Virus record (IMG/VR): IMGVR_UViG_2140918032_000035 | Length of the DNA: 64,000 nt | From: an uncultured virus (IMG/VR IMGVR_UViG_2140918032_000035) | Taxonomy: Duplodnaviria > Heunggongvirae > Uroviricota > Caudoviricetes | Strand: one strand, 5' to 3' | In this document: in pieces, positions 1 through 64,000 of the stretch | Layout: every line of letters begins with the position of its first letter | How positions within the stretch are numbered: position 1 is the stretch's first letter | Notes under the pieces: generated by a model | Databases searched by the model: none | Seen by the model: only the letters and a program-made list of their open reading frames with translations | What the model was told of the DNA's origin: nothing | Position numbers and translations under genes: made by a program

Positions 1-64
1 GTCTCGGCATTCCTGCTGAACCGCTCTTCCGATCTGTCTGCATAACATTCAGAACGGTTCTACT

Positions 65-319
65 GTGGTTACGCTTCTCTCTGCAGAATCGACTTACTAT
101 ACCGATCCGAATTGGACTCAGGCTGCCTGGGGCTGCTATTATTGGGCAAAGAATGTTGAAGTGTGTACCGAGGGTGCCGGAGGCGGAGGTCAATCCGGTT
201 ACGGTTCGTCGCCCGAGGGTAATGAGACCAAACCCCGTATGAGATCTGCTCTCACTTATCTTTGGTATATCGAGCATTCGGATCCCAATTATGTCGAAGT
301 AACATATACAGAAACCTAA
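65..319 (+). CDS. Hypothetical protein (probably C-terminal part of a longer gene)
   Basis: 84-aa ORF ending just before the SD of the sigma gene; upstream in-frame TGA at 17-19, so start is uncertain. Confidence 0.4.
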   Translation: MVTLLSAESTYYTDPNWTQAAWGCYYWAKNVEVCTEGAGGGGQSGYGSSPEGNETKPRMRSALTYLWYIEHSDPNYVEVTYTET

Positions 320-334
320 TTTAAGGAGGAACCC

Positions 335-1453
335 TTGTTTATGGAAATGAAAGATTTAGACCTGAAGAAGTTTATCACTAACGACGGCTTCCTGGACGAA
401 GAAGCATTCGGCTCCTATGTGGTCTCGGAGGGGTTGTCCCCCTCTGAGGCTACCGAGCTGGAGACGGCGATCCTCGACAGCCAGACAGACAAAGCCGTTG
501 CAGCCGATGAAGACGAGGATTACAACATTCCTGCTAATTGGCAGTCCTGGTTCAAAGAGGTTAAAAAGATACCTTTGCTCACCGTAGAACGGGAGCGTGA
601 GTTGGGAGCCATCATCAAGTTCTCCGAGGATCCCGAGAAGATAAGAGAGGCCCGCAATGAACTTGCTGACCATAACATTCGTTTTGTCGTCTCCGTTGCC
701 GGCAAGTTCGCTCACAAGGCTACGGGCTCATACGGATTTGATGATATGGTCCAGGACGGCTCTGTGGGACTTATGAAGGCCGCCGAGAAGTACGATGTCA
801 GCAAGATCAATCCCGATACAGGAGAGCCTTACAGATTCACTACCTACGCTAAACAGTGGATCAGGAGTTATATACAGCGTGGCATACAGGCTGTGGCCCA
901 CAGGGTATCCGTGCCTTCCGGTCTGACCGAGAAGTTCGGCAAGCTGGTCAATGTATCTCATGTCCTTTCTCAGAAGATGGGCAGAGATGCGTCTATGGAT
1001 GAGATCGCAGCTGAATATAACCGTAAGTTCGTTAAGGGCAAGGATAAGCCCCTGGATGCGTCCCAGGTTGCTGAGATCTTCACTCTGATGGCTGATGACA
1101 AGCAGGTCGCTTTGGAACAGAATGTCGGAGATGGCGACGATACCACGGTCGGCGATTTCATCGCTGACACCGGTACCGGAGACACTCATTTTGCCATCGA
1201 AGAAGAGATCGACAAAGGTGTCATCTTTGACGCTCTCCGGGAAGTCATCAGTTCCGATCTGTCCCCGATCGAACAGAAAGTCATAGACGCCCGTTTTGGT
1301 CTGACTGACGGAGCCAAGCAGAAGTTGGAGGTTCTCGGCAGACGCTTTGGCGTAACCGGGACCAGGATAGGCCAGATCGAACAAAAAGCAATCGAAAAAC
1401 TTGTTGCAGGCTTAACGAGGAGAGGACTCGATCCTGAGCATCTTCCTCTTTAA
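335..1453 (+). CDS. RpoD/SigA-like sigma-70 family RNA polymerase sigma factor
   Basis: Region 1.2 (IPLLTVERERELG), region 2 (HNIRFVVSVA, DDMVQDGSVGLMKAAEKYD, RFTTYAKQWIR), region 4 HTH (FGVTGTRIGQIEQKA); SD AAGGAGG. Confidence 0.93.
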   Translation: MFMEMKDLDLKKFITNDGFLDEEAFGSYVVSEGLSPSEATELETAILDSQTDKAVAADEDEDYNIPANWQSWFKEVKKIPLLTVERERELGAIIKFSEDPEKIREARNELADHNIRFVVSVAGKFAHKATGSYGFDDMVQDGSVGLMKAAEKYDVSKINPDTGEPYRFTTYAKQWIRSYIQRGIQAVAHRVSVPSGLTEKFGKLVNVSHVLSQKMGRDASMDEIAAEYNRKFVKGKDKPLDASQVAEIFTLMADDKQVALEQNVGDGDDTTVGDFIADTGTGDTHFAIEEEIDKGVIFDALREVISSDLSPIEQKVIDARFGLTDGAKQKLEVLGRRFGVTGTRIGQIEQKAIEKLVAGLTRRGLDPEHLPL

Positions 1454-1535
1454 TGCTTGTTTTTTGTGTGTTTTTCGGCTATATTATGTATAGAAAGATA
1501 TATTTTAATATAGTTCAAAAGAAAGGAGAATTGTT

Positions 1536-1733
1536 ATGCCCGGAGCTGTTGCAGGGAAACGGATGGGAAGACCAAAGGTAAGAAACTATAAGAAAGTATG
1601 TCTTGGTCTGGATAAAGAGTTGATACGCAAGGTCGAACAGGTTGCCGATCGCTATGGTTGGACACAGACTTATGCGTATGAATACCTGTTGAGACAAGGC
1701 TTGGAAACCGAAGGTCTCGATGTTGATTCTTAA
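1536..1733 (+). CDS. Small ribbon-helix-helix-like DNA-binding protein
   Basis: GRPK motif then strand-helix-helix pattern; SD AAAGGAG; followed by terminator. Confidence 0.6.
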   Translation: MPGAVAGKRMGRPKVRNYKKVCLGLDKELIRKVEQVADRYGWTQTYAYEYLLRQGLETEGLDVDS

Positions 1734-1765
1734 CTGAACCTAATTCCAAACATCCCCTTATACAC

Positions 1766-1800
1766 GGTCGGCTCCTCTCCGGAGGAGTCGGCCCTTTTTT
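1766..1800 (+). terminator. Rho-independent terminator
   Basis: GGTCGGCTCCTC-TCCG-GAGGAGTCGGCC hairpin + T6. Confidence 0.85.
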
Positions 1801-2037
1801 ATTGATAATGTAACAAGTTATGCAATATGCACAACAAACCTTGAGATATTTCAGCATAATAATGTAACACAAAATGCAAAATCCGCTTTGAAAATGTAAC
1901 AGGTTGCGTTATACTTATGTTAGCCTCCTTAAAGAAGAATGACCGCAGGGAAAATCTCCTGCTTCGTGATAATACTCAATATCTCTCTGCGGTCTTTCTC
2001 TTCTTTTCTTTAACACATCAGACGAAAGGAAACGCTT

Positions 2038-2304
2038 ATGTATATCGCAATCATTCACTGTGCAGGATCCTGCAAGGACACTACCGTTGCTTCCTGCGAT
2101 TCTTTTGATTCAGCCCTTCACAGTTTATACAATCATTATGTCCGCGATTTCTACATGGGTGCGGATGTGATGGATGCGGCCGATGAGCTCCTGCTCGTTG
2201 AGGAACCCGAGTTCCGTTCTGAAGCAAGAACGACTAAGGGATTCTCTTTGCCGAGCTGGAACGCTGACGGCACACGATTCTATCGAGTTAGAGAGGTAAC
2301 CTAA
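2038..2304 (+). CDS. Hypothetical protein
   Basis: 88-aa ORF, SD AAAGGA, stop overlaps next start. Confidence 0.65.
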   Translation: MYIAIIHCAGSCKDTTVASCDSFDSALHSLYNHYVRDFYMGADVMDAADELLLVEEPEFRSEARTTKGFSLPSWNADGTRFYRVREVT

Positions 2305-2696
2305 TGTTAATACCGATCCAGGAAATGGCCCAGGGCAGTGCTGACAGTCTTTCCACCTGGCAGCATAAAGCACAGCAGGGCAAGATAAACGGAGTCACTA
2401 TGATAGGTCGCAGGTATTACGCTTTTACCGAACCTGAAGACCTTGAATACCTGTCAGTTGTTGAATACGCATCACTCGTAGGCAGAACGCCAGCAGCGAT
2501 CAGGCGAATGATAGGGCGAAACGGGATACCCGGAGCGATCTATTGCGGCTCACAGTGGGTAATACCGAGAGATGCGGAATATGTCGATCGCAGAGGCAGA
2601 TGGGAAAGACCTCAGCCTGAAGAAGAAGACAGCAGACCGGCAGTACGCACACCTACCATATCCAATCTGAACACTTTATTCAGAGGCAACAGATAA
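2304..2696 (+). CDS. Excisionase/MerR-like helix-turn-helix DNA-binding protein
   Basis: YLSVVEYASLVGRTPAAIRRMIGRNGIPGAIYCGSQWVIP winged-HTH signature, preceded by a degenerate second copy. Confidence 0.7.
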   Translation: MLIPIQEMAQGSADSLSTWQHKAQQGKINGVTMIGRRYYAFTEPEDLEYLSVVEYASLVGRTPAAIRRMIGRNGIPGAIYCGSQWVIPRDAEYVDRRGRWERPQPEEEDSRPAVRTPTISNLNTLFRGNR

Positions 2697-2710
2697 GAAA
2701 GGAACATCAA

Positions 2711-3325
2711 ATGGCTAAGTTATACTTTAAGTACGGTGCGATGGGAGCAGCAAAGTCCGCTCAGGCTTTGGTTACCCGCTACAACTACGAAGAGCGTGGA
2801 ATGAAGGTCTGGTGCATTAAGCCGGCCGTTGACATCCGGGGCAGTAAGGATACCATCTCGTCCAGGATAGGACTTGATGCGGAATGTACTCCGATCGAAG
2901 CATCGGATGACATCGTCGAGATCTACAAGTCGTTCAAGGTTAAGCCGGGCGTGGTCATCGCAGACGAGTCCCAATTCTTTTCACCCGAGCAGATCGACCA
3001 GCTCCGCGAACTCGTTGATATTACTGATACCGCGGTTCTCTGCTTCGGTCTCCGCACTGACTTCAGAACAAAGCTGTTCCCCGGCTCGGCAAGGCTGATG
3101 GAAATAGCAGATTCCATCGAAGAGATCAAGACTATGTGTGCTTGTGGCAGGAAGGCCACGGTCAACGCCCGTATTGACGAAGACGGTAATATAGTTACCG
3201 AGGGCCGTCAGATCGAACTCGGAGGCAACGACCGTTATGAACCTATGTGCCACCGCTGCTATTCCGAGCGTCTTATCACTCCGTCTATGATAGATGTCGC
3301 AAATCTCATTGCTGTTGACGGATAA
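2711..3325 (+). CDS. tdk: Thymidine kinase
   Basis: P-loop GAMGAAKS, DESQF, GLRTDF, Zn ligands CACG...MCHRC. Confidence 0.96.
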   Translation: MAKLYFKYGAMGAAKSAQALVTRYNYEERGMKVWCIKPAVDIRGSKDTISSRIGLDAECTPIEASDDIVEIYKSFKVKPGVVIADESQFFSPEQIDQLRELVDITDTAVLCFGLRTDFRTKLFPGSARLMEIADSIEEIKTMCACGRKATVNARIDEDGNIVTEGRQIELGGNDRYEPMCHRCYSERLITPSMIDVANLIAVDG

Positions 3326-3363
3326 TCCACTTGTCTATCTTAAAAGAAAGGAATATAAATAAC

Positions 3364-3669
3364 ATGAAGAACGCAAACATCTCAGTTACACTTCCGCAGG
3401 CATCACTCGACTATCTCGATTCTGTTTGTGAGAAGAATGACCTCAAGAGAAGCCAGGTCGTAGAGCTTCTCATCACGGCACAGAAGCTCGCAGAGGATAG
3501 GGGCGAGACTCTTCTTCCTATCTACAAGGTGTCTATGCCTGATGTGAACCGCACACTCACACCTGAAGACATCAAGGAGCTTGAGAAGAAGGGCTATACC
3601 GTTGAGCCTTTGGCATTCAGGGTATTTGCCAAGGACAGCACCCACCCTGACGCTCCTCAGGATGTCTGA
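3364..3669 (+). CDS. CopG-type ribbon-helix-helix protein
   Basis: ISVTLPQASLDYLDSVCEKNDLKRSQVVELLI; ATG after SD AAAGGA. Confidence 0.7.
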   Translation: MKNANISVTLPQASLDYLDSVCEKNDLKRSQVVELLITAQKLAEDRGETLLPIYKVSMPDVNRTLTPEDIKELEKKGYTVEPLAFRVFAKDSTHPDAPQDV

Positions 3670-3786
3670 CAAGAACTCTGTGTTCTTACCAACTAAGCTA
3701 AACAGACGCGGGCTGATATGGCTCGTGTCTGTCTCTGCTTTAGCCCTATATAACAATGTTTTGAGAAAGGAGGCAGATAAGAGAAA

Positions 3787-4137
3787 ATGATAACCGAACA
3801 TGATCTTTCCAGAGTTAAGGGCTCGGGCTATTGGCATCAGTGTCAGGCACCGAGTCTTATTCACGCCGGATCTACGACTCTTTTTGAGTTTATGACATCC
3901 GATGGCGAACCGCTTTACCGTATAGAGCCCATTATCTCTAACGGCAGGCAGTTGTTTATTCCCGGCATAGTCGGCGAAGATGGGGATTTTACTTCGATGA
4001 TTAACATTACCGGCAGCGGTCGTGTTATGACCTGTACTACGGAAACTTTCCTTGAGGCCCTCGGTATGTGTGCCGAGCATCTCAAGTCGATATATCAGGA
4101 AACTGTTGAGAACTTTGCAATGAGTATTGTTTACTAA
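3787..4137 (+). CDS. Hypothetical protein
   Basis: 116-aa ORF with SD AAAGGAGG. Confidence 0.6.
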   Translation: MITEHDLSRVKGSGYWHQCQAPSLIHAGSTTLFEFMTSDGEPLYRIEPIISNGRQLFIPGIVGEDGDFTSMINITGSGRVMTCTTETFLEALGMCAEHLKSIYQETVENFAMSIVY

Positions 4138-4149
4138 GGAGACTTATTT

Positions 4150-6522
4150 ATGCCGTTTAGACCGTATTTGGGAGGACCGCCTGTAAAGTGCTGGTTCGAT
4201 CGTGAGACACAGAACAAGATAGACAACGGTGCTATGGTTACTGTCGAGGGCACCGTTATTAAGGAACGCTTCCGTAACGAATCAACGGGAGTGGCCTGCC
4301 TTGTCATTGAATTGAGTAATAACGGAACGGGCAGGATCCCTGTCATCGGAGGTGTCTCGCCTTTGCCTCTCAACACCCGTGTTACTGCGACGGGCATCAT
4401 CGTCAATGATCCGAAGTGGGGCTTGCAGATGCCCAAGGCTCTGATCGAACTTGCCGTGGTCAATTCCCGTGAGGGTGTTGTCCGTTATCTCGTCAGCGAG
4501 GTTCCCGGATTGGGTAACCGCAGAGCAAACCGTCTCTACGATGCTTACGGCGAGGATACGCTGACGGTTCTGGCTGAAGATCCGGAGAGGGTAGCCCGTG
4601 AAGTCCGCGGCATATCTCCTGCGTTGGCTGAGAGCGTAAGCCAGGCTGCCGCTATCCAGACGCATTCTCTGAGCCGTGACATCCTGCTGTTCTGTCTCAA
4701 TCTCGGATTGTCTCATAACAATGCTATGGACATCAGTGCCAAGTATGCAGGCAACTATCGTGCCTTCATTACAGAGAACCCTTATCGTCTGATCGACGAC
4801 ATCCGTGGTATCGGTTTCAGAAAGGCTGACCAGGTCGCCATGGCACTCGGCATTCCTGCTGACAGCAGGTTCCGTGTCGGTGCTGCCATATTGGAGACTC
4901 TCAAGGACAACGAGCAGCCGGGCGGTAACATCTATATCGGTCTGGAGAATCTGATCAACCGCGTTTCTGCTCTGCTTTCCACCGGCTCTACTACAACTCT
5001 CGTTACAAACAGCCGTATTGCTGAAGTTTTGCGTGAGCTGCGTCAGGATGAAAAGGTTTATGTCAAGATGACCGAAGACGGTAATCCTGCCAATGTCCGT
5101 GTATATCTGATGGAGTCCTGGCTGGCCGAGCAGTTTATCGCCAAGAGACTGATGGAGATCGCAGAAAGACCTTTGTCCAACGGCTTTGATGAAAGTACGG
5201 TCAGAAGCCGTCTTAACAGTCTTGAGAGCGAGTTGACGCAGATCGGTTATCCCGAGCTGGATCCGGATCAGAAGAAGGCTGTCGTTACGGCTCTGACTCA
5301 TTCCGTATCCGTCATTACCGGCGGACCGGGCGTAGGTAAGACGACTATCCTGAAGTATGTCTCGGAGTATCTGCAGCGTTATGCTCTGCAGAGCGTCGTT
5401 CTTTGTGCTCCTACGGGTAAGGCTGCCAAGAGAATGTCCGAGCAGGCTGAGATGCCCGCGTACACGATCCACAGATATTTCAAGACTTCCGGTATGGAAA
5501 TACCTTTTCCTGACAACCCTCTCGCGCGAAGAAACGGCACATATATCATCGACGAGTCCTCTATGCTTACAGAGCGTCTTCTGTGCTCTCTGCTGAACCA
5601 TGTCGCTCCCGGTGTCCGTCTTATCCTGGTCGGAGACAAGGATCAGCTGCCGTCGATCGGAGCAGGTCAGGTCTTGAACGACATCATCAACAGCCAGGCG
5701 TTCCCTGTATCGTTCCTTACGAAGATACACCGCCAGGCAGAAGACAGTCATGTCATTACCTGTGCTCATGCGATCAATGACAGGGGCTATGTGGATCTGT
5801 CGAGTCAGTATAAGGATTTCGCTTTCGGCAGGGTTAACCAGGCCAATTCCCAGAACGCTGTCCGCATTCTGTATCAAGCAGCATTGGAGAAGGGCTACAC
5901 ACCTGAAGACATCCAGGTATTGAGCCCGTTCAGAGATAAGGATAAGAGCGAGGTGTCCGCTGATGCCATCAACGAGTTCTTGCAGCCGATCGTCAATCCT
6001 GCAGCCGAGGATAAGCCGGAGTATGTTACGCCTAAGGAGAACCGTGTCTTCAGAGTAGGTGATAAGGTAATGCAGTCGGCTAACGACTATACTATTCAGT
6101 GCTTTGACATCGACAATCCCGAAGAGATGGTCGAAAAGGGCGTGTTCAACGGTGAGACCGGAACCATTACCGACATTTCCGACGAAGAAGGCTGCATCTA
6201 TGTCAATTTCGGCGACCGTCTGGCCGCTTATGATTTCAGCAACCTCTTCGACCTGAAGCTGGCTTATGCTATGTCCATTCACAAGTCGCAGGGCTCTGAG
6301 TATAAGCTCGTCATCCTGCCGGTCACCCGCGGAGCAAGCAGAGACTTCTACACCCGTAACATGCTCTACACCGCTGTTACCCGTGCGTCTAAGTCTGTTA
6401 TCCTGTTAGGCGATCCTGCGTACTTCAGAGATATGGCGAGAAACGCTTCCGCATCGAAGCGTCTGACCTCTCTTGACGAGATGCTCAAGGAACTTGATTT
6501 AGGTCAGGCTTTGAGTATCTGA
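4150..6522 (+). CDS. recD2: RecD2-like SF1B helicase
   Basis: N-terminal OB/HhH region, GGPGVGKTT, APTGKAAKR, IIDESSM, GDKDQLPSIG, AYAMSIHKSQGSE, LYTAVTRA. Confidence 0.93.
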   Translation: MPFRPYLGGPPVKCWFDRETQNKIDNGAMVTVEGTVIKERFRNESTGVACLVIELSNNGTGRIPVIGGVSPLPLNTRVTATGIIVNDPKWGLQMPKALIELAVVNSREGVVRYLVSEVPGLGNRRANRLYDAYGEDTLTVLAEDPERVAREVRGISPALAESVSQAAAIQTHSLSRDILLFCLNLGLSHNNAMDISAKYAGNYRAFITENPYRLIDDIRGIGFRKADQVAMALGIPADSRFRVGAAILETLKDNEQPGGNIYIGLENLINRVSALLSTGSTTTLVTNSRIAEVLRELRQDEKVYVKMTEDGNPANVRVYLMESWLAEQFIAKRLMEIAERPLSNGFDESTVRSRLNSLESELTQIGYPELDPDQKKAVVTALTHSVSVITGGPGVGKTTILKYVSEYLQRYALQSVVLCAPTGKAAKRMSEQAEMPAYTIHRYFKTSGMEIPFPDNPLARRNGTYIIDESSMLTERLLCSLLNHVAPGVRLILVGDKDQLPSIGAGQVLNDIINSQAFPVSFLTKIHRQAEDSHVITCAHAINDRGYVDLSSQYKDFAFGRVNQANSQNAVRILYQAALEKGYTPEDIQVLSPFRDKDKSEVSADAINEFLQPIVNPAAEDKPEYVTPKENRVFRVGDKVMQSANDYTIQCFDIDNPEEMVEKGVFNGETGTITDISDEEGCIYVNFGDRLAAYDFSNLFDLKLAYAMSIHKSQGSEYKLVILPVTRGASRDFYTRNMLYTAVTRASKSVILLGDPAYFRDMARNASASKRLTSLDEMLKELDLGQALSI

Positions 6523-6549
6523 ACTTTTCAGGATATTCTCAAAAACCTC

Positions 6550-6578
6550 TTGCATTTATACGCCCATTGGGCTATAAT
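6550..6578 (+). promoter_or_regulatory. SigmaA promoter with palindromic operator in the spacer
   Basis: TTGCAT-17-TATAAT; spacer contains GCCCATTGGGC. Confidence 0.8.
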
Positions 6579-6604
6579 AATGGTGTGGAAAGGAGATTAT
6601 CCCT

Positions 6605-6784
6605 ATGGCAATGAATGTTAAAAATATCCGCGAGATGTCTGGTCTGAGCCAGGCAGAGTTTTCCCGAAAGTACAGCATACCTCTCCGCACGCTGTCGCAT
6701 TGGGAAAAGGGTGATAGAGAAGCACCGAGTTGGGCGTTACTGCTCCTCGACCGAGTTGTCAGAGAAGATTGCAAGAAGGGTTAA
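6605..6784 (+). CDS. XRE/HipB-like HTH transcriptional regulator (59 aa, not in ORF track)
   Basis: MAMNVKNIREMSGLSQAEFSRKYSIPLRTLSHWEKGDREAP; SD AAAGGAG. Confidence 0.88.
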   Translation: MAMNVKNIREMSGLSQAEFSRKYSIPLRTLSHWEKGDREAPSWALLLLDRVVREDCKKG

Positions 6785-6789
6785 CAGAT

Positions 6790-7731
6790 ATGATGAAGAA
6801 GAATACAGATGATCTCGCATTACTCCAGCAGGGTTATTACACACCCGAGGACGATGTGACAGAGTATGATCCTGAAGAGGCTATGCTCATCGATGTTTTC
6901 GGCGACTATTATCTTGATGGTCGTTACAAGGGCGATGGCATGACCAGAGAGGATCTTCTTGAGGACATCTATTATAACGGTTATGATGAATATGGTAACT
7001 ACATTCCCGATATGTACGCTTACCCTGACAGAGAGAATTGGTTTGACGAAGAAAGCGGCGACCATCTCACATACGGCTGCGGCGGATATGATGTCTATAA
7101 CTGCCTCAGCGACAGTTACGGCTATGGTTACTACGGCGGATACGGTGCCGGTTACGGTTACTGCAGCTCTGCTTACGGTAGCAGCGGCTATATTGATATT
7201 GAGGATTACGAACCGTCTATGGGCAAGGTAGCACCTGCACATTCAATAGCAAAGCCTGTTGACATTAAGGGACAGAGAGGACCGAAGTGTTCTGCTTACG
7301 CGGCTTCCTGCCTCCTCCGTTACTTCGGTACCAAGGTCTATGCCAAGACCTTATATCCCAAGTTCCTGAAGCTCTTTGACGGTTCTGCCATTCCTTCTTC
7401 TGTCGGCAGAGTCATCGGAGCCAAGATCCATACTCACGGCAGGATCTCCGACATCGAGCATCTTATTGATGAGGGTAAGCCTGTTCTCATCCTCGGATAC
7501 TACGACAAGACTCCTGAGTGGGATAACCTGCATTATATGTTGGTTACGGGCTATGATGAGAACAACATTTACCTTGCAGACTCTCTCCATAATACAGGAC
7601 GCAGATACTATAACCGCAAGGTTGACAGAAAGACATTCAAGAAGATGTGGAACACTTCCAAGACTTTCGCAGTCCGCTTTTTCTACGGCAGAAATATCTA
7701 TTACACATATAACGGAGGCGATCAGACATGA
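6790..7731 (+). CDS. C39-like cysteine peptidase with acidic Tyr/Gly-rich N-terminal region
   Basis: Q-x4-C (GQRGPKCSAYA), H (LHYMLVTGYD), D (YLADS); N-terminal half is Y/D/G low complexity. Confidence 0.75.
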   Translation: MMKKNTDDLALLQQGYYTPEDDVTEYDPEEAMLIDVFGDYYLDGRYKGDGMTREDLLEDIYYNGYDEYGNYIPDMYAYPDRENWFDEESGDHLTYGCGGYDVYNCLSDSYGYGYYGGYGAGYGYCSSAYGSSGYIDIEDYEPSMGKVAPAHSIAKPVDIKGQRGPKCSAYAASCLLRYFGTKVYAKTLYPKFLKLFDGSAIPSSVGRVIGAKIHTHGRISDIEHLIDEGKPVLILGYYDKTPEWDNLHYMLVTGYDENNIYLADSLHNTGRRYYNRKVDRKTFKKMWNTSKTFAVRFFYGRNIYYTYNGGDQT

Positions 7732-8624
7732 GCGATATAAACTCTCTCACACAACAGGATTTGAAGAAGTTGGAGATGCTCCGCGAGATGCAGTTACCCT
7801 GCCACGACGACAATAAGAGGTTCACGGATACTGCCAAGCTCGACAAGATACACGAGCTTCTCCATTCTTCATCTTATATGCCGGTCAACGGTAATAATCT
7901 TTACAGTCTTTGGGGAAAGGTCTCGCTCGATCGGCTTACGCCAGAGCAGAGAGAGTCGATGATAGTCATATCCACTCATGTCGATATGGTATCCGAGATA
8001 ACGACACCTTTTGTCGAGTTCTATAAGGACGGTACGATGAAGGGAACTTTCGACAATACCGCTACCAACGCTGCCATTATCTATCAGATGCTTTACGGCT
8101 CTCTGCCGGATAATGTCTTTATCGCATTTACAGGCAATGAGGAGCAGGGTATGGGCGGAGCAAGACAACTTGCCGATGACCTGTCCAAGTTCCTCGATTC
8201 CGAACATACAGGTATGACACCTTTTTACTTTACCCTGGATGTTACCAACATCGGTTTCGGCGAAAAGACTTTCTCCATCGAAAACACCTTTTCCTTACCT
8301 GAGGATTATGTTACAGACTTAGTCCGTTTGGCTAAGGAAACAGGTCAGAAGGGTTATCTCTATCCCAGAGCGTTAGCAGATGAGTCGTATGAATATACGC
8401 GTGTCAGTTACCGTTCAAAGACCAACAACCCTGACATCTACGGCTGTTCTCTCTGTGTGCCCACAAAGGGTGATATGCACTCTAACAAGGGCTGCAAGAT
8501 GATGATGGACGCTTACCTCGGATATACTGACCTGGTCGGATATATCGTCTCTAACTTCCATCGTGATTACGAGATCGAACACGAAGACGACCTGCCTTTC
8601 GAGATAACGGATCTTGGCAGATAA
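7728..8624 (+). CDS. M28/M20-like zinc peptidase
   Basis: STHVD, GTFDN, FTGNEEQGMGGA, TLDVT, MHS metal-binding motifs. Confidence 0.8.
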   Translation: MSDINSLTQQDLKKLEMLREMQLPCHDDNKRFTDTAKLDKIHELLHSSSYMPVNGNNLYSLWGKVSLDRLTPEQRESMIVISTHVDMVSEITTPFVEFYKDGTMKGTFDNTATNAAIIYQMLYGSLPDNVFIAFTGNEEQGMGGARQLADDLSKFLDSEHTGMTPFYFTLDVTNIGFGEKTFSIENTFSLPEDYVTDLVRLAKETGQKGYLYPRALADESYEYTRVSYRSKTNNPDIYGCSLCVPTKGDMHSNKGCKMMMDAYLGYTDLVGYIVSNFHRDYEIEHEDDLPFEITDLGR

Positions 8625-8637
8625 GAGAAAATAACAC

Positions 8638-8666
8638 TTGAAAAGTTACGCCCAATGGGCTATACT
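8638..8666 (+). promoter_or_regulatory. SigmaA promoter with the same palindromic operator as at 6550
   Basis: TTGAAA-17-TATACT; spacer contains GCCCAATGGGC. Confidence 0.8.
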
Positions 8667-8706
8667 TTATGTAAGATAACCCGAGGCATTTAAGGAGGGA
8701 ATTACA

Positions 8707-9027
8707 ATGGTAGATTTGAAGGTCTTTAATTGGTACTGCAACGGTCAGCTGACTGCTGTTGTTACTGCTGATTATACTCACAAGACGGTCGAGGTGAAGA
8801 ACCTTGTAAGCGACAGTTACTATCTGCCGTTTGCACCTGATGTTAAGCCCTCGTTTTCGCAGTGGCAGGCGGTTCTGAAGAGTCATTGCCCTTCCAAGAA
8901 TAATGCGTTCATAGATCAGTTCCTTGAGAGCATCGGTTTAGACCATTATGATGTTTTGGATATAATCAAGAAGACTAATGGCAAGGCTTATCACAGCCCT
9001 TGCACGATCGAGCTGATGGAGGGCTGA
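8707..9027 (+). CDS. HipA N-terminal/HipS-like partner of the downstream kinase
   Basis: LKSHCPS...LESIGLDHYDVLDIIKKTNG pattern typical of small genes upstream of HipA-like kinases. Confidence 0.6.
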   Translation: MVDLKVFNWYCNGQLTAVVTADYTHKTVEVKNLVSDSYYLPFAPDVKPSFSQWQAVLKSHCPSKNNAFIDQFLESIGLDHYDVLDIIKKTNGKAYHSPCTIELMEG

Positions 9028-9030
9028 TAT

Positions 9031-9966
9031 ATGGAAGATTTCTTTTCTGCTATCGGAGCATTACGAGGCAATCAGGGTAAATGGATACTCAACGGTGCTT
9101 TCTATAAGGCTGATGAATATGGTTATGAAGCTGCGGCGGAGTATTTAACAACAGAGATACTCCGTCAGTCTAATATGACGGATTATGTCCCCTATGTCAT
9201 TGTCCCCAAAGGTTATTCTCAAGCAGGAATAGCAAAGAACTGTTGTATGTCGCCGGACTTCCTGGCGTTAAATCCCGGATGCAGGGAACTGACTCTTTAC
9301 GAATTCCTGCAGTCCCATCTGTCTGAGGAACAGCTTGAAGGCTTGATGGATCCACACAGCAAGTTCCACGCCAGGCATTCTTTGGCTGAGACTATCGCTC
9401 CTGTTGTTGAGCTGGTCGAGAGCAAAACAGGTCTAAGCGATTTCGGAGGTTACATTACCGCTATAATGGAACTTGATGCTCTGACGCGAAATGACGACAG
9501 ACATATTAACAACATCTCGTTACTGCAGCTCCCGAACGGACTCTGGAAGACGGCTCCGGTATTCGATAACGGATCGGGTTTCGGAGCCAGAGACAAAGAT
9601 CCTACGATCGGCAGTGTCCACGGCATAACCGGGCCCTGGCTGTTTAACGAAGCCAGATACTACAAGGTAGGTGCCCGCCCGTTCTCATCCAGCTTTGAGA
9701 AGCAGGTAAAGGCTTGCAGACAGCTCTATGGTTCCCGTCTGCAGATCAAAGAGGATATTGACCTTACCGAAGCGTTTGCCAGGATAAGTGAAACTTACGG
9801 CAAGGCTGTTGCGGAGAGAATGGAATCTGTGTGGAACATCTCCAGAGTGAAGTATGCCGATCTCTTTGTGCCGCGTGTTACCAAGATGGCATACGCCAAC
9901 GACTCTGTTCTGTCTCCAAGTGAAGAGTGGGCGAGAGAACACTTTAACGAGATTATGATGATGTAA
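9031..9966 (+). CDS. HipA/CtkA-like Ser/Thr kinase
   Basis: GNQGKW, YKAD..GYEAAAE, NDDRHINN, APVFDNG. Confidence 0.82.
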   Translation: MEDFFSAIGALRGNQGKWILNGAFYKADEYGYEAAAEYLTTEILRQSNMTDYVPYVIVPKGYSQAGIAKNCCMSPDFLALNPGCRELTLYEFLQSHLSEEQLEGLMDPHSKFHARHSLAETIAPVVELVESKTGLSDFGGYITAIMELDALTRNDDRHINNISLLQLPNGLWKTAPVFDNGSGFGARDKDPTIGSVHGITGPWLFNEARYYKVGARPFSSSFEKQVKACRQLYGSRLQIKEDIDLTEAFARISETYGKAVAERMESVWNISRVKYADLFVPRVTKMAYANDSVLSPSEEWAREHFNEIMMM

Positions 9967-9977
9967 GGAGATTTCTT

Positions 9978-10388
9978 ATGAAGATAACGCATCGTGCGTC
10001 AGGATACACTTGTGCTCCGGCACAATCTTGGACTCCCCAGGCTGTATGGTTTCCTGTCTTGACTGACAAGGCTAATTGGGCAGGACTGAATGAACATGTC
10101 GGTTCGGGACGCTGCGTTGCGGATACCGTCAAGAAGAACAGAGCGATCGTTCCTCCTCCTGCTTACGGACCTACAATGGCTTTCTGCTCTGATTATGTCC
10201 TGTACGGCGATATGGATTGTATCGAACCTAAGGAAGAAGCTGAGAACTTCTATATTATGTTTAAGTCCGGTCTGAGTTCGCCTTGCCATCGCATCGACCG
10301 TTTCTCTGAAGACGGGTTCTTTGCGGACGAGGTCTATATCTCGTATGATTCGGTCGATTTCGTTGCCGATTGGTGCGGCAATCTATAA
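9978..10388 (+). CDS. Hypothetical protein
   Basis: 136-aa ORF in operon, SD AAGGAG. Confidence 0.6.
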   Translation: MKITHRASGYTCAPAQSWTPQAVWFPVLTDKANWAGLNEHVGSGRCVADTVKKNRAIVPPPAYGPTMAFCSDYVLYGDMDCIEPKEEAENFYIMFKSGLSSPCHRIDRFSEDGFFADEVYISYDSVDFVADWCGNL

Positions 10389-10406
10389 GAAAGTCGGTGT
10401 GTTTAT

Positions 10407-11246
10407 ATGACGCGATTTGAGATGCCTGTTAATGCAAATTATGATGTTTACTTGCAGAGAATGGATCTGTCTGCCGAGAGGTCAAGCAAGGGGCTCATAC
10501 CTCGTCTTGCGATCGGCAGGACATTGGACATCGGATGCGGAAGCGGAGTCCTGCTCCGCAATCTTGAAAATGCTAAGGGCATAGACCTTAATCCCAAGGC
10601 GGTCGAGGAGTGCAGAGGTCAGGGCTTGGATGTTGAATGTGTTTCTCTGGCTGATCTCAACGAGCGTTTTGACACCGTCATATTCTCTTCCGTCTTGCAC
10701 GAATTCAGTTCCTATGCAGACTACGGCAGGTTTACTGAAGGTCCGATCCTCGAAGCTCTTTCCCAGGCGTATGACAAGCTGAATCCCGGCGGCCGTCTCA
10801 TCATCCGCGACGGTATCGAAGGCTCTCGTGACCTGAAGCGTATCATTGCCCGCACACCGGAGGTTGCAGCCAGCTTTACCAAGTATATGTATGAGAATCC
10901 GGTTTATCACGAGTCTTATAACATCTACCCGTATAGCAGGTCCGGCAATGTCTTTTGCATTGAGGCCCAGGAACGCGTGCTCAAGGAGTATATGTTTACT
11001 CACACCTGGGGAAAGGAGAGTTATCCCAGGGAGGTAAACGAGAAGTACGGTATCCTTACGGTAGATAAGTGGGCAGAGGTAGTCTCCAAGTCGGGTTTCA
11101 CTATAAAGAACCTTGAGACTTACCCTGAAGAATACGAGAAGTTTCTTTCCAAGTATTTCTATCTTGACGGGGAACTCTGTCTTACCAATGATCTGCATTC
11201 CATATTCGAGCGGTCTGTTATACTCATAGTCGCTACCAAGAAGTGA
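10407..11246 (+). CDS. Class I SAM-dependent methyltransferase
   Basis: LDIGCGSG, GIDLN, FDTVIFSSVLHE, LNPGGRLIIRD. Confidence 0.9.
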   Translation: MTRFEMPVNANYDVYLQRMDLSAERSSKGLIPRLAIGRTLDIGCGSGVLLRNLENAKGIDLNPKAVEECRGQGLDVECVSLADLNERFDTVIFSSVLHEFSSYADYGRFTEGPILEALSQAYDKLNPGGRLIIRDGIEGSRDLKRIIARTPEVAASFTKYMYENPVYHESYNIYPYSRSGNVFCIEAQERVLKEYMFTHTWGKESYPREVNEKYGILTVDKWAEVVSKSGFTIKNLETYPEEYEKFLSKYFYLDGELCLTNDLHSIFERSVILIVATKK

Positions 11247-11256
11247 GGTTTGTTTT

Positions 11257-12015
11257 ATGCGTGTTTTAATTGTACCGGATTCCCACCTGAAGGCGTGGAT
11301 CTTTGCAGTTGCCAAGAAGATAATGAAGAAGTACGGTATCGACCGAGCAGTCGTTCTCGGCGATGTCCTCGACGATTGGGGCAAGCAGCGTGCCGTTATA
11401 TTATATGAGGAGATGCTTCGGGCCTGTATCGACTTCGCCAAGGAGTTCCCGGATACCATCTGGCTGTGGGGTAACCACGAAGTAGCCTATCTGGATCCGT
11501 ATTGCGAATGTTCCGGTCATTCTCATTTTGCTTTTGCCACGGTCGCTACTTTGCTGCACGATTTAAGAGAGGCTCTTAACAACGATATTCAGGTTGCTGC
11601 CAGGATCGACAATGTCCTGTTTTCTCACGCCGGCATTGCCGAGTGCGAGTGCAGAGCGTATATGGATGACAGTATCTCTCCGGTACAGGAGTGGGATAAC
11701 ATCATAGACTATTTCAATAACACCAATTACCGCAATCTTTGGACAAATACATCGCCTTTATGGTATCGCCCGAATAAGAAGATACCTGCTTATAGCAGAC
11801 GAGGCTGTCTTCAGATAGCAGGACATACGCCCGTGTCTATGGCGGCACTCTTCGGTAACCTCTTGATCGTCGATACTTTTTCTACGGACCAGAAGATGCG
11901 CCCTTTAGGTTCTCAGCTGTTTACCATCGTTGATACAGAGACCTGCGAGTTGACTTTCGTGGACAAGAATGCCGAGATCGTGTCCGACCGGGAAGTTGCC
12001 GGCCGTGCCTGGTAA
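11257..12015 (+). CDS. Calcineurin-like metallophosphoesterase
   Basis: PDSH, LGDVLD, WGNHE, SHAG, GHTP. Confidence 0.9.
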   Translation: MRVLIVPDSHLKAWIFAVAKKIMKKYGIDRAVVLGDVLDDWGKQRAVILYEEMLRACIDFAKEFPDTIWLWGNHEVAYLDPYCECSGHSHFAFATVATLLHDLREALNNDIQVAARIDNVLFSHAGIAECECRAYMDDSISPVQEWDNIIDYFNNTNYRNLWTNTSPLWYRPNKKIPAYSRRGCLQIAGHTPVSMAALFGNLLIVDTFSTDQKMRPLGSQLFTIVDTETCELTFVDKNAEIVSDREVAGRAW

Positions 12016-12044
12016 ATCTTTCTACTTTTTTCCATAAAGTTCTA

Positions 12045-12072
12045 TTGCTTCTGTTTCGTATTCTGTTATAAT
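12045..12072 (+). promoter_or_regulatory. SigmaA promoter
   Basis: TTGCTT-16-TATAAT with TG extension upstream of the RelB-like gene. Confidence 0.6.
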
Positions 12073-12139
12073 AGTGCTGTAAGCGATAATTGTCACTACA
12101 CTATCATTACAACAGACTACAAATAGAGGTATTTTTTAT

Positions 12140-12670
12140 ATGTCCACTACTACTATCCAGATCCGTGTCGATGAGGAGACTAAGGATAAGGCAAATATCG
12201 TCTTCAACGATCTTGGAATCGACATGTCAACCGCGGTCAGAATGTTTTTGAACCGCGTCGTTAAGGATTGGAGCATCGATTGTGTTACCAATCCGGGCAA
12301 GACTACCAAGTATGTCAATTTCGATGCCGCTTCACTCGGTATGTGGCTTGATGGCCGAGACGGCAAGACTCACCCCGAAGCAAGTATCCGAGGCTATCTC
12401 CTGCACGACGATTCTTTTAATGATGCCGTTCAGTGTCAGCACTTTTCAGTGCCGGCTTTCCTCGGAATCTATAACGGCCTGCCTGTTGTCACTTTCGAGC
12501 TGACTTTCGATCTGCTCTACAACGCCTGTTATACGGCAGAGGGAGATGCTGAAGGACAGGTAAGCGAATATCACGATTGGTTCGGTCACACTACCTGCTA
12601 TGACCTGGCAAAGTTCGATATTACGGACAAGCCCCGTTACACGGTCGTCAGATCGTCAAAGGAGGTGTAA
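12140..12670 (+). CDS. RelB/DinJ-type RHH domain fused to an uncharacterised C-terminal domain
   Basis: IQIRVDEETKDKANIVFNDLGIDMSTAVRMFL; C-terminal part resembles ORF 48784. Confidence 0.75.
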   Translation: MSTTTIQIRVDEETKDKANIVFNDLGIDMSTAVRMFLNRVVKDWSIDCVTNPGKTTKYVNFDAASLGMWLDGRDGKTHPEASIRGYLLHDDSFNDAVQCQHFSVPAFLGIYNGLPVVTFELTFDLLYNACYTAEGDAEGQVSEYHDWFGHTTCYDLAKFDITDKPRYTVVRSSKEV

Positions 12671-12671
12671 G

Positions 12672-14075
12672 ATGGATCATATTATTACTACTAATCTTGG
12701 AATAGCCAAGAGTGATGACAACCGTTTTGTCGTTCCTCTTTATAAGGGGCATCCGGCAAGCAAGCCTGTTCCTGTCATTCCTCTGAAGTTGGACCACCAG
12801 GCCCATAACGGCTTGCCTATCAAGAATCCGAATGTTCTTGTCATCGGAGGCTGTGCGGCAGGTAAGACTTACCGTTATATCGAGCCCAATATCCTGAACG
12901 AGACCAACAGCCTCGTCATCTTCGATCCGTATTGTGACATTATGGCCAGGACCGGGAAGGCTCTTGAGAAGAAGGGTTATCGCATCAGGGTATTCAATCC
13001 CTCGTTTAAGAGTAACTTCTATAACCCTTTCTTTAATTTCAATAAGGCACGCAGCGTCTATGATGACATCCCGGAGTTCGTAGAGGTATTCTGGAAGGCT
13101 TCCCAGCTTTCTGAAGTAGATGAAACAGCCAAGCTCTTGCTTCAGGCTATTATGTTCTATGTGTTCTTTAATGAGCCTGTTGACACACGCCATCTTAATA
13201 CGGTTTCAGAGCTCATCTGTCTGCTCGGCAATGAGCAGGGCATCACTACTCTTGATAAGAAGTTCCATCGTTTTGCCAAGGCGTATCCTTCATCTGTCGT
13301 GAACTATCTCTGGACACACTGCAGAAGTTCCAAGCACTTCGAGTCCGCTTGTAAGGCGTTGGTCGATCAGGCGTATAAGCGTCTGCCTCATCCGGATTTC
13401 GTTCCGGGACAGCCTCACCCCGACTTCTTCCCCTGGGACGGTCATGCCATAACCAAGGATACTATGAACCTTCCAAAGATCACTGCACAGCACTTTGGCG
13501 AAAAGACTGCTATCTTTATCCAGACTCCGTCGGAATTGTCTTATTTGGCGGTCACGATGATATGCCAGATAATCCGTCTTGCCAAGAACCGTTTTGGATT
13601 AGAGGATCCTCAGATGTGGGGAACTCCGATCAGATTCTATCTGGATGAGTTTGCCAATCTCGGCATTCCCGAATCCTATGTCCGTGATTTCATCTGGTTC
13701 CCGCATTACAACATGTCTGTTTCAGCCATTGTTCAGGCGGTAGAACAGTTAAAGATGCTGTATCCTCATATCCCGGAACTTATCAATGATTGGGGCGTTG
13801 TGGCTTATTTCGGAGGTGCCCGTGGTGACACCACCGGATACATTTCCTCGCTGATCGGCGTGCGAGAGAACGATCCTCCGAAGGTAAGACGGGGCAGACC
13901 GAGAAAGGCGAAGCCTGCTATGATCCTGACTCCTCAAGACTTACAGTTTATGGAGCATAATAAGGCACTCGTTCTGTTGAGGAACAACGGCGGTCTGATG
14001 GCTTTTATAGACGAAAAGGTACCGGGAGTATCTTATTCGGCTAAGCAAGAAGAATTACTACACAGAAAGTTATAA
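12672..14075 (+). CDS. VirD4/TraG-like type IV coupling ATPase (no obvious TM segment)
   Basis: NVLVIGGCAAGKT...EPNI, VIFDP, SNFYNPF, RFYLDEFANLG, IVQAVEQL, YISSLIG, LTPQDL. Confidence 0.78.
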   Translation: MDHIITTNLGIAKSDDNRFVVPLYKGHPASKPVPVIPLKLDHQAHNGLPIKNPNVLVIGGCAAGKTYRYIEPNILNETNSLVIFDPYCDIMARTGKALEKKGYRIRVFNPSFKSNFYNPFFNFNKARSVYDDIPEFVEVFWKASQLSEVDETAKLLLQAIMFYVFFNEPVDTRHLNTVSELICLLGNEQGITTLDKKFHRFAKAYPSSVVNYLWTHCRSSKHFESACKALVDQAYKRLPHPDFVPGQPHPDFFPWDGHAITKDTMNLPKITAQHFGEKTAIFIQTPSELSYLAVTMICQIIRLAKNRFGLEDPQMWGTPIRFYLDEFANLGIPESYVRDFIWFPHYNMSVSAIVQAVEQLKMLYPHIPELINDWGVVAYFGGARGDTTGYISSLIGVRENDPPKVRRGRPRKAKPAMILTPQDLQFMEHNKALVLLRNNGGLMAFIDEKVPGVSYSAKQEELLHRKL

Positions 14076-14090
14076 AGGAGAAAGTTCAAA

Positions 14091-14765
14091 ATGAAGAGAA
14101 GTATGTTATTGAAGGCACTTACAGGTATCGTTGCAATCGGTATGGTATTCGGCATTACCGCCTGCAACACATCCACCGTCGAGTCTGTTCCGACATCATC
14201 GGTTCCTGCCATTACGGTCTCAGCTCCGGTCGAGTCGGATGATTCGATCCAAATCCCGGAAGGCTATTGCGATACTGCAGGCGTGTTCGGTCAGGACGGT
14301 ATCTCGTTCAATGTGCCCGCCGATATGATCGGAGCCTGGACAACCATCGGGCAGAACGATTATTTCAAGATCGAAGCCCAGCCTGTCTATGTTAAGGAAT
14401 ACGGCATCGGTATCGGCTCTGACGAGGCTACCAAGTTCATCAAGCCTATGGTCATTGTCCAGATCACGAACCTTACTGAAGAGACAATTACCTGGCATTG
14501 GGATTCCGCTTCTGCAGATGAGTCGGAAGGACTCATGACATATCTCAATGCGTATGACACTACTTTGGGAGCAGGAGAGACTGCTACGAGGATCCTCAGC
14601 GTTACGCCGGGTGCAGATGCAGCCATCGCTTCCAACTACGGTATCAAGTACCCGATTTCATCCGCAACGATCGGCAGCTTCGCTATGAATGCTGACGGAG
14701 TCCAGCTCGGCGATACGATCCTGGTATCTGTTGACTTCTCAGATACAGAGGTGCCTGAGTTCTAA
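14091..14765 (+). CDS. Lipoprotein
   Basis: Signal peptide with lipobox ITAC, Ser/Thr linker. Confidence 0.75.
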   Translation: MKRSMLLKALTGIVAIGMVFGITACNTSTVESVPTSSVPAITVSAPVESDDSIQIPEGYCDTAGVFGQDGISFNVPADMIGAWTTIGQNDYFKIEAQPVYVKEYGIGIGSDEATKFIKPMVIVQITNLTEETITWHWDSASADESEGLMTYLNAYDTTLGAGETATRILSVTPGADAAIASNYGIKYPISSATIGSFAMNADGVQLGDTILVSVDFSDTEVPEF

Positions 14766-14775
14766 GGAGATAGCC

Positions 14776-15198
14776 ATGATCAACTTCAGATTAGACGAGA
14801 ATTCGGTCGATGACCTGCTCGCACTGACCAAGGGCCAATTTCCGATCACTCGGGAGGAGGCTCTGGCTATCTGCAGCAGTGTCCATCCGACTATGCCTTG
14901 TACCCGCGTGTACGGATGCTATCACAACGGTACCGAGTTGGTCGCCATAATGACCGCTACATACAGTATCGTTTTTCCGCACGCAGACGGCTCCAGAATC
15001 GTTCACATCAGCGGAGCCTATACCAGACCTGATATGAGGCACAAGGGGCTCGCTACGACGCTCCTGGAGGCCATAGAGAGCGATGCCAGGGATTATTTCC
15101 ACGCAGACTATCTATGCTGTGACTCGATCGCCGATAAGTTCTATAAGAAGAACGGGTACCGTCTTGCTCAGGAATCCCGTCTGTGGAAGAAGATCTAA
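14776..15198 (+). CDS. GNAT-family acetyltransferase
   Basis: YTRPDMRHKGLATTLL, FYKKNGY; SD AAGGAG. Confidence 0.88.
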   Translation: MINFRLDENSVDDLLALTKGQFPITREEALAICSSVHPTMPCTRVYGCYHNGTELVAIMTATYSIVFPHADGSRIVHISGAYTRPDMRHKGLATTLLEAIESDARDYFHADYLCCDSIADKFYKKNGYRLAQESRLWKKI

Positions 15199-15217
15199 AC
15201 AGATCACCTCTCAAAGA

Positions 15218-15397
15218 TTACCGTCCAAGCCCGTGAGGATCCTCGTCGATCCCGCGGGTTTGTTCTTGCCTGGCTCTTTCTTCCTCGAACCGCTTCCGGT
15301 TTTCTTCACGCTGACGCTGCTGTTCTCTCTGGAACGCGATCGGCGAAGGTACGCCTCTTGCCTCATCTTTCATGACTCTCTTCCAATTAAATCCCAT
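15218..15397 (-). CDS. Small charged hypothetical protein (59 aa, ends GLGR; not in ORF track)
   Basis: SD AGGAGG then MGFNWKRVMKDEARG...DEDPHGLGR. Confidence 0.6.
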   Translation of the reverse strand: MGFNWKRVMKDEARGVPSPIAFQREQQRQREENRKRFEEERARQEQTRGIDEDPHGLGR

Positions 15398-15483
15398 ACA
15401 GACCTCCTGTAAGTCAAAATGCCTATATTAAGTGCCACTTTATGCTTCGTTTCCAAAGCCTTGAAAATAAAGAGTTTTGGCGA

Positions 15484-15547
15484 GGTGCATTAAGTCGTAC
15501 TTAATGTTACCAAAGTGTACTACCAAGTGTACTACCATCTACTACCA
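15484..15547. other. Putative tyrosine-recombinase core site with arm-type direct repeats
   Basis: GGTGCATTAA-GTCGTAC-TTAATGTTACC inverted repeat followed by three TACTACCA repeats. Confidence 0.4.
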
Positions 15548-15605
15548 AATAATAAGCCCCGCAACATTACATTGCGGAGCCTTTATCCGTAGTATCCATT
15601 CGATG

Positions 15606-16634
15606 TTATCCTTTCACTACCATTTCGCCGTGCAGAACGCATATCTGCTCTTCGAGTTTCAACGCTGCATCTTTACCGGATTTGCGTTTCTCGTCTTTGG
15701 GAGCGTAAAGGTTGGCAGCGATCGTAACGGAAGAAGTAGGGTAGCGGAAGTAGTATTCGCTTAACGATACATATTCTGCGTTACGCTGGCCGGCTACAAA
15801 GATCAGCTGTCTATACAGGTCTTTGATGTTACCGAACTCTGCAAAGGACATCAGGATGTCTTCTACCTCCGCCACTTCGAAGGCTTCGTATTCGTGGCCG
15901 GAGCGTGCAGGCAGTCTTTCGAGGCGTTTGGCCAGGGGCTCTCTCAAGCCTTCGATGTTACCGTGGCAATCCTCAAGAGCTTCTTTCAGTATTCTCAAGG
16001 CAGCTGTGGTACCGTCCTGGCGTTCGCTGCGTTTATGACCAAGACCTTCTACGAGAGCTTCTCTCATATCGTGGATAGCCTTGTAGTCTCTTGCATAGCC
16101 GATCTCGTTATCGAGCTTCATTGCGTTGAACTCCAGGTCAGCCTCGCTGAGTCTGTCGTCATACATGCCTGCGTCGATCTCATCACGGACCTTCTCGCAG
16201 GCTTCAAGCCACATCTCCTGGTCTCCCAGAGTGTTATGCGAATAATCGCCGAGACGGCGGCTGTCCAGATCATGGTAACCGGTAAGAACGAGCTTACGGG
16301 CTTCGTTCTCGTAATTCTGACGCTTCTTGGCATTGACTATACGGGATTCGGGATCCTCAACGATCTCGGGCATATCCTGACCGACGATCTCGATGCTCAA
16401 GTGCTTATTCCAATACTCAGCCTTGCCCTGTTCCAGAGCATCCTTCTTTGCCTGGAGCTCTGCTTCAGGATCACGCTGAGCAGCACGACGCTGTTCTGCC
16501 TTCTGGCACTGACGAACCTCTGCGGCACACTTGACGCTTGAAGCGATGCCGGGTACAGGGGAGTGGAATACAGCCCAGGCGATACCTACACCTGCTGCAA
16601 TAACCGTTAATCCTAATAAGATATACCAAAACAT
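15606..16634 (-). CDS. Membrane-anchored helical hypothetical protein
   Basis: N-terminal TM helix, charged helical body, SD AAGGAG. Confidence 0.75.
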   Translation of the reverse strand: MFWYILLGLTVIAAGVGIAWAVFHSPVPGIASSVKCAAEVRQCQKAEQRRAAQRDPEAELQAKKDALEQGKAEYWNKHLSIEIVGQDMPEIVEDPESRIVNAKKRQNYENEARKLVLTGYHDLDSRRLGDYSHNTLGDQEMWLEACEKVRDEIDAGMYDDRLSEADLEFNAMKLDNEIGYARDYKAIHDMREALVEGLGHKRSERQDGTTAALRILKEALEDCHGNIEGLREPLAKRLERLPARSGHEYEAFEVAEVEDILMSFAEFGNIKDLYRQLIFVAGQRNAEYVSLSEYYFRYPTSSVTIAANLYAPKDEKRKSGKDAALKLEEQICVLHGEMVVKG

Positions 16635-16832
16635 TTTAACTTCTCCTTATATTTGCGTAAGTAGTTACATCTTCTTAGTTATATTATAACCTATTATGCA
16701 GATTTTTTTAAGATGTTTCGAGTTATGCAGATTTTATTCCCACATTATTCCCACAATCCCACACAGTTCCTCCACTTTCCCCCTGGAATCAGTCTGAAAT
16801 CAGGGCAATATCAGTCCGGGTTTTTCCGGGCA

Positions 16833-16914
16833 NNNNNNNNNNNNNNNNNNNNNNNNNNNNNNNNNNNNNNNNNNNNNNNNNNNNNNNNNNNNNNNNNNNN
16901 NNNNNNNNNNNNNN
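16833..16914. other. Assembly gap
   Basis: Run of N. Confidence 1.
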
Positions 16915-16942
16915 ATTGTGTTGCCTGATGTGAAGCGTTGCC

Positions 16943-17749
16943 TCAGATCTGGATCATTCCTGCGAGTTCCTCAGGCGATACTGCCTCGGGCTCTGCGGGA
17001 GCCTCGACAGAAGCATCTTCAGCACTGAGATCGAGAAGGTCAGCTACATCGTAGTTGGTCTCTCTTGCAGGTGCAGGCTTCATAGTGATCTGTGCTGCTC
17101 TTGTGAAGACCTGATTCTCTGCTGTGAGATGAGCATTGATCGAGATCTCTACATAAGCACCGGACTTACCATCCTCTGCAGGTCCGAGAACCTTATCGGC
17201 GTTCTGGAGATTAGGCTCCTTGCCGTCAACCTCGCTGGCGAACTTGACGATCTGCCAATCGTTCTGAGGATTCTGAACAGAGATAGTAACGGGAATGGAG
17301 CAGTTAACCCAGACACCCGTAACTTCCTTGGTCTCCTGGTTGACACGGTCTCTGACATCGAACGGGAGCTTGTTGCCAAATGCTTCCGTAAGTCCGTCTT
17401 CGATCTTCTTGCCGGTCTTGAGCTGCCAGCTCTTAACCATTGAGTAAATGGTGAGTGCTGTCATCTTGTAAGATGCTGAGTCGATGCCGAGGCGGATCTC
17501 AGCAGGGTAGAAGACACGACCTGTATCCTTGGCTACCATCTTGTCGGGGTTGGAGATCTTGCACTTGTTTACCCAGCCCTTGATGCCAAAGCCCTTCATC
17601 TTGTCATAAGGCAACATGGGGTTCTTAGCATTCTTGAGCTTCTCGCACTGTGCGTCGATCTTCTGCTTTTCAGCGTCCGAGAGCTGGCTGCATGCCCATT
17701 CATAAGTCTTCTGAAGTCTTGCGTTGAGTTCTTCCTTGGAAAGTGCCAT
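16943..17749 (-). CDS. Putative single-stranded DNA-binding protein (DUF2815/gp2.5-like)
   Basis: Directly downstream of DUF2800-like gene; beta-rich core (SGAYVEISINAH) and acidic C-terminal tail. Confidence 0.55.
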   Translation of the reverse strand: MALSKEELNARLQKTYEWACSQLSDAEKQKIDAQCEKLKNAKNPMLPYDKMKGFGIKGWVNKCKISNPDKMVAKDTGRVFYPAEIRLGIDSASYKMTALTIYSMVKSWQLKTGKKIEDGLTEAFGNKLPFDVRDRVNQETKEVTGVWVNCSIPVTISVQNPQNDWQIVKFASEVDGKEPNLQNADKVLGPAEDGKSGAYVEISINAHLTAENQVFTRAAQITMKPAPARETNYDVADLLDLSAEDASVEAPAEPEAVSPEELAGMIQI

Positions 17750-17801
17750 AAATGTTTCCTCCGTTAATAAAAATGATTTAGTATTTCAGTGCCTTTACGG
17801 C

Positions 17802-18623
17802 TTACTGACTGAGTAGGTCGGCTACGGAGATGTCGATCTCCGGTGCCTTGGTCGCAGGACAATTTCCCTTACCTGCACAGAACGCGCAATGGTGTCCGGC
17901 TTCGAACTGTCCTTCGTTTCTGATGGCCTGCATTACTCTGACATTCGTGTCAGCCGCCCAAGCCTTCAGTTCCGCTACGCTGAGCTTATCATGCGAGATC
18001 GCTCCGGTCGTCGGCAGGCTTCTTGCAAAGCCGCTTGAGTAATCCGTAGTTGCTCTCGGCTGAAAGATGTAGAACTCTACATCCTGGATGTTCTTTCTCT
18101 CGTGCTCAGGCAGTGAGAGATAAGCACCCAACGAGTAAGCTCTCAGCTGGTAGTTCCCGGTTGCAGATACCAACGCGTGTCCATACTTATAGTCAACGAC
18201 CGTGATCTTGTTAGGTGAGACCAGGAAGCAGTCGCAAGTACCCCAGCATTCTGAAATGTACTTGGTCATGTCGATCTTTGTCTCGGTACAGACCTTGGTG
18301 TATCCGCCACCCTGGTATAAACGCAGAATGAAATCCCTGTATGCCGCACCGCAGATCTTCATTGCTCTATCGGCACGCTTCGCTTCTTCGACTGAGTCCG
18401 GCTGAAGGGGAAGACCAAAGGCTTCGTTGACCATATTCTCGGCAACAGCATGAGCCGTTGTTCCTTCCTTGGCTGCTTCGGATGTTGTCTCTCCGTGCTC
18501 AAGGCGGTAATCTTCATTGACCTTCAGGGACTTTGTGCAAGAAACTATCCTGACAAGCGAAGAAGGGGACACTAACGCGTGTTCCCTCTGTACGATCGAT
18601 TCTGAACTTGTCTGGTTAGTCAT
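17802..18623 (-). CDS. Cas4-like PD-(D/E)XK nuclease (DUF2800 family)
   Basis: HALVSPSS...C, EGTTAHAVAE, WGTCD, VVDYKYG, QLRAY, HCAFCAGKGNCP. Confidence 0.88.
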   Translation of the reverse strand: MTNQTSSESIVQREHALVSPSSLVRIVSCTKSLKVNEDYRLEHGETTSEAAKEGTTAHAVAENMVNEAFGLPLQPDSVEEAKRADRAMKICGAAYRDFILRLYQGGGYTKVCTETKIDMTKYISECWGTCDCFLVSPNKITVVDYKYGHALVSATGNYQLRAYSLGAYLSLPEHERKNIQDVEFYIFQPRATTDYSSGFARSLPTTGAISHDKLSVAELKAWAADTNVRVMQAIRNEGQFEAGHHCAFCAGKGNCPATKAPEIDISVADLLSQ

Positions 18624-18685
18624 AAGCGTTTCCTCTGCGTAATTTTGTTAAAGTACGATGTTCTCCGTTTCAGGTGAACAACTAT

Positions 18686-18714
18686 ATTATAACCTGACAT
18701 AAACAGTTTTTCAA
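18686..18714 (-). promoter_or_regulatory. SigmaA promoter of the nuclease-SSB operon
   Basis: TTGAAA-17-TATAAT on minus strand. Confidence 0.8.
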
Positions 18715-18789
18715 GTGAAAACAGTCCGTTTAATATCCCTCATTGGCAGATAAGAAAGAAAAATCATCGGATTTCTCTGTGCGGGCATT

Positions 18790-18826
18790 AAAAAAAGGGC
18801 CCCTCCCGTGCCTAAGGAAGAACCCT
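18790..18826 (-). terminator. Terminator of the tRNA array
   Basis: AGGGTTCTTCC...GGGAGGGGCCCT hairpin + T-run just after the last tRNA. Confidence 0.85.
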
Positions 18827-18829
18827 CGA

Positions 18830-18919
18830 TGGCGCTGACACCGGGACTCGAACCCAGAAACCGCTTTCGCGATCACGGTTTAGCGGACCGCCGCCTTACC
18901 ACATTCGGCTCATATCAGC
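18830..18919 (-). tRNA. tRNA-Ser(GCT)
   Basis: Cloverleaf, long variable arm, loop CC-GCT-AA (C33), encoded CCA. Confidence 0.9.
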
Positions 18920-18922
18920 ATT

Positions 18923-18996
18923 TGGCACCCGCACAAGGAGTCGAACCTCGCTCTGTTGGTTCAGAGCCAACCGTACTACCGATGTACCATACGGGT
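18923..18996 (-). tRNA. tRNA-Gln(CTG)
   Basis: GTTGG-CTCTGAA-CCAAC, TTCGA loop, CCA. Confidence 0.9.
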
Positions 18997-19000
18997 GTAT

Positions 19001-19093
19001 TGGCGTTGCAGACAGGAATCGAACCTGCATGTCTTCCTTTGGGGACGACTGCCTGATCTCCAATCAGGTGCTCCACCGTTGAGCGACTGCAAC
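19001..19093 (-). tRNA. tRNA-Ser(GGA)
   Basis: CCTGA-TTGGAGA-TCAGG, long variable arm, G73 CCA. Confidence 0.9.
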
Positions 19094-19101
19094 ATTTATA
19101 A

Positions 19102-19186
19102 TGGCGCTGCACACAGGATTCGAACCTGCAAGTCATTGCTGACCAAGTGCCTTCAAAACACCGTCCTCACCGCCCGGACATGCAGC
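19102..19186 (-). tRNA. tRNA-Ser(TGA)
   Basis: GGTGT-TTTGAAG-GCACT, long variable arm, G73 CCA. Confidence 0.88.
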
Positions 19187-19191
19187 GTATC

Positions 19192-19267
19192 TGGAGCTCA
19201 CAGTCAGGCTCGAACTGACGACTTCATCCTTACCATGGATGCACTCTACCTGCTGAGTTATGCGAGC
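19192..19267 (-). tRNA. tRNA-Thr(GGT)
   Basis: CATCC-ATGGTAA-GGATG, CCA. Confidence 0.92.
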
Positions 19268-19270
19268 ATT

Positions 19271-19358
19271 TGGCGCCAGACGGAAGTGACGACCTCCATA
19301 CCTTGCGGTACCACACGCTTTCGAGGCGGTGACCAGCAGCCGGCTGGCATCATCTGGC
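19271..19358 (-). tRNA. Non-canonical tRNA-Ser(CGA), Sec-like/allo-tRNA-like fold
   Basis: 8-bp acceptor possible, 6-bp D-stem, bulged anticodon stem, long variable arm, atypical T-loop, G73 CCA. Confidence 0.72.
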
Positions 19359-19369
19359 ATTATTGTTTT

Positions 19370-19443
19370 TGGCGGCCCTTGCGGGAGTCGAACCCACCTC
19401 CGAGGTGTCAAAGTCCCCTGTTCTTCCGATGAACTAAAGGGCT
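19370..19443 (-). tRNA. tRNA-Gln(TTG)
   Basis: Loop CT-TTG-AC, 1-72 mismatch, G73 CCA. Confidence 0.87.
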
Positions 19444-19505
19444 GTTACTAACATAATCTTTGAATAGTAACTCGGAGACTGTTACTATCCGAAAACTATG
19501 TTACC

Positions 19506-19581
19506 TGGTACTCCCGACAGGGCTCGAACCTGCAGCTGTCCCGTTCGTAGCGGGGTAGTCTTCCCATTGGCTTACAGGAGC
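19506..19581 (-). tRNA. tRNA-Arg(ACG)
   Basis: CCCG-CTACGAA-CGGG, CCA. Confidence 0.9.
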
Positions 19582-19615
19582 ATCTGTACCTTTATTCGTA
19601 CAGGACTTTTCTGTG

Positions 19616-19689
19616 TGGAGCATCCTGTGAGAGTTGAACTCACTGAAAACAGTTTTGCAGACTGATCGCCTTCCGCAGACAAAGGATGC
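19616..19689 (-). tRNA. tRNA-Cys(GCA)
   Basis: CAGT-CTGCAAA-ACTG, U73 CCA. Confidence 0.85.
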
Positions 19690-19693
19690 GTCT

Positions 19694-19768
19694 TGGCACC
19701 GGCACGAAGAATCGAACTCCGGATTTCGGTTTTGGAGACCGCTGTGTTACCACTATCACTATACCGAT
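19694..19768 (-). tRNA. tRNA-Trp(CCA)
   Basis: CGGT-CTCCAAA-ACCG, G73 CCA. Confidence 0.92.
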
Positions 19769-19772
19769 GTGT

Positions 19773-19848
19773 TGGTAGGAACACCAGGACTTGAACCCGG
19801 GGCCGATCGGATATAAGCCGACTGCTCTACCGACTGAGCTATGTTCCT
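19773..19848 (-). tRNA. tRNA-Ile(TAT)
   Basis: GTCGG-CTTATAT-CCGAT, canonical D/T arms, A73 CCA. Confidence 0.88.
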
Positions 19849-19893
19849 ATGTTTCACAGAACTGTGAACCTTTTCACGGATCCGTGAGATACT

Positions 19894-19968
19894 TGGTGGT
19901 AACGGCAGGAGTCGAACCTGCTTATCCTCGCTTATCAGACGAGTTCCTGACCGGTCGGACACGGTACC
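19894..19968 (-). tRNA. tRNA-Ile(GAT)
   Basis: CTCGT-CTGATAA-GCGAG, CCA. Confidence 0.9.
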
Positions 19969-19976
19969 ATAATATC

Positions 19977-20051
19977 TGGTGGGCACGAAGGGAGTCGAAC
20001 CCTCATCTCACGGATTAAAAGTCCGCTGTTCTTCCATTAAACTACATACCC
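19977..20051 (-). tRNA. tRNA-Lys(TTT)
   Basis: GCGGA-CTTTTAA-TCCGT, CCA. Confidence 0.92.
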
Positions 20052-20126
20052 ATCATAGAAGAGCTGCAATATCGTTTCATCTTCATCTTCGTTGTTCTCC
20101 TTTCTTCAGAACTTTAGATCTTTGAT

Positions 20127-20212
20127 TGGTGGGAGAGGAGGGAATCGAACCCCCGGAGTCTCTGACAACGGATTTACAGTCCGTCCCGCTACCAGCTACG
20201 GTTTACTCGCCC
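20127..20212 (-). tRNA. tRNA-Tyr(GTA)
   Basis: ACGGA-CTGTAAA-TCCGT, variable arm, CCA. Confidence 0.92.
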
Positions 20213-20218
20213 ATATTT

Positions 20219-20454
20219 GCGTTCGGGCCCGCGTACTTATCATACGCTTAGACTCTCATCGGGTATCCGAACTATACAGCAGTTTTAAGTCCCCTGTACG
20301 ACTTGGTCAGCGGAGCAGCGTCTCACTGCATCGCCGGGTTCCCTAACCCGGGTTCTTTGTCACGGCCGATCATTCCGTCAAGTCTTCTGTCAGTTGCCTT
20401 GAACCACCATCGCGCGTTAAGCAGCAGGGCCGACGAGACTGTTGAACTATCCGC
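20219..20454 (-). ncRNA. Unidentified structured RNA in tRNA-array spacer
   Basis: Nested helices GCGGA/TCCGC, GTCTCG/TGAGAC, CCGGGTT/AACCCGG, GTACAG/CTGTAT, GTTCGG/CCGAAC, GCGTA/TACGC. Confidence 0.45.
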
Positions 20455-20457
20455 ATG

Positions 20458-20531
20458 TGGACCGCCATAAGGGATTTGAACCCTTACAATCTGCTTGGAA
20501 GGCAGAGGTGCTGCCATTACACCAATGGCGG
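20458..20531 (-). tRNA. tRNA-Gly(TCC)
   Basis: TCTGC-CTTCCAA-GCAGA, U73 CCA. Confidence 0.92.
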
Positions 20532-20535
20532 ATGT

Positions 20536-20610
20536 TGGGAGGAGATCAGGGACTTGAACCCTATCCTGCAGTGCCACAAACTGCCGTGCTGCCCTTACAC
20601 TAATAACCTC
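20536..20610 (-). tRNA. tRNA-His(GTG)
   Basis: GCAGT-TTGTGGC-ACTGC, G-1:C73, CCA. Confidence 0.88.
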
Positions 20611-20615
20611 ATATT

Positions 20616-20691
20616 TGGTGGCAGGAGCGGGAATCGAACCCAGCGTAACCGAGATTATGAGCCTCGTTTGGAAACCAACATCCTTCCTGCT
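20616..20691 (-). tRNA. tRNA-Met(CAT), initiator-like
   Basis: CGAGG-CTCATAA-TCTCG; A1:C72 mismatch. Confidence 0.82.
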
Positions 20692-20697
20692 ATGTTG

Positions 20698-20771
20698 TGG
20701 AGCAAGTAAAGAGAATTGAACTCTCATTCCAGACTTGGCGAGCCTGTGTTCTACCGTTGAACTATACCTGC
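20698..20771 (-). tRNA. tRNA-Gly(GCC)
   Basis: CAGGC-TCGCCAA-GTCTG (C33), U73 CCA. Confidence 0.9.
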
Positions 20772-20774
20772 ATA

Positions 20775-20919
20775 GCTACCCGAAGCCGTCGCGAACGGAT
20801 CCGGGGATTAACTTCCGTCCGGGAACACGACTCCCGGCCTTTGACGGCAAAGTTTAGTGCCGGCTCTTACGGTGTTGGCAACCGGTCAGACCTTATTGTA
20901 CTGAGCCGCTGACTGACTC
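20775..20919 (-). ncRNA. Unidentified structured RNA (pseudoknot + three-way junction)
   Basis: GTCAG/CTGAC stem whose loop CGGCTC pairs with downstream GAGCCG; then GCCGTC/GACGGC closing CCGGGA/TCCCGG and ACGGA/TCCGT. Confidence 0.45.
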
Positions 20920-20996
20920 TGGTACCCAGAGTGGGGATCGAACCCACGACTTTCTGTTTGTAGGACAGACACTCTCCCGTGCTGAGTTATCCGGGC
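20920..20996 (-). tRNA. tRNA-Val(TAC)
   Basis: TCTGT-CCTACAA-ACAGA (C33), CCA. Confidence 0.9.
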
Positions 20997-21000
20997 TTAT

Positions 21001-21158
21001 CTGATCCTCACCGATCGCCGATCGTTCATGACCAACCGACAGTCAGTTCGGACTTGAGTTTGATCAGTTCTGCAGAACAGGCAGTTCTCTCTGCCGCAAC
21101 CCTAACCACGCTCAGTTGCTTATGCGTCCTAATACACTCTCTTAACGCAATTCCGTGC
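21001..21158 (-). ncRNA. Unidentified multi-hairpin RNA in tRNA-array spacer
   Basis: TGCGT/ACGCA, GCAAC/GTTGC, GGCAG/CTGCC, CTGATC/GATCAG helices. Confidence 0.35.
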
Positions 21159-21234
21159 TGGTGGACCACACGGGGATCGAACCCGCCATCTCAAGTTTGC
21201 AAAACTCGTGTCACCCCATTGCGACTTCTGGCCC
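21159..21234 (-). tRNA. tRNA-Ala(TGC)
   Basis: CGAGT-TTTGCAA-ACTTG, G3:U70, A73 CCA. Confidence 0.9.
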
Positions 21235-21280
21235 ATACGGTACCCCTTCTTTTGAAAGGAGATTAGGGAGTAGAACCTTT

Positions 21281-21355
21281 TGGAGCTTCCCGTGAGAATC
21301 GAACTCACACAATCTTGATTACAAGTCAAGCGCAGTACCATTGTGCCAGAGAAGC
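21281..21355 (-). tRNA. tRNA-Thr(TGT)
   Basis: CTTGA-CTTGTAA-TCAAG, CCA. Confidence 0.92.
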
Positions 21356-21363
21356 ATATAAGT

Positions 21364-21483
21364 TGGTGCGGATGGATCGGACACTACCCCGTCGTCGTCA
21401 TCAAGGACACTTGTGCACTTAATCCCTTTCAGACTTCCGAGTTGGACCTCGGACTGCTTGTGCTTCTTGCTGCTACATCCAGC
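21364..21483 (-). ncRNA. CCA-ended tRNA-like RNA of unknown type (120 nt)
   Basis: Terminal stem GCTGGATG/CATCCGC + ACCA; internal TCCGAG/CTCGGA hairpin; no canonical T-loop or anticodon arm. Confidence 0.5.
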
Positions 21484-21560
21484 TGGTACCTGACCAGGGC
21501 CTCGAACCCTGAGGAAGTGAGGTTTGAGCTCACTATGTCTGCCTCTTGCATCAGTCAGGC
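21484..21560 (-). tRNA. tRNA-Leu(CAA), short variable arm
   Basis: GTGAG-CTCAAAC-CTCAC, Leu-type D-loop GGCAGAC, A73 CCA. Confidence 0.87.
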
Positions 21561-21591
21561 TTGTTTGAAACCGAGCGTTCCGGTTTCGGTG

Positions 21592-21668
21592 TGGCACCTC
21601 GACAGCGGCTCGAACGCTGAACCCGCAATTTAGAAGACTGCTGCACTTTCCATTTGTGCTACCGAGGT
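21592..21668 (-). tRNA. tRNA-Arg(TCT)
   Basis: GCAGT-CTTCTAA-ATTGC, CCA. Confidence 0.9.
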
Positions 21669-21747
21669 TGGTACCCGAGGAGGGAGTCGAACCCTCAAAA
21701 GACCTGGATCCTTAGTCCAGCGCATACGCCAATTCTGCTACACGGGC
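21669..21747 (-). tRNA. tRNA-Leu(AAG), short variable arm
   Basis: CTGGA-CTAAGGA-TCCAG, A73 CCA. Confidence 0.87.
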
Positions 21748-21869
21748 TTATTTCGTCCTTCTTTATTGTCCAGGCAAAAGGACGGGGAGGAAAACCTGAG
21801 AGGTAAAACAAGTCTTGCACCTGCATCTCCGTCTGCCCGACGGTGTTCTTGCTTTTGAACTACTTACCT

Positions 21870-21945
21870 TGGTGGAAGCAGAGGGACTCGAACCCTCAGA
21901 GCGTCGGGTTTAAGCCGAGCTTGTCTGCCATTGCACCATACTTCC
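21870..21945 (-). tRNA. tRNA-Leu(TAA), short variable arm
   Basis: TCGG-CTTAAAC-CCGA, A73 CCA. Confidence 0.87.
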
Positions 21946-21949
21946 ATTT

Positions 21950-22025
21950 TGGTATCCCTGAGAGGATTCGAACCTCCAACTTTACGGTTCTGAGCCGCTT
22001 GCGTCTGCCGTTCCGCCACAAGGAT
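21950..22025 (-). tRNA. tRNA-Leu(CAG), short variable arm
   Basis: GCGG-CTCAGAA-CCGT, D-loop GGCAGAC, A73 CCA. Confidence 0.87.
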
Positions 22026-22100
22026 AGGTTGTTGCAGTAAGCAGTTTCCCGGTCACCTTCGAAGCGAAAGCTCTGCGTTAGAGGACTTACATACTGCATT

Positions 22101-22180
22101 TGGTGGCACCTGCCGGATTTGAACCGAGCGAATACAGGTTTGAGAGACCTGCGAGTTTGACCTGACTTCTCCAAGGTGTC
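22101..22180 (-). tRNA. tRNA-Glu(CTC)
   Basis: CAGGT-CTCTCAA-ACCTG, CCA. Confidence 0.85.
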
Positions 22181-22182
22181 AT

Positions 22183-22261
22183 TGGTGGCGCGTGTGGGAT
22201 TTGAACCCAACGAATACCGGATTGAAAGCCCGGCGAGTTAAACCAACTTCTCCAACGCGTC
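22183..22261 (-). tRNA. tRNA-Glu(TTC)
   Basis: CCGGG-CTTTCAA-TCCGG, CCA. Confidence 0.87.
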
Positions 22262-22265
22262 ATAG

Positions 22266-22342
22266 TGGTCCGAGTAGTAAGATTTGAACTTACGGCTTCC
22301 TGGTCCCTGGCCAGGCACTCTTCCAAACTGAGCTATACCCGG
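22266..22342 (-). tRNA. tRNA-Pro(AGG)
   Basis: CCTGG-CCAGGGA-CCAGG (C33, A34), C1:G72, A73 CCA. Confidence 0.87.
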
Positions 22343-22347
22343 ATATT

Positions 22348-22425
22348 TGGCGACTCTGACCGGACTCGAACCGGCGATCTCCTGCGTGACGGGCAGGCGG
22401 ATTTACGCTACTTTCCCACAGAGCC
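22348..22425 (-). tRNA. tRNA-Asp(GTC)
   Basis: CCTGC-CCGTCAC-GCAGG (C33), G73 CCA. Confidence 0.9.
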
Positions 22426-22432
22426 GTATAAG

Positions 22433-22549
22433 TGGAGGGGAGCAGAGGACTTGCACCTCGTTCTGCATTGTTGACCAAGTAATACACCGTGCTGACTCCG
22501 TCTGTTACTTGATGGTCTCATCAAGTCCGTTTCGGTCTTGGAACTCCCC
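22433..22549 (-). ncRNA. CCA-ended tRNA-like RNA with acceptor stem and T-arm but no D/anticodon arm (117 nt)
   Basis: GGGGAGT/GCTCCCC + TCCA; GAGG-TGCAAGT-CCTC T-like arm; internal CAAGTAA/TTACTTG helix. Confidence 0.6.
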
Positions 22550-22550
22550 T

Positions 22551-22626
22551 TGGTACCCCATGCAAGGTTCGAACTTGCGACACCCCGATTAAGAGTCGGA
22601 TGCTCTGCCAACTGAGCTAATGAGGT
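22551..22626 (-). tRNA. tRNA-Lys(CTT)
   Basis: TCCGA-CTCTTAA-TCGGG, CCA. Confidence 0.92.
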
Positions 22627-22630
22627 ATGT

Positions 22631-22706
22631 TGGTGCTCGGATCTGGTGTCGGACCAGACTATCTTGGGCTTCAACCAAGCGCTTTCACCGGATTAGCTTT
22701 CCGAGC
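22631..22706 (-). tRNA. tRNA-Phe(GAA)
   Basis: CTTGG-TTGAAGC-CCAAG, T-loop TCCGACA, CCA. Confidence 0.87.
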
Positions 22707-22755
22707 AAAGGGTTTGTAAGGTTTCTTTCTCTGTCTTTGCCTTACGAAAAGACTA

Positions 22756-22832
22756 TGGCTGGCAAGGTGGGACTTGAACCCACGACCTTTCGGTTAACGG
22801 CCGACTGCTGCTACCTGCTGAGCTACTCGCCA
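22756..22832 (-). tRNA. tRNA-Asn(GTT), first gene of the array
   Basis: TCGG-CCGTTAA-CCGA (C33), G73 CCA. Confidence 0.9.
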
Positions 22833-22858
22833 ATATGGAAATTAAGTTGTCAAGGTAC

Positions 22859-22961
22859 AATGAAAAGCCGCCTGAACTTTTCGGTTCGGACGGCTATCTG
22901 TGAGGTATTTCAATGCAAGTTTTGAATTGCAATAGAAGTTATACTAACTCATAAGCCGCCC
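22859..22961 (-). terminator. Attenuator (terminator/antiterminator) upstream of the tRNA array
   Basis: Terminator AGCCGTC.GAAC-CGAAAA-GTTC.GGCGGCT-TTTCATT; alternative pairing of GGGCGGCTTATGAG (end of leader ORF) with CTCACAGATAGCCGTCC. Confidence 0.8.
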
Positions 22962-23081
22962 GGGCGAAGTATCGCTTTCATATCCACTAATAATCGGCTG
23001 GACAGGGCAAAGTGATACTGACGCTGTATTTAACAGTGTATCGAGATGCCAATTAGATTGTATGTTCTTAAAAGTAAACAT
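22944..23081 (-). CDS. 45-aa leader peptide of the tRNA-array attenuator (not in ORF track)
   Basis: SD AGAAAGGA; MFTFKNIQSNWHLDTLLNTASVSLCPVQPIISGYESDTSPGRLMS. Confidence 0.75.
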   Translation of the reverse strand: MFTFKNIQSNWHLDTLLNTASVSLCPVQPIISGYESDTSPGRLMS

Positions 23082-23136
23082 CTTTCACTTTGTCCTTTCT
23101 TATGATCTTGTGCCGAAGTTATCCTTCAACATAAAT

Positions 23137-23165
23137 AGTATAACCACAATTTATTGTTTTTTCAA
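23137..23165 (-). promoter_or_regulatory. SigmaA promoter of leader + tRNA array
   Basis: TTGAAA-17-TATACT on minus strand. Confidence 0.82.
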
Positions 23166-23198
23166 GTCGTTTTTCGAACTTTTTTATAGAAAAAAGTC

Positions 23199-24101
23199 TT
23201 AATTGTTGCTCGGATCCTCTCCGACAGCGTCGATAGAGGACTGAATAGCCTCTTCATCAACCGTTTCAACTACTTCTGCAGTTGTCTCTTCAGCTACGGG
23301 CTCTGTCTCGAAGGTCTTAAAGTAAACAGCACATCTGACGATCCAGCAGTCTATACCTTCATCATACTGATAAGCCGTTTCCGCAAGAACATCGTCGCCT
23401 ATGCTGTACTTTATCATCTTGGTCGTTTCAGTAACGAAATGCTCAGAGGTTGCTGCGTCCGGATACTCGGATGCCATTCTGTTGTTGAGGATCTCGAATA
23501 CCTGCATTGCTCTGTCTTTATCGTACAGATGGAAATACACTTCCGCCGCACCTGCGTAGTTGGGATTGACATACGCGGTTGAGTTGCCGGCTATGATGAT
23601 GGGATCATCGTTCAGCAGGCTGAAGTCCTCGAACTCGTATCCGTACCAGCATATCATACAGACATTGTCTCTTCCGTCAACCCAGGCTCCGTCATGATAC
23701 ATTTCACTCGTATTGCACAGTTCGATGTTGAAGTCGGATCCCATTTCGGACCACACGCTCCATCCGTTACCGGCAAATCCGATCGCATCGGTAGTGCGGT
23801 CGATAATATCCTGGACATTGTCGCCGATCTGGGGCTCTGAGATATACAAAGCATCGACAATCTTATTGATCTCGGCTTCGTCGATGGTTTCTAACAGATA
23901 GTTCGATGCCCGCATCAATGCTTCCATATCATCATCGGATGCGGATGCTTCCGTGCCGTCATCAAGTACAGACAGTTCCGCTTCGCTGATGACCGTGGTT
24001 TCGTCATTTTCCGTATCCTTTGCCGGTTTTGACGGTGCTGTGCTGCACGCTGTCAGTCCTATCATTCCTGCAAGGATACCCGCAATAACTTTCTTCTTCA
24101 T
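23199..24101 (-). CDS. Acidic lipoprotein
   Basis: MKKKVIAGILAGMIGLTAC lipobox; SD AAAGGAG. Confidence 0.8.
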   Translation of the reverse strand: MKKKVIAGILAGMIGLTACSTAPSKPAKDTENDETTVISEAELSVLDDGTEASASDDDMEALMRASNYLLETIDEAEINKIVDALYISEPQIGDNVQDIIDRTTDAIGFAGNGWSVWSEMGSDFNIELCNTSEMYHDGAWVDGRDNVCMICWYGYEFEDFSLLNDDPIIIAGNSTAYVNPNYAGAAEVYFHLYDKDRAMQVFEILNNRMASEYPDAATSEHFVTETTKMIKYSIGDDVLAETAYQYDEGIDCWIVRCAVYFKTFETEPVAEETTAEVVETVDEEAIQSSIDAVGEDPSNN

Positions 24102-24171
24102 TTACTTTATTCTCCTTTACTTTGAAAGTCGGTTGTTATTCTATCATAAGCAGATAAGAAAGAAAAAGAGG

Positions 24172-24504
24172 TCACGAGAGCCTGAGTTCATCAATGCTTT
24201 GGAAGATCGGCTTTCTCGGAGGCAGTGACATTATCAGTTCGACGAACTTGTCGATCTTGTCCTTGGTATCCAGGACGATAGCATCGCCGCCTGCCATGCG
24301 GATCTCCTTCATAGTGATCCTTTGCAGTTCTCTTGCCTTTTCTCCCGGAGCCTTGGTCTCGACGAATATCGCGTATCCGTTCAGGACTACCGTTCTGTCG
24401 GGAAGACCTGAGGATCCCGACGACTCCCATTTTTCAATGAAGCCACCGTTCTCCAAGACTCTCCTTCTTAAATGCTTTTCTACTGCACCTTCCGGCTTAC
24501 CCAT
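24172..24504 (-). CDS. VRR-NUC domain nuclease
   Basis: EGAVEKHL, GLPDR, FVETKAPG, LQ motifs. Confidence 0.9.
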   Translation of the reverse strand: MGKPEGAVEKHLRRRVLENGGFIEKWESSGSSGLPDRTVVLNGYAIFVETKAPGEKARELQRITMKEIRMAGGDAIVLDTKDKIDKFVELIMSLPPRKPIFQSIDELRLS

Positions 24505-24507
24505 AAC

Positions 24508-25908
24508 TTATACCTCGAACGGCAATTCACCGGTGTCTTCTGAGAATGGCAGGCTACCATCGCCCGCCGGAGGAGTGGTGTCCTTCGGAGGCGTGGTACC
24601 AGCTGTCTTATTGCGGCAGTACAGCCTTACACGGCCGTAACCCGGCAGGTTGCCCTGTCTCTTCTTGTTATAACCGAGGATCTGAAGTTCTCTGGCGATG
24701 GATCTCGCGGTCTTGGAGTCCATCGTATGATCGTGCATACCCATCATCTCGCACCAGATCTCGTTAGTAGAGACGCACTCAACCATTTCGTGATCGTTGT
24801 CAGGGTTCTTGACATACTCGGTATAGTGAGCGAACTTGGAAGTCTTGTCTCTGGTCTCCCAATCGGCGGGACGGGGCATTCTGAGGAAAGTCTCAAGGTC
24901 GGAGAGGTTATCGTCACGGCATACATAGTTGCTGTTGATCTCTCTCTGCTGCTCTCTGATCTCTTCGTCGAGCCTCTTGTAATCGATGCCTTCACGGTAC
25001 AGAGCGACCATTTCACCGATGATGAGCTCCACAGTCTCTTCCGTTATTGTGAAGACTGATTTCTTCTGTCTCTCTGCACTGCATTCCAGGATGACGAATC
25101 TTCTGTTGTCCTTGTCCTGGAACAAGTCGCTGCTGTTATTGGTAGTACCGACGAATACTGTACGACGGGGCATAGCTTCGACATGTTTCTCGTACTTCGG
25201 GCGGTAGTCATCTACCTGAGTGGTGATGAATGCCTTTAAGGTGTTCTCGTCGGTCTTGCTGATCTGCTTCATCTCCTGGATCTCAGCAAGCCAGATGCCT
25301 TTATACAGTCTTTCGAGTGCGAGCTCTGTGCCGAACATCGAGAAGTCCAAAGTGTCATTGAAGAATGCTCCGCCGAGCTTGCCAAGGAAGGTGGACTTAC
25401 CGAGTCCCTGTTCTCCGGAGAATACGATGAATGTGTCATACTTTGTACCGGGATTAAAGGCTCTTGCGATCAGACCGTAGGTGAACATCTGGGTTACCTT
25501 TTCGGTGAACTCGGTATCTTCGCATCCGAGATAATCGACGAACATCTTACCGAGGTTCTTCGGCTTACCCTTATCGTGCCACAGCTTTTCTGCAGCTTCC
25601 AATCTCTCCAGAAGGGGATCGAATTCGTGCTCGTGGCAGGCAACTGACAGTGCTGAAGACACGAGTTCCGTGCTTACGGGCACATGGTATCTTTCAAACG
25701 ACTTCTCAATGTCGCCTCTGATGTGGGCTACTGCATTGTCGGTGACCTTATTGCCGTTGATGAACTCTTCGTTTGACCACTTGTTGTATGTGCACTGATA
25801 ATTAGCGTCGATCAGAGGTGCCACATTGGCCATTGTAAAGACGGGGACTTTGCCTCTTGAAGTTGTCTTCAGAGTAAAACTCTGAGGAATAGTAAAACTC
25901 TTAAACAT
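24508..25908 (-). CDS. VirE-like P-loop ATPase (phage primase-associated helicase)
   Basis: ARAFNPGTKYD, GEQGLGKST, EIQEM, LKAFIT, VFVGTTN, DNRRF. Confidence 0.9.
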   Translation of the reverse strand: MFKSFTIPQSFTLKTTSRGKVPVFTMANVAPLIDANYQCTYNKWSNEEFINGNKVTDNAVAHIRGDIEKSFERYHVPVSTELVSSALSVACHEHEFDPLLERLEAAEKLWHDKGKPKNLGKMFVDYLGCEDTEFTEKVTQMFTYGLIARAFNPGTKYDTFIVFSGEQGLGKSTFLGKLGGAFFNDTLDFSMFGTELALERLYKGIWLAEIQEMKQISKTDENTLKAFITTQVDDYRPKYEKHVEAMPRRTVFVGTTNNSSDLFQDKDNRRFVILECSAERQKKSVFTITEETVELIIGEMVALYREGIDYKRLDEEIREQQREINSNYVCRDDNLSDLETFLRMPRPADWETRDKTSKFAHYTEYVKNPDNDHEMVECVSTNEIWCEMMGMHDHTMDSKTARSIARELQILGYNKKRQGNLPGYGRVRLYCRNKTAGTTPPKDTTPPAGDGSLPFSEDTGELPFEV

Positions 25909-25996
25909 ATTAAACCCTTTCTTCGGAGCCGATTTTCCGTGTCCAAAATCCGCCCTTCCAAGGCTCCAAGTGTCAGAAGGGAGGAAGCAACTTTCT

Positions 25997-27991
25997 TTAC
26001 TCTTTCATGAAGAAGTCGCACTGATAACCCTCTGCTTTGAGGGGCAGTCCCGTATAGGGTTCTGCGGCAGAAGCCATTATCTTCGCGATCTCGTCAACAC
26101 ATTCAGTCGGATACTCGATAACCGCTTCGTCGTGAATGTGCATAACCACAGGGTAACCCGAATCCTGCAGTTTGCCCAAGGCTGATACCAGGATGTCCCT
26201 GGCGATTCCCTGGACGATATTCTCAAGGCACTTACCGCCATAGAGATCTGTTTCACCGCGGGCAGAACGATAAACGATCTTGTTCGTGCCCGGCTCTATA
26301 TGGATATAAGGGTAGATGAGCTTTCTCTTTGTGAGAGGAAGTTCGATCTCCAGCTGATATGCGTCATCATAAGGCAGCTTGATGCAGCTTACCGTTAACT
26401 GTGCTTCCGGACAGGTAGGTACCGTCCAGGTGCGTGTCAGAGCCTTGCGTCCGCCGTTAGGTCCCGGTATGACATCTCTGCAGAAGTCTTCGATCTTATA
26501 CCAGAAAGACTTTGTATGAGGATTGGCGTTACGCCAGGTATCTACCATCTTCTTTTCCTGGTCCTGCGACATGCCGAGTGATGAACCGCCCATTCTCTCG
26601 AATGCACCTACGCCGCCCTGGTAACCGCACGCGAGAGTGGCAACCTTACCGATCGCACGGAGTTCTGAGTTCTCGCCGTGCTTCTCGACCTTGACGGGCT
26701 TGCCTCTCAGGATAGTAAACATCTGGGCTGCCGTTTCGCAATAGATGTCCTTGCCCTGGGCAAAAGCATCCAGAACCCACTGTTCACCTGTAAGCCAGGC
26801 TGTCACTCTGGCCTCGATGGCCGAGTAATCCGCATCTGAGAATGTCTTTCCCTCGCCGGGAACGAATGCCGTGCGGATAAGTTCGCCGATGTCAGATAAC
26901 ATCGAGTAACTGAACTGCGGTTCACCCATATAGTAGGCTCTTGCCTTTGCAGGATCCTCAAAGTGATTCTTCTTGAGGTTCTGTAACTGCACGAGCTTGC
27001 TTGCAAATCTTCCGGTACCTGCGCCATAGAACTTAAAGAGTCCTCTGACTCTGTGATCGGCACAGGCGCAATCCATTATCTTGTCATACTTGGTCACTGC
27101 CGACTGAGAGAGGGAAGACCTGAGCATCAGTATCTTCTTCTTATCTTCAGGTGTGTTCGGATCGTCGCAGAGTGCCTGGGCAGCCTTTTGGTCCAAGGAT
27201 CCTTCGATGTCAAGCAGTGACTTTAATTGCGGGACGGAGTTGGTGTTGGCGATAGGCGGCTTGCCGTGGTCAGCTGCATACTGATCACAGAGGGCGATGA
27301 GAGCACCTGCACCGGTTTCCTTGAAATCGTTGGAGAGCTCTATCATCTTTTCTACCATTGCCATATCGACTGCGACACCGCGATCGTTGATACGCTCTGA
27401 GATCTGGTACTCTACAAAGAGCTTCGGATACAGGGAACGGGACATTTCGAGGAGCTTGTTCCAGATGGCACGCTCGGCTTCGACATCCTGACGGTTGTAT
27501 TCCTTGTAATCAAGCCAATCCTGATCGACGGGAATGGTACTCATGTCAACATATCTGCCGGTGGCAAACTTCTTGATAAGAGCCTTACCTCTCTTGTCCT
27601 TCTGGAAGTTGCCGGGAAGACGCAATGCCTTGCCCAACTCTTCGAGGGAACCGGGGAGGTTCAGGTAGTTGCCTAAAACGAGAGTACATCCCCAACCCTT
27701 CGGATCAATATAGTGTTCCAGGCCGTTAAACTCCTGCGAGAAGCAAATACGCTCGAACGACGCGTTGTGAATGATCTTAGGCTGGTCGGGATTTAAGATG
27801 GCTTCCTTGATGTGAAAGGGGATCTGGTCTCCGTGAGCCAGGTCTAAAGTTACTATCGGCTGGTCGTCATAAGCATAAGACATTAACTGAATGCCAAAGA
27901 CGGGAGATTCTACATATCTATATACACCCTGTTCATTCAGATCTACATCTGACTGAGTCTCTATATCTATATGTAAGATACTCTTAGCCAT
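25997..27991 (-). CDS. Phage-type family A DNA polymerase with 3'-5' exonuclease
   Basis: HIDIET, HNASFE, motif A DYSAIEARV, motif B RAIGKVATLACGY, motif C HIHDE. Confidence 0.95.
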   Translation of the reverse strand: MAKSILHIDIETQSDVDLNEQGVYRYVESPVFGIQLMSYAYDDQPIVTLDLAHGDQIPFHIKEAILNPDQPKIIHNASFERICFSQEFNGLEHYIDPKGWGCTLVLGNYLNLPGSLEELGKALRLPGNFQKDKRGKALIKKFATGRYVDMSTIPVDQDWLDYKEYNRQDVEAERAIWNKLLEMSRSLYPKLFVEYQISERINDRGVAVDMAMVEKMIELSNDFKETGAGALIALCDQYAADHGKPPIANTNSVPQLKSLLDIEGSLDQKAAQALCDDPNTPEDKKKILMLRSSLSQSAVTKYDKIMDCACADHRVRGLFKFYGAGTGRFASKLVQLQNLKKNHFEDPAKARAYYMGEPQFSYSMLSDIGELIRTAFVPGEGKTFSDADYSAIEARVTAWLTGEQWVLDAFAQGKDIYCETAAQMFTILRGKPVKVEKHGENSELRAIGKVATLACGYQGGVGAFERMGGSSLGMSQDQEKKMVDTWRNANPHTKSFWYKIEDFCRDVIPGPNGGRKALTRTWTVPTCPEAQLTVSCIKLPYDDAYQLEIELPLTKRKLIYPYIHIEPGTNKIVYRSARGETDLYGGKCLENIVQGIARDILVSALGKLQDSGYPVVMHIHDEAVIEYPTECVDEIAKIMASAAEPYTGLPLKAEGYQCDFFMKE

Positions 27992-28095
27992 AGGTTCTTT
28001 TCCTTTCGTCGCCGTGTCTGTTATAAGTATAACCTCGTTTCCGGCAAACTCAACGAGAACATCCGTAAAAGTTCTTTACACTATTTTGGTAAACC

Positions 28096-28540
28096 TGCAC
28101 AAACAGATTATAGGCTTTTTCTCTTGACGAACTTTTGTACGGTTTTTGCTTTCTGAAGACATGTTTAAATTGTCGAAAACAGGGCCAAATTCTTGCATAA
28201 TCTGTTACATCTTGCTATACAAGTTGCACAACCGTCTTATATAGGGCTTTGTGCATATTTAACAGAAGATGTATCGACTTGTGCAATCTTGCACAGACTT
28301 GCACAGATCTGTGCAGACATCTGTGCATAGCTTCGAGGCCAATAATGCTAAGGCTTTGAAGGATTCGCTGCACAGATGCACAGATGTTTTCGACATTCTT
28401 TTTTCTGGGTGTTTGATTGTCAGACGGGTTTATAGAAATGTGGTGTGTTATCTGTGCATGGCACTTCCTTATCTTGTGCAAACGNNNNNNNNNNTGCCGG
28501 GCAAGGCTTTGCGGGCTGCACAGACCGTGTGCACAGATGC
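28096..28540. repeat. Cluster of TGCACA(GA) direct and inverted repeats; candidate replication origin
   Basis: About a dozen TGCACA/TGTGCA copies in the non-coding region upstream of the polymerase; contains a 10-N gap (28485-28494). Confidence 0.6.
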
Positions 28541-28706
28541 CGGTTGTGTGACATTTTCAAGTTTTTCAGGCTGTTGTCCTATTATTGGGACTGTTTTGCC
28601 TTTGTCGGTCTTTCATTTTGTCGGATAACGCATTATAATATGTATAGAACGAGGTTTTACACCAAGGTTATACTAATAGTATGAAATCGAAAGGAGATTT
28701 CCCCCA

Positions 28707-29720
28707 ATGTCACTCAAGCATTTCAGGTGGAACAAGGTGTTTCCACCATTAGATAAGGAAAAGGTCAAGAAGTCTGTCGGCAAGTCTGTTAAGGAAACAG
28801 CTATCGAGATTGTTATTGTTCTTGTCATTATTCTCGCTATCTGGATCTACCGCTGGTACGCTTCGACTAATCCTGAAACTGTTGCGTCCAATATCAATGA
28901 TGTGTTTACCTCTGAAACAACGGATGAGACTTCGTCTAATACTACAACAACCGGAACAACAGAAACCTCTATTTCAGAAGCGACCGATCCTTCTTCGGAG
29001 GTCTTTACGGATCCTGCCGAGACCGAACCGTGGGAATGGGGCAATGTTGCGACTGTCCAGCAGGTGAATGTACCGTCTAACCTTTACGCAGACGCTCTTG
29101 CAATCGACCTTACGACGCTCGGCGAAGATGATTGGGCTATTGCCTTAAATAATAATCAGCCTTACTTCCTCACAGAACCGGGCTTCGTCATTCCGGATCC
29201 GGATGATCCCGAAGCGTGCGTCTTTGAATACTATTCACCTCTCGATTCTCTCGGCAGATGCGGTCCTGCTTACGCCTGCATATCTTCTGCAGTAATGCCT
29301 TCCGAGGGTGCTGCCAGAGGAGACATCTCATCCATTTATCCGTCCGGCTGGAATCAGCTTGCTGCTTCTGACATCAGCGGCGGATGGCTTTATAACCGTT
29401 CACATCTGATCGCCTGGGCTTTGGCCGGTGAGAACGATAATCCTCTCAATCTCATTACGGGTACTTATGACTTTAATCACAGCGGTATGCTGTATTCCTG
29501 TGAAGAACCTGTGTTCTCTTATATGGACTCCTATCCGGATGCACATATCCTTTACCGTGTAACCCCTGTCTTCGCAGGTGATAATCTGGTAGCGAACGGT
29601 GTCGTTATCGAGGCTTGGTCCATCGAGGATAACGGCGGACTTTGTTTCTGTTATTTTGTTCCAAATGTTCAGGCCGGATACACGATCGACTATGCCACAG
29701 GTATCGCGACGGCGAACTGA
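28707..29720 (+). CDS. Membrane-anchored DNA/RNA non-specific endonuclease (EndA-like)
   Basis: TM helix, Thr-rich linker, LDSLGRC, YNRSHLIA, NLITGT, YRVTPVF. Confidence 0.88.
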   Translation: MSLKHFRWNKVFPPLDKEKVKKSVGKSVKETAIEIVIVLVIILAIWIYRWYASTNPETVASNINDVFTSETTDETSSNTTTTGTTETSISEATDPSSEVFTDPAETEPWEWGNVATVQQVNVPSNLYADALAIDLTTLGEDDWAIALNNNQPYFLTEPGFVIPDPDDPEACVFEYYSPLDSLGRCGPAYACISSAVMPSEGAARGDISSIYPSGWNQLAASDISGGWLYNRSHLIAWALAGENDNPLNLITGTYDFNHSGMLYSCEEPVFSYMDSYPDAHILYRVTPVFAGDNLVANGVVIEAWSIEDNGGLCFCYFVPNVQAGYTIDYATGIATAN

Positions 29721-29737
29721 TGAAAGGATGGCTTGTT

Positions 29738-29974
29738 ATGTTATATCTCGAATTCTATGATGCCAAGGTAACGCTTACTCCAGAAGAAGAACACGCTATC
29801 TATTCTGACTATTCCAAGGTGATGCGGCAGCTTCAGTTGCCAAGGGAAGATCCCGAATTTGACCAGGCTTCGGTCGTATCCCACTTTTTATATTTCATTG
29901 ATTCTTTCGGTCATCCGTCTGGACCTACGGCAGATGTTTTAGACCGTGTGAAGAGAAAGGCGGTATGTGTATGA
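29738..29974 (+). CDS. Hypothetical protein
   Basis: ATG after SD AAAGGA; fills operon gap. Confidence 0.55.
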   Translation: MLYLEFYDAKVTLTPEEEHAIYSDYSKVMRQLQLPREDPEFDQASVVSHFLYFIDSFGHPSGPTADVLDRVKRKAVCV

Positions 29975-30564
29975 CACCATCTAAATTGTGCTCTGACTTC
30001 ATGGCTGAATACAAGGCTATGGAGCAGGCGTTGTCTGACGCGGGCAAGACTGTCGCTGAGTATGAGCAGTCCTTGTCTGAGTCTGACAGAAGGAAGTTGC
30101 AGCTCTGCAGGCTGACTCGCAACTTCATCGCTCACGAGCCTGCGGGCTTTGCCGTTCCGACAGAAGCAATGATCGCTTTCGTGTCCGGTATTGCCCAGAA
30201 CTTCCACAGACAGAAGGCTAAGATCTGCGATGTCATGCAGCGTGTTCCCGCTGCTGAAGACAAGCTCAAGATCGACGAGATAGCCCGTCGTCTCACTGAC
30301 AAGAGACCTGCCATTCCGATCGTCAATTCCAACGGCGTATTCCTCGGTTTGTTCACCAAGGATTCTGTCGTGGATGCCGTTTCAACCAACTGTCTCAAGC
30401 TGACTTTATCCAGGCACAAGGGCATACTCGTCTCTTGTGTTACTATGCTGTGGAAAGAGCCTGCTGAGGATGCTCCCATCGGATGTGTCTGTGCGGTTGA
30501 CGAGAAGGGCCGATACAAGGGCTTGGTCTTTACGGCACCGAATGTTCTCCAGGATAAATCCTGA
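29965..30564 (+). CDS. HEPN-like + CBS domain protein
   Basis: R-x4-H motif RNFIAH in helical N-terminus; CBS pair (ICDVM...IPIVNSNGVFLGLFT...VDEKGRYKGLV). Confidence 0.65.
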   Translation: MCMTPSKLCSDFMAEYKAMEQALSDAGKTVAEYEQSLSESDRRKLQLCRLTRNFIAHEPAGFAVPTEAMIAFVSGIAQNFHRQKAKICDVMQRVPAAEDKLKIDEIARRLTDKRPAIPIVNSNGVFLGLFTKDSVVDAVSTNCLKLTLSRHKGILVSCVTMLWKEPAEDAPIGCVCAVDEKGRYKGLVFTAPNVLQDKS

Positions 30565-30737
30565 CAAAATAACAACCCCTCGGCGAGTGGGTTGGAGTTT
30601 GCCGAGGAGCCGTATAAGACGCTGGGTTTAATATGTCTCTAACCGCATTCTACATTTTCTGTTACATTTTTGCAAGAGGATTGTCCATTTTATAGGACTT
30701 TTGAGCAGATAAGAAAGAACAATATGAGGTGAAAGCC

Positions 30738-30893
30738 GTGGATTTTTACTTGACCATTTACGCTCAGCACTGCTGCAGATGCCCGTACAGGAACACTGAT
30801 TGCAAGTATGCTGGGTGTTCCCAGGAGCAGTTCGAGAAGTGGCGGGAAGAAGCCAGAAATCAGATAAATCAAACTCACCAGGAGGATAAATAA
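30738..30893 (+). CDS. Small Cys-rich protein (51 aa, not in ORF track)
   Basis: SD GAGGTG, GTG start, HCCRCPYRNTDCKYAGC; ends 3 nt before the topB start. Confidence 0.5.
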   Translation: MDFYLTIYAQHCCRCPYRNTDCKYAGCSQEQFEKWREEARNQINQTHQEDK

Positions 30894-30896
30894 ATC

Positions 30897-33278
30897 ATGA
30901 AAGTTATCGTTGCTGAAAAGCCCTCGGTAGCACGAGGCATTGCTGACATCGTAGGAGCCAAGTTTTCTTATGACGGGTATCTCGAAGGCTCGGGATACTG
31001 CGTTACCTGGGCCCGCGGTCACCTTGTCGAACTGTGGCCCGACCTCAAGGACTATAACCCGGATTGGGAGAAGTGGGACATAGATTCTCTGCCCCTGATC
31101 CCGGAGATGTTCAGGTACCGTGTGTCTTCTGAAGACGGTGCCCGTGCTCAGTTCAATGTCATCAAGAAGCTCATCAATGATCCGGACTGCGAAGAAGTTA
31201 TTTGTGCGACTGATGCCGGACGCGAAGGTGAGCTCATCTTCCGTCTGATCTATAACGAAGCTCATTGCAGGACTCCTTTCACGAGACTTTGGGTATCTTC
31301 TCTGGAGGAGTCTTCCATCCGCGAAGGTCTCGCCAATCTCCGTCCCGGCAGTGACTATGACGATCTGTACGACGCGGCCCGTGCGAGACAGCAGTATGAC
31401 TTCGTGATGGGCACTAACCTCTCCAGGTATTACACTTGCAAGTATCATGCCAAGGTCATCTACGGCCGTGTTCTCACCGTTACGCTCAACTTCATCGTCA
31501 AGCGTGACGAAGAGATAGAGAACTTTAAGCCTGTACCTTACTATGTGCTCAATGCCGATCTCGGAGGCTTCACGGCATCTCATCGCGAAGACGATAAGGA
31601 TGCTGCAGATAAGTGCCTGGCTGATTGTCAGGGCCAGCCTGCCAGAGTGCTGTCTGTTGAGACTAAAGAGGTAAAGACCAAGCCGGATCCTCTCTACGAT
31701 CTCACATCTCTGCAGAGAGACTGCAATAAGATCTTCGGCTATACAGCTGCCCAGACATTGGCTATCCTTCAGAGTCTTTATGAGGCCCGTCTGGCTTCTT
31801 ATCCGAGAACAGCGAGCAAGTACATCACCGCCGCTCAGGCAGATTCCACGCGTGCTCTTGTCGATCACCTCAGGACATCCGGTGTGGTTGTCGGGGTACC
31901 CGCTTTCGACTCCAATATCCAGGCTATCGTCAACGACAGTGGGGTGACTGATCACCACGGTATCCTGCCTACGACTGAGGTAACTTCTGCTATTATGGAC
32001 ACATTGTCTGAAGAGCAGCGTAATGTTCTTATCATGGTCATTTACCGTCTGATGGCTGCTGTTGCTCCCGTTGCTGTTCACAAGGCGACTAAGGCACTGT
32101 TTGACATTGCCGGCTACGAGTTTAAGGCAGAAGGTAAAGAGATAATATCGTCTGGATTCAAGGCGGTCATTGTTGCCAAGTACCGTGCGTTGGGCAAGGT
32201 TGCCTCCGAGACAGAGAACATATTGCTGCCTCTTTCTGAGGGTGATAACCGTCAGGTTCAGGCTCTCGACATGTCAGAGAGGGAGACTACTCCTCCTGCG
32301 AGATATACGGAGAACACTCTGCTTGGTATGATGGAGACATGCGGTAAGGGTATTGATGACGAGGATCTCAAAGCAGCTCTCAAGGGCAAGGGTGTCGGAA
32401 CTCCGGCTACGCGTGCTGACATCATCGAGAAGCTCATCAACAAGTACAAGTATGTCGAGCGTCAGGGCACTAAGCTCATATCCACTCAGGCAGGTCGTGA
32501 TGTCATTGCCGTTACGGATCCCGAGCTCGCTCTTCCGGATCTCACTGCCAAGTGGGAGTCTCAGCTGACTGATATGGCTGAAGGCAAACTGCCTTTTGAA
32601 CTCTTCGCGTGCAATGTCTCTGACTTCCTTTCGGATTTCATAGCGACGCATAAAGACGCAGCTCCGGTCAAGGACATCTCACAGTCCTCAGGCGAGAAAG
32701 AGGTCCTGGGCAAGTGTCCCAAGTGCGGTCGCGATGTCGTCGAGAACAAGGCCGGGTACGGTTGTACCGGAGGCAAAGATGTCTGCAATTTCATCATCTG
32801 GAAGACTGCAGGTTCCCAGGAGCATCCCAAGACCGTCACTCCTGCTCAGGCCAAGAAGATCCTGGCTAACGGCCGCTCCGATCTCATCAAGGGCTTCGTC
32901 GGCAAGTCCGGCAAGACATTTGATGCGTACCTCCGATTGAAGGACGATAAGAGCGGTGTCGAGTTCGATTTCGGCGATAAGATCTCTGAAGACACACCTG
33001 CGTTTGGCAAGTGTCCGCTGTGCGGCGGAGATGTGTACGCCAAGCCCAAGGGGTGGTCATGCTCAGCTGACGGATGCAACTTCATTATCTGGAAGACTGT
33101 CGGCAGTAAGGATCATCCGAAGGTGCTCTCCGATGCACAAGCCAAGAAACTCCTCACAGCCAAAAAGACTGATCTCATTAAGGGCTTTATCGGTAAGTCG
33201 GGAAAACCGTTCGACGCTTTCCTCGTGCTTCAGCCTGACGGCAAAGTCGGCTTCGAGTTCCCTCCTCGCAACAGATAA
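30897..33278 (+). CDS. topB: DNA topoisomerase III (type IA) with two C-terminal Zn-ribbon repeats
   Basis: AEKPSVA, GHL, ATDAGREGE, SYPRT catalytic Tyr, GTPATRA, repeated CP.CG...CNFIIWK...GF.GKSGK.FDA. Confidence 0.95.
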   Translation: MKVIVAEKPSVARGIADIVGAKFSYDGYLEGSGYCVTWARGHLVELWPDLKDYNPDWEKWDIDSLPLIPEMFRYRVSSEDGARAQFNVIKKLINDPDCEEVICATDAGREGELIFRLIYNEAHCRTPFTRLWVSSLEESSIREGLANLRPGSDYDDLYDAARARQQYDFVMGTNLSRYYTCKYHAKVIYGRVLTVTLNFIVKRDEEIENFKPVPYYVLNADLGGFTASHREDDKDAADKCLADCQGQPARVLSVETKEVKTKPDPLYDLTSLQRDCNKIFGYTAAQTLAILQSLYEARLASYPRTASKYITAAQADSTRALVDHLRTSGVVVGVPAFDSNIQAIVNDSGVTDHHGILPTTEVTSAIMDTLSEEQRNVLIMVIYRLMAAVAPVAVHKATKALFDIAGYEFKAEGKEIISSGFKAVIVAKYRALGKVASETENILLPLSEGDNRQVQALDMSERETTPPARYTENTLLGMMETCGKGIDDEDLKAALKGKGVGTPATRADIIEKLINKYKYVERQGTKLISTQAGRDVIAVTDPELALPDLTAKWESQLTDMAEGKLPFELFACNVSDFLSDFIATHKDAAPVKDISQSSGEKEVLGKCPKCGRDVVENKAGYGCTGGKDVCNFIIWKTAGSQEHPKTVTPAQAKKILANGRSDLIKGFVGKSGKTFDAYLRLKDDKSGVEFDFGDKISEDTPAFGKCPLCGGDVYAKPKGWSCSADGCNFIIWKTVGSKDHPKVLSDAQAKKLLTAKKTDLIKGFIGKSGKPFDAFLVLQPDGKVGFEFPPRNR

Positions 33279-33293
33279 GACGGGGGTGGGAAC

Positions 33294-33515
33294 ATGCTGC
33301 TTTGCCACCTCTTGGAATCAGCAACAGATATAGACTATGTCAGACTCGTTGATGGCTGGATGCCCAGCCGCAACATTCTCTATGATGGCGAGTATGCCCC
33401 GTTTGTCAAAAAGATGCGGAGGCGGGGCTGGGCGAACGCCAGCGTGATGAAGTGGGCGGTCGTCGGTCGTACCATTACAGTCGAGATCAACGCAGGGAGG
33501 AAATGCTGGCCGTAG
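33294..33515 (+). CDS. Hypothetical protein
   Basis: 73-aa ORF after SD GGGGTG. Confidence 0.5.
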   Translation: MLLCHLLESATDIDYVRLVDGWMPSRNILYDGEYAPFVKKMRRRGWANASVMKWAVVGRTITVEINAGRKCWP

Positions 33516-33552
33516 GCCGGAAAGGGCCGAGGAACCTCCCACAGCGACAACG

Positions 33553-33646
33553 AGTGAGTGTGCGGCGGCGCACAGTGGCGCTATCGCGTAGGACTGTCAG
33601 ACGCGGTTGGACAATCTGCGATTGAGACACTTAAACCAGCATACTG
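33553..33646 (+). repeat. 94-bp structured repeat, copy 1
   Basis: 87/94 identical to 61551-61644. Confidence 0.9.
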
Positions 33647-33691
33647 CGTGAGAGGCTCTTCGGCAGGTAAGAAGAACTCTAAAGGTATAGA

Positions 33692-34060
33692 TTATCTCGG
33701 CATTATCGGAGGGTATCCTACGCCGTCTCTTAATAAGAACACGCTTTGTATGTCGTGATTGTCTCTGCATACTTCTGTCATCGGCTGTATGCGGTTTGTA
33801 TAAGACGAATCCAGAGTTACTCTGCGCTGCTCTATCTCAGTTATGGTTTCTGTCATATTCACGGGATCGAGCCTGTTGACTACGGTCTCCAGGAAGTAGT
33901 GCAGCTGATAGTCGTCTTGGGCATACGCCTTTCTTACCAGGCGTTGTTCGTATCCGCCTGTATGGACATAGAATGGTTCGTTTAGTCCGAAGTTGTCCAG
34001 GATGTCTCGGACCGTCTGGCATTCAATGATGTGAGTCTGTAATCCGGGCGATGATTCCAT
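33692..34060 (-). CDS. Hypothetical protein
   Basis: ATG after SD AAGGAGG. Confidence 0.6.
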   Translation of the reverse strand: MESSPGLQTHIIECQTVRDILDNFGLNEPFYVHTGGYEQRLVRKAYAQDDYQLHYFLETVVNRLDPVNMTETITEIEQRRVTLDSSYTNRIQPMTEVCRDNHDIQSVFLLRDGVGYPPIMPR

Positions 34061-34079
34061 AATGATGTTCCTCCTTGTT

Positions 34080-35417
34080 TTAGACAGGTGCAATCTCTTC
34101 CTGAATGTTGAGTTGTCCTGCGTTCTTGGGCACATAGATCGGGATGTCTGCAGTTCCCTCTGATGTGTTTGGTTCTATCTCTGTCTTTTGGACAAGAATC
34201 ACCTCTCCGGTATTGCGATCGGATACGGTTGTCGTGATGCAGTAAGTCTTCGATGTGCTGAGTCCGTAGAAAGAAACATGGTCTGTGATAAGAACAAGGT
34301 CACTTTCATCGGCAGGAGTTACTTCGACCGCCATCGTGCTTGGTGCCTGATAAGCGTTCTCGAAATGCCAGAGCTTTGAAGTGTCACCTTCATAGACTAC
34401 CCAATTACCTGAGTAGGTCTCGATAAACCATTGCTCCTTACCGGAGTCATATTCCATCCAGCCGTAATCACCGTACTGCTCTGAGATCGGACCGTACCAA
34501 TACTGCCACTGTGCAGGTGAGACATTGGTATTGTACCAGAAGTACATATTCGATTCCGGATCATAGTAGTTCTCTCCGTCAAAGTGAACTTCTCTGCCGA
34601 TCGGCTCAACATAAATGACATTAGTATTCGGTCTGGATACCTCGATGTTGGAATGTATCTTCTCAGGCGAGAGACTCCAACCCCAACCATACTTTTCGGA
34701 AGCATTGAACAGAGCAAATCCGATACCTACGAAGATACCGATAACGAGTAAGCAGATTACCAGGATCTTACCGATCTCGTCCCAAAAGTCTTCAAGACCG
34801 GAAATGATCTTGTCCTTCCTTGCTTCGGGAGTCAGCTTCGTCTTTTCAGTTACCAGCTGACCTGCAGCAGTGTTCGATACCTGAATCGGGTACTTGCAGA
34901 ACGGACATGTTACTTCTTCAGTCTTGTCTCCTGATGTTTCCCAGGTGTGGAAGAACTGCTTGTTACAGGACGGGCAGGTTACTACATTCTTAACGCCGGG
35001 CATAACAAGGTTATCGTATCTCTTGCCCGTTTCTTCGTCATAGTATCCTGCTCTGTTATCCCTGCCGTTCTTGTCAGTAAACGGCTTCGGATAATACTTA
35101 TAGTGATAACGGACAGAACTGTCCTGGGCACTCTGGAACAGATAGTAGTACCAAAGCATCTGATTGATGGATACGCAGTCGTGGCGATGGATCTCTCCCG
35201 GTGTCGGCGGCTTCGGGGGCTCATAGTGTCTGGGAACAGACGAATGTGATGAGCTCGATGAGTAAGAACTCGAAGACGAACTCGATGAAGAGCCCCACGA
35301 AGAGTGCGATGACGATGAGTGGTAACTCGGCGAAGAAAAACCTCCGCTGAAGCCTCCTCCGAATGATGATCCGCCACCGAATGATGAATGTGATGATGAT
35401 GAATGTCCACTTGGCAT
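34080..35417 (-). CDS. Membrane protein with Gly/Ser-rich N-terminus, Zn ribbon and extracellular domain
   Basis: S/G low complexity, CPSC...CPFC, one TM helix, Trp/Tyr-rich domain, C-terminal beta domain. Confidence 0.75.
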   Translation of the reverse strand: MPSGHSSSSHSSFGGGSSFGGGFSGGFSSPSYHSSSSHSSWGSSSSSSSSSYSSSSSHSSVPRHYEPPKPPTPGEIHRHDCVSINQMLWYYYLFQSAQDSSVRYHYKYYPKPFTDKNGRDNRAGYYDEETGKRYDNLVMPGVKNVVTCPSCNKQFFHTWETSGDKTEEVTCPFCKYPIQVSNTAAGQLVTEKTKLTPEARKDKIISGLEDFWDEIGKILVICLLVIGIFVGIGFALFNASEKYGWGWSLSPEKIHSNIEVSRPNTNVIYVEPIGREVHFDGENYYDPESNMYFWYNTNVSPAQWQYWYGPISEQYGDYGWMEYDSGKEQWFIETYSGNWVVYEGDTSKLWHFENAYQAPSTMAVEVTPADESDLVLITDHVSFYGLSTSKTYCITTTVSDRNTGEVILVQKTEIEPNTSEGTADIPIYVPKNAGQLNIQEEIAPV

Positions 35418-35500
35418 TATTCCCGTTCTCCTTTCAGTTTAGATTTACCCGCCATAGTTGACGGGTAAGGGGGTAATATGTGTTCTTTTTTATTTGGTGG

Positions 35501-36250
35501 TTATTCTTCCTTCCACGGTTCGAAGGGCTGTCTCTGATTAGACCACGCTTCGCCGCGTTCCGAGCACTGCTGGTATTCCAATGCTTCCAATGCTTCCCTG
35601 ACCTGCTGTTCGTTATCCGTATTATAGTCGCTGATGTACTGACCGAACACAAGGTTGTCAATGACGGGGATAGCAGCAAGTCCCAATGTCTTGATGGCTA
35701 TTGCGATGACTACCTGGTCATAATCGTGACGCTTGCGGATCAGCTTCTTATGAGTCTTATCCAGGTATGCGATCTGCAACATCTGTTCAGTGACCTTTGA
35801 GGTATCAAACTCGGTGTGAACATCGTTGTCAGGCGTGTACCTGTCTGTCGGATCCATGTCAAGCTGCATCTTGATCCTCTTTATCATCGAGTTGACCTCG
35901 TTTCTGTGAGTAAGGTAGTAAGCTACGCCACAGTCATAAAAGGTGAGGTCACGACGGCCGGCATATCTGCGGTAATCGGGGCGGGGAGCATACAGGTCCA
36001 TCTCCTTGAGGAATCTGTCGATGTCGGACTGCTTGATGATGAAATCCTTTGCACCGGATACTCCTGCCGGAAGGTCGAAACGGTGCCCGCCGTCTCCTTT
36101 CATTCCCGCTGCTTCGCTGATCTTGAGCCACTGTTCATAACGCTGGACCAAAGGCAGACCGCAGAGATCTTCTAACGAGAGCAGCCAAAGTCTGATCCCG
36201 CTTCTTCTGTTGAGATGATAGAACTCGTCTCTCTTGTTGTTCCTTGCCAT
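35501..36250 (-). CDS. Hypothetical protein
   Basis: 249-aa ORF in minus-strand operon. Confidence 0.7.
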   Translation of the reverse strand: MARNNKRDEFYHLNRRSGIRLWLLSLEDLCGLPLVQRYEQWLKISEAAGMKGDGGHRFDLPAGVSGAKDFIIKQSDIDRFLKEMDLYAPRPDYRRYAGRRDLTFYDCGVAYYLTHRNEVNSMIKRIKMQLDMDPTDRYTPDNDVHTEFDTSKVTEQMLQIAYLDKTHKKLIRKRHDYDQVVIAIAIKTLGLAAIPVIDNLVFGQYISDYNTDNEQQVREALEALEYQQCSERGEAWSNQRQPFEPWKEE

Positions 36251-36577
36251 TTATGCCACCACCAATCCTTCGTAGAGTTCGCCTGTCTGTTCCAGGTATG
36301 AGCCCAATGTGTTAAGGGCTTCCTTATAGGCTCTCGTGTAAGTCTCTCTGTCTATGCCCATGTCGGGCCACGGCTGCCATCCCAAGCCTGTCGTTACTTC
36401 AATGAACTTGGCTTTGGTCTTTCTCATCCTGGTTATCTTGATGAGTGCCGGGAGTTTCTGCCTGATGGCTTTTGCTTCGGGTGTCATCGCGTCCTCCAAC
36501 TCAACAGGGAATCTGATGATGGTGTCCAGGACAGCGATGGCGGGATCGTCGGTGGTAAGGGTTCTGTAACGGTTCAT
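36251..36577 (-). CDS. Possible RinA/ArpU-like HTH regulator
   Basis: C-terminal W.DMGIDRETYTRAYKEAL; position after SNF2 gene is typical. Confidence 0.45.
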   Translation of the reverse strand: MNRYRTLTTDDPAIAVLDTIIRFPVELEDAMTPEAKAIRQKLPALIKITRMRKTKAKFIEVTTGLGWQPWPDMGIDRETYTRAYKEALNTLGSYLEQTGELYEGLVVA

Positions 36578-36579
36578 GA

Positions 36580-38010
36580 TTATCGTGCCTGCCTTTCCGC
36601 GAGTGCAGTCTGTCTTGCTTCGATCAAAGCTGCCTGCTTTTCTTCTGCGACCATTGCCTTTGTCAGCTCAATGAACTTGAGGTTGTTCGACTGCTTGAAA
36701 TTAAGAACATCGACAAGGTGATAGTCTATTGAGTCCTTGACCAGAATGGTGTGCATATAAGTCGTTTCGTTCTGTCCCTTTCTGAATACTCTCTTTACTG
36801 TCTGGTAGAACTCGTCATAGGACCAGGGTAAAGAGTACCAGATAAGGCGGTGACAGTGTTCCTGAAGGTTCAGTCCGTACATATTGGACTTGGGTTGTAT
36901 CAATCCCACTCTGCCTTGTTCCGAACCCTTCTTGAATTCGGCAACCTTTTGAGGTGTGTCCAGGCACAATGCTTCTATGTCCAACTCTTCGCAAAGTTCG
37001 AGAATCCTGCGTCTGTCTTCCGTGAAGTTGTATGCAACGAGGACCTGTTCTCTGGTACCGTCCTTGCCGGCTGTCGCTTCCAGGATGTTCTGCAGAGCCT
37101 CGATCTTCTTGTTGTGTATCTGATGTGCGTTGCCCTTGGTATCAAAGACAAAACCGTTTGCGATCTGAGACAACTTATTCGTAAGGATGCCCGAGTTCTT
37201 TGCGGTAACTACCGAATCATCAAACTCAAGGCAGAGCTTTCTCTTGAGAGCCTTGTAAGTCTTCTTGGCTTCTTCGTCGAATTCAAGTTCCTTTCTGACC
37301 GAGATGAGAGGAGGGAGCTTGAGCTTGTCGCAGGACTTCATTGATATTGTGATGTCATCCACACGCTCGAAGGCTCTGTCCAACGCACCCGGGAGCGGAG
37401 CATAGAGATAACGCTTCGGATCCACGAGCCTCATATACTTATCTCTGAATGCAGTTATGGTTCTTTCGAGTCTGATGCCTCCGTCGAGAATACGGTACTG
37501 AGCAAACAGGTCGGCTACATCCTTGGGCATCGGAGTTCCGGTCAGAATGACCTTTCTCGGTCCGACTATGCCGGTCACTGCCTTGGTGCGTGCCGCACTG
37601 TAATTTTTGAACGATGTGGATTCGTCCAGGACGATCATGTCATAGTCTTCCATCTTTACGAGACCTGACTGCTTCAGGTAGTCAACGGCATCTCTTGAAA
37701 TGACATGGATGTCTGCAGGTTCCAGGATCTTCCTGGCAAAATAATCCTTGCGGGGCTGATGCGGCTTATCGGGTTCTACTGCTACGATCTTCAGATGCTT
37801 GAGATGATCCCACTTCTGACCTTCCTCAACCCATTCGTCAACTACGAGGCGGGGAGCAACGACCAGGATGTTTCTGCATCCGAGTTCGTCGCCGGCAGTC
37901 ATCGTGATCGCCGTCTTTCCGAGCCCGCAGTCCAGCAATAATGCTGCGATAGGGTGCATCTTCAAAAACTCAATAGCAGTCAGCTGATATGGTTCAGGTA
38001 TGTATTCCAC
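36580..38010 (-). CDS. Phage-type SNF2-family helicase
   Basis: PYQ, LDCGLGKT, VLDEST, LTGTP, GLNLQ, QTVKRVFRKGQ. Confidence 0.92.
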   Translation of the reverse strand: MEYIPEPYQLTAIEFLKMHPIAALLLDCGLGKTAITMTAGDELGCRNILVVAPRLVVDEWVEEGQKWDHLKHLKIVAVEPDKPHQPRKDYFARKILEPADIHVISRDAVDYLKQSGLVKMEDYDMIVLDESTSFKNYSAARTKAVTGIVGPRKVILTGTPMPKDVADLFAQYRILDGGIRLERTITAFRDKYMRLVDPKRYLYAPLPGALDRAFERVDDITISMKSCDKLKLPPLISVRKELEFDEEAKKTYKALKRKLCLEFDDSVVTAKNSGILTNKLSQIANGFVFDTKGNAHQIHNKKIEALQNILEATAGKDGTREQVLVAYNFTEDRRRILELCEELDIEALCLDTPQKVAEFKKGSEQGRVGLIQPKSNMYGLNLQEHCHRLIWYSLPWSYDEFYQTVKRVFRKGQNETTYMHTILVKDSIDYHLVDVLNFKQSNNLKFIELTKAMVAEEKQAALIEARQTALAERQAR

Positions 38011-38196
38011 AATAATTCCCCCGTATATACTGTCGTCATCTATATATAATTATAATGTAATTTTTCGATTTTTCAAGTCTAAATTGTCGGTTAACGCATT
38101 ATTTGTCCGTTTTGACGATACTCTTACAGAGCGTTATAATTATACTAACGATCTGTGTGATAAAGACAGATCCTTTCTAATTTTCGGAGGTGCTAT

Positions 38197-38745
38197 ATGC
38201 CCGTTTACGCTATCACTTGTGAATCCAGCGGACCTTTTCCTGCCCCTGGTATGAATAATGAAGCGACGATGCTTACTTCTATCCGCATCGTTTCCTGTCC
38301 TCAGAACCAGCTTGTCACAGCCGGTTATTTCACCCGTTCCGACGGTCAGACGGTCGAATCCAAGTATAATTCTATTACTGATGAGATGTGTAAGGGCCGT
38401 CCTTCGTTTGAGGATGCAGTTCCCAAGTTAAAGAAGTTCCTGACGGATCCCAATAATGTATTCTTCTGTTTTGGCGGAGGCTACTACGAACAGCTGATGC
38501 TCCGTTACGGTATCCGCGGTCATTTCATCGACCTGCTTCCTGCTGCCAGAGACCTTATGGCACGCACGGCCAACATCAACAATCCCTCAGGTTCCGGTGG
38601 AGCGAAGATGCCCAAGATGTCCGAATTGGCAGAGTGGCTCGGATTCGATAATCCCGTTACCCCTGAAGACAAGGCAAAGCTCATCTGTGAAACTGCTCTT
38701 TGGATCAAGGCTGAACAGACAGGTGGAATGGGAGGTCGCACATGA
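38197..38745 (+). CDS. DnaQ/DEDDh exonuclease-fold protein, apparently catalytically degenerate
   Basis: AITCESSG, SITDEMCKGRPSFEDAVPKLKKFL, FIDLL, KMSELAEWLG. Confidence 0.6.
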   Translation: MPVYAITCESSGPFPAPGMNNEATMLTSIRIVSCPQNQLVTAGYFTRSDGQTVESKYNSITDEMCKGRPSFEDAVPKLKKFLTDPNNVFFCFGGGYYEQLMLRYGIRGHFIDLLPAARDLMARTANINNPSGSGGAKMPKMSELAEWLGFDNPVTPEDKAKLICETALWIKAEQTGGMGGRT

Positions 38746-39308
38746 ACGCAAGTGATGTAAATACTTGTATGAATATCCTTAATCATTATGCTGACGAGGC
38801 CCGTGCTTTCGCCTCTCACATATTCGCAACCTGCCCGGTCACTCAGAACGGTGCATGGGGCGACATTAGTTGGTGGAAGCAGGTGGTCTCCAAGTATCTT
38901 CAGACCGGTGCTCTTGCCTGCGGCGGAGCTGCTCTTGCTGCATGTGCCGAGTTTAAGGCCCGTGACACAGACATTGATCCGTCGTCTTTCCTCAGGCTTT
39001 GGATCGTTCAAAGCGATTCCCCGTATAAGAAGAGCGCTCTTGCCTGGCTCGGTATAATCCCGGTCAAGGCTTCCACGGTCCACACTCTCAACCAGAGTGC
39101 TGACGAAGTGTTCGATGCGATCGACACCGAGAAGTTCGGTGTTGACGACTGCTTATATATGCTCGACTACGGCGTTAAGGGACAGCTGGCGAACCGCGTA
39201 TGCGATTTCATTGCCGAAAAGGCTCCCGAGCTTATGCCGTTGGCACAATATATGATCGAGAACCCCGGATTCCCCGAGGGTAAACTCGCAGAAAGGTGGA
39301 GAACTTAA
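38742..39308 (+). CDS. Hypothetical protein
   Basis: Overlapping ATGA start/stop, SD GGAGG. Confidence 0.7.
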   Translation: MNASDVNTCMNILNHYADEARAFASHIFATCPVTQNGAWGDISWWKQVVSKYLQTGALACGGAALAACAEFKARDTDIDPSSFLRLWIVQSDSPYKKSALAWLGIIPVKASTVHTLNQSADEVFDAIDTEKFGVDDCLYMLDYGVKGQLANRVCDFIAEKAPELMPLAQYMIENPGFPEGKLAERWRT

Positions 39309-39661
39309 TGGAGTTTCGTGAATTAGATCAGATAAATGAAATGCTTTGCGACGGCAGGGATACTGCCGTTAAACTTCTTGAAAACAAAATGACAGGCGAC
39401 GAGTTCGCTTACGCTCTGTCTGACATCCTGTTGGAAAAGCTCTACGAACTTGACGCGTCCGCTGCCCACGATTGGGCTAATGCTCAGGTCGTCGGACTCT
39501 CGGCCGCTGTCGAAGCAAAGAGACCTTCGGATCTGATACTCAAATTGGCTGCAGGCGGTGTCCTGGCTATCTCCCGTGAGACCGCCACGCCTCCTGTTTC
39601 GGTTATCTATGAACTTTGTTGGGTTGCCATGGCAAAGGCAACAGAAGGGAAACTCGGATGA
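39308..39661 (+). CDS. Hypothetical protein
   Basis: TAATG coupling. Confidence 0.65.
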   Translation: MEFRELDQINEMLCDGRDTAVKLLENKMTGDEFAYALSDILLEKLYELDASAAHDWANAQVVGLSAAVEAKRPSDLILKLAAGGVLAISRETATPPVSVIYELCWVAMAKATEGKLG

Positions 39662-40461
39662 ACTCTTTTTACTACCGTTATTTCTTATCCCGTAAAGGAC
39701 TTGTATTTGATGTCCCGGACGAAGAATGGGATGACGGCTGCCTTGACTTCTTGAGCAAGGACAAGAGTTACGCTGTCGAGGTCGCCGACAAGCTCGGTAT
39801 CTCGTCGCTCTGGCTGACCGATATGCCGGTCATCTTTTCCAAAAAGACCTTCAACTACTACATCGGTTCCAAACTCATATCGCACATGGTCAAGCCTGAA
39901 GAAGAAGGTCTGACCTTGATCGAACCGTCCCAGAAACTCAAAGACGGTCTGCGTGCGGTTGAAATGTCGGCTGTCGGCTTCGAGCCCATGCCGACTTCTC
40001 TTATTCCGCGACCTTACTCGATGGCGTTCCTTGCTGCCGAGAAAGATGAGATAAGCCTGGAGAATTACCTGAGGTCCAAACTCGGCTACAACGGTGAGGC
40101 GTTCACGGACATCTACAAAACGATGCTTATGTGCAGTGCCTATCCGCCCGTAGGATCTCCTCTTATCTGCGAACGCGATGTTCTCGAAAAGATCGCTATT
40201 TCGGAGGGGCTTACTTTTGACGAAGCATCCTCTGTTTTTTATGTCGCCGATCAGGCGTGCCTGTTTAATTTACTGCTTGCTTATAAGATGTTTGTCGAGC
40301 CCTGGCATTTAGCACCAAGGCGTGACGGCAAGTACATTATTACTTACCGCGGATATGATTACGGCGACTTCCTGCCTATCGGAGTAAAGGCTGCTCAAAA
40401 CAGACCTGCGGAATCCAAGCGTCCGTCTGCAAGACGCAGAGCAGAGGGCGGTAGCAGATAA
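39658..40461 (+). CDS. Hypothetical protein, paralog of 60675-61517
   Basis: Shared A..LGIS..WLT..PV.FSK....Y motif. Confidence 0.7.
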   Translation: MNSFYYRYFLSRKGLVFDVPDEEWDDGCLDFLSKDKSYAVEVADKLGISSLWLTDMPVIFSKKTFNYYIGSKLISHMVKPEEEGLTLIEPSQKLKDGLRAVEMSAVGFEPMPTSLIPRPYSMAFLAAEKDEISLENYLRSKLGYNGEAFTDIYKTMLMCSAYPPVGSPLICERDVLEKIAISEGLTFDEASSVFYVADQACLFNLLLAYKMFVEPWHLAPRRDGKYIITYRGYDYGDFLPIGVKAAQNRPAESKRPSARRRAEGGSR

Positions 40462-40507
40462 GAAGAAAACAAATTGAGCCAAAACGACTTTAAGGAGGTA
40501 TTGTTTT

Positions 40508-41338
40508 ATGGCTAATGATTCAAGTGCTACGGGGCACATCTATTTCTCTGACCAATTTTGGGCTGAGCATTGGCGTGATATTGCCAAGTTTGTTGTTTCT
40601 TATCAGTGTGCTGTGTACGGTGTAACAGGAATGGATATGGAAGAGACTAAAGGGCCTCTTTCCAACATTCATTCCGGTTATCTGGATGGCAGTTCCGAGC
40701 AGCGTCAGGCTCTTGCAGGACTGAACGATCCTAACCTTCCCGCACCGAGCAACGACGGACTTTATTTTTACGGCGACGGTCGTTGGGCGTTTACCAGCTC
40801 CCTTGAGGATTTCGGCGGTATTCCCGTACCTGAGAGGGAGAATGGTATGCTCAAGTATCCGAAGGAAGCCATATATGAGCACAATGAGGCTTTCCTGAAG
40901 CTGATGGCTGAGAACAATGAGTCTTTCGAGATGGATTTCGAGGACTATGAGCCCGGCTGCGTTTACCGCTATGACGGCCGTTATCGCATCACTCCTCAGT
41001 GGTCAATGCTTGACGGTATTACTCTTGTCGCTGAAGAGATCGAGTGCCGTGAAGTCGGTACTGATGACCGTTCCCTGATCGAAGACGATTTCGAGGAGGG
41101 CTTCTATGTTGAGGATATGCTCGATAAAGAGTCGTTTATCGAAGCCGCACAGGAGCTCGGACTTACTCCTAAGCAGTTTGCCGATACTCTTAATGCAATG
41201 CCTTCTTACAAAGGCGGCGTTCGCAGTTCCAGACTTGATACCGACTTTGAAGATACAGACCTTAAATATGCAAACTTTGAAGATGTTATCAGAGATGTCA
41301 GAGATTATCTTGAAAAGCAGCAAGGGAGGACAACTTAA
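40508..41338 (+). CDS. Acidic hypothetical protein (ends QGRTT), paralog of 42565
   Basis: SD AAGGAGG; shared G.GRW.F.S.L, DYEPGC, FEEG, YKG motifs. Confidence 0.8.
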   Translation: MANDSSATGHIYFSDQFWAEHWRDIAKFVVSYQCAVYGVTGMDMEETKGPLSNIHSGYLDGSSEQRQALAGLNDPNLPAPSNDGLYFYGDGRWAFTSSLEDFGGIPVPERENGMLKYPKEAIYEHNEAFLKLMAENNESFEMDFEDYEPGCVYRYDGRYRITPQWSMLDGITLVAEEIECREVGTDDRSLIEDDFEEGFYVEDMLDKESFIEAAQELGLTPKQFADTLNAMPSYKGGVRSSRLDTDFEDTDLKYANFEDVIRDVRDYLEKQQGRTT

Positions 41339-41697
41339 TGGACAGAAGCAATGAACCTGCTATGCAGGAACTTATAAAGACCGTGGATCAGAGCGGGTAT
41401 TCCCTGCACGATCTCTTGAACTCTATGGGATATTGCGGTTTCAAACTCTGGTCTCAGGAAGACATGGAAGCTCAGTTCGCAGTGATAATGAGAGATGTGC
41501 AAGGAGACAGCAGTGTTTCCGGTGAGCTGAAACAGTTGTGGGCAGGCAAGACGGCAGCGGAAGTCGGTATTCGCATCCAGGATTGTGATGCGGGACTCAG
41601 CTCTTGTACTGACAGCGAGTGGGATACCATTCAGGATCGCATCTTCTCGAAAGTCCGTGAAACAGAAGCCTCTATCGGCAATATGCAGGGGAGGTAA
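41338..41697 (+). CDS. Acidic hypothetical protein (ends QGR)
   Basis: Coupled ORF with SD. Confidence 0.75.
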   Translation: MDRSNEPAMQELIKTVDQSGYSLHDLLNSMGYCGFKLWSQEDMEAQFAVIMRDVQGDSSVSGELKQLWAGKTAAEVGIRIQDCDAGLSSCTDSEWDTIQDRIFSKVRETEASIGNMQGR

Positions 41698-41702
41698 AGG
41701 TT

Positions 41703-42143
41703 ATGCAGATCTCACACGATAACGGTTACGGCCGTACTGATGTTTTTACCGTAGTCGAGGGCTTCCCCGACTCTACTTATTTTGTCTGGAACATCGGAGA
41801 CAATATGATCGACGGCTACCTGCCTTTGTGTCAGCGTGCTCCGGATCAGGAAGATTGGCAGATGAATGTCAATCTCAACACCCTTTGTGCGATCGACATG
41901 CGTGACGATCCTGAGCTTCTCGCAAAGTTCCGTCAGGCTGCACACAGCGGTATCATGAATTATGAAACTGCACTTGCCGCTTCCCAGGCCAAGCCCGTTC
42001 CGCCGGAACAGAGCGGTTGTGCTTATGGTAAGCGAGAGATACTTGAGTATGACTACGAGTGTCATAAGCAGGCAATGGCCGAAGAACTGGTCGGATACTT
42101 TGAAGAACTGTCGGCGGGTTTTCTTAACGCCGGAAGGAGTTAA
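41703..42143 (+). CDS. Acidic hypothetical protein (ends AGRS)
   Basis: ORF with SD; YFVWNIG...GYLPLC motif. Confidence 0.75.
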   Translation: MQISHDNGYGRTDVFTVVEGFPDSTYFVWNIGDNMIDGYLPLCQRAPDQEDWQMNVNLNTLCAIDMRDDPELLAKFRQAAHSGIMNYETALAASQAKPVPPEQSGCAYGKREILEYDYECHKQAMAEELVGYFEELSAGFLNAGRS

Positions 42144-42145
42144 CT

Positions 42146-42562
42146 ATGGCAGATGATAAGAACGAAATAAGCATTTCTGGTTATGTCGGTTTACCAGAAA
42201 TCGCCCGTGAGATGTCCGGCAAGGATATGGCGAATGTTAGTTTCAATTTGAAAGAAGAAGTAATGAGCGATCTGGATTATCGCCTTAACGATGTCCCCTA
42301 CGACTCCGGTATCGACGATCCGTTTTATGATCCGCTTGATGATGAGGCTGCGGCTAATGCTGACAGCGATGTGTTCCTCGAATTCGTCGTTGCCAGGCTA
42401 CTTGAGGACTTGCGAGCAGGCAAGATCGAAGTAGAACATATCTCGCTGGATCCTTATTACGAAGATGGTGTTCTCACCGGTTGGGATTACGACGCAACCA
42501 TCAACCGTTCTTACGAGCAGTTGCGTGAAGAGTACGCAGGGCAGAATCAAGGGAGGGCTTGA
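42146..42562 (+). CDS. Highly acidic hypothetical protein (ends QGRA), paralog of 44183
   Basis: Shared PYYE.G...GWD motif. Confidence 0.75.
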   Translation: MADDKNEISISGYVGLPEIAREMSGKDMANVSFNLKEEVMSDLDYRLNDVPYDSGIDDPFYDPLDDEAAANADSDVFLEFVVARLLEDLRAGKIEVEHISLDPYYEDGVLTGWDYDATINRSYEQLREEYAGQNQGRA

Positions 42563-42564
42563 TC

Positions 42565-43275
42565 ATGGCAAATATATCTGATGCTTATGGCACCATCTCA
42601 TTTTCGGAAGGCTTTTGGGAGAAGCACGAACAGGAGATAGCCGATTTTGTGGAGAAGTTCCATTGGGATCGTGATTACGGTATTCAGAGTCTTGAGATGG
42701 ACCGCGAGAACCAGCAGTTGAAGTTCAGCGGTTCGGGGCGCTGGACTTTCGAGTCCACGCTTGACAGCAACGGTGGTTTTTCTACTTTGTGTCCCACTGT
42801 TCCGGGCTATATTCCGGACTGCGATAACAATGCCGCTTTTCTCGAACTCGTTGCTCGCGAAGAGGCTTCTATGTTCTATGACTTTAAGGACTACGAACCG
42901 GGTTGCGAAGTCTGCTATTCTGCTGCGTATGAGGTTAAGCCTTATCTTCCCGTCGAGGCTTCCAAGTACAGAGTATATTTCGAGATCATCAGTTGCAGTT
43001 CAGAGGATCTCGGGTTGGACAGTCGCTCCCGCATAGAGAACGGTTTTGAAGAAGGTTCGTTTGTTGACGACCTTCTGGAACAGCAGGATGAGGCGTTCAT
43101 CCAGGCTGCGGCTGACGCAGGCGTTACGCCCGAGGTGTTCGCAGAAGTTCTCCGTCAGCTCCCTGATTACAAGGGCGCTATTACTGATGTCGAAACCGAC
43201 TACGGCGAGGACTATTCGCCTGTAATAGAAGATGTTGTTGATTATCTGTCCAATGACAGACACACACAGCCTTAA
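42565..43275 (+). CDS. Acidic hypothetical protein, paralog of 40508
   Basis: MANISDAYGTISFS vs MANDSSATGHIYFS and further shared motifs. Confidence 0.8.
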   Translation: MANISDAYGTISFSEGFWEKHEQEIADFVEKFHWDRDYGIQSLEMDRENQQLKFSGSGRWTFESTLDSNGGFSTLCPTVPGYIPDCDNNAAFLELVAREEASMFYDFKDYEPGCEVCYSAAYEVKPYLPVEASKYRVYFEIISCSSEDLGLDSRSRIENGFEEGSFVDDLLEQQDEAFIQAAADAGVTPEVFAEVLRQLPDYKGAITDVETDYGEDYSPVIEDVVDYLSNDRHTQP

Positions 43276-43289
43276 AGGAGGAACTTTTT

Positions 43290-43622
43290 ATGGCAATGGT
43301 TAATATGAAGTATGTGGCTGCGGACGCTCTGCGTGAGATGCTTATTCAAGGTCAGTCAACTTTCCGTGTTGAGTTTGACCAGGCTGGCAACGGCATAACA
43401 GTCGAGCCGAAGATCCACGAGGGCTGCAACCCCCGCGTTTTTGCATCTAACAATGTCGAGTGGGAAACCTTCCTTGATGTCGGCATCGAGAAGTACATTG
43501 ACGGATTCCGCATTACCGAGCCTGAGGGTATGTATCCTGATGTTACCACGATCGGCGAGGTCGGAGCCTGTGCCATGAACTATATGATGTGCCTGGCACT
43601 CGGAGGCGGGAGGAACGCGTAA
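43290..43622 (+). CDS. Hypothetical protein (ends GGRNA)
   Basis: SD AAAGGAGG. Confidence 0.75.
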   Translation: MAMVNMKYVAADALREMLIQGQSTFRVEFDQAGNGITVEPKIHEGCNPRVFASNNVEWETFLDVGIEKYIDGFRITEPEGMYPDVTTIGEVGACAMNYMMCLALGGGRNA

Positions 43623-44170
43623 TGATCACTAAAGAGAGTTTTTTCACCGAGTTCAACGGCCACAGTAACGCTTACTCAAGTTATATGCTTATCGGCGTTA
43701 CCCCGGAACAGGTCATCGACATGCTGAATGCCAGAGGCTACGATTGGGATGTCGGTTCCGGCGAATATGATGAAGCCAATAAGACGGTCAGCTTTGAGAT
43801 ATGCAAAGAAGGACCGGATAAGATATGCGACTTTACTGCCGATCTGCATTGCAACGGGTTTGCCGACATGGGCTCCTGGTACGGAGAGCCTGAGTTCTGC
43901 TATGCCAGGAACGGTGTTGAGTCGGACGAATACTATGCGTATTGGAAAGACGGTCAGGCTCCCGAGCCCTATTCCGACAGCGGTGCTGAAGAAGATGCTC
44001 TGGAAGACGGTGAAGAAGTCGAACAGTTATGGGATGTGGATGTCATCTTTGTCGATCCGGAATCAGGTGCTTCATACCTGTTCGGTGAGGGTGCTTTGAG
44101 CACGGACATCAAAGAGCGTTTCGAGGAAATGGTCAACTCACATCCTTGTCCGCCTGACATCAAGCGTTGA
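43622..44170 (+). CDS. Highly acidic hypothetical protein
   Basis: TAATG coupling. Confidence 0.75.
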   Translation: MITKESFFTEFNGHSNAYSSYMLIGVTPEQVIDMLNARGYDWDVGSGEYDEANKTVSFEICKEGPDKICDFTADLHCNGFADMGSWYGEPEFCYARNGVESDEYYAYWKDGQAPEPYSDSGAEEDALEDGEEVEQLWDVDVIFVDPESGASYLFGEGALSTDIKERFEEMVNSHPCPPDIKR

Positions 44171-44182
44171 GGAGGCTGTACC

Positions 44183-44614
44183 ATGGCAGAAGAAAATAAA
44201 GGAACCAACATTACCGTTATCGGTTTTATCACCAGCTCGATACTGACCGGTACTACGACTCTTCGTTTTCCGGATACCCAGAACGGTGTCCAGGCTGCTT
44301 CTTTTGAAGACATAATGGATGATGTCCATTACCGCATTACCGAACTGACTCCATCCGATGTTATCGCAGGTCTTGACGATTTTGAAGACAAGCACAACCT
44401 CAGTGGAGACGACTGTTTGAACTTTGAGGAGTTTGTCTGTAAGCAGATCGAGTCCACGATGGAGCAGAACGCTCTTGAGATCGAAGAACTCTCGTTCACA
44501 CCTTATTACGAGGGCGGATACAACTTCATCGGATGGGATACTCATGTTACCTTAAACATGACGCTTGAACGCTGCCTGGAGCAGTTTCAGGCTCAACAGA
44601 TCGGGAGGTCATAA
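44183..44614 (+). CDS. Highly acidic hypothetical protein (ends IGRS), paralog of 42146
   Basis: SD GAGGAGG. Confidence 0.75.
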   Translation: MAEENKGTNITVIGFITSSILTGTTTLRFPDTQNGVQAASFEDIMDDVHYRITELTPSDVIAGLDDFEDKHNLSGDDCLNFEEFVCKQIESTMEQNALEIEELSFTPYYEGGYNFIGWDTHVTLNMTLERCLEQFQAQQIGRS

Positions 44615-44616
44615 GT

Positions 44617-45021
44617 ATGAATGCGTTTGATACTGCACTTAACAAATACCTCGACTTACAGGCAATAATACCTGACAAAGTAGAAGACGATCGTGCTGTT
44701 GCCAGAACGACCATCCGCGACTCGATAACCAGGATGTTCTATGCGATGCCCGGCGGTAACTGTCAGCTGCTCAACTGCACAGGCGGTATCGTGGCTGACG
44801 GCAATGTCCTCGCAACCGGTACGGAGGTCTTTCCTGACGGCAGTGAGCTCTACCCGGTGTTCCACGCTATCCGTTATAAGTGCCCGCAGCTGGATCTCGG
44901 TGTTCTCGTCGAGGATCTGGTTTACGCACAGTACCAGAAATGCGGAGGCACCGAGTTCCCCGATCCTGCCGAGCTTTGTGCCGCTATCCGCATGACATTA
45001 AACAACTTCAGAGGTAACTGA
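44617..45021 (+). CDS. Hypothetical protein
   Basis: ORF with SD GGGAGG. Confidence 0.75.
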   Translation: MNAFDTALNKYLDLQAIIPDKVEDDRAVARTTIRDSITRMFYAMPGGNCQLLNCTGGIVADGNVLATGTEVFPDGSELYPVFHAIRYKCPQLDLGVLVEDLVYAQYQKCGGTEFPDPAELCAAIRMTLNNFRGN

Positions 45022-45022
45022 T

Positions 45023-45505
45023 ATGCAGAACCGTGAGTATAACAAGATACTGCTGCCGACCATTACAGCCAAGCAGCTTACCGAACTTAAAGAACACCTT
45101 TCAATGAACGGCTATGGTGCGGGCTTTGATGAGTCGGGCAATATGATGACCGTTCACGAATGCGAATACTATGAAGTTCAGACTATCCTGGAAGACCGTG
45201 GCATTGATTTCTATGATGTGGCCTTCTGGAGCGAAGATGTTACTTCCGAGCAAAGCAAAGTGACGCTCACCTACGACTATGACTTTAATGACCAAGGTAA
45301 GATCCTCAATGCCAAGACTTTCTCCGTTGACGGCTGGTGGCTCAGACATCTCTGGGATACAACACCCAAGATGCCTACTGAAGTCGAGGAGTTTTCTTTC
45401 TGGCTTGAAGCGTTCGATCCGAAGACTGACGGCAAGCTCGTTTATGACCAGGCTGTCAAAGAAGGCGCTATCTTCATTGACGGCCCTTCGATTACTTGGA
45501 GGTAA
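45023..45505 (+). CDS. Acidic hypothetical protein
   Basis: ORF with SD; C-terminal half resembles 49368. Confidence 0.75.
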   Translation: MQNREYNKILLPTITAKQLTELKEHLSMNGYGAGFDESGNMMTVHECEYYEVQTILEDRGIDFYDVAFWSEDVTSEQSKVTLTYDYDFNDQGKILNAKTFSVDGWWLRHLWDTTPKMPTEVEEFSFWLEAFDPKTDGKLVYDQAVKEGAIFIDGPSITWR

Positions 45506-45508
45506 ATT

Positions 45509-46111
45509 ATGTTGAGTTATTTTTCCATTGCTCCCCACCGGGAAGAAACTGTCCAGCAATATGTCAAAAGGCAAGTTGACATACGCAAACAGAACCACGA
45601 AATGCACAACAGGACTCCGTATGTTCTTAACGAAGATGATAAAGCGGAGATTCAGCAGAATGTGGTTAAGTATTTTGGCCGTTCGTCGATCGTTGATCCC
45701 AAAGATTTAAGGGCTTTTGCAAGAGACCTGTTAGACGGAAAATATGCTACTTCTTCTCCTTTTGCCCAACTTGCGAAAGACATTGAAACCTTTATGTTTT
45801 TGCGTGGCGAATACGAAGAAAAAGCAGAAGACAGGATCCGCTGGATTGCCCCGGCCTTAGAGCACGATCAGTGTTTTCTGGATGTCGGCACTCTAACTTA
45901 TGAGCGTGTTGCATCAGAAAGAGAAAGAGTCTGCTATTTGATAGGCCAGGTTCTCGATGGCACGGCTCCCCAAGAGCTGGGAGGGATAGGCCCGTTGATA
46001 GATTACTTTTCAGACCAAAAAGCCGAAATGTTCGATAACAACGAACTGCTCTTTTCTGCAGGAAGGATATACCAGCAACTTTGTGATATGTCCTTTGGCA
46101 GAGGCGCATAA
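45509..46111 (+). CDS. Hypothetical protein (ends FGRGA)
   Basis: ORF with SD GGAGGT. Confidence 0.75.
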   Translation: MLSYFSIAPHREETVQQYVKRQVDIRKQNHEMHNRTPYVLNEDDKAEIQQNVVKYFGRSSIVDPKDLRAFARDLLDGKYATSSPFAQLAKDIETFMFLRGEYEEKAEDRIRWIAPALEHDQCFLDVGTLTYERVASERERVCYLIGQVLDGTAPQELGGIGPLIDYFSDQKAEMFDNNELLFSAGRIYQQLCDMSFGRGA

Positions 46112-46123
46112 AGGAGGTCTCTT

Positions 46124-46627
46124 ATGGATAAATTGAGTTCCATCATCAAGGACGCTCTTTCCGGCCCTGCCAAATACTACCCGGAGCAGGGTATCGGTGT
46201 TGGTTATCTCTTACCTGCGGGGACAGTCAAGGCTTCGTTTATTCAGGCTGGATCCTATGTCGGGCCTGAGAAAGAATATATGAAAGCCGATCAGGTCGTC
46301 CGCACTTATTATCGTGATAAGGACAAGGTCAAATCCCTTGTGCATCTGGGTTTCCTTTCTTCTGTCGGTGAAGAACCGACGCTGTGGGCTCCGGATAATA
46401 CTGCAGGCAAATGCTGTAAGTCCAGGGCAGACCTTGGCAGCAAGCAGAATATCTTTATGTTTACTGACATTGACGAGTTCTTTAAGAACGGTGTTGAGGA
46501 GATGGGTACTACCGATCTTATGGTCTTTGATGATAAAGGCCATTGGCTTACCAGAGGTGAGTATATCAGCAAAGAGATGGGTATTTCTTTGACTCCTCCG
46601 ACTGACGAGGTAACCAGACTGTTATGA
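46124..46627 (+). CDS. Hypothetical protein
   Basis: SD AAAGGAGGT; YY.D..KV..LV.LG.LSSV pattern. Confidence 0.75.
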   Translation: MDKLSSIIKDALSGPAKYYPEQGIGVGYLLPAGTVKASFIQAGSYVGPEKEYMKADQVVRTYYRDKDKVKSLVHLGFLSSVGEEPTLWAPDNTAGKCCKSRADLGSKQNIFMFTDIDEFFKNGVEEMGTTDLMVFDDKGHWLTRGEYISKEMGISLTPPTDEVTRLL

Positions 46628-46747
46628 AACATGACTTATCAGATAAGAAGAAACAACAGCGTAGGTTGAGAGCCTGTTTGATAATCGGCATCGGGCTTAT
46701 ATTTGTCGGTTGCGTTCTCAACTTCATATATTGACGGAGGTTTTACT

Positions 46748-47320
46748 ATGGACCAGGAGTGGTTAAAAGACAGAATAAGTCGCAGCGCTCTTCAAACAGA
46801 GTTACAGGAAATAAAGACCAGACGGATGAATGAGTTTGGTTCAAAGAGGCGGCTGGTCGCCGAAACTTTTGACGAGTGTATCAAAGAGGTCGCGTTTGCT
46901 TTCCCGGAAGGACAGGACCGTATCGGCCGTGAGGCGTTAAGAAAGACTTTGATAACAAAGCGTGCTGAAAGGGCGAATCAGACCGCATTAGATGATACTG
47001 CTTGGACCATAGCGTCTGTTTTTGAAGAATGTATCAATGCGGTGGAATCTGCTCCGCCTACCGATAAGTGGATTCCCGTCGGTGAGGGGCTCCCTGAGGA
47101 AAATATATGTGATGACGGTTACCACGAACCGAGCGAGTGTGTATTAGTTCAGACATCAAGCGGTCAAATGTATACTTCGAGATATTGGAGCAGAGACAAG
47201 AAAAATGTATGGACTGATCTGAGTTATCCGACAACGGAAGAGGTCGTCGCCTGGCAGCCCTTACCGGAGCAATACAAAGAACCCGAGATAAGCCCGGAGA
47301 TTTTCGGCAGAGGCATGTAA
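46748..47320 (+). CDS. DUF551-like domain protein (ends IFGRGM)
   Basis: WIPVGEGLPE...VVAWQPLPE. Confidence 0.75.
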   Translation: MDQEWLKDRISRSALQTELQEIKTRRMNEFGSKRRLVAETFDECIKEVAFAFPEGQDRIGREALRKTLITKRAERANQTALDDTAWTIASVFEECINAVESAPPTDKWIPVGEGLPEENICDDGYHEPSECVLVQTSSGQMYTSRYWSRDKKNVWTDLSYPTTEEVVAWQPLPEQYKEPEISPEIFGRGM

Positions 47321-47334
47321 AGGAAGGGTGCATT

Positions 47335-47694
47335 ATGAATGAGGACATAATCAGTCGTTCAGAAATGAAAAAGGCTTTTGGCAAGTGGTGGGGTGCTGAT
47401 GATATTCCGGCAACAGTTGTCGAGGATTTAATCGACAGTGCCCAGCCTGTTCAGATATGGACACCGTGCAGTGAAAGGCAACCGGAGTCCGACGGAGTCT
47501 ATTATGTCACCGTCTCCTTTAACGGTAAGTCTATAACGAGAGACCAGGTATTCCACGAAGGGAGATGGCTTCCGTTAGGAAGGCTCCTGGTGAACGGCGT
47601 AAGCGGTGAGCCTGAAGTAATCGCCTGGATGGAAAAACCAGAACCATATAAAGAGCCTGAGATAAGTCAGGAGATCTTCGGCAGAGGCATATAA
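47335..47694 (+). CDS. DUF551-like domain protein (ends IFGRGI)
   Basis: WTPCSERQPE...VIAWMEKPEPY. Confidence 0.75.
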   Translation: MNEDIISRSEMKKAFGKWWGADDIPATVVEDLIDSAQPVQIWTPCSERQPESDGVYYVTVSFNGKSITRDQVFHEGRWLPLGRLLVNGVSGEPEVIAWMEKPEPYKEPEISQEIFGRGI

Positions 47695-47707
47695 AGGAGG
47701 CTTTGTT

Positions 47708-48496
47708 ATGCAGATATTGAGAGATGAATTATTCCAGGCTGTTAAGGAAGCCTGCGAAAAGAGCGGGGCCAAGAAAGTCGATTGGCGATACGAGGAGACC
47801 TCCTGCGAATCATTGGCAAGTTACTCTACAAGGATCAGCACTCAGTCGGATCATTTCTACGAGCAGTTCGTCTATAACATTGACGAAGAAGCAAAGATAA
47901 TCTATATGGAACGCGGATGGGCTTCCGGAGCACAACAGCTGCTTCTCGATTTCGGCAATAACAAGTACCATTACGATACTTATGAGATGCCTGAAGATTA
48001 CTACAACGGTAATCCCGCGTTTGATGAGAACTATGATTGGGAGACTTGGGTAGAGGAACACGAGGTCGATAAGACTTCCAACGAGTTCTTCACTATCCTC
48101 CGATGCTTCGATCTGATGGAAGAAGAGTCCTTTAACGGCAGCATCTTCGGAGACATAAGAGTATCGGATTTTGTAATACCTGATGAAGTTGAAACTGCAG
48201 ATGGTTCTGCTGTGCCGAGTAATCTCGAAAAACTGATGCAGCTCGATCGTGGTACGGTCAACACTGTTGCATCCAACTATGTTAAGACAATGTCTCAAGA
48301 CTTTGCAGAGTCCGACAGATTCGGATCATCCTGGGGTAATCTTCTCGACGAGTATCTCCGGGCAGAGCCTTCGCATCGTGCAGGTATGGACTCTGTAATG
48401 GAAGCCCTGACAGGCAAGACGGTTGAAGAGTTTGCCGGGAAGATCATGTCAGATATAGAAACGGCTCAGCGTGGCGATTTCGGTTGTGGGAGGTAA
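47708..48496 (+). CDS. Acidic hypothetical protein (ends CGR)
   Basis: SD AAAGGAGG; C-terminal domain resembles 48500. Confidence 0.78.
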   Translation: MQILRDELFQAVKEACEKSGAKKVDWRYEETSCESLASYSTRISTQSDHFYEQFVYNIDEEAKIIYMERGWASGAQQLLLDFGNNKYHYDTYEMPEDYYNGNPAFDENYDWETWVEEHEVDKTSNEFFTILRCFDLMEEESFNGSIFGDIRVSDFVIPDEVETADGSAVPSNLEKLMQLDRGTVNTVASNYVKTMSQDFAESDRFGSSWGNLLDEYLRAEPSHRAGMDSVMEALTGKTVEEFAGKIMSDIETAQRGDFGCGR

Positions 48497-48499
48497 CTT

Positions 48500-48787
48500 A
48501 TGAGTTATATTGAAATGCTGGCAGATGAGGGATCCAAGACGAGAGCTGCCCGTAACATCATTTCGGATCTTGCCGCTGCTTACTTTGAAGAAGTCCTGGG
48601 CAAGAACGGTTATGAGTATAAAGACCTCTATGAACAACTCATAGAGAAGTATGACAAAGGTTCTCCTGAAGTCAGGAGTGGCATTGACACTGCCTGCAAG
48701 ATCCTTGTAGGCAAAGACCTTGATGGCATTGCAAGTGAAATACTTGACAGCTATATTGAATATCTTAACGGAGGTAGAAATGTATGA
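48500..48787 (+). CDS. Hypothetical protein (ends GGRNV)
   Basis: R.G.D.....L.GK.....A..I motif shared with 47708. Confidence 0.75.
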   Translation: MSYIEMLADEGSKTRAARNIISDLAAAYFEEVLGKNGYEYKDLYEQLIEKYDKGSPEVRSGIDTACKILVGKDLDGIASEILDSYIEYLNGGRNV

Positions 48788-49350
48788 GTTATGTTAATTT
48801 CGATTCAACCTGGGTTAACAAGGCAATGCCTAAGGTTCCCGGAGACAGCACGCTGAAGTCCCTGACAGGTTACCGCATTGACGGTGAATCAGGCTTCACA
48901 GAAACGCCTAACGGATTCTCTGTACCGTGTACCGTCGAGAGAGTTGAAGATCAGGTAAGGATCCGCTTCGACAACACTTTCTGGGTGCGTTGGAACGGCG
49001 GCCACGGTGATACTGATTACCACAACGAATGGTTCGGTAAGACATCGGTTTACTTCGACGATTATCTCAATCTGTCTGAAGAACCCCTGTGCCCTTTCAT
49101 CGTAGATCTCATGAAGCCTGATACGACCAAGCTCGGTACGATGGCTTACAGGTATGACGAGGAGAAGAAAGAACTCAGCGTATATGTCGGAAGCAATATG
49201 GTGCTTGCACTCGTTCCCGATGTTACGCCCGAGCAATATGCAAACGAGGCTGAGAGAACGCAGCTGATCGAGAAAGGTCTTAATGACCTCGGTTATGTCC
49301 TCGACGACCAGGGCGTTGTCCGTTACGCTGAGAACCTTATTGGCAGATGA
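48784..49350 (+). CDS. Hypothetical protein (ends IGR)
   Basis: N-terminal domain resembles C-terminal part of 12140. Confidence 0.75.
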   Translation: MSYVNFDSTWVNKAMPKVPGDSTLKSLTGYRIDGESGFTETPNGFSVPCTVERVEDQVRIRFDNTFWVRWNGGHGDTDYHNEWFGKTSVYFDDYLNLSEEPLCPFIVDLMKPDTTKLGTMAYRYDEEKKELSVYVGSNMVLALVPDVTPEQYANEAERTQLIEKGLNDLGYVLDDQGVVRYAENLIGR

Positions 49351-49367
49351 CAAGAGGAGGCATTTGT

Positions 49368-49667
49368 ATGAGTGACAAGACTTATGTGACTTTCGAGTTC
49401 GTTACTGCTATGTATTCCAATAATGCAGAGCAGACAACTGAAGTGGAGTTCACTGTGCCTGAAACTTGGGCACGCGATGAATTATTGAAGTTGGCTACTA
49501 CTACACATTTGGGTTTTGCTGACTTCAAATCTTTCGTAGAGAAGTTTGGTGATCTTGATGAAGAAGTTTGCGACCGAGTCCTTCGTGATGCGGCCACAGA
49601 CGGTGTTATCTTCCACACCAACATCGAACTCAACTCGATTGATTCGACTTTACTCGGAGGCAGATGA
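49368..49667 (+). CDS. Acidic hypothetical protein (ends GGR)
   Basis: SD GAGGAGG. Confidence 0.75.
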   Translation: MSDKTYVTFEFVTAMYSNNAEQTTEVEFTVPETWARDELLKLATTTHLGFADFKSFVEKFGDLDEEVCDRVLRDAATDGVIFHTNIELNSIDSTLLGGR

Positions 49668-49668
49668 T

Positions 49669-50043
49669 ATGGCACGCAAAGAACCTTATGACCGTTGGTT
49701 TCAGATAAAGGGTATGAATGACGCTTTTTTGTATCATATCTTTGAGGATCGTCAGTCCGTAAAAGATGTCTTGGAGAAGATTGCCCATGGCGACAAGGAT
49801 TTCAAAGATGTGTTATTCATTCAGTCTTGGTCTCGTGATCGTAAGACGGGCAGTTGGATTGATGAAGAACAGGCTGAAACTTTAACGACAAAACCTATTG
49901 ACCAGATGACGGAGCAAGAGCTCATTGAGGCTTTTGATTGGTGGATGTTCCCGTCGTATGACGGTGAGACTCCTTCTAACATTGCCACTATGGAGTCCGT
50001 TACTTTTGTTGATCCGGATCCTTCTTTGCTGCGACTTTCCTGA
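49669..50043 (+). CDS. Acidic hypothetical protein
   Basis: ATG after SD GGAGG. Confidence 0.72.
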   Translation: MARKEPYDRWFQIKGMNDAFLYHIFEDRQSVKDVLEKIAHGDKDFKDVLFIQSWSRDRKTGSWIDEEQAETLTTKPIDQMTEQELIEAFDWWMFPSYDGETPSNIATMESVTFVDPDPSLLRLS

Positions 50044-50053
50044 GGAGGCTACT

Positions 50054-50581
50054 ATGTACGAGAATGATAAAGAAAACAAAGCACTCAAGAATACTGAGTT
50101 CAAAGATGGTGAGCGTGTTACAGTCACTTTCTATACTCACGAGGAACCGCTGTGTGAGGTGACCGGTATTGTTAAAGCGGGGGATTATCTTGCTGTCGAA
50201 GAGGGCAGCATTCCTCTGGATCTTTCCAAGGTCTATATTGCTCAAGCTCAGCATTGTCCCGATTCCGGTAACCGCGTTTCTTCTTCTGATGAAAATGAAA
50301 AGGCAATTCAGATTCTCGAAGATGCGAAAAGTCTTGTGGTCGGTCAGGCTTACGGGCTTCACGATGCTGTTGAGCGTGCCAAAACGGCTCTTCGTGGACA
50401 GAATGATGTAAATGAGTTCGTTGACGATCTGAAGAGCCGTCTGCAGCGTTACGCGAGCAATCACGGGCACAGTCAGGTTTTAGAAGATGTGTTTCAGATG
50501 CTCTATGCCGCACAACAGTCTCACAAGGATCCTTCTGATCCGTTTGATTTTGAGCACTGTCCTTTCGAGCCTATGAGATGA
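50054..50581 (+). CDS. Hypothetical protein
   Basis: ATG after SD GAGGAGG. Confidence 0.72.
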   Translation: MYENDKENKALKNTEFKDGERVTVTFYTHEEPLCEVTGIVKAGDYLAVEEGSIPLDLSKVYIAQAQHCPDSGNRVSSSDENEKAIQILEDAKSLVVGQAYGLHDAVERAKTALRGQNDVNEFVDDLKSRLQRYASNHGHSQVLEDVFQMLYAAQQSHKDPSDPFDFEHCPFEPMR

Positions 50582-50597
50582 TCGGAGGTTAATCACT

Positions 50598-50888
50598 ATG
50601 GCAAAGATACTTACACCTGAAGAAGATGCTGCCATTTCCGTCCGCAGGCAGCGTGAGCGTCAGTTAGATGTTCAGGGCTGGGATGTCGAAGGTGCAGACG
50701 ATCAGCAGAACAAGTTTTTCAATAACCGTCTCGGGCAGATGTTTTATGCCGATTATTACGGTAATATCACAGAGTCCGATCCGGGTATGACCTTTACCCG
50801 GGATATGCTGGAGTTTATCCGGCTCGAAGGTGAAATATCACAGATCGTGGAACTCGGCATCATACCCGAGTATCAGCAGGGCAGATGA
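50598..50888 (+). CDS. Hypothetical protein (ends QGR)
   Basis: SD GGAGGT. Confidence 0.72.
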   Translation: MAKILTPEEDAAISVRRQRERQLDVQGWDVEGADDQQNKFFNNRLGQMFYADYYGNITESDPGMTFTRDMLEFIRLEGEISQIVELGIIPEYQQGR

Positions 50889-50900
50889 GGAGGTGTCGTT

Positions 50901-51683
50901 ATGCAGACTATTGAACATGTTATGTGCCTGCTTCTCGCCTGTGGAGGCGATATGAAGTTCTTTGACGAGCATCTTGCTGCTTTCCTGCTGCCCGATGCTA
51001 TCCGTATGTATTCCAAGGCTCGTGAATACAGTCACTTTGAAAAGAGTGCCGACGGCACAGATTCATCCTATATGAGATTCCCCGCCGATATGAAACATCT
51101 GTCTGCAGAGACAGTGCAGCAGTCTTTGACTGAAAACTCGCATCTGGTAGAGCATCCGAAGTGCGTTGTCGGTGAGGAGACTGACATCAGTATGTTCCTG
51201 CCTTACAACAATCACTTGCCGGATAATATGAAGACGGGCATCCTGCTCCATCTGGTCCAGGACATAGAGTTCGACGGCTGGATCCGCAGCATCATTGACT
51301 GCAAGGACCGCTACGAAGACAAGTTCGTCTTTGCAGGGCGTGTCTGTGACGGTGCAGAGTGCCGACATATCATATCGGAAATAGAAACACATCTGGCTTA
51401 TGCCCTTGCCAAGAAGGTCTATGAGACTCTGGGCATCGTGTGTAACCAGGATTGGTTCGACGATCATGTGTATCCCGTCCTTATGCGTGATTATCCTGAG
51501 GAGCTGGCCAACAACACTTACAAGTATATGTTGATACCGCAGCTCATCGACAAGTTCATCACAGACCAGGATTGGAAGCTCGTGGAGTCGGATCATTACA
51601 ATGTGCCTTACAAGGAATATCAGTCGATCGTCGAGCGTGAGATCGCAATGACTTCTTATGTCTATGAGATGCGACCGTGCTAA
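50901..51683 (+). CDS. Putative Zn-dependent phospholipase C/P1-nuclease-like hydrolase
   Basis: N-terminal H, LPDAIR, SHF, GILLHLVQD..FD. Confidence 0.55.
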   Translation: MQTIEHVMCLLLACGGDMKFFDEHLAAFLLPDAIRMYSKAREYSHFEKSADGTDSSYMRFPADMKHLSAETVQQSLTENSHLVEHPKCVVGEETDISMFLPYNNHLPDNMKTGILLHLVQDIEFDGWIRSIIDCKDRYEDKFVFAGRVCDGAECRHIISEIETHLAYALAKKVYETLGIVCNQDWFDDHVYPVLMRDYPEELANNTYKYMLIPQLIDKFITDQDWKLVESDHYNVPYKEYQSIVEREIAMTSYVYEMRPC

Positions 51684-51739
51684 TAGTCCGTTTAATGGCA
51701 CAATCATTATTGTATAATCATTTACGAAAGAGGTGCGAT

Positions 51740-52501
51740 ATGTCTAAAGAACATCCAGAAGTAGAAATCTTACGCGCTAACGGTATCTATGTTGACGATG
51801 ACGGTATCTATGATAACGCAGACATAGACGGTATGTTAGCATCACTTAAAGACTCCGACAATCTCAACGACTTCCGCCCGCATCTGAATTGCAGCGATCG
51901 TGACGAAAAAGCGATCCTTGACTGTATCGACGACGGTTCTTACGAGCGCTTCGACCGGTACGATTCGGATGTCTGCGAGATCTTTATATCGGCGTATGAG
52001 AATTGGCTTTCACCTAAGGGTAAGCAATTACTCGATAAAGAGTGCCTTGCCATGGACAAAGCAACTGAGAGATACTTTGACATGGTCTCAACAGTCGAAC
52101 AGTCCCGGGATTGCTGGCCTAATAACCCTCACAGTGCCGATTTTGTCAGCACTATGGTCTTTGGCTTCTACAATAACGCTATCGACAGTGAGGAACACAA
52201 ACTTTTAGGTTCCAGAGATGATACACGGAATGAGATCCTCCTTGCCTATTCAATCTATCGTCTCGATGATGTGCCCGGTAAGGCCGAGCCCGTCTATAAG
52301 GCTTCGCACGAGATCTCACTCGTAAGTACACTTCATCGTAAGCAAGGTCTTATCGCTGTTGCCGAAGATGTAACCTGGATGGTGTATCAGATAAATGGCG
52401 GGAAGGCTATTACAAGTAAACAGGAACTCATCGAGACTATAACTGCTCCTAAGCAGGGCATAGGTGAAAGAACCGAGATTCCTATTGTTCCCGGGAGGTA
52501 A
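51740..52501 (+). CDS. Acidic hypothetical protein (ends PGR)
   Basis: ATG after SD GAGGTG. Confidence 0.75.
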   Translation: MSKEHPEVEILRANGIYVDDDGIYDNADIDGMLASLKDSDNLNDFRPHLNCSDRDEKAILDCIDDGSYERFDRYDSDVCEIFISAYENWLSPKGKQLLDKECLAMDKATERYFDMVSTVEQSRDCWPNNPHSADFVSTMVFGFYNNAIDSEEHKLLGSRDDTRNEILLAYSIYRLDDVPGKAEPVYKASHEISLVSTLHRKQGLIAVAEDVTWMVYQINGGKAITSKQELIETITAPKQGIGERTEIPIVPGR

Positions 52502-52538
52502 AGAATTATGGATAAAAACGCGATTATGGGAGGCACTT

Positions 52539-52844
52539 ATGAGTAACTATAAACAGACCATCAAGTCCGTCGAGAAGGGCGGCATTACTTTTGAAGTCAA
52601 AGAACTTCTGGCTCCTGAGGAGATCTTCACCCGTCACAATTACGAGACCGGTCAGGACGAGGTCGATTGGGTGAACATCGAGTTCCGCAGTCAGTACGGT
52701 TACCGCCACTTCAAGTTCCAGCAGAACCAGCTCTCCTGTGATACGGGAAAGGTCAACTTCATTGACGGCCGCTCGATCGAGTTCAAGACCGATGGCGAAC
52801 TTGAAAAGCGTATAGCCGAAGAACCGTTACGATTCGGATACTAA
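52539..52844 (+). CDS. Hypothetical protein
   Basis: ATG after SD GGGAGG. Confidence 0.7.
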   Translation: MSNYKQTIKSVEKGGITFEVKELLAPEEIFTRHNYETGQDEVDWVNIEFRSQYGYRHFKFQQNQLSCDTGKVNFIDGRSIEFKTDGELEKRIAEEPLRFGY

Positions 52845-52865
52845 TAAAGAAAGGATACAGTAACT

Positions 52866-53321
52866 ATGGAAAAAGGTATTAAGTTGTCGCCCAAGTACGG
52901 TGCAAATCCGACTATGTGTACCTGCTTCTTCTGCGGTAAGGAGACCGGAGAGATAGCATTGCTCGGACACATTCCTGAGCGTAACCAAAACGGCCGTGCC
53001 ATTCCCGGCACCGATGTCGAAGCACCGCACAATATGGTTATGGACTATAATCCCTGTGAGGAGTGCAAGGCACAGATGAACAGAGGCATTACCCTCATCG
53101 GTATCACAGACAAGGCTCCGGATAACAGACCGGCTATCTGCAAGGGTGAAAACGGAGAACTGCTTTATCCCTCGGGAAAGTGGGTAGTGGTTACCGAGGA
53201 TGCTGTCAAGGCTCTTTTCAAGCCCGAAGCAGCTGAAGGCATAATCAACAACCGCGGTGCGAATGTCCTGGACGAGATCCTCGACGACCTCCTCCGCATT
53301 TATGAGTCACACAATATCTGA
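52866..53321 (+). CDS. Zn-finger hypothetical protein
   Basis: CFFC...CEEC. Confidence 0.7.
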   Translation: MEKGIKLSPKYGANPTMCTCFFCGKETGEIALLGHIPERNQNGRAIPGTDVEAPHNMVMDYNPCEECKAQMNRGITLIGITDKAPDNRPAICKGENGELLYPSGKWVVVTEDAVKALFKPEAAEGIINNRGANVLDEILDDLLRIYESHNI

Positions 53322-53394
53322 GACGCCGGGTGGGTAAGAGATAATCAAACTTTCTCTTACCTGCCGCTGCATATAACACTTTGGAGGATTATTC

Positions 53395-56259
53395 ATGAAA
53401 ACATCTTCAGACCTTCGTAAATCGGACTCCTGCCCTAATCATACTTCAGAAGCGGTTCGAGTATCCGATGCTATGATCCGTGCCCGTGCCGTAAGACGCA
53501 CTGCGATCGACGCGTATATGATGCACGACGACAACCTCGATGTTCGAGGAATGATACTGTCCCGCTTTACTGCAGCGGGATACCGCTTTGAGTCTCTTGA
53601 CCAAATGCTTATCAATATGAATCTGTACGAAGAACAGATTGATATGATGAGGCATTGGTTTGCGGAAAGAGAAGAAGCGGGCTGGACCTTTGAGCGTATT
53701 GCTTATGACGAGGAGACAACGGTTGACTTTTTCGGTACTCCGGTCAAGGCTCTGCCTGACTTCATCGCCAAGGCACCTGACGGCGATACTTATGCTCTCA
53801 GAGTAAAGGCTTCCAAGCATAAGAAACTCGTTGACGAGAACTCTCTTGAGGCTTACTGTCTTGCGTCTTATGCCAACAGCATCAAACAGGACGAACACGC
53901 TCATGCCGGAGCGTATATTCTCCATCTGTATTCAGAATCAGGCAATGCTGTGTTCAAGACAGCTGACATTTCTTACGAAGCAGCCAAGAGAGAAGCACAG
54001 TCCTATATGGATGCTCACCAGGATCTTACGACTACGCGTTGCTCCGGTGACGATTGCGGAATGTGCTCGATGAACTCCATCTGCAATTATGAGGAACCGC
54101 CTCTTGCCCAGGATACTTTAAGAGACATTACACCGTCCCAGAACATTCAGCTTTCTAACGAGCAGCAGGATGTCGTTAACTTTATGGAAGGCAAGGCCCG
54201 CGTCAATGCAGGACCGGGTGCAGGTAAGACCTTGGTAGTCGCTTTCCGCGTTAAGCATCTTCTTGAGGAGGGTGTCCCGGCACACAAGATCGCATTGCTC
54301 ACCTTTACGAATGCCGGTGCGGAAGAGATGACTACCCGTATCAAGCAGTATTGTGACGAGGCGGGTGTGCAGTTCAATCCTGAAGAAATGACCTGCGGTA
54401 CCTTCAACTCGTTCTGTATGGAACTTATCCAGGCCAATTACGGTCTTCTCGGATACTTTGAGCCTCCGAGACTTCTGGATGATTCTACTAAGTATGAGAT
54501 CTGCAACCGTATCCTGGCACAGTTCCCCCGCATCCGTGATTGGAAGTACAGCGGTTATGCCGATAACATCATCAGCAAGAGCTTTATGGCAAAGAACCAG
54601 GCTATCTCTTCGTTGATCGAAGCGTTCGCCAAGCTCAAGGCCGGTCAGGAACCGCAGGTGCCGTTTGGTACTCTGCCCCAGATCAAAGCGATGTTTGCAC
54701 GCTATCAGGACGAGCTGGAGCGTCAGCACTATATCGAGTTCGATGACCAGATCGTTCTTGTCAAGAAACTCGGTGAGCTGGATCCGGATTTCTATAACAA
54801 CCTCGGTTACCAGCATATCATCGTGGACGAGTTCCAGGACACTGATATTAAGCAGATAGAACTCCTGCAGAAAATGATCGGAGGGCCTGCTTTCAAGTCC
54901 TTTATGGCAGTAGGCGACGATTCGCAGTCCATTTACGGATTCCGTTTCACAACACCTGAGTACATGATCAACTTCCAGCGTTACTTTGGTGAGTTCACTG
55001 ACTTGAACCTCAACACCTGCCGCCGTTGTCCGCAGCCGATCGTTAACCTGGCTAACCGCATCAACGGTCTTCGTATCGCCCGTGCTACCGAGGCCCCTCT
55101 GGTAACGCCGAAGCAGTCTGATCTTGCTCCTGTCATCAAGGGCTTCTATACCCAGGAAGATGAGATCAAGTTTGTTTGCGACGGCATCGAGCAGGATCTC
55201 GCTAACGGTGTGAGATCTCACGAAATTGCGATCCTTACTCGTAACAAGGACGAGATCGAGAGGTTCGCTGCCGAACTTTCCAAGCGTGGTATTCCTGCTA
55301 CCATCTGTAATCCGGTACCGTATATCAATGACTCCAGAGTCGAAGCGATATGCGAGTTCTGGGAAGCGTGGCAGGGTGAAGGCACTGTCGGTATCGCAGC
55401 GTATGTCAATGCGATGGAACACGGCTCTCTGAAGAATGCCACTCCTGCCGAGATCGAAGATGTTATTCATAACTTTACCTTCCCTGAAGTCCGTGATTAT
55501 GCCGGCTTTATCGAGAAGGCAGAAGCGTTGGACAACATCGACGATGAGGGACAGTATGATGCCTGTTACCGTGACTTCCTCGACATCATCAAGAGGAACC
55601 GTAACTATGAGGAACTTCAGGCTTTCTTCCGCACCTTCAAGCTCTACGGTGCCCGTGATACCTTCCGTCGTGAAGGTAAGTATGAAGGTATCTGCCTTAC
55701 CACGGTACACTCCGCCAAGGGCCGTGAGTGGGATGTAACTTATCTTACTCTTTCTTCGTTCGATAAGGCTGCTTACCACAAGCACGAACTCGAATTCAGG
55801 AACGGCGGAGACTACGACGAAAACCTGCGTCTCTGGTTCGTAGGTGCTACCCGTGCCAAGGTGAAGCTCGTTATGACCGGTCTTTATCAGTTGGTGGTCG
55901 GCCGTAATCATGAGACTTTCCAGAATCAGTATGTCGAACAGGCGTACTCGTTACTGCAGAAGCCTTATGACTTCAATCCCCGTGTCGCTAACCAGATCGC
56001 TGAAGAGGCGAGGGCCGCTGCCGCAGCTGAGGCTGCTCACAACCGCAGTAGCAGATCTGCCGGCGACAGGACCAATCAGCGTGTCGTAAGAAGACGCAGG
56101 AACGCAACGACCAACCCTGAAGAAATGACTGATCTTGAAAACGCAAGACAGTATCCTCTGATGACACAAGAGGAACTTGAGGCCATCAACATGTCGGTAT
56201 TCGACCTGATTGATGAGACTCCCGAACCTAACGATAACCCGGCTCCTGCCAGACAGTAA
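53395..56259 (+). CDS. UvrD/PcrA-like SF1A helicase with N-terminal Cas4/AddB-like Cys-cluster domain
   Basis: AGPGAGKT, LTFTNAGA, DEFQD, GDDSQSIYGFR, TVHSAKGREW, VGATRAK; N-terminus SDSCP...PD...RVK...CGMCSMNSIC. Confidence 0.88.
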   Translation: MKTSSDLRKSDSCPNHTSEAVRVSDAMIRARAVRRTAIDAYMMHDDNLDVRGMILSRFTAAGYRFESLDQMLINMNLYEEQIDMMRHWFAEREEAGWTFERIAYDEETTVDFFGTPVKALPDFIAKAPDGDTYALRVKASKHKKLVDENSLEAYCLASYANSIKQDEHAHAGAYILHLYSESGNAVFKTADISYEAAKREAQSYMDAHQDLTTTRCSGDDCGMCSMNSICNYEEPPLAQDTLRDITPSQNIQLSNEQQDVVNFMEGKARVNAGPGAGKTLVVAFRVKHLLEEGVPAHKIALLTFTNAGAEEMTTRIKQYCDEAGVQFNPEEMTCGTFNSFCMELIQANYGLLGYFEPPRLLDDSTKYEICNRILAQFPRIRDWKYSGYADNIISKSFMAKNQAISSLIEAFAKLKAGQEPQVPFGTLPQIKAMFARYQDELERQHYIEFDDQIVLVKKLGELDPDFYNNLGYQHIIVDEFQDTDIKQIELLQKMIGGPAFKSFMAVGDDSQSIYGFRFTTPEYMINFQRYFGEFTDLNLNTCRRCPQPIVNLANRINGLRIARATEAPLVTPKQSDLAPVIKGFYTQEDEIKFVCDGIEQDLANGVRSHEIAILTRNKDEIERFAAELSKRGIPATICNPVPYINDSRVEAICEFWEAWQGEGTVGIAAYVNAMEHGSLKNATPAEIEDVIHNFTFPEVRDYAGFIEKAEALDNIDDEGQYDACYRDFLDIIKRNRNYEELQAFFRTFKLYGARDTFRREGKYEGICLTTVHSAKGREWDVTYLTLSSFDKAAYHKHELEFRNGGDYDENLRLWFVGATRAKVKLVMTGLYQLVVGRNHETFQNQYVEQAYSLLQKPYDFNPRVANQIAEEARAAAAAEAAHNRSSRSAGDRTNQRVVRRRRNATTNPEEMTDLENARQYPLMTQEELEAINMSVFDLIDETPEPNDNPAPARQ

Positions 56260-56337
56260 ACAATCAATTCCCGGGCAGGTAAGAAAGAACCAAATCCGAC
56301 TTATCTGTCCGGAGTTTAACCAAACGAGGTATTACTT

Positions 56338-59118
56338 ATGATCATCTTTAACACAAAAGCAAAGGACTCCAATTTTATGCTCAGAGGAGCAGACAGGCGT
56401 TTGTTTGACATCCACTCAACGGTCGAGCTGGAGACTTTGTACGAGCATCTCCTTGCCGGTACCGAGGAAGGTGAGATGGAGGTCGAGCAGTTCAATACTG
56501 CAGAGACTCCGTCCGTCTTTATCGGAACTTTTAATGACACCGGAACTAACACCATCTGGCGTTCACAGTCCCTCTACGGCAGACAGACAGAAGCCATTAC
56601 TTACGACAACCTGAAAGATGTCCGCCAGGCTTATCTGTCGCATCAGCCCGCCGAGGATATGGCCAGGATGTATTTCGGATTCGCAGCTGACAACAACTCG
56701 GCACGCGTGTTCGGTAACTTTGAACAGCGTGATGTTAACCGTGAGGAACTCATCAGACACATCGCCGATGCTCTTTGTATTCCGCCCGAACTTGCTCTGG
56801 ATACCGAGATGCCTACAAGGGACAAGATCGCGATCGGTCGTGACATGAACCGTTTGCGTTGGTTCTTTGCCGAGTCACCTCTCGATCCGGTCAAGATGGC
56901 CAGCACTCCGCCTATTGACCAGGTCAAGACATATCAGTCCTGGTCAGCTGCAGAGAAGCGTCTGATCACCAACGGTGTCCGTGCTCCTCAGGAGGTTCTT
57001 GCCCAGGCGTGTGCTTTCAAAGCACAGTTCCCTAACAAGATCCTGACACCGGATGCTCTTAACAACAAGGCATTCCAGACTACGATCAATGCCGAATTTG
57101 AACGCATGGCAAAAGAAGCGTTCGAGGCTTCTTCTTTCCGCAGAGCACCGAGAGTCCTTAACGAGTATCTCCGTGCCCAGGTCGCTGCCGGCGAGAACAA
57201 TATCGAGAATATCATAGCTAAGTTCAACCTCAAGTCTCTGGGTGCTGTTGCCCAGCTCGGATCGGAGGTTCTCTACGCTCTGGTACCGCACATCGACTTC
57301 TCCAAGGTCAAGGCTGATCAGATAGCGTTCCTGGCGACTCATATTACCGAAGTCCAGCTCCGCACTCTTGTCACAAGAGGATTCGGCGAGTGGTACGACA
57401 AGCATCGTGGCGATCGTACAGAGGATCTTGCAGAGCTTCTTTCCACTTTGACCGTTCATCAGCTCGGCACCACTGTCTGGGATCCGAACAAGTCTGCACG
57501 AGAGATCCTTACTGCTACTACGATGGGCAGATTCATCGACGAAGCACGCAGTTTTGAGCAGGCTTATCACTATCGCTTCTCAGATAACTGCATTGCTATC
57601 CGCGGTAAGGAGATCTGTGTCACTTCAGGTCCTCTGAAGATGTATATGCTCAGCGCAGATGATTACCGCAACTTCGCCGTCGGTGACTGGACACAGTGCT
57701 GTCAGCATTGGGGCGGAGCAGGTGAGTCCTGCTGCTGGAAGTACACTTCCGATCCGTTTGCGGCCTGTGTTGTCATCGAGAAGAACGGCAAAGTCGTAGG
57801 TCAGGCTTTCGTCTTTACCGATGAGATCAAGGATACTTTCGTATTCGATAATATGGAGTTTGCAAACGACAGCGATGTTGCCAACTTCAAGAACATCATT
57901 TCTACTTATGTTGAGGCACTACCTTACAGCAATGTCCATCTCGGAGCCGGATACACGGTTGCCGAACTGCTTTCCATGGGTAAGTCCATATCCCAGGCAA
58001 AGGCGACGATGGCAGGTATGCCTACCACCACGGGCAGCTTAAAGGAACAGCAGCCAAGTGTGTATCACAGTCACAATGGATACGCCGCACAGATGATCGA
58101 CTCGCATCCGGAAAACTATCCTGCCAGATGCGATGTTTACTCGGACTATCATCCTAACGCACGCGTCTTCAAGAAGGACGGGGCGATGTATCTGACCAAG
58201 GGTACAGGCGTGGTTACTTATGGTGAAGTGGAGCCTACCCCGTGGGACGCTCTCCGTGATTCTCCTGCCAAGTTCGTTTTGAACGACTACGACATCCCCG
58301 CCGCGGAGCGTCAGGCGATGGCTTCGATGAGTTTGGACGAAGTACAGTCTATTGCACAGTCCGCTCACCTCAGAGCTCACTTCTTGAGAGATCCTTCTAT
58401 CGCAAGAGGTCTCCCTGCGGTACCTGAAGAATGGCAGCGTGCTCTGCTCAGACAGCAGGTTAATCCCCGCTTATTGGGCGACATCAAGAACCCAATCCCG
58501 GAAGTCCGTGACCGCATTATCGAATGGGAGCCTGAACGCGTTGTCGATTGGGAAGATGCTACTCCTGCTCAGTGGGAAGCAGCAATCAGACAGAAGCCTG
58601 CTTTGATCTCTCAGTACCCCGGAGAGCTTACCCAGGAACTCGCTATGGCGGCGTTCCATACGGGCGGAGTTGACGCTCTGGCGTACATCCCGGCAAGGCT
58701 TATTCCGACGGAAGAGTTGTCCGGCATCATCACGATGTCACCTCGTACAATCCTCTCCCTTGAGGATCCTGCAGACGAGCTCGTACAGATCGCAGTATCC
58801 CGTGAACCGTATCTCATCGGTAACCTTCCTGTTGTCTCTGACATAGTCGGTGCTACTGCCTGTCATGTGCTTCCGTCAGCTGTTCTGCTCTGGCCTGAGG
58901 CACCTTCGGACATCATCCAGGGCTGTATCGAGCGTGAGCCTTTCCTTATCAGGAACTACGCTCACACCTACCCCGAGTTCCGTGAGGTTGCCATCCGTTC
59001 CAACCCCGATGCCATCTGGTCGATACCGGGTGCAACCGATGAAGAGAAGGCTCTTGCACAGCAGCTCAAGGCCGAGAGAGCGAACCCTGAAGCAGCGGTG
59101 GCTCATAATGTCGGATAA
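56338..59118 (+). CDS. Large multidomain protein: PcfJ/GNAT-like CCQ domain plus C-terminal DUF4116-like helical repeats
   Basis: GDWTQCCQHWGGAGESC...PFAACVV...GQAFVF...FDNMEF; repeats of A(I/V)..(E/N)P.(L/A)I. Confidence 0.6.
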   Translation: MIIFNTKAKDSNFMLRGADRRLFDIHSTVELETLYEHLLAGTEEGEMEVEQFNTAETPSVFIGTFNDTGTNTIWRSQSLYGRQTEAITYDNLKDVRQAYLSHQPAEDMARMYFGFAADNNSARVFGNFEQRDVNREELIRHIADALCIPPELALDTEMPTRDKIAIGRDMNRLRWFFAESPLDPVKMASTPPIDQVKTYQSWSAAEKRLITNGVRAPQEVLAQACAFKAQFPNKILTPDALNNKAFQTTINAEFERMAKEAFEASSFRRAPRVLNEYLRAQVAAGENNIENIIAKFNLKSLGAVAQLGSEVLYALVPHIDFSKVKADQIAFLATHITEVQLRTLVTRGFGEWYDKHRGDRTEDLAELLSTLTVHQLGTTVWDPNKSAREILTATTMGRFIDEARSFEQAYHYRFSDNCIAIRGKEICVTSGPLKMYMLSADDYRNFAVGDWTQCCQHWGGAGESCCWKYTSDPFAACVVIEKNGKVVGQAFVFTDEIKDTFVFDNMEFANDSDVANFKNIISTYVEALPYSNVHLGAGYTVAELLSMGKSISQAKATMAGMPTTTGSLKEQQPSVYHSHNGYAAQMIDSHPENYPARCDVYSDYHPNARVFKKDGAMYLTKGTGVVTYGEVEPTPWDALRDSPAKFVLNDYDIPAAERQAMASMSLDEVQSIAQSAHLRAHFLRDPSIARGLPAVPEEWQRALLRQQVNPRLLGDIKNPIPEVRDRIIEWEPERVVDWEDATPAQWEAAIRQKPALISQYPGELTQELAMAAFHTGGVDALAYIPARLIPTEELSGIITMSPRTILSLEDPADELVQIAVSREPYLIGNLPVVSDIVGATACHVLPSAVLLWPEAPSDIIQGCIEREPFLIRNYAHTYPEFREVAIRSNPDAIWSIPGATDEEKALAQQLKAERANPEAAVAHNVG

Positions 59119-59207
59119 GGCATTGATACGCCGTTTTGACGGGTTTTTCGGAACAGGTTATAATTATGTTGAACGACTGTGGTAAATAAGAAGAAATCAC
59201 AGTTTTA

Positions 59208-59245
59208 GCCCCTGGGGGCCGATACCTCCGGGGGCAATAATTTTT
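59208..59245 (+). terminator. Putative terminator hairpin
   Basis: GCCCCTGGGGG-CCGATA-CCTCCGGGGGC followed by A/T run. Confidence 0.5.
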
Positions 59246-59285
59246 GTTTAGGGCTCTGTGAAAAGGGCCCGGAAAGGATTTTGTT

Positions 59286-59492
59286 ATGGGTTTTGAAAAG
59301 AAGATTGCACTCGTTCGTGCACTGAGAAAGATCGGTGTTAATTCCGCCAAGGATCTCAATGATCTCGTGTCGGATTCCCGCAAACTGCTTGCATCCGGCA
59401 TGTCCATTACCGACATGAACGCGGTGCTCGATCTCGCTACTCTCGTGGGCAAGAGCAACGCTCTTTTTGATTGGCTCGCAAAGGGTGACTAA
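59286..59492 (+). CDS. Small hypothetical protein
   Basis: SD AAAGGA. Confidence 0.6.
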   Translation: MGFEKKIALVRALRKIGVNSAKDLNDLVSDSRKLLASGMSITDMNAVLDLATLVGKSNALFDWLAKGD

Positions 59493-59526
59493 TCTTACTG
59501 AGGAAACGCTTTAAGGAGGTGTCAGT

Positions 59527-60657
59527 ATGGCATTTGAGGCTTCAGAACTGCACAGCTTACCATTATTGGATTATCTTGACGCATTAGGTTATTCGTACCG
59601 TCAGTCGGGTTCCGACACCTATACTGATGTCGAGGCTCCCGACGGTCACCTGATGTCGTCTTTCGTCTATACCAAGTCAAAGAATGTCTGGTGTTACAAT
59701 GCCGGAGGTCTGTCCGGTTACGGTGCCTGGGACTACATCAGAAAGATCGAAGGTGTGAGTCTCAGCGGTGATATTCAGGCTCGTCTTGAGCAGGTCATGG
59801 GTATCAACGACGAGGAGCGTGCAGCCAAGATCGAGGCTCGTATTCAGGAGCGTACCGAGAGGAACGCTTTGGTTCAGGTCCAGACTAACGATGACGGAAG
59901 ATTCCACTTACCGCCCGCTTCTCCGACTATCAACCAGCTGAAGAACGGCCTCTGCGGAAGACGCTGCATCGACAAGGATGTGCTTCAGTATTTCGTCGAT
60001 CGAGAGCTGCTCTACGAGTCTAACGAACCGTTCACCAGACAGAGTGACGGTGCGGTCGTTTACTTCCATAACGCAGTGTTCGTCGCAAGAGACGAGTTCG
60101 GCGAAGCAAAGGCAGCGACCTGCAAGTATCTCACTCCTGTTGTTGACCAGAATACGGGTAAGGAACGCTTCCCTGCAAAGGATGTTCCGCACTCGGATCA
60201 CAAACATTATCTCCCTTCTTACTTCTCCGGCAGGTCCGACCTGATCGTCGTGTTTGAGTCCGTCGTTGACGCTCTCTCATACCTGACTATGCAGAAGATG
60301 AAGGGCAGAACTTGGAACGCATTTTCGTTCATCTCGCTTGAGGGCGCAGCAGGTAAGTACACCGTTGTACCTCACGCTCTGAGAGTTGCTCTTGACTCTC
60401 ATCCGGACATAACGCACATCGTTCTTGCCCTGGATAATGATGAGACGGGAATGTCTGCTATGGATTCTTTGGAAGAGTTACTGAAGACCAGATATAAGGT
60501 CACCAAGTATGCTCCTCCGAAGACACCGAGGAAGTACACAAAAGGAAAAGATGAATACTGCAAGGACTGGGGCGATCTCTGCATCGAACGCGTCCGTGCC
60601 CAGAAGGCGGCAGCATTCATGTCCCAGGTTGAAGGTAAAACAGGACCGGGGACATAA
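59527..60657 (+). CDS. DUF3991/TOPRIM primase-like protein
   Basis: LLDYL, R.ID..VL..F....LLYE, NAVFV, VFESVVDALSY, LALDNDETG, KDWGD. Confidence 0.82.
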   Translation: MAFEASELHSLPLLDYLDALGYSYRQSGSDTYTDVEAPDGHLMSSFVYTKSKNVWCYNAGGLSGYGAWDYIRKIEGVSLSGDIQARLEQVMGINDEERAAKIEARIQERTERNALVQVQTNDDGRFHLPPASPTINQLKNGLCGRRCIDKDVLQYFVDRELLYESNEPFTRQSDGAVVYFHNAVFVARDEFGEAKAATCKYLTPVVDQNTGKERFPAKDVPHSDHKHYLPSYFSGRSDLIVVFESVVDALSYLTMQKMKGRTWNAFSFISLEGAAGKYTVVPHALRVALDSHPDITHIVLALDNDETGMSAMDSLEELLKTRYKVTKYAPPKTPRKYTKGKDEYCKDWGDLCIERVRAQKAAAFMSQVEGKTGPGT

Positions 60658-60674
60658 CGAAAGGAGCTTGTTTA

Positions 60675-61517
60675 ATGAATTACTTTTTCCTCGAATACTT
60701 TAGAGCTTTGACGGGTACAACCCCCAAGACTCTGATGACCAAAATGGGCCAGGATCCTGAAAGAGCAGGACACGCCTATACCGATATGATGAGGGCTTAT
60801 CCCGAGACTACACCCGAGAAGGCCAAGGCTTTTGCCGAGGCTCTCGGTATCTCGGAGGCGTGGCTCACTCACGCTCCGGTCGTCTTCTCGAAGAGTGACC
60901 TGGACAATTACCTCGCCATCTATCTCAAGCGAGAGACAGTGCCTCTCATCAGACCGACTGACAAAGGTAATCAGTACGAGATCGTATCGATGCCATTGGC
61001 TATGGAACTGAGCGAGATCGCAGAAAAGAGGGCTCACAGCACACCTTCAGAATGGGCTGCCTACCTCTTACACGCAGCCAAGGTCGATCCAGAATACCAG
61101 GCTGCACCGCTGAGATCCGTACTTGATTACGCAATACTGAACTACGACAGTATCCCTGCGTTTGCCAAGGCTTTTGTCAGCCAGGCACCGGACTTGAAAC
61201 CGTCCCAGACAGATGCCATCACGGCCAAGCTGGTCATGGCTCAGTCCTTGCCGACAATGAAGTTCGACAAGAAGCTCATGAGAGCGTTTGCCGACTTCTC
61301 CAATAAGACTTATGACCAGGTCGCGTGCGACTTCCGTATCTCATCAATAGAGTCCGTCGTCAACCTGTTCCTCGTCGTTGCCGTGCTGATCTCCGATTGG
61401 ACAATCTCCGAAAACGACAAGGGCTCGACTATCCTGACACTGACCGATCCGAGATACTTGCCGAGCGAGGTGCCGTCCATCAGCGATCTGGTTCCGGGAC
61501 TTGATCCGACCATATAA
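60675..61517 (+). CDS. Hypothetical protein, paralog of 39658
   Basis: AEALGISEAWLTHAPVVFSK. Confidence 0.75.
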   Translation: MNYFFLEYFRALTGTTPKTLMTKMGQDPERAGHAYTDMMRAYPETTPEKAKAFAEALGISEAWLTHAPVVFSKSDLDNYLAIYLKRETVPLIRPTDKGNQYEIVSMPLAMELSEIAEKRAHSTPSEWAAYLLHAAKVDPEYQAAPLRSVLDYAILNYDSIPAFAKAFVSQAPDLKPSQTDAITAKLVMAQSLPTMKFDKKLMRAFADFSNKTYDQVACDFRISSIESVVNLFLVVAVLISDWTISENDKGSTILTLTDPRYLPSEVPSISDLVPGLDPTI

Positions 61518-61550
61518 GACTAAGACTAAGTCCTCGGTCACGCAGACGGA

Positions 61551-61644
61551 AGTGAGTGTGCGGCGGCGCTATGTGGCGCTATCGCGAGGGACTGTCAGAC
61601 TCGGTTTGACAATCTGCGATTGAGACACTTAAACCAGCATACTG
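61551..61644 (+). repeat. 94-bp structured repeat, copy 2
   Basis: 87/94 identical to 33553-33646. Confidence 0.9.
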
Positions 61645-61704
61645 TAAAATGTAACGCTGTACGCAAAAACTCACACTTTATGCACTAATTAGGAGGGCTG
61701 CATT

Positions 61705-61974
61705 ATGGTTGCTAATGAGATTACAAATCCTACCAGACTCAAGGTAGCATATCTGTCTTCGGAAAACGCCGAAGTGCGTTGCAACATTATCAATAATCCC
61801 AACTGCCCTGCTTCCGTCGTAGAGCTCGCTGCTCTCGACGATGCACCGGCGGTCAGAATCGCCGCGATAAGAAGCGGTAAGTTAAAGGCAGAGTCCATTG
61901 CCAAGTTAAGCGAGGACTTTGATCCCGATGTTGCCAACGAGGCAGTTTCACTACTCTGTTGTCTTGGCAGGTAG
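61705..61974 (+). CDS. Small HEAT/LRV-repeat protein (ends LGR)
   Basis: EVRCNIINNPNCP..VVELAALDD.PAVR repeats; SD AGGAGG. Confidence 0.7.
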   Translation: MVANEITNPTRLKVAYLSSENAEVRCNIINNPNCPASVVELAALDDAPAVRIAAIRSGKLKAESIAKLSEDFDPDVANEAVSLLCCLGR

Positions 61975-61982
61975 AAAGAGGA

Positions 61983-62357
61983 ATGACAATGCCAGAAAAG
62001 AAAAGATATGGCAAGATCAGAATAAGAGAATGCGACATCGCATACCGTTTCAGCAGGAACGGAGAACCGCCCAAGTCGGTACTCATTCACATGCCTGACA
62101 CGGGGCACTACAATCGCTGTGCCTTTTGGCATCCTGCGAGTCTGTTGTTTCCCGGCACGGTACCCGATACATTCTTACTATCGTATGACGCTGAATCGTG
62201 GGAGTTTATCATAACTTCCGAAGACAAGAACGATGAAGGCCGTCATGACAAAGTGGCTTCAATCGGTCCACGCGATATGGAAGCGGAGTGGGCTGCGATC
62301 GACTCCGAGATCCGTCGCCAGGAGCGACTGATAAGGAAAGGACAAAAGGTGTCCTGA
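61983..62357 (+). CDS. Hypothetical protein
   Basis: KSVLIHMP....FWHPASL motif. Confidence 0.65.
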   Translation: MTMPEKKRYGKIRIRECDIAYRFSRNGEPPKSVLIHMPDTGHYNRCAFWHPASLLFPGTVPDTFLLSYDAESWEFIITSEDKNDEGRHDKVASIGPRDMEAEWAAIDSEIRRQERLIRKGQKVS

Positions 62358-62512
62358 GCGTGTTTATTTTTCCAGAAAGGTGAATAGACTAATGGACAAT
62401 CAGTTACGGGTGTGGAAAGACACTTGACCAACACGAGCGAGGGGAAGGATGCGAAATGTGTTCTTCCTATCTGCTCGGGAAAATCTATCCTAAAGAATTG
62501 GAGAAAGTTTGT

Positions 62513-63277
62513 ATGAAAACCAAGAAAGTTATTGCAGTTTTACTGTCTCTCGGAATGCTGTTCTCACTTGCAGCATGTACTGTCCGAGAAAAGAAGTCCG
62601 AGCCGGTCGAATCGAATCCGAGCGAGACTTCATCCCGTGCAGCTGACAACCGATATGCTTCGTATGACATCGGTGAAACGGGACGAGACGGAAGTATTGA
62701 GATGTGTGTCGATGCCGTCGAGCTTGTCACTTGGGAACAGGTCGATTGGTCGGGTGTCGTTTACGATACTCACAATCTCATCAAAGCACATGTGTCGATC
62801 ACCAATCTCGGTGACGAAGACTTGACCTTCAAGCCTTCAGACATCCGATGTTATATCGACAACGAAGAGCTGATGGTTACCCGTACTACTCAGGCTTATG
62901 ATACAGTCGGTATCGGAGGCGACCTGATCGAGAATGCCACCATTCACAGCGGCCGTTCTGAAACAGGCTGGATCCTCTATGAGTATTACCGTGATTGGAA
63001 CGAGTTTGAACTTCAGTACCTCGACACTTCATTGGACTTCACGATGAACTTCAATAAGAACGATGTCCAGGAAGTTCAGAGCTTGATCGACATACCTGAA
63101 GGTTCGGGTACGGATGTAAGCACCGCTACTCCTACCGAGTCCGGTACCACTGCTGAGACATCGGCATCCGGAGGCGGTCTCACAATACCCGTTACTACTG
63201 CAGAAACTACTGCTGCCACAGAAGGCGGCACTACACAATCTTCCGGCGGAGGTCTTACGATCCCACCTGTCGGATAA
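62513..63277 (+). CDS. Lipoprotein with DUF4352-like Ig-fold domain and Thr-rich tail
   Basis: Lipobox LAAC; YDIGETG...VSITNLGDE...IHSGRSETGWILYE; duplicated SGGGLTIP. Confidence 0.78.
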   Translation: MKTKKVIAVLLSLGMLFSLAACTVREKKSEPVESNPSETSSRAADNRYASYDIGETGRDGSIEMCVDAVELVTWEQVDWSGVVYDTHNLIKAHVSITNLGDEDLTFKPSDIRCYIDNEELMVTRTTQAYDTVGIGGDLIENATIHSGRSETGWILYEYYRDWNEFELQYLDTSLDFTMNFNKNDVQEVQSLIDIPEGSGTDVSTATPTESGTTAETSASGGGLTIPVTTAETTAATEGGTTQSSGGGLTIPPVG

Positions 63278-63298
63278 GGAACTTTAAGGAGGCCGGAC

Positions 63299-63691
63299 AT
63301 GAGAGATTTTAAGATGCCTGATCTTGACAAGGTCATCGACAGACCTAAGGGTGAGGTAAGAAGCAAGACCGAAGCAGAATATGAGCAGGCTGCGACAGAA
63401 TTGTTCCGCACAGTCAAGTACATGTTCCCGGGCGAGACCAGATGGTTCGGTACAGACACTCCCGGTGTTAAAGCCGTCGGTGTCAGGAACGACAAGGACA
63501 GTCCCGTGCTTCTGATGAAACTCACCCGTTTCAATCCTGACGGCGGAGAAATGAGATACCGCCTCGGATCACTGAACGATTTGAGAAAATTGGACCAGCT
63601 TAGCGAGATCCGTTGGTTCGTAAATAATTGGCGTTCTCTGATGCCCAATCTTGAGCAGCAGGTTCAGCCGATTCCCGGAAGAAACTTTTAA
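63299..63691 (+). CDS. Hypothetical protein (ends PGRNF)
   Basis: SD AAGGAGG. Confidence 0.72.
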   Translation: MRDFKMPDLDKVIDRPKGEVRSKTEAEYEQAATELFRTVKYMFPGETRWFGTDTPGVKAVGVRNDKDSPVLLMKLTRFNPDGGEMRYRLGSLNDLRKLDQLSEIRWFVNNWRSLMPNLEQQVQPIPGRNF

Positions 63692-63730
63692 TCCCGAGGA
63701 AACACTTTTTCACTTTAACGGAGGAAACTT

Positions 63731-64000
63731 ATGCACTTTATTGATACGACCGATTTATCGCTTTTAACAACTAACGCCGATACAATTAAATCCGATTGTT
63801 GCTTCAGGTACGCTCCGAAAGACTATGCCACCCATATCCTCTTTGACATGGACGGTACGCTGGCAAAGTTTCTTCGCTTGGGCGAACCTTATCACAGCTC
63901 TATTTTCGGAGAGCAGCATTTCCACGCAGAGCATTTATACAGAGAAGGTTACTTCTCCGATCTGCCTCCGCACATGAATGTCGTAAGAACCGTTAACTAC
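63731..64000 (+). CDS. HAD-superfamily 5'(3')-deoxyribonucleotidase-like protein (truncated by window end)
   Basis: ILFDMDGTLAKF...EGYFSDLPPH; SD GGAGG. Confidence 0.72.
   Translation, partial: MHFIDTTDLSLLTTNADTIKSDCCFRYAPKDYATHILFDMDGTLAKFLRLGEPYHSSIFGEQHFHAEHLYREGYFSDLPPHMNVVRTVNY

Follow-up and report, generated by a model that had tools for sequence, protein, structure and literature searches.

A candidate translation-gated attenuator in front of the tRNA operon of an uncultured rumen phage

Introduction

In the classical leader-peptide attenuators (trpL, hisL, leuL, thrL, pheL and ilvL) a ribosome that has arrived at the end of a short open reading frame (ORF) blocks the antiterminator strand. 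In the pyrBI leader of Escherichia coli (pyrL, 44 codons) a ribosome following closely behind RNA polymerase prevents formation of the terminator directly. Attenuators that depend on an upstream ORF (uORF) are also known from the Firmicutes (PMC9226507, PMC5314783); the leader-peptide attenuator leuL is among the subjects of the latter paper, and those of vmlR, bmrCD, msrD and tlrB answer ribosome stalling caused by translation inhibitors (PMC9226507). Phage tRNA arrays, for their part, have been tied to the countering of host tRNA depletion or cleavage (PMC10264068 and PMC11555353). As in the present case, these concern large phage-borne sets that could replace the tRNAs of the host. Both papers treat the function of the tRNAs, and the words promoter, terminator, attenuat- and leader are absent from the main text of PMC10264068; regulation of such an array is what is new here. 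In our full-text literature searches, leader-peptide attenuation was described neither for tRNA genes nor for phage tRNA arrays.

Here we analyse the region in front of a tRNA array in 64,000 nucleotides of DNA from an uncultured virus (the whole stretch is referred to below as the window). The leader of this array resembles the trp/his-type attenuators in having a promoter-proximal short ORF, a terminator before the genes and a mutually exclusive antiterminator. Attenuators of that type contain runs of regulatory codons and a 1:2 anti-antiterminator or pause hairpin, whereas the present leader has neither and its predicted default is read-through; it also differs from them in that it would control tRNAs rather than biosynthetic enzymes, in being phage-borne and in showing no sequence homology. 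With pyrL it shares a similar ORF length, the lack of a regulatory codon run and a signal that would consist of the proximity of ribosome and polymerase, but the sign would be opposite and the stop codon of our leader lies 50 nt before the terminator. T-box leaders, likewise 200-300 nt long and situated 5′ of their genes, also contain a terminator/antiterminator switch, which reports on the status of tRNA. In contrast to a T-box, the leader has no T-box sequence, an internal loop UA/CAGAU rather than a UGGN bulge and no specifier stem that we could recognise, and between 22858 and 23130 it gave no Rfam match at E ≤ 1, T-box (RF00230) included, in a search that returned 38 matches in 18000-24500. 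The attenuators of the vmlR/bmrCD type (PMC9226507) are similar to the leader in that a short uORF without amino-acid runs is used; general stalling of ribosomes tips their balance towards read-through, as it would here. They possess an anti-antiterminator, so that termination is the default, and are further characterised by a uORF of three codons in the case of vmlR, by NusG-dependent pauses and by the control of resistance genes (PMC9226507); in the present leader, by contrast, the default fold is the antiterminator, which would give read-through.

Results and Discussion

Genomic context and occurrence

The contig to which the window belongs is about 120 kb long, and its minus strand carries phage replication genes in this region (Table 1). 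Near-identical DNA is found in bovine and sheep gut sequencing runs (20 of the 24 runs listed with at least part of it, from 11 studies). The nearest cultured phages are distant, with protein identities below 37% in tblastn searches with the VapE and DUF2800 proteins, and a blastn search against a phage collection gave only matches of tRNA size (48 records, none of which covers 80% or more). The neighbouring gene has a homologue with 43% identity (P0003) on a 3-kb contig. No relatives were recovered from viral contigs with the neighbouring proteins, with an alignment of the 300-residue neighbour or with three DNA patterns, nor from metagenome contigs with the protein alignment of the neighbour gene, nor from genome contigs with the terminator pattern. 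Two related metagenome loci, L001 and L002, were found by means of the terminator pattern and are considered below. The compact array of the cultured phage Tsamsa (L003) is preceded by two plain tandem promoters and has neither a leader ORF nor a terminator (one of one examined). In Gilson, ORFs lie between the tRNA genes, so that its array does not lend itself to comparison.

Table 1. Features of the leader, the tRNA array and the neighbouring genes (positions in the window)
Feature	Position	Strand	Remarks
Family-A DNA polymerase	26000-27991	-	
VapE-like helicase/primase	24511-25908	-	
VRR-NUC	24175-24504	-	
Lipoprotein-like orphan gene	23202-24101	-	
Promoter, sigma-70/sigmaA type	23137-23165	-	TTGAAA (23165-23160), 17-nt spacer, TATACT (23142-23137); 10/12 consensus matches; identical in L001
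5′-terminal leader hairpin (predicted)	23112-23130	-	7-8 pairs; RNA folds; kept in L001
Leader domain 1, multibranch fold	23004-23098	-	Consensus fold; z = -2.18, 5/200 shuffles as good
Shine-Dalgarno (SD)-like AAAGGA	23098-23093	-	11 nt from leader ATG
Leader ORF	22944-23081	-	45 codons; ATG 23081, TAG 22946-22944
Variable patch	22989-23006	-	Codons 26-31; links the two RNA domains and is unpaired; at least 4 alleles, all equally long
Antiterminator 5′ strand	22948-22962	-	Codons 40-45; last nt 2 nt before stop codon
Spacer hairpin inside antiterminator	22905-22944	-	40 nt; inner 5-bp stem invariant (L001, L002), loops and flanks vary with indels
Intrinsic terminator	22858-22895	-	Arms 22895-22884 and 22877-22866, U-rich tail to 22858; identical in L001 and L002
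tRNA-Asn (gtt)	22756-22832	-	First array gene; ARAGORN
tRNA array	18830-22832	-	30 confident tRNAs (ARAGORN default) and up to 6 low-scoring candidates (relaxed threshold)
Strong terminator closing the array	18795-18827	-	
Next promoter after array terminator	18714-18686	-	
DUF2800/PD-(D/E)XK nuclease	17805-18623	-	

Promoter and tRNA array

The sequence-only reading had placed a promoter, an SD sequence, a 45-codon ORF, a terminator and then a tRNA on the minus strand, and all of these were recovered in that order and at the same positions, the SD lying 11 nt from the ATG. Transcription of the leader would start at about 23130. On scanning the minus strand from 23137 to 20080 no further promoter-like sites were encountered; over its first 2.7 kb, the array is served by a single consensus promoter, the one upstream of the leader. 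A second promoter was considered between the terminator and tRNA-Asn, which begins 26 nt past the terminator; a TTGACA is present there, but without a -10 element at 16-18 nt. The same TTGAAA/TATACT hexamer pair recurs at 8638-8666 on the plus strand. Since the array has its own promoter, is closed by a strong terminator and is followed by the next promoter, it constitutes its own transcription unit.

The array had been credited with a complete set of 33 tRNAs, a figure that is plausible rather than firm. The default settings of ARAGORN give 30 confident tRNAs, and the relaxed threshold adds six low-scoring candidates on the minus strand, for example Met-cat at 20616-20691 and Ala-tgc at 21159-21234. 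A confident tRNA-Met is present in L002 at the place homologous to the Met-cat candidate.

In two metatranscriptome libraries, which come from two studies, single contigs extend from the leader across the terminator into the array as far as the fourth or fifth tRNA; they are record 9 of X3 (22300-23118) and record 1 of X17 (22338-23091). These are compatible with read-through, on the understanding that a contig is not equivalent to a single transcript and that carry-over of DNA is possible. The X17 contig ends at 23091 with adapter, which would correspond to an RNA 5′ end located 10 nt before the AUG and lacking the SD. In X3 there is no cover at 23146-23192 and the leader contig stops at 23118, while DNA contigs continue past both 23118 and 23091. 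The two stops, one of which has a loose end, are separated by 27 nt; they are at most a weak hint of a start downstream of the promoter, and we give that hint no weight.

The leader ORF

The leader ORF is preceded by an in-frame TGA three codons before its ATG. Most genes of the element have a GGAGG-type SD at a distance of 6-9 nt, as compared with AAAGGA at 11 nt for the leader. Its codon-usage score of -4.8 bits falls between those of coding windows (+19.9, sd 9.3), of which 2.7% score as low, and those of off-frame windows (-28.0, sd 12.1). A recount of the peptide agreed with the composition reported earlier: all 20 amino acids are represented by 35 distinct codons, including four Leu, five Ser and three Pro codon types and ATA. 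At least 35 distinct codons per 45 are found in 0.34% of the gene windows of the element versus 7.4% of random sequence; a diversity typical of random sequence points, if anything, to weak coding constraint. Runs of regulatory codons are absent from the ORF, in which the only tandem repeats are LL and II.

The peptide has no Pfam family, no Atlas look-alike and no recognisable fold. A search of 5.8 billion clusters returned only the peptide itself, and a search of 1.84 billion representatives returned itself and one HMMER match, P0004, which we regard as spurious: it is a perfect tandem repeat of 51 residues that matches 9 of 21 residues 17-18 times. Arrest of the TnaC type, for which W11/D14 were considered, was set aside, the spacing being different from that which we take to be characteristic of TnaC.

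A terminator/antiterminator switch

The terminator hairpin has 11 pairs with one C/A mismatch (-15.3 kcal/mol) and is followed by UUUCAUU; the mismatch in the stem explains why it was missed by a simple terminator scanner. In the alternative fold, CGGGCGGCU (22962-22954) pairs with AGCCGUCCG (22895-22887) and, in addition, UGAG pairs with CUCA. This antiterminator is part of the minimum-energy fold, and the full leader has a predicted energy of -72.9 kcal/mol with the antiterminator versus -70.2 kcal/mol when the terminator is forced. The antiterminator hairpin (22965-22884) has an energy of -25.4 kcal/mol with z = -4.33, and none of 200 shuffles is as good. The best duplex of the terminator 5′ arm with the upstream 226 nt (-20.8 kcal/mol) is equalled by 11 of 2000 dinucleotide shuffles, the pairing of the 12-nt terminator arm is equalled in 4 of 2000, and 6 of 283 natural windows of the element pair as well as the leader does with this arm. 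The alternative pairing exceeds chance, and the two mutually exclusive folds proposed from the sequence alone are supported in silico. The antiterminator is complete before the 3′ arm of the terminator has been transcribed; being both more stable and formed earlier, it makes read-through into the tRNA genes the predicted default. We consider a terminator/antiterminator switch before the tRNA operon to be well supported in silico.

The remainder of the leader is also predicted to be structured. Within domain 1, the SD-like AAAGGA (23098-23093) is predicted to pair with codons 23-26 and the AUG region with 23047-23041. No anti-antiterminator or pause hairpin was found in the leader: forcing the terminator leaves the 5′ strand with nothing beyond weak local hairpins, and a GCGA/UCGC hairpin is disrupted in L001. 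We found no strand common to domain 1 and the antiterminator. Inspection of the leader by eye gave no convincing match to a boxA-like antitermination site, and no repeated protein-binding motif.

The effect of a translating ribosome was modelled by folding the leader with a 30-nt footprint masked at successive codons. In the window the antiterminator stays as long as the ribosome is on codons 5-35, whereas a ribosome on codons 38-44 gives a fold with 11 terminator pairs; in L001 the flip occurs between codons 30 and 33, with the terminator at 33 or later. Thus in these simulations the position of the ribosome on the ORF decides the fold, and the antiterminator strand is hidden once the ribosome has reached the end of the ORF, as the sequence-only reading had anticipated and as is the rule for attenuators of the trp type (in the window the terminator is predicted only with the ribosome at codon 38 or beyond).

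Conservation in related loci

The locus L001 contains the promoter, the leader and tRNA-Asn, and L002 contains the leader from the SD onward together with 21 tRNAs. In both, the leader block is about 94% identical to that of the window, and the aligned blocks of the array are each 86-98% identical. Statements of invariance made here refer to L001 and L002, and searches of contigs gave no homologue more diverged than these at the leader. The 45-codon ORF is kept in both relatives, with the stop codon at the same position (TAG to TAA), the N-terminal 25 residues of the peptide identical and all 20 amino acids retained. With only about 6% divergence, survival of the ORF is expected by default, and 4.3% of single substitutions would create a stop within it.

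The 11 differences in the ORF are distributed over codon positions 1, 2 and 3 as 1, 3 and 7 (binomial p = 0.039), and the five that lie outside codons 26-31 are all at position 3 (p = 0.004, the split having been made post hoc). The RNA fold, too, accommodates three of the third-position changes, and two of these extend the 12-pair helix that buries the SD; in L001 the substitutions at C25 and P26 extend this helix, and an A/C mismatch becomes an A-U pair. Double changes are seen in 1 of 77 consensus pairs. C22962 is replaced by U in L001, retaining the first pair of the antiterminator as U-G, and folding indicates that the antiterminator switch as a whole is retained in this locus. The 63 nt from the terminator to the tRNA are identical in the relatives, whereas the spacer after the stop codon is the most diverged part of the leader and is 3 nt longer in the relatives. 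Further alleles of codons 27-31 occur in the contigs of four runs, all of equal length with compensating indels. Several net indels are present in the post-stop spacer and none in the ORF of L001, L002, X5, X7 and X17; the total numbers of substitutions in the contigs are 25 for X5, 12 for X17 and 54 for X7.

Amino-acid content of the leader peptide

The presence of all 20 amino acids in the leader peptide is only mildly unusual. When long ORFs were cut into 2929 windows of 45 codons, 44 of these (1.5%) had the full set, as did 2.1% of random ORFs with the composition of the leader; overall, the rate is 1.5-2.2% in comparable 45-codon stretches. In the window, 7 of 438 six-frame ORF starts have this property, as does 1 of the 130 ORFs of 40-50 residues, which is the leader itself; about one ORF of this size would be expected among 130, and one is seen. 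Codons 2-36, the zone in which a stalled ribosome would lead to read-through, encode 18 amino acids; 35 codons suffice for at least 18 amino acids in 7.1% of gene windows (3046 in all) and in 7.8% of random ORFs. Arg and elongator Met are each encoded only once, at codons 42 and 44 respectively, where stalling would favour termination. The 30 confident tRNAs of the array can read 39 of the 45 leader codons, which is similar to the 86% for ordinary genes and therefore represents no enrichment.

Proposed mechanism and alternative explanations

The best reading of these results, to which we would give a probability of roughly 0.4, is a translation-gated attenuator of the phage tRNA operon. The 270-nt leader would then act as a conditional intrinsic terminator. 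By default, the antiterminator would take up the 5′ arm of the terminator and polymerase would read through into the tRNA genes; a ribosome positioned on the last eight or so codons, or on the stop codon, would cover the 5′ strand of the antiterminator at the time when the terminator is being transcribed, and RNA polymerase would stop there. Rapid, well-coupled translation would thus throttle the array, while absent or slow translation, or translation stalled upstream of about codon 36, would allow it to be transcribed. The outcome would be a negative feedback between translational capacity and the supply of phage tRNAs. Given the lack of an anti-antiterminator or pause hairpin, termination would require a ribosome at the end of the ORF within a narrow window of time, and hence tight coupling. 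Any leader ORF free of codon runs would respond to a general slowdown in this way, and completeness in amino acids is unnecessary for the mechanism. Control of the switch by the ribosome is probably the most economical explanation for the arrangement.

The sequence-only reading went further, taking the leader to be a candidate general sensor of tRNA loss. In its fullest form this would be a pan-codon gauge of ribosome speed, selected for all 20 amino acids and for codon diversity: whichever tRNA was lost, be it to anticodon nucleases, to toxins or by starvation, in nearly every case a ribosome would stall before codon 36, the antiterminator would be freed and a nearly complete tRNA set would be turned on. 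The retention of all 20 amino acids in the window, L001 and L002, and the capacity of the array to read most of the leader codons, are what such a gauge would show, but the same amino-acid content arises by chance at the rate given above, the distinct-codon count is matched by 7.4% of random sequence, a span of 35 codons with at least 18 amino acids is common and the array covers the leader codons no better than those of ordinary genes. Moreover, single codons would give little sensitivity to partial depletion. The premise that a stall at almost any earlier codon frees the antiterminator strand agrees with the masked folds for codons before about 36 and fails for Arg 42 and Met 44, in the zone favouring termination. 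A designed sensor of all tRNAs is accordingly very improbable in our estimation, and in a leader that lacks runs of regulatory codons the presence of all 20 amino acids is most likely incidental. It is somewhat unlikely, though a more serious rival to translational gating, that the switch operates independently of the ribosome as an attenuator controlled by RNA or by a factor, with the 45-codon frame being incidental; examples would be an orphan element of the riboswitch kind, an RNA-binding protein of phage or host that covers 22962-22948, or processive antitermination as a means of timing tRNA expression. The leader has two structured domains with an unpaired and rapidly evolving linker between them, as is usual for a sensor with its expression platform, the SD and AUG are buried in predicted helices, one of which is lengthened by the C25/P26 substitutions of L001, the codon usage is not gene-like and the peptide is an orphan. 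Against this, the leader lacks an Rfam match at E ≤ 1 and any repeated protein-binding motif visible by eye, domain 1 and the antiterminator have no strand in common, a ribosome at the stop codon would be in just the right place to mask the antiterminator, and third positions account for 7 of the 11 differences. It is the low divergence of the relatives, the paired SD and AUG, the intermediate codon score, the third-position changes compatible with the fold and the single double change among 77 pairs that keep a ribosome-independent switch in contention.

An arrangement without any regulation can also be envisaged, in which the promoter belongs to a small gene or to a stable leader RNA, and the terminator behind it is constitutively leaky and does no more than fix the ratio of short transcripts to tRNA precursors. 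The short U-tract (four U including the one that closes the stem, then CAUU), the RNA-library contigs that bridge the terminator, the identity of the first 25 peptide residues in the relatives and the example of the compact Tsamsa array, which has plain promoters and lacks both a leader ORF and a terminator (1/1), would all fit. However, complementarity of the antiterminator to the terminator arm is unlikely to have arisen by chance and would be pointless in a fixed valve, and the peptide is without a recognisable family, fold or homologue; we therefore look upon a leaky terminator as unlikely.

Implications for phage tRNA operons

The purpose of the tRNA genes carried by phages is an old question, and the control of their expression has barely been addressed. 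The element described here is self-contained within about 310 nt. If the switch is indeed translation-gated, the performance of decoding would feed back on the supply of a whole operon of tRNAs, a feedback logic that is already known for the genes of amino-acid synthesis and of antibiotic resistance.

Content of the tRNA array

The tRNA array (18830-22832, minus strand) includes a tRNA-Ile(tat) for AUA and three tRNAs with A34 anticodons, Pro-agg, Leu-aag and Arg-acg. The array of L002, one of two metagenome relatives of the window, differs in content: it contains Met, lacks Leu-taa and has approximately 400 extra nucleotides after Leu-cag. Five further candidates in the window, listed in the table, were found only with a relaxed ARAGORN threshold and may be decayed or unusual tRNAs. 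With a threshold of 29 bits, Rfam assigns only 26.7 to 20619-20687, within the Met-cat candidate, and the corresponding position in L002 is occupied by a confident tRNA-Met.

A near-threshold match to the DUF3800-I RNA motif of Rfam was observed at 20221-20298 (minus strand; 42.2 bits against a gathering score of 44.2, E = 4.8e-4), in a 245-nt gap of the array that is flanked by tRNA-Tyr and tRNA-Gly.

The 19-tRNA array of the cultured Bacillus phage Tsamsa (L003) also begins with tRNA-Asn. The region upstream of it (L003 8760-9005) contains a pair of TTGACA promoters and a hairpin that lacks a U-tract, and has neither a leader ORF nor a terminator.

The leader and its surroundings

Substitutions in the leader ORF are concentrated in codons 26-31 (22989-23006, minus strand), for which the window, L001/L002 and the aligned contigs provide at least four alleles, all of equal length. 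This patch coincides with the unpaired linker that joins two predicted RNA domains.

The leader contig from the metatranscriptome library X17 stops at 23091 (minus strand), where its loose end is Illumina adapter sequence. Such an end points to a defined 5' terminus of the RNA that lies past the SD, 10 nt upstream of the AUG, and may reflect either processing at this site or an alternative start.

Immediately upstream of the leader lies a gene for a 300-aa protein (23199-24101, minus strand) that carries a lipoprotein-type signal (LTAC) and is acidic at its C-terminus. No Pfam family was found for this protein, and only two homologue clusters (97% and 43% identity) were present among 5.8 billion.

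Four other promoters in the window have the hexamers of the leader promoter, and this shared TTGAAA / TATA(A/C)T sequence suggests that several units of the phage share one promoter class.

Low-scoring tRNA candidates and promoters resembling that of the leader
Feature	Position	Strand	Remark
Ser-cga tRNA candidate	19271-19358	-	low ARAGORN score, relaxed threshold
Ser-aga tRNA candidate	20326-20414	-	low ARAGORN score, relaxed threshold
Met-cat tRNA candidate	20616-20691	-	low ARAGORN score, relaxed threshold
Ala-tgc tRNA candidate	21159-21234	-	low ARAGORN score, relaxed threshold
Ala-ggc tRNA candidate	21800-21869	-	low ARAGORN score, relaxed threshold
TTGAAA / TATA(A/C)T promoter	8638-8666	+	hexamers as in leader promoter
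TTGAAA / TATA(A/C)T promoter	1888-1915	+	hexamers as in leader promoter
TTGAAA / TATA(A/C)T promoter	38076-38049	-	hexamers as in leader promoter
TTGAAA / TATA(A/C)T promoter	18714-18686	-	hexamers as in leader promoter
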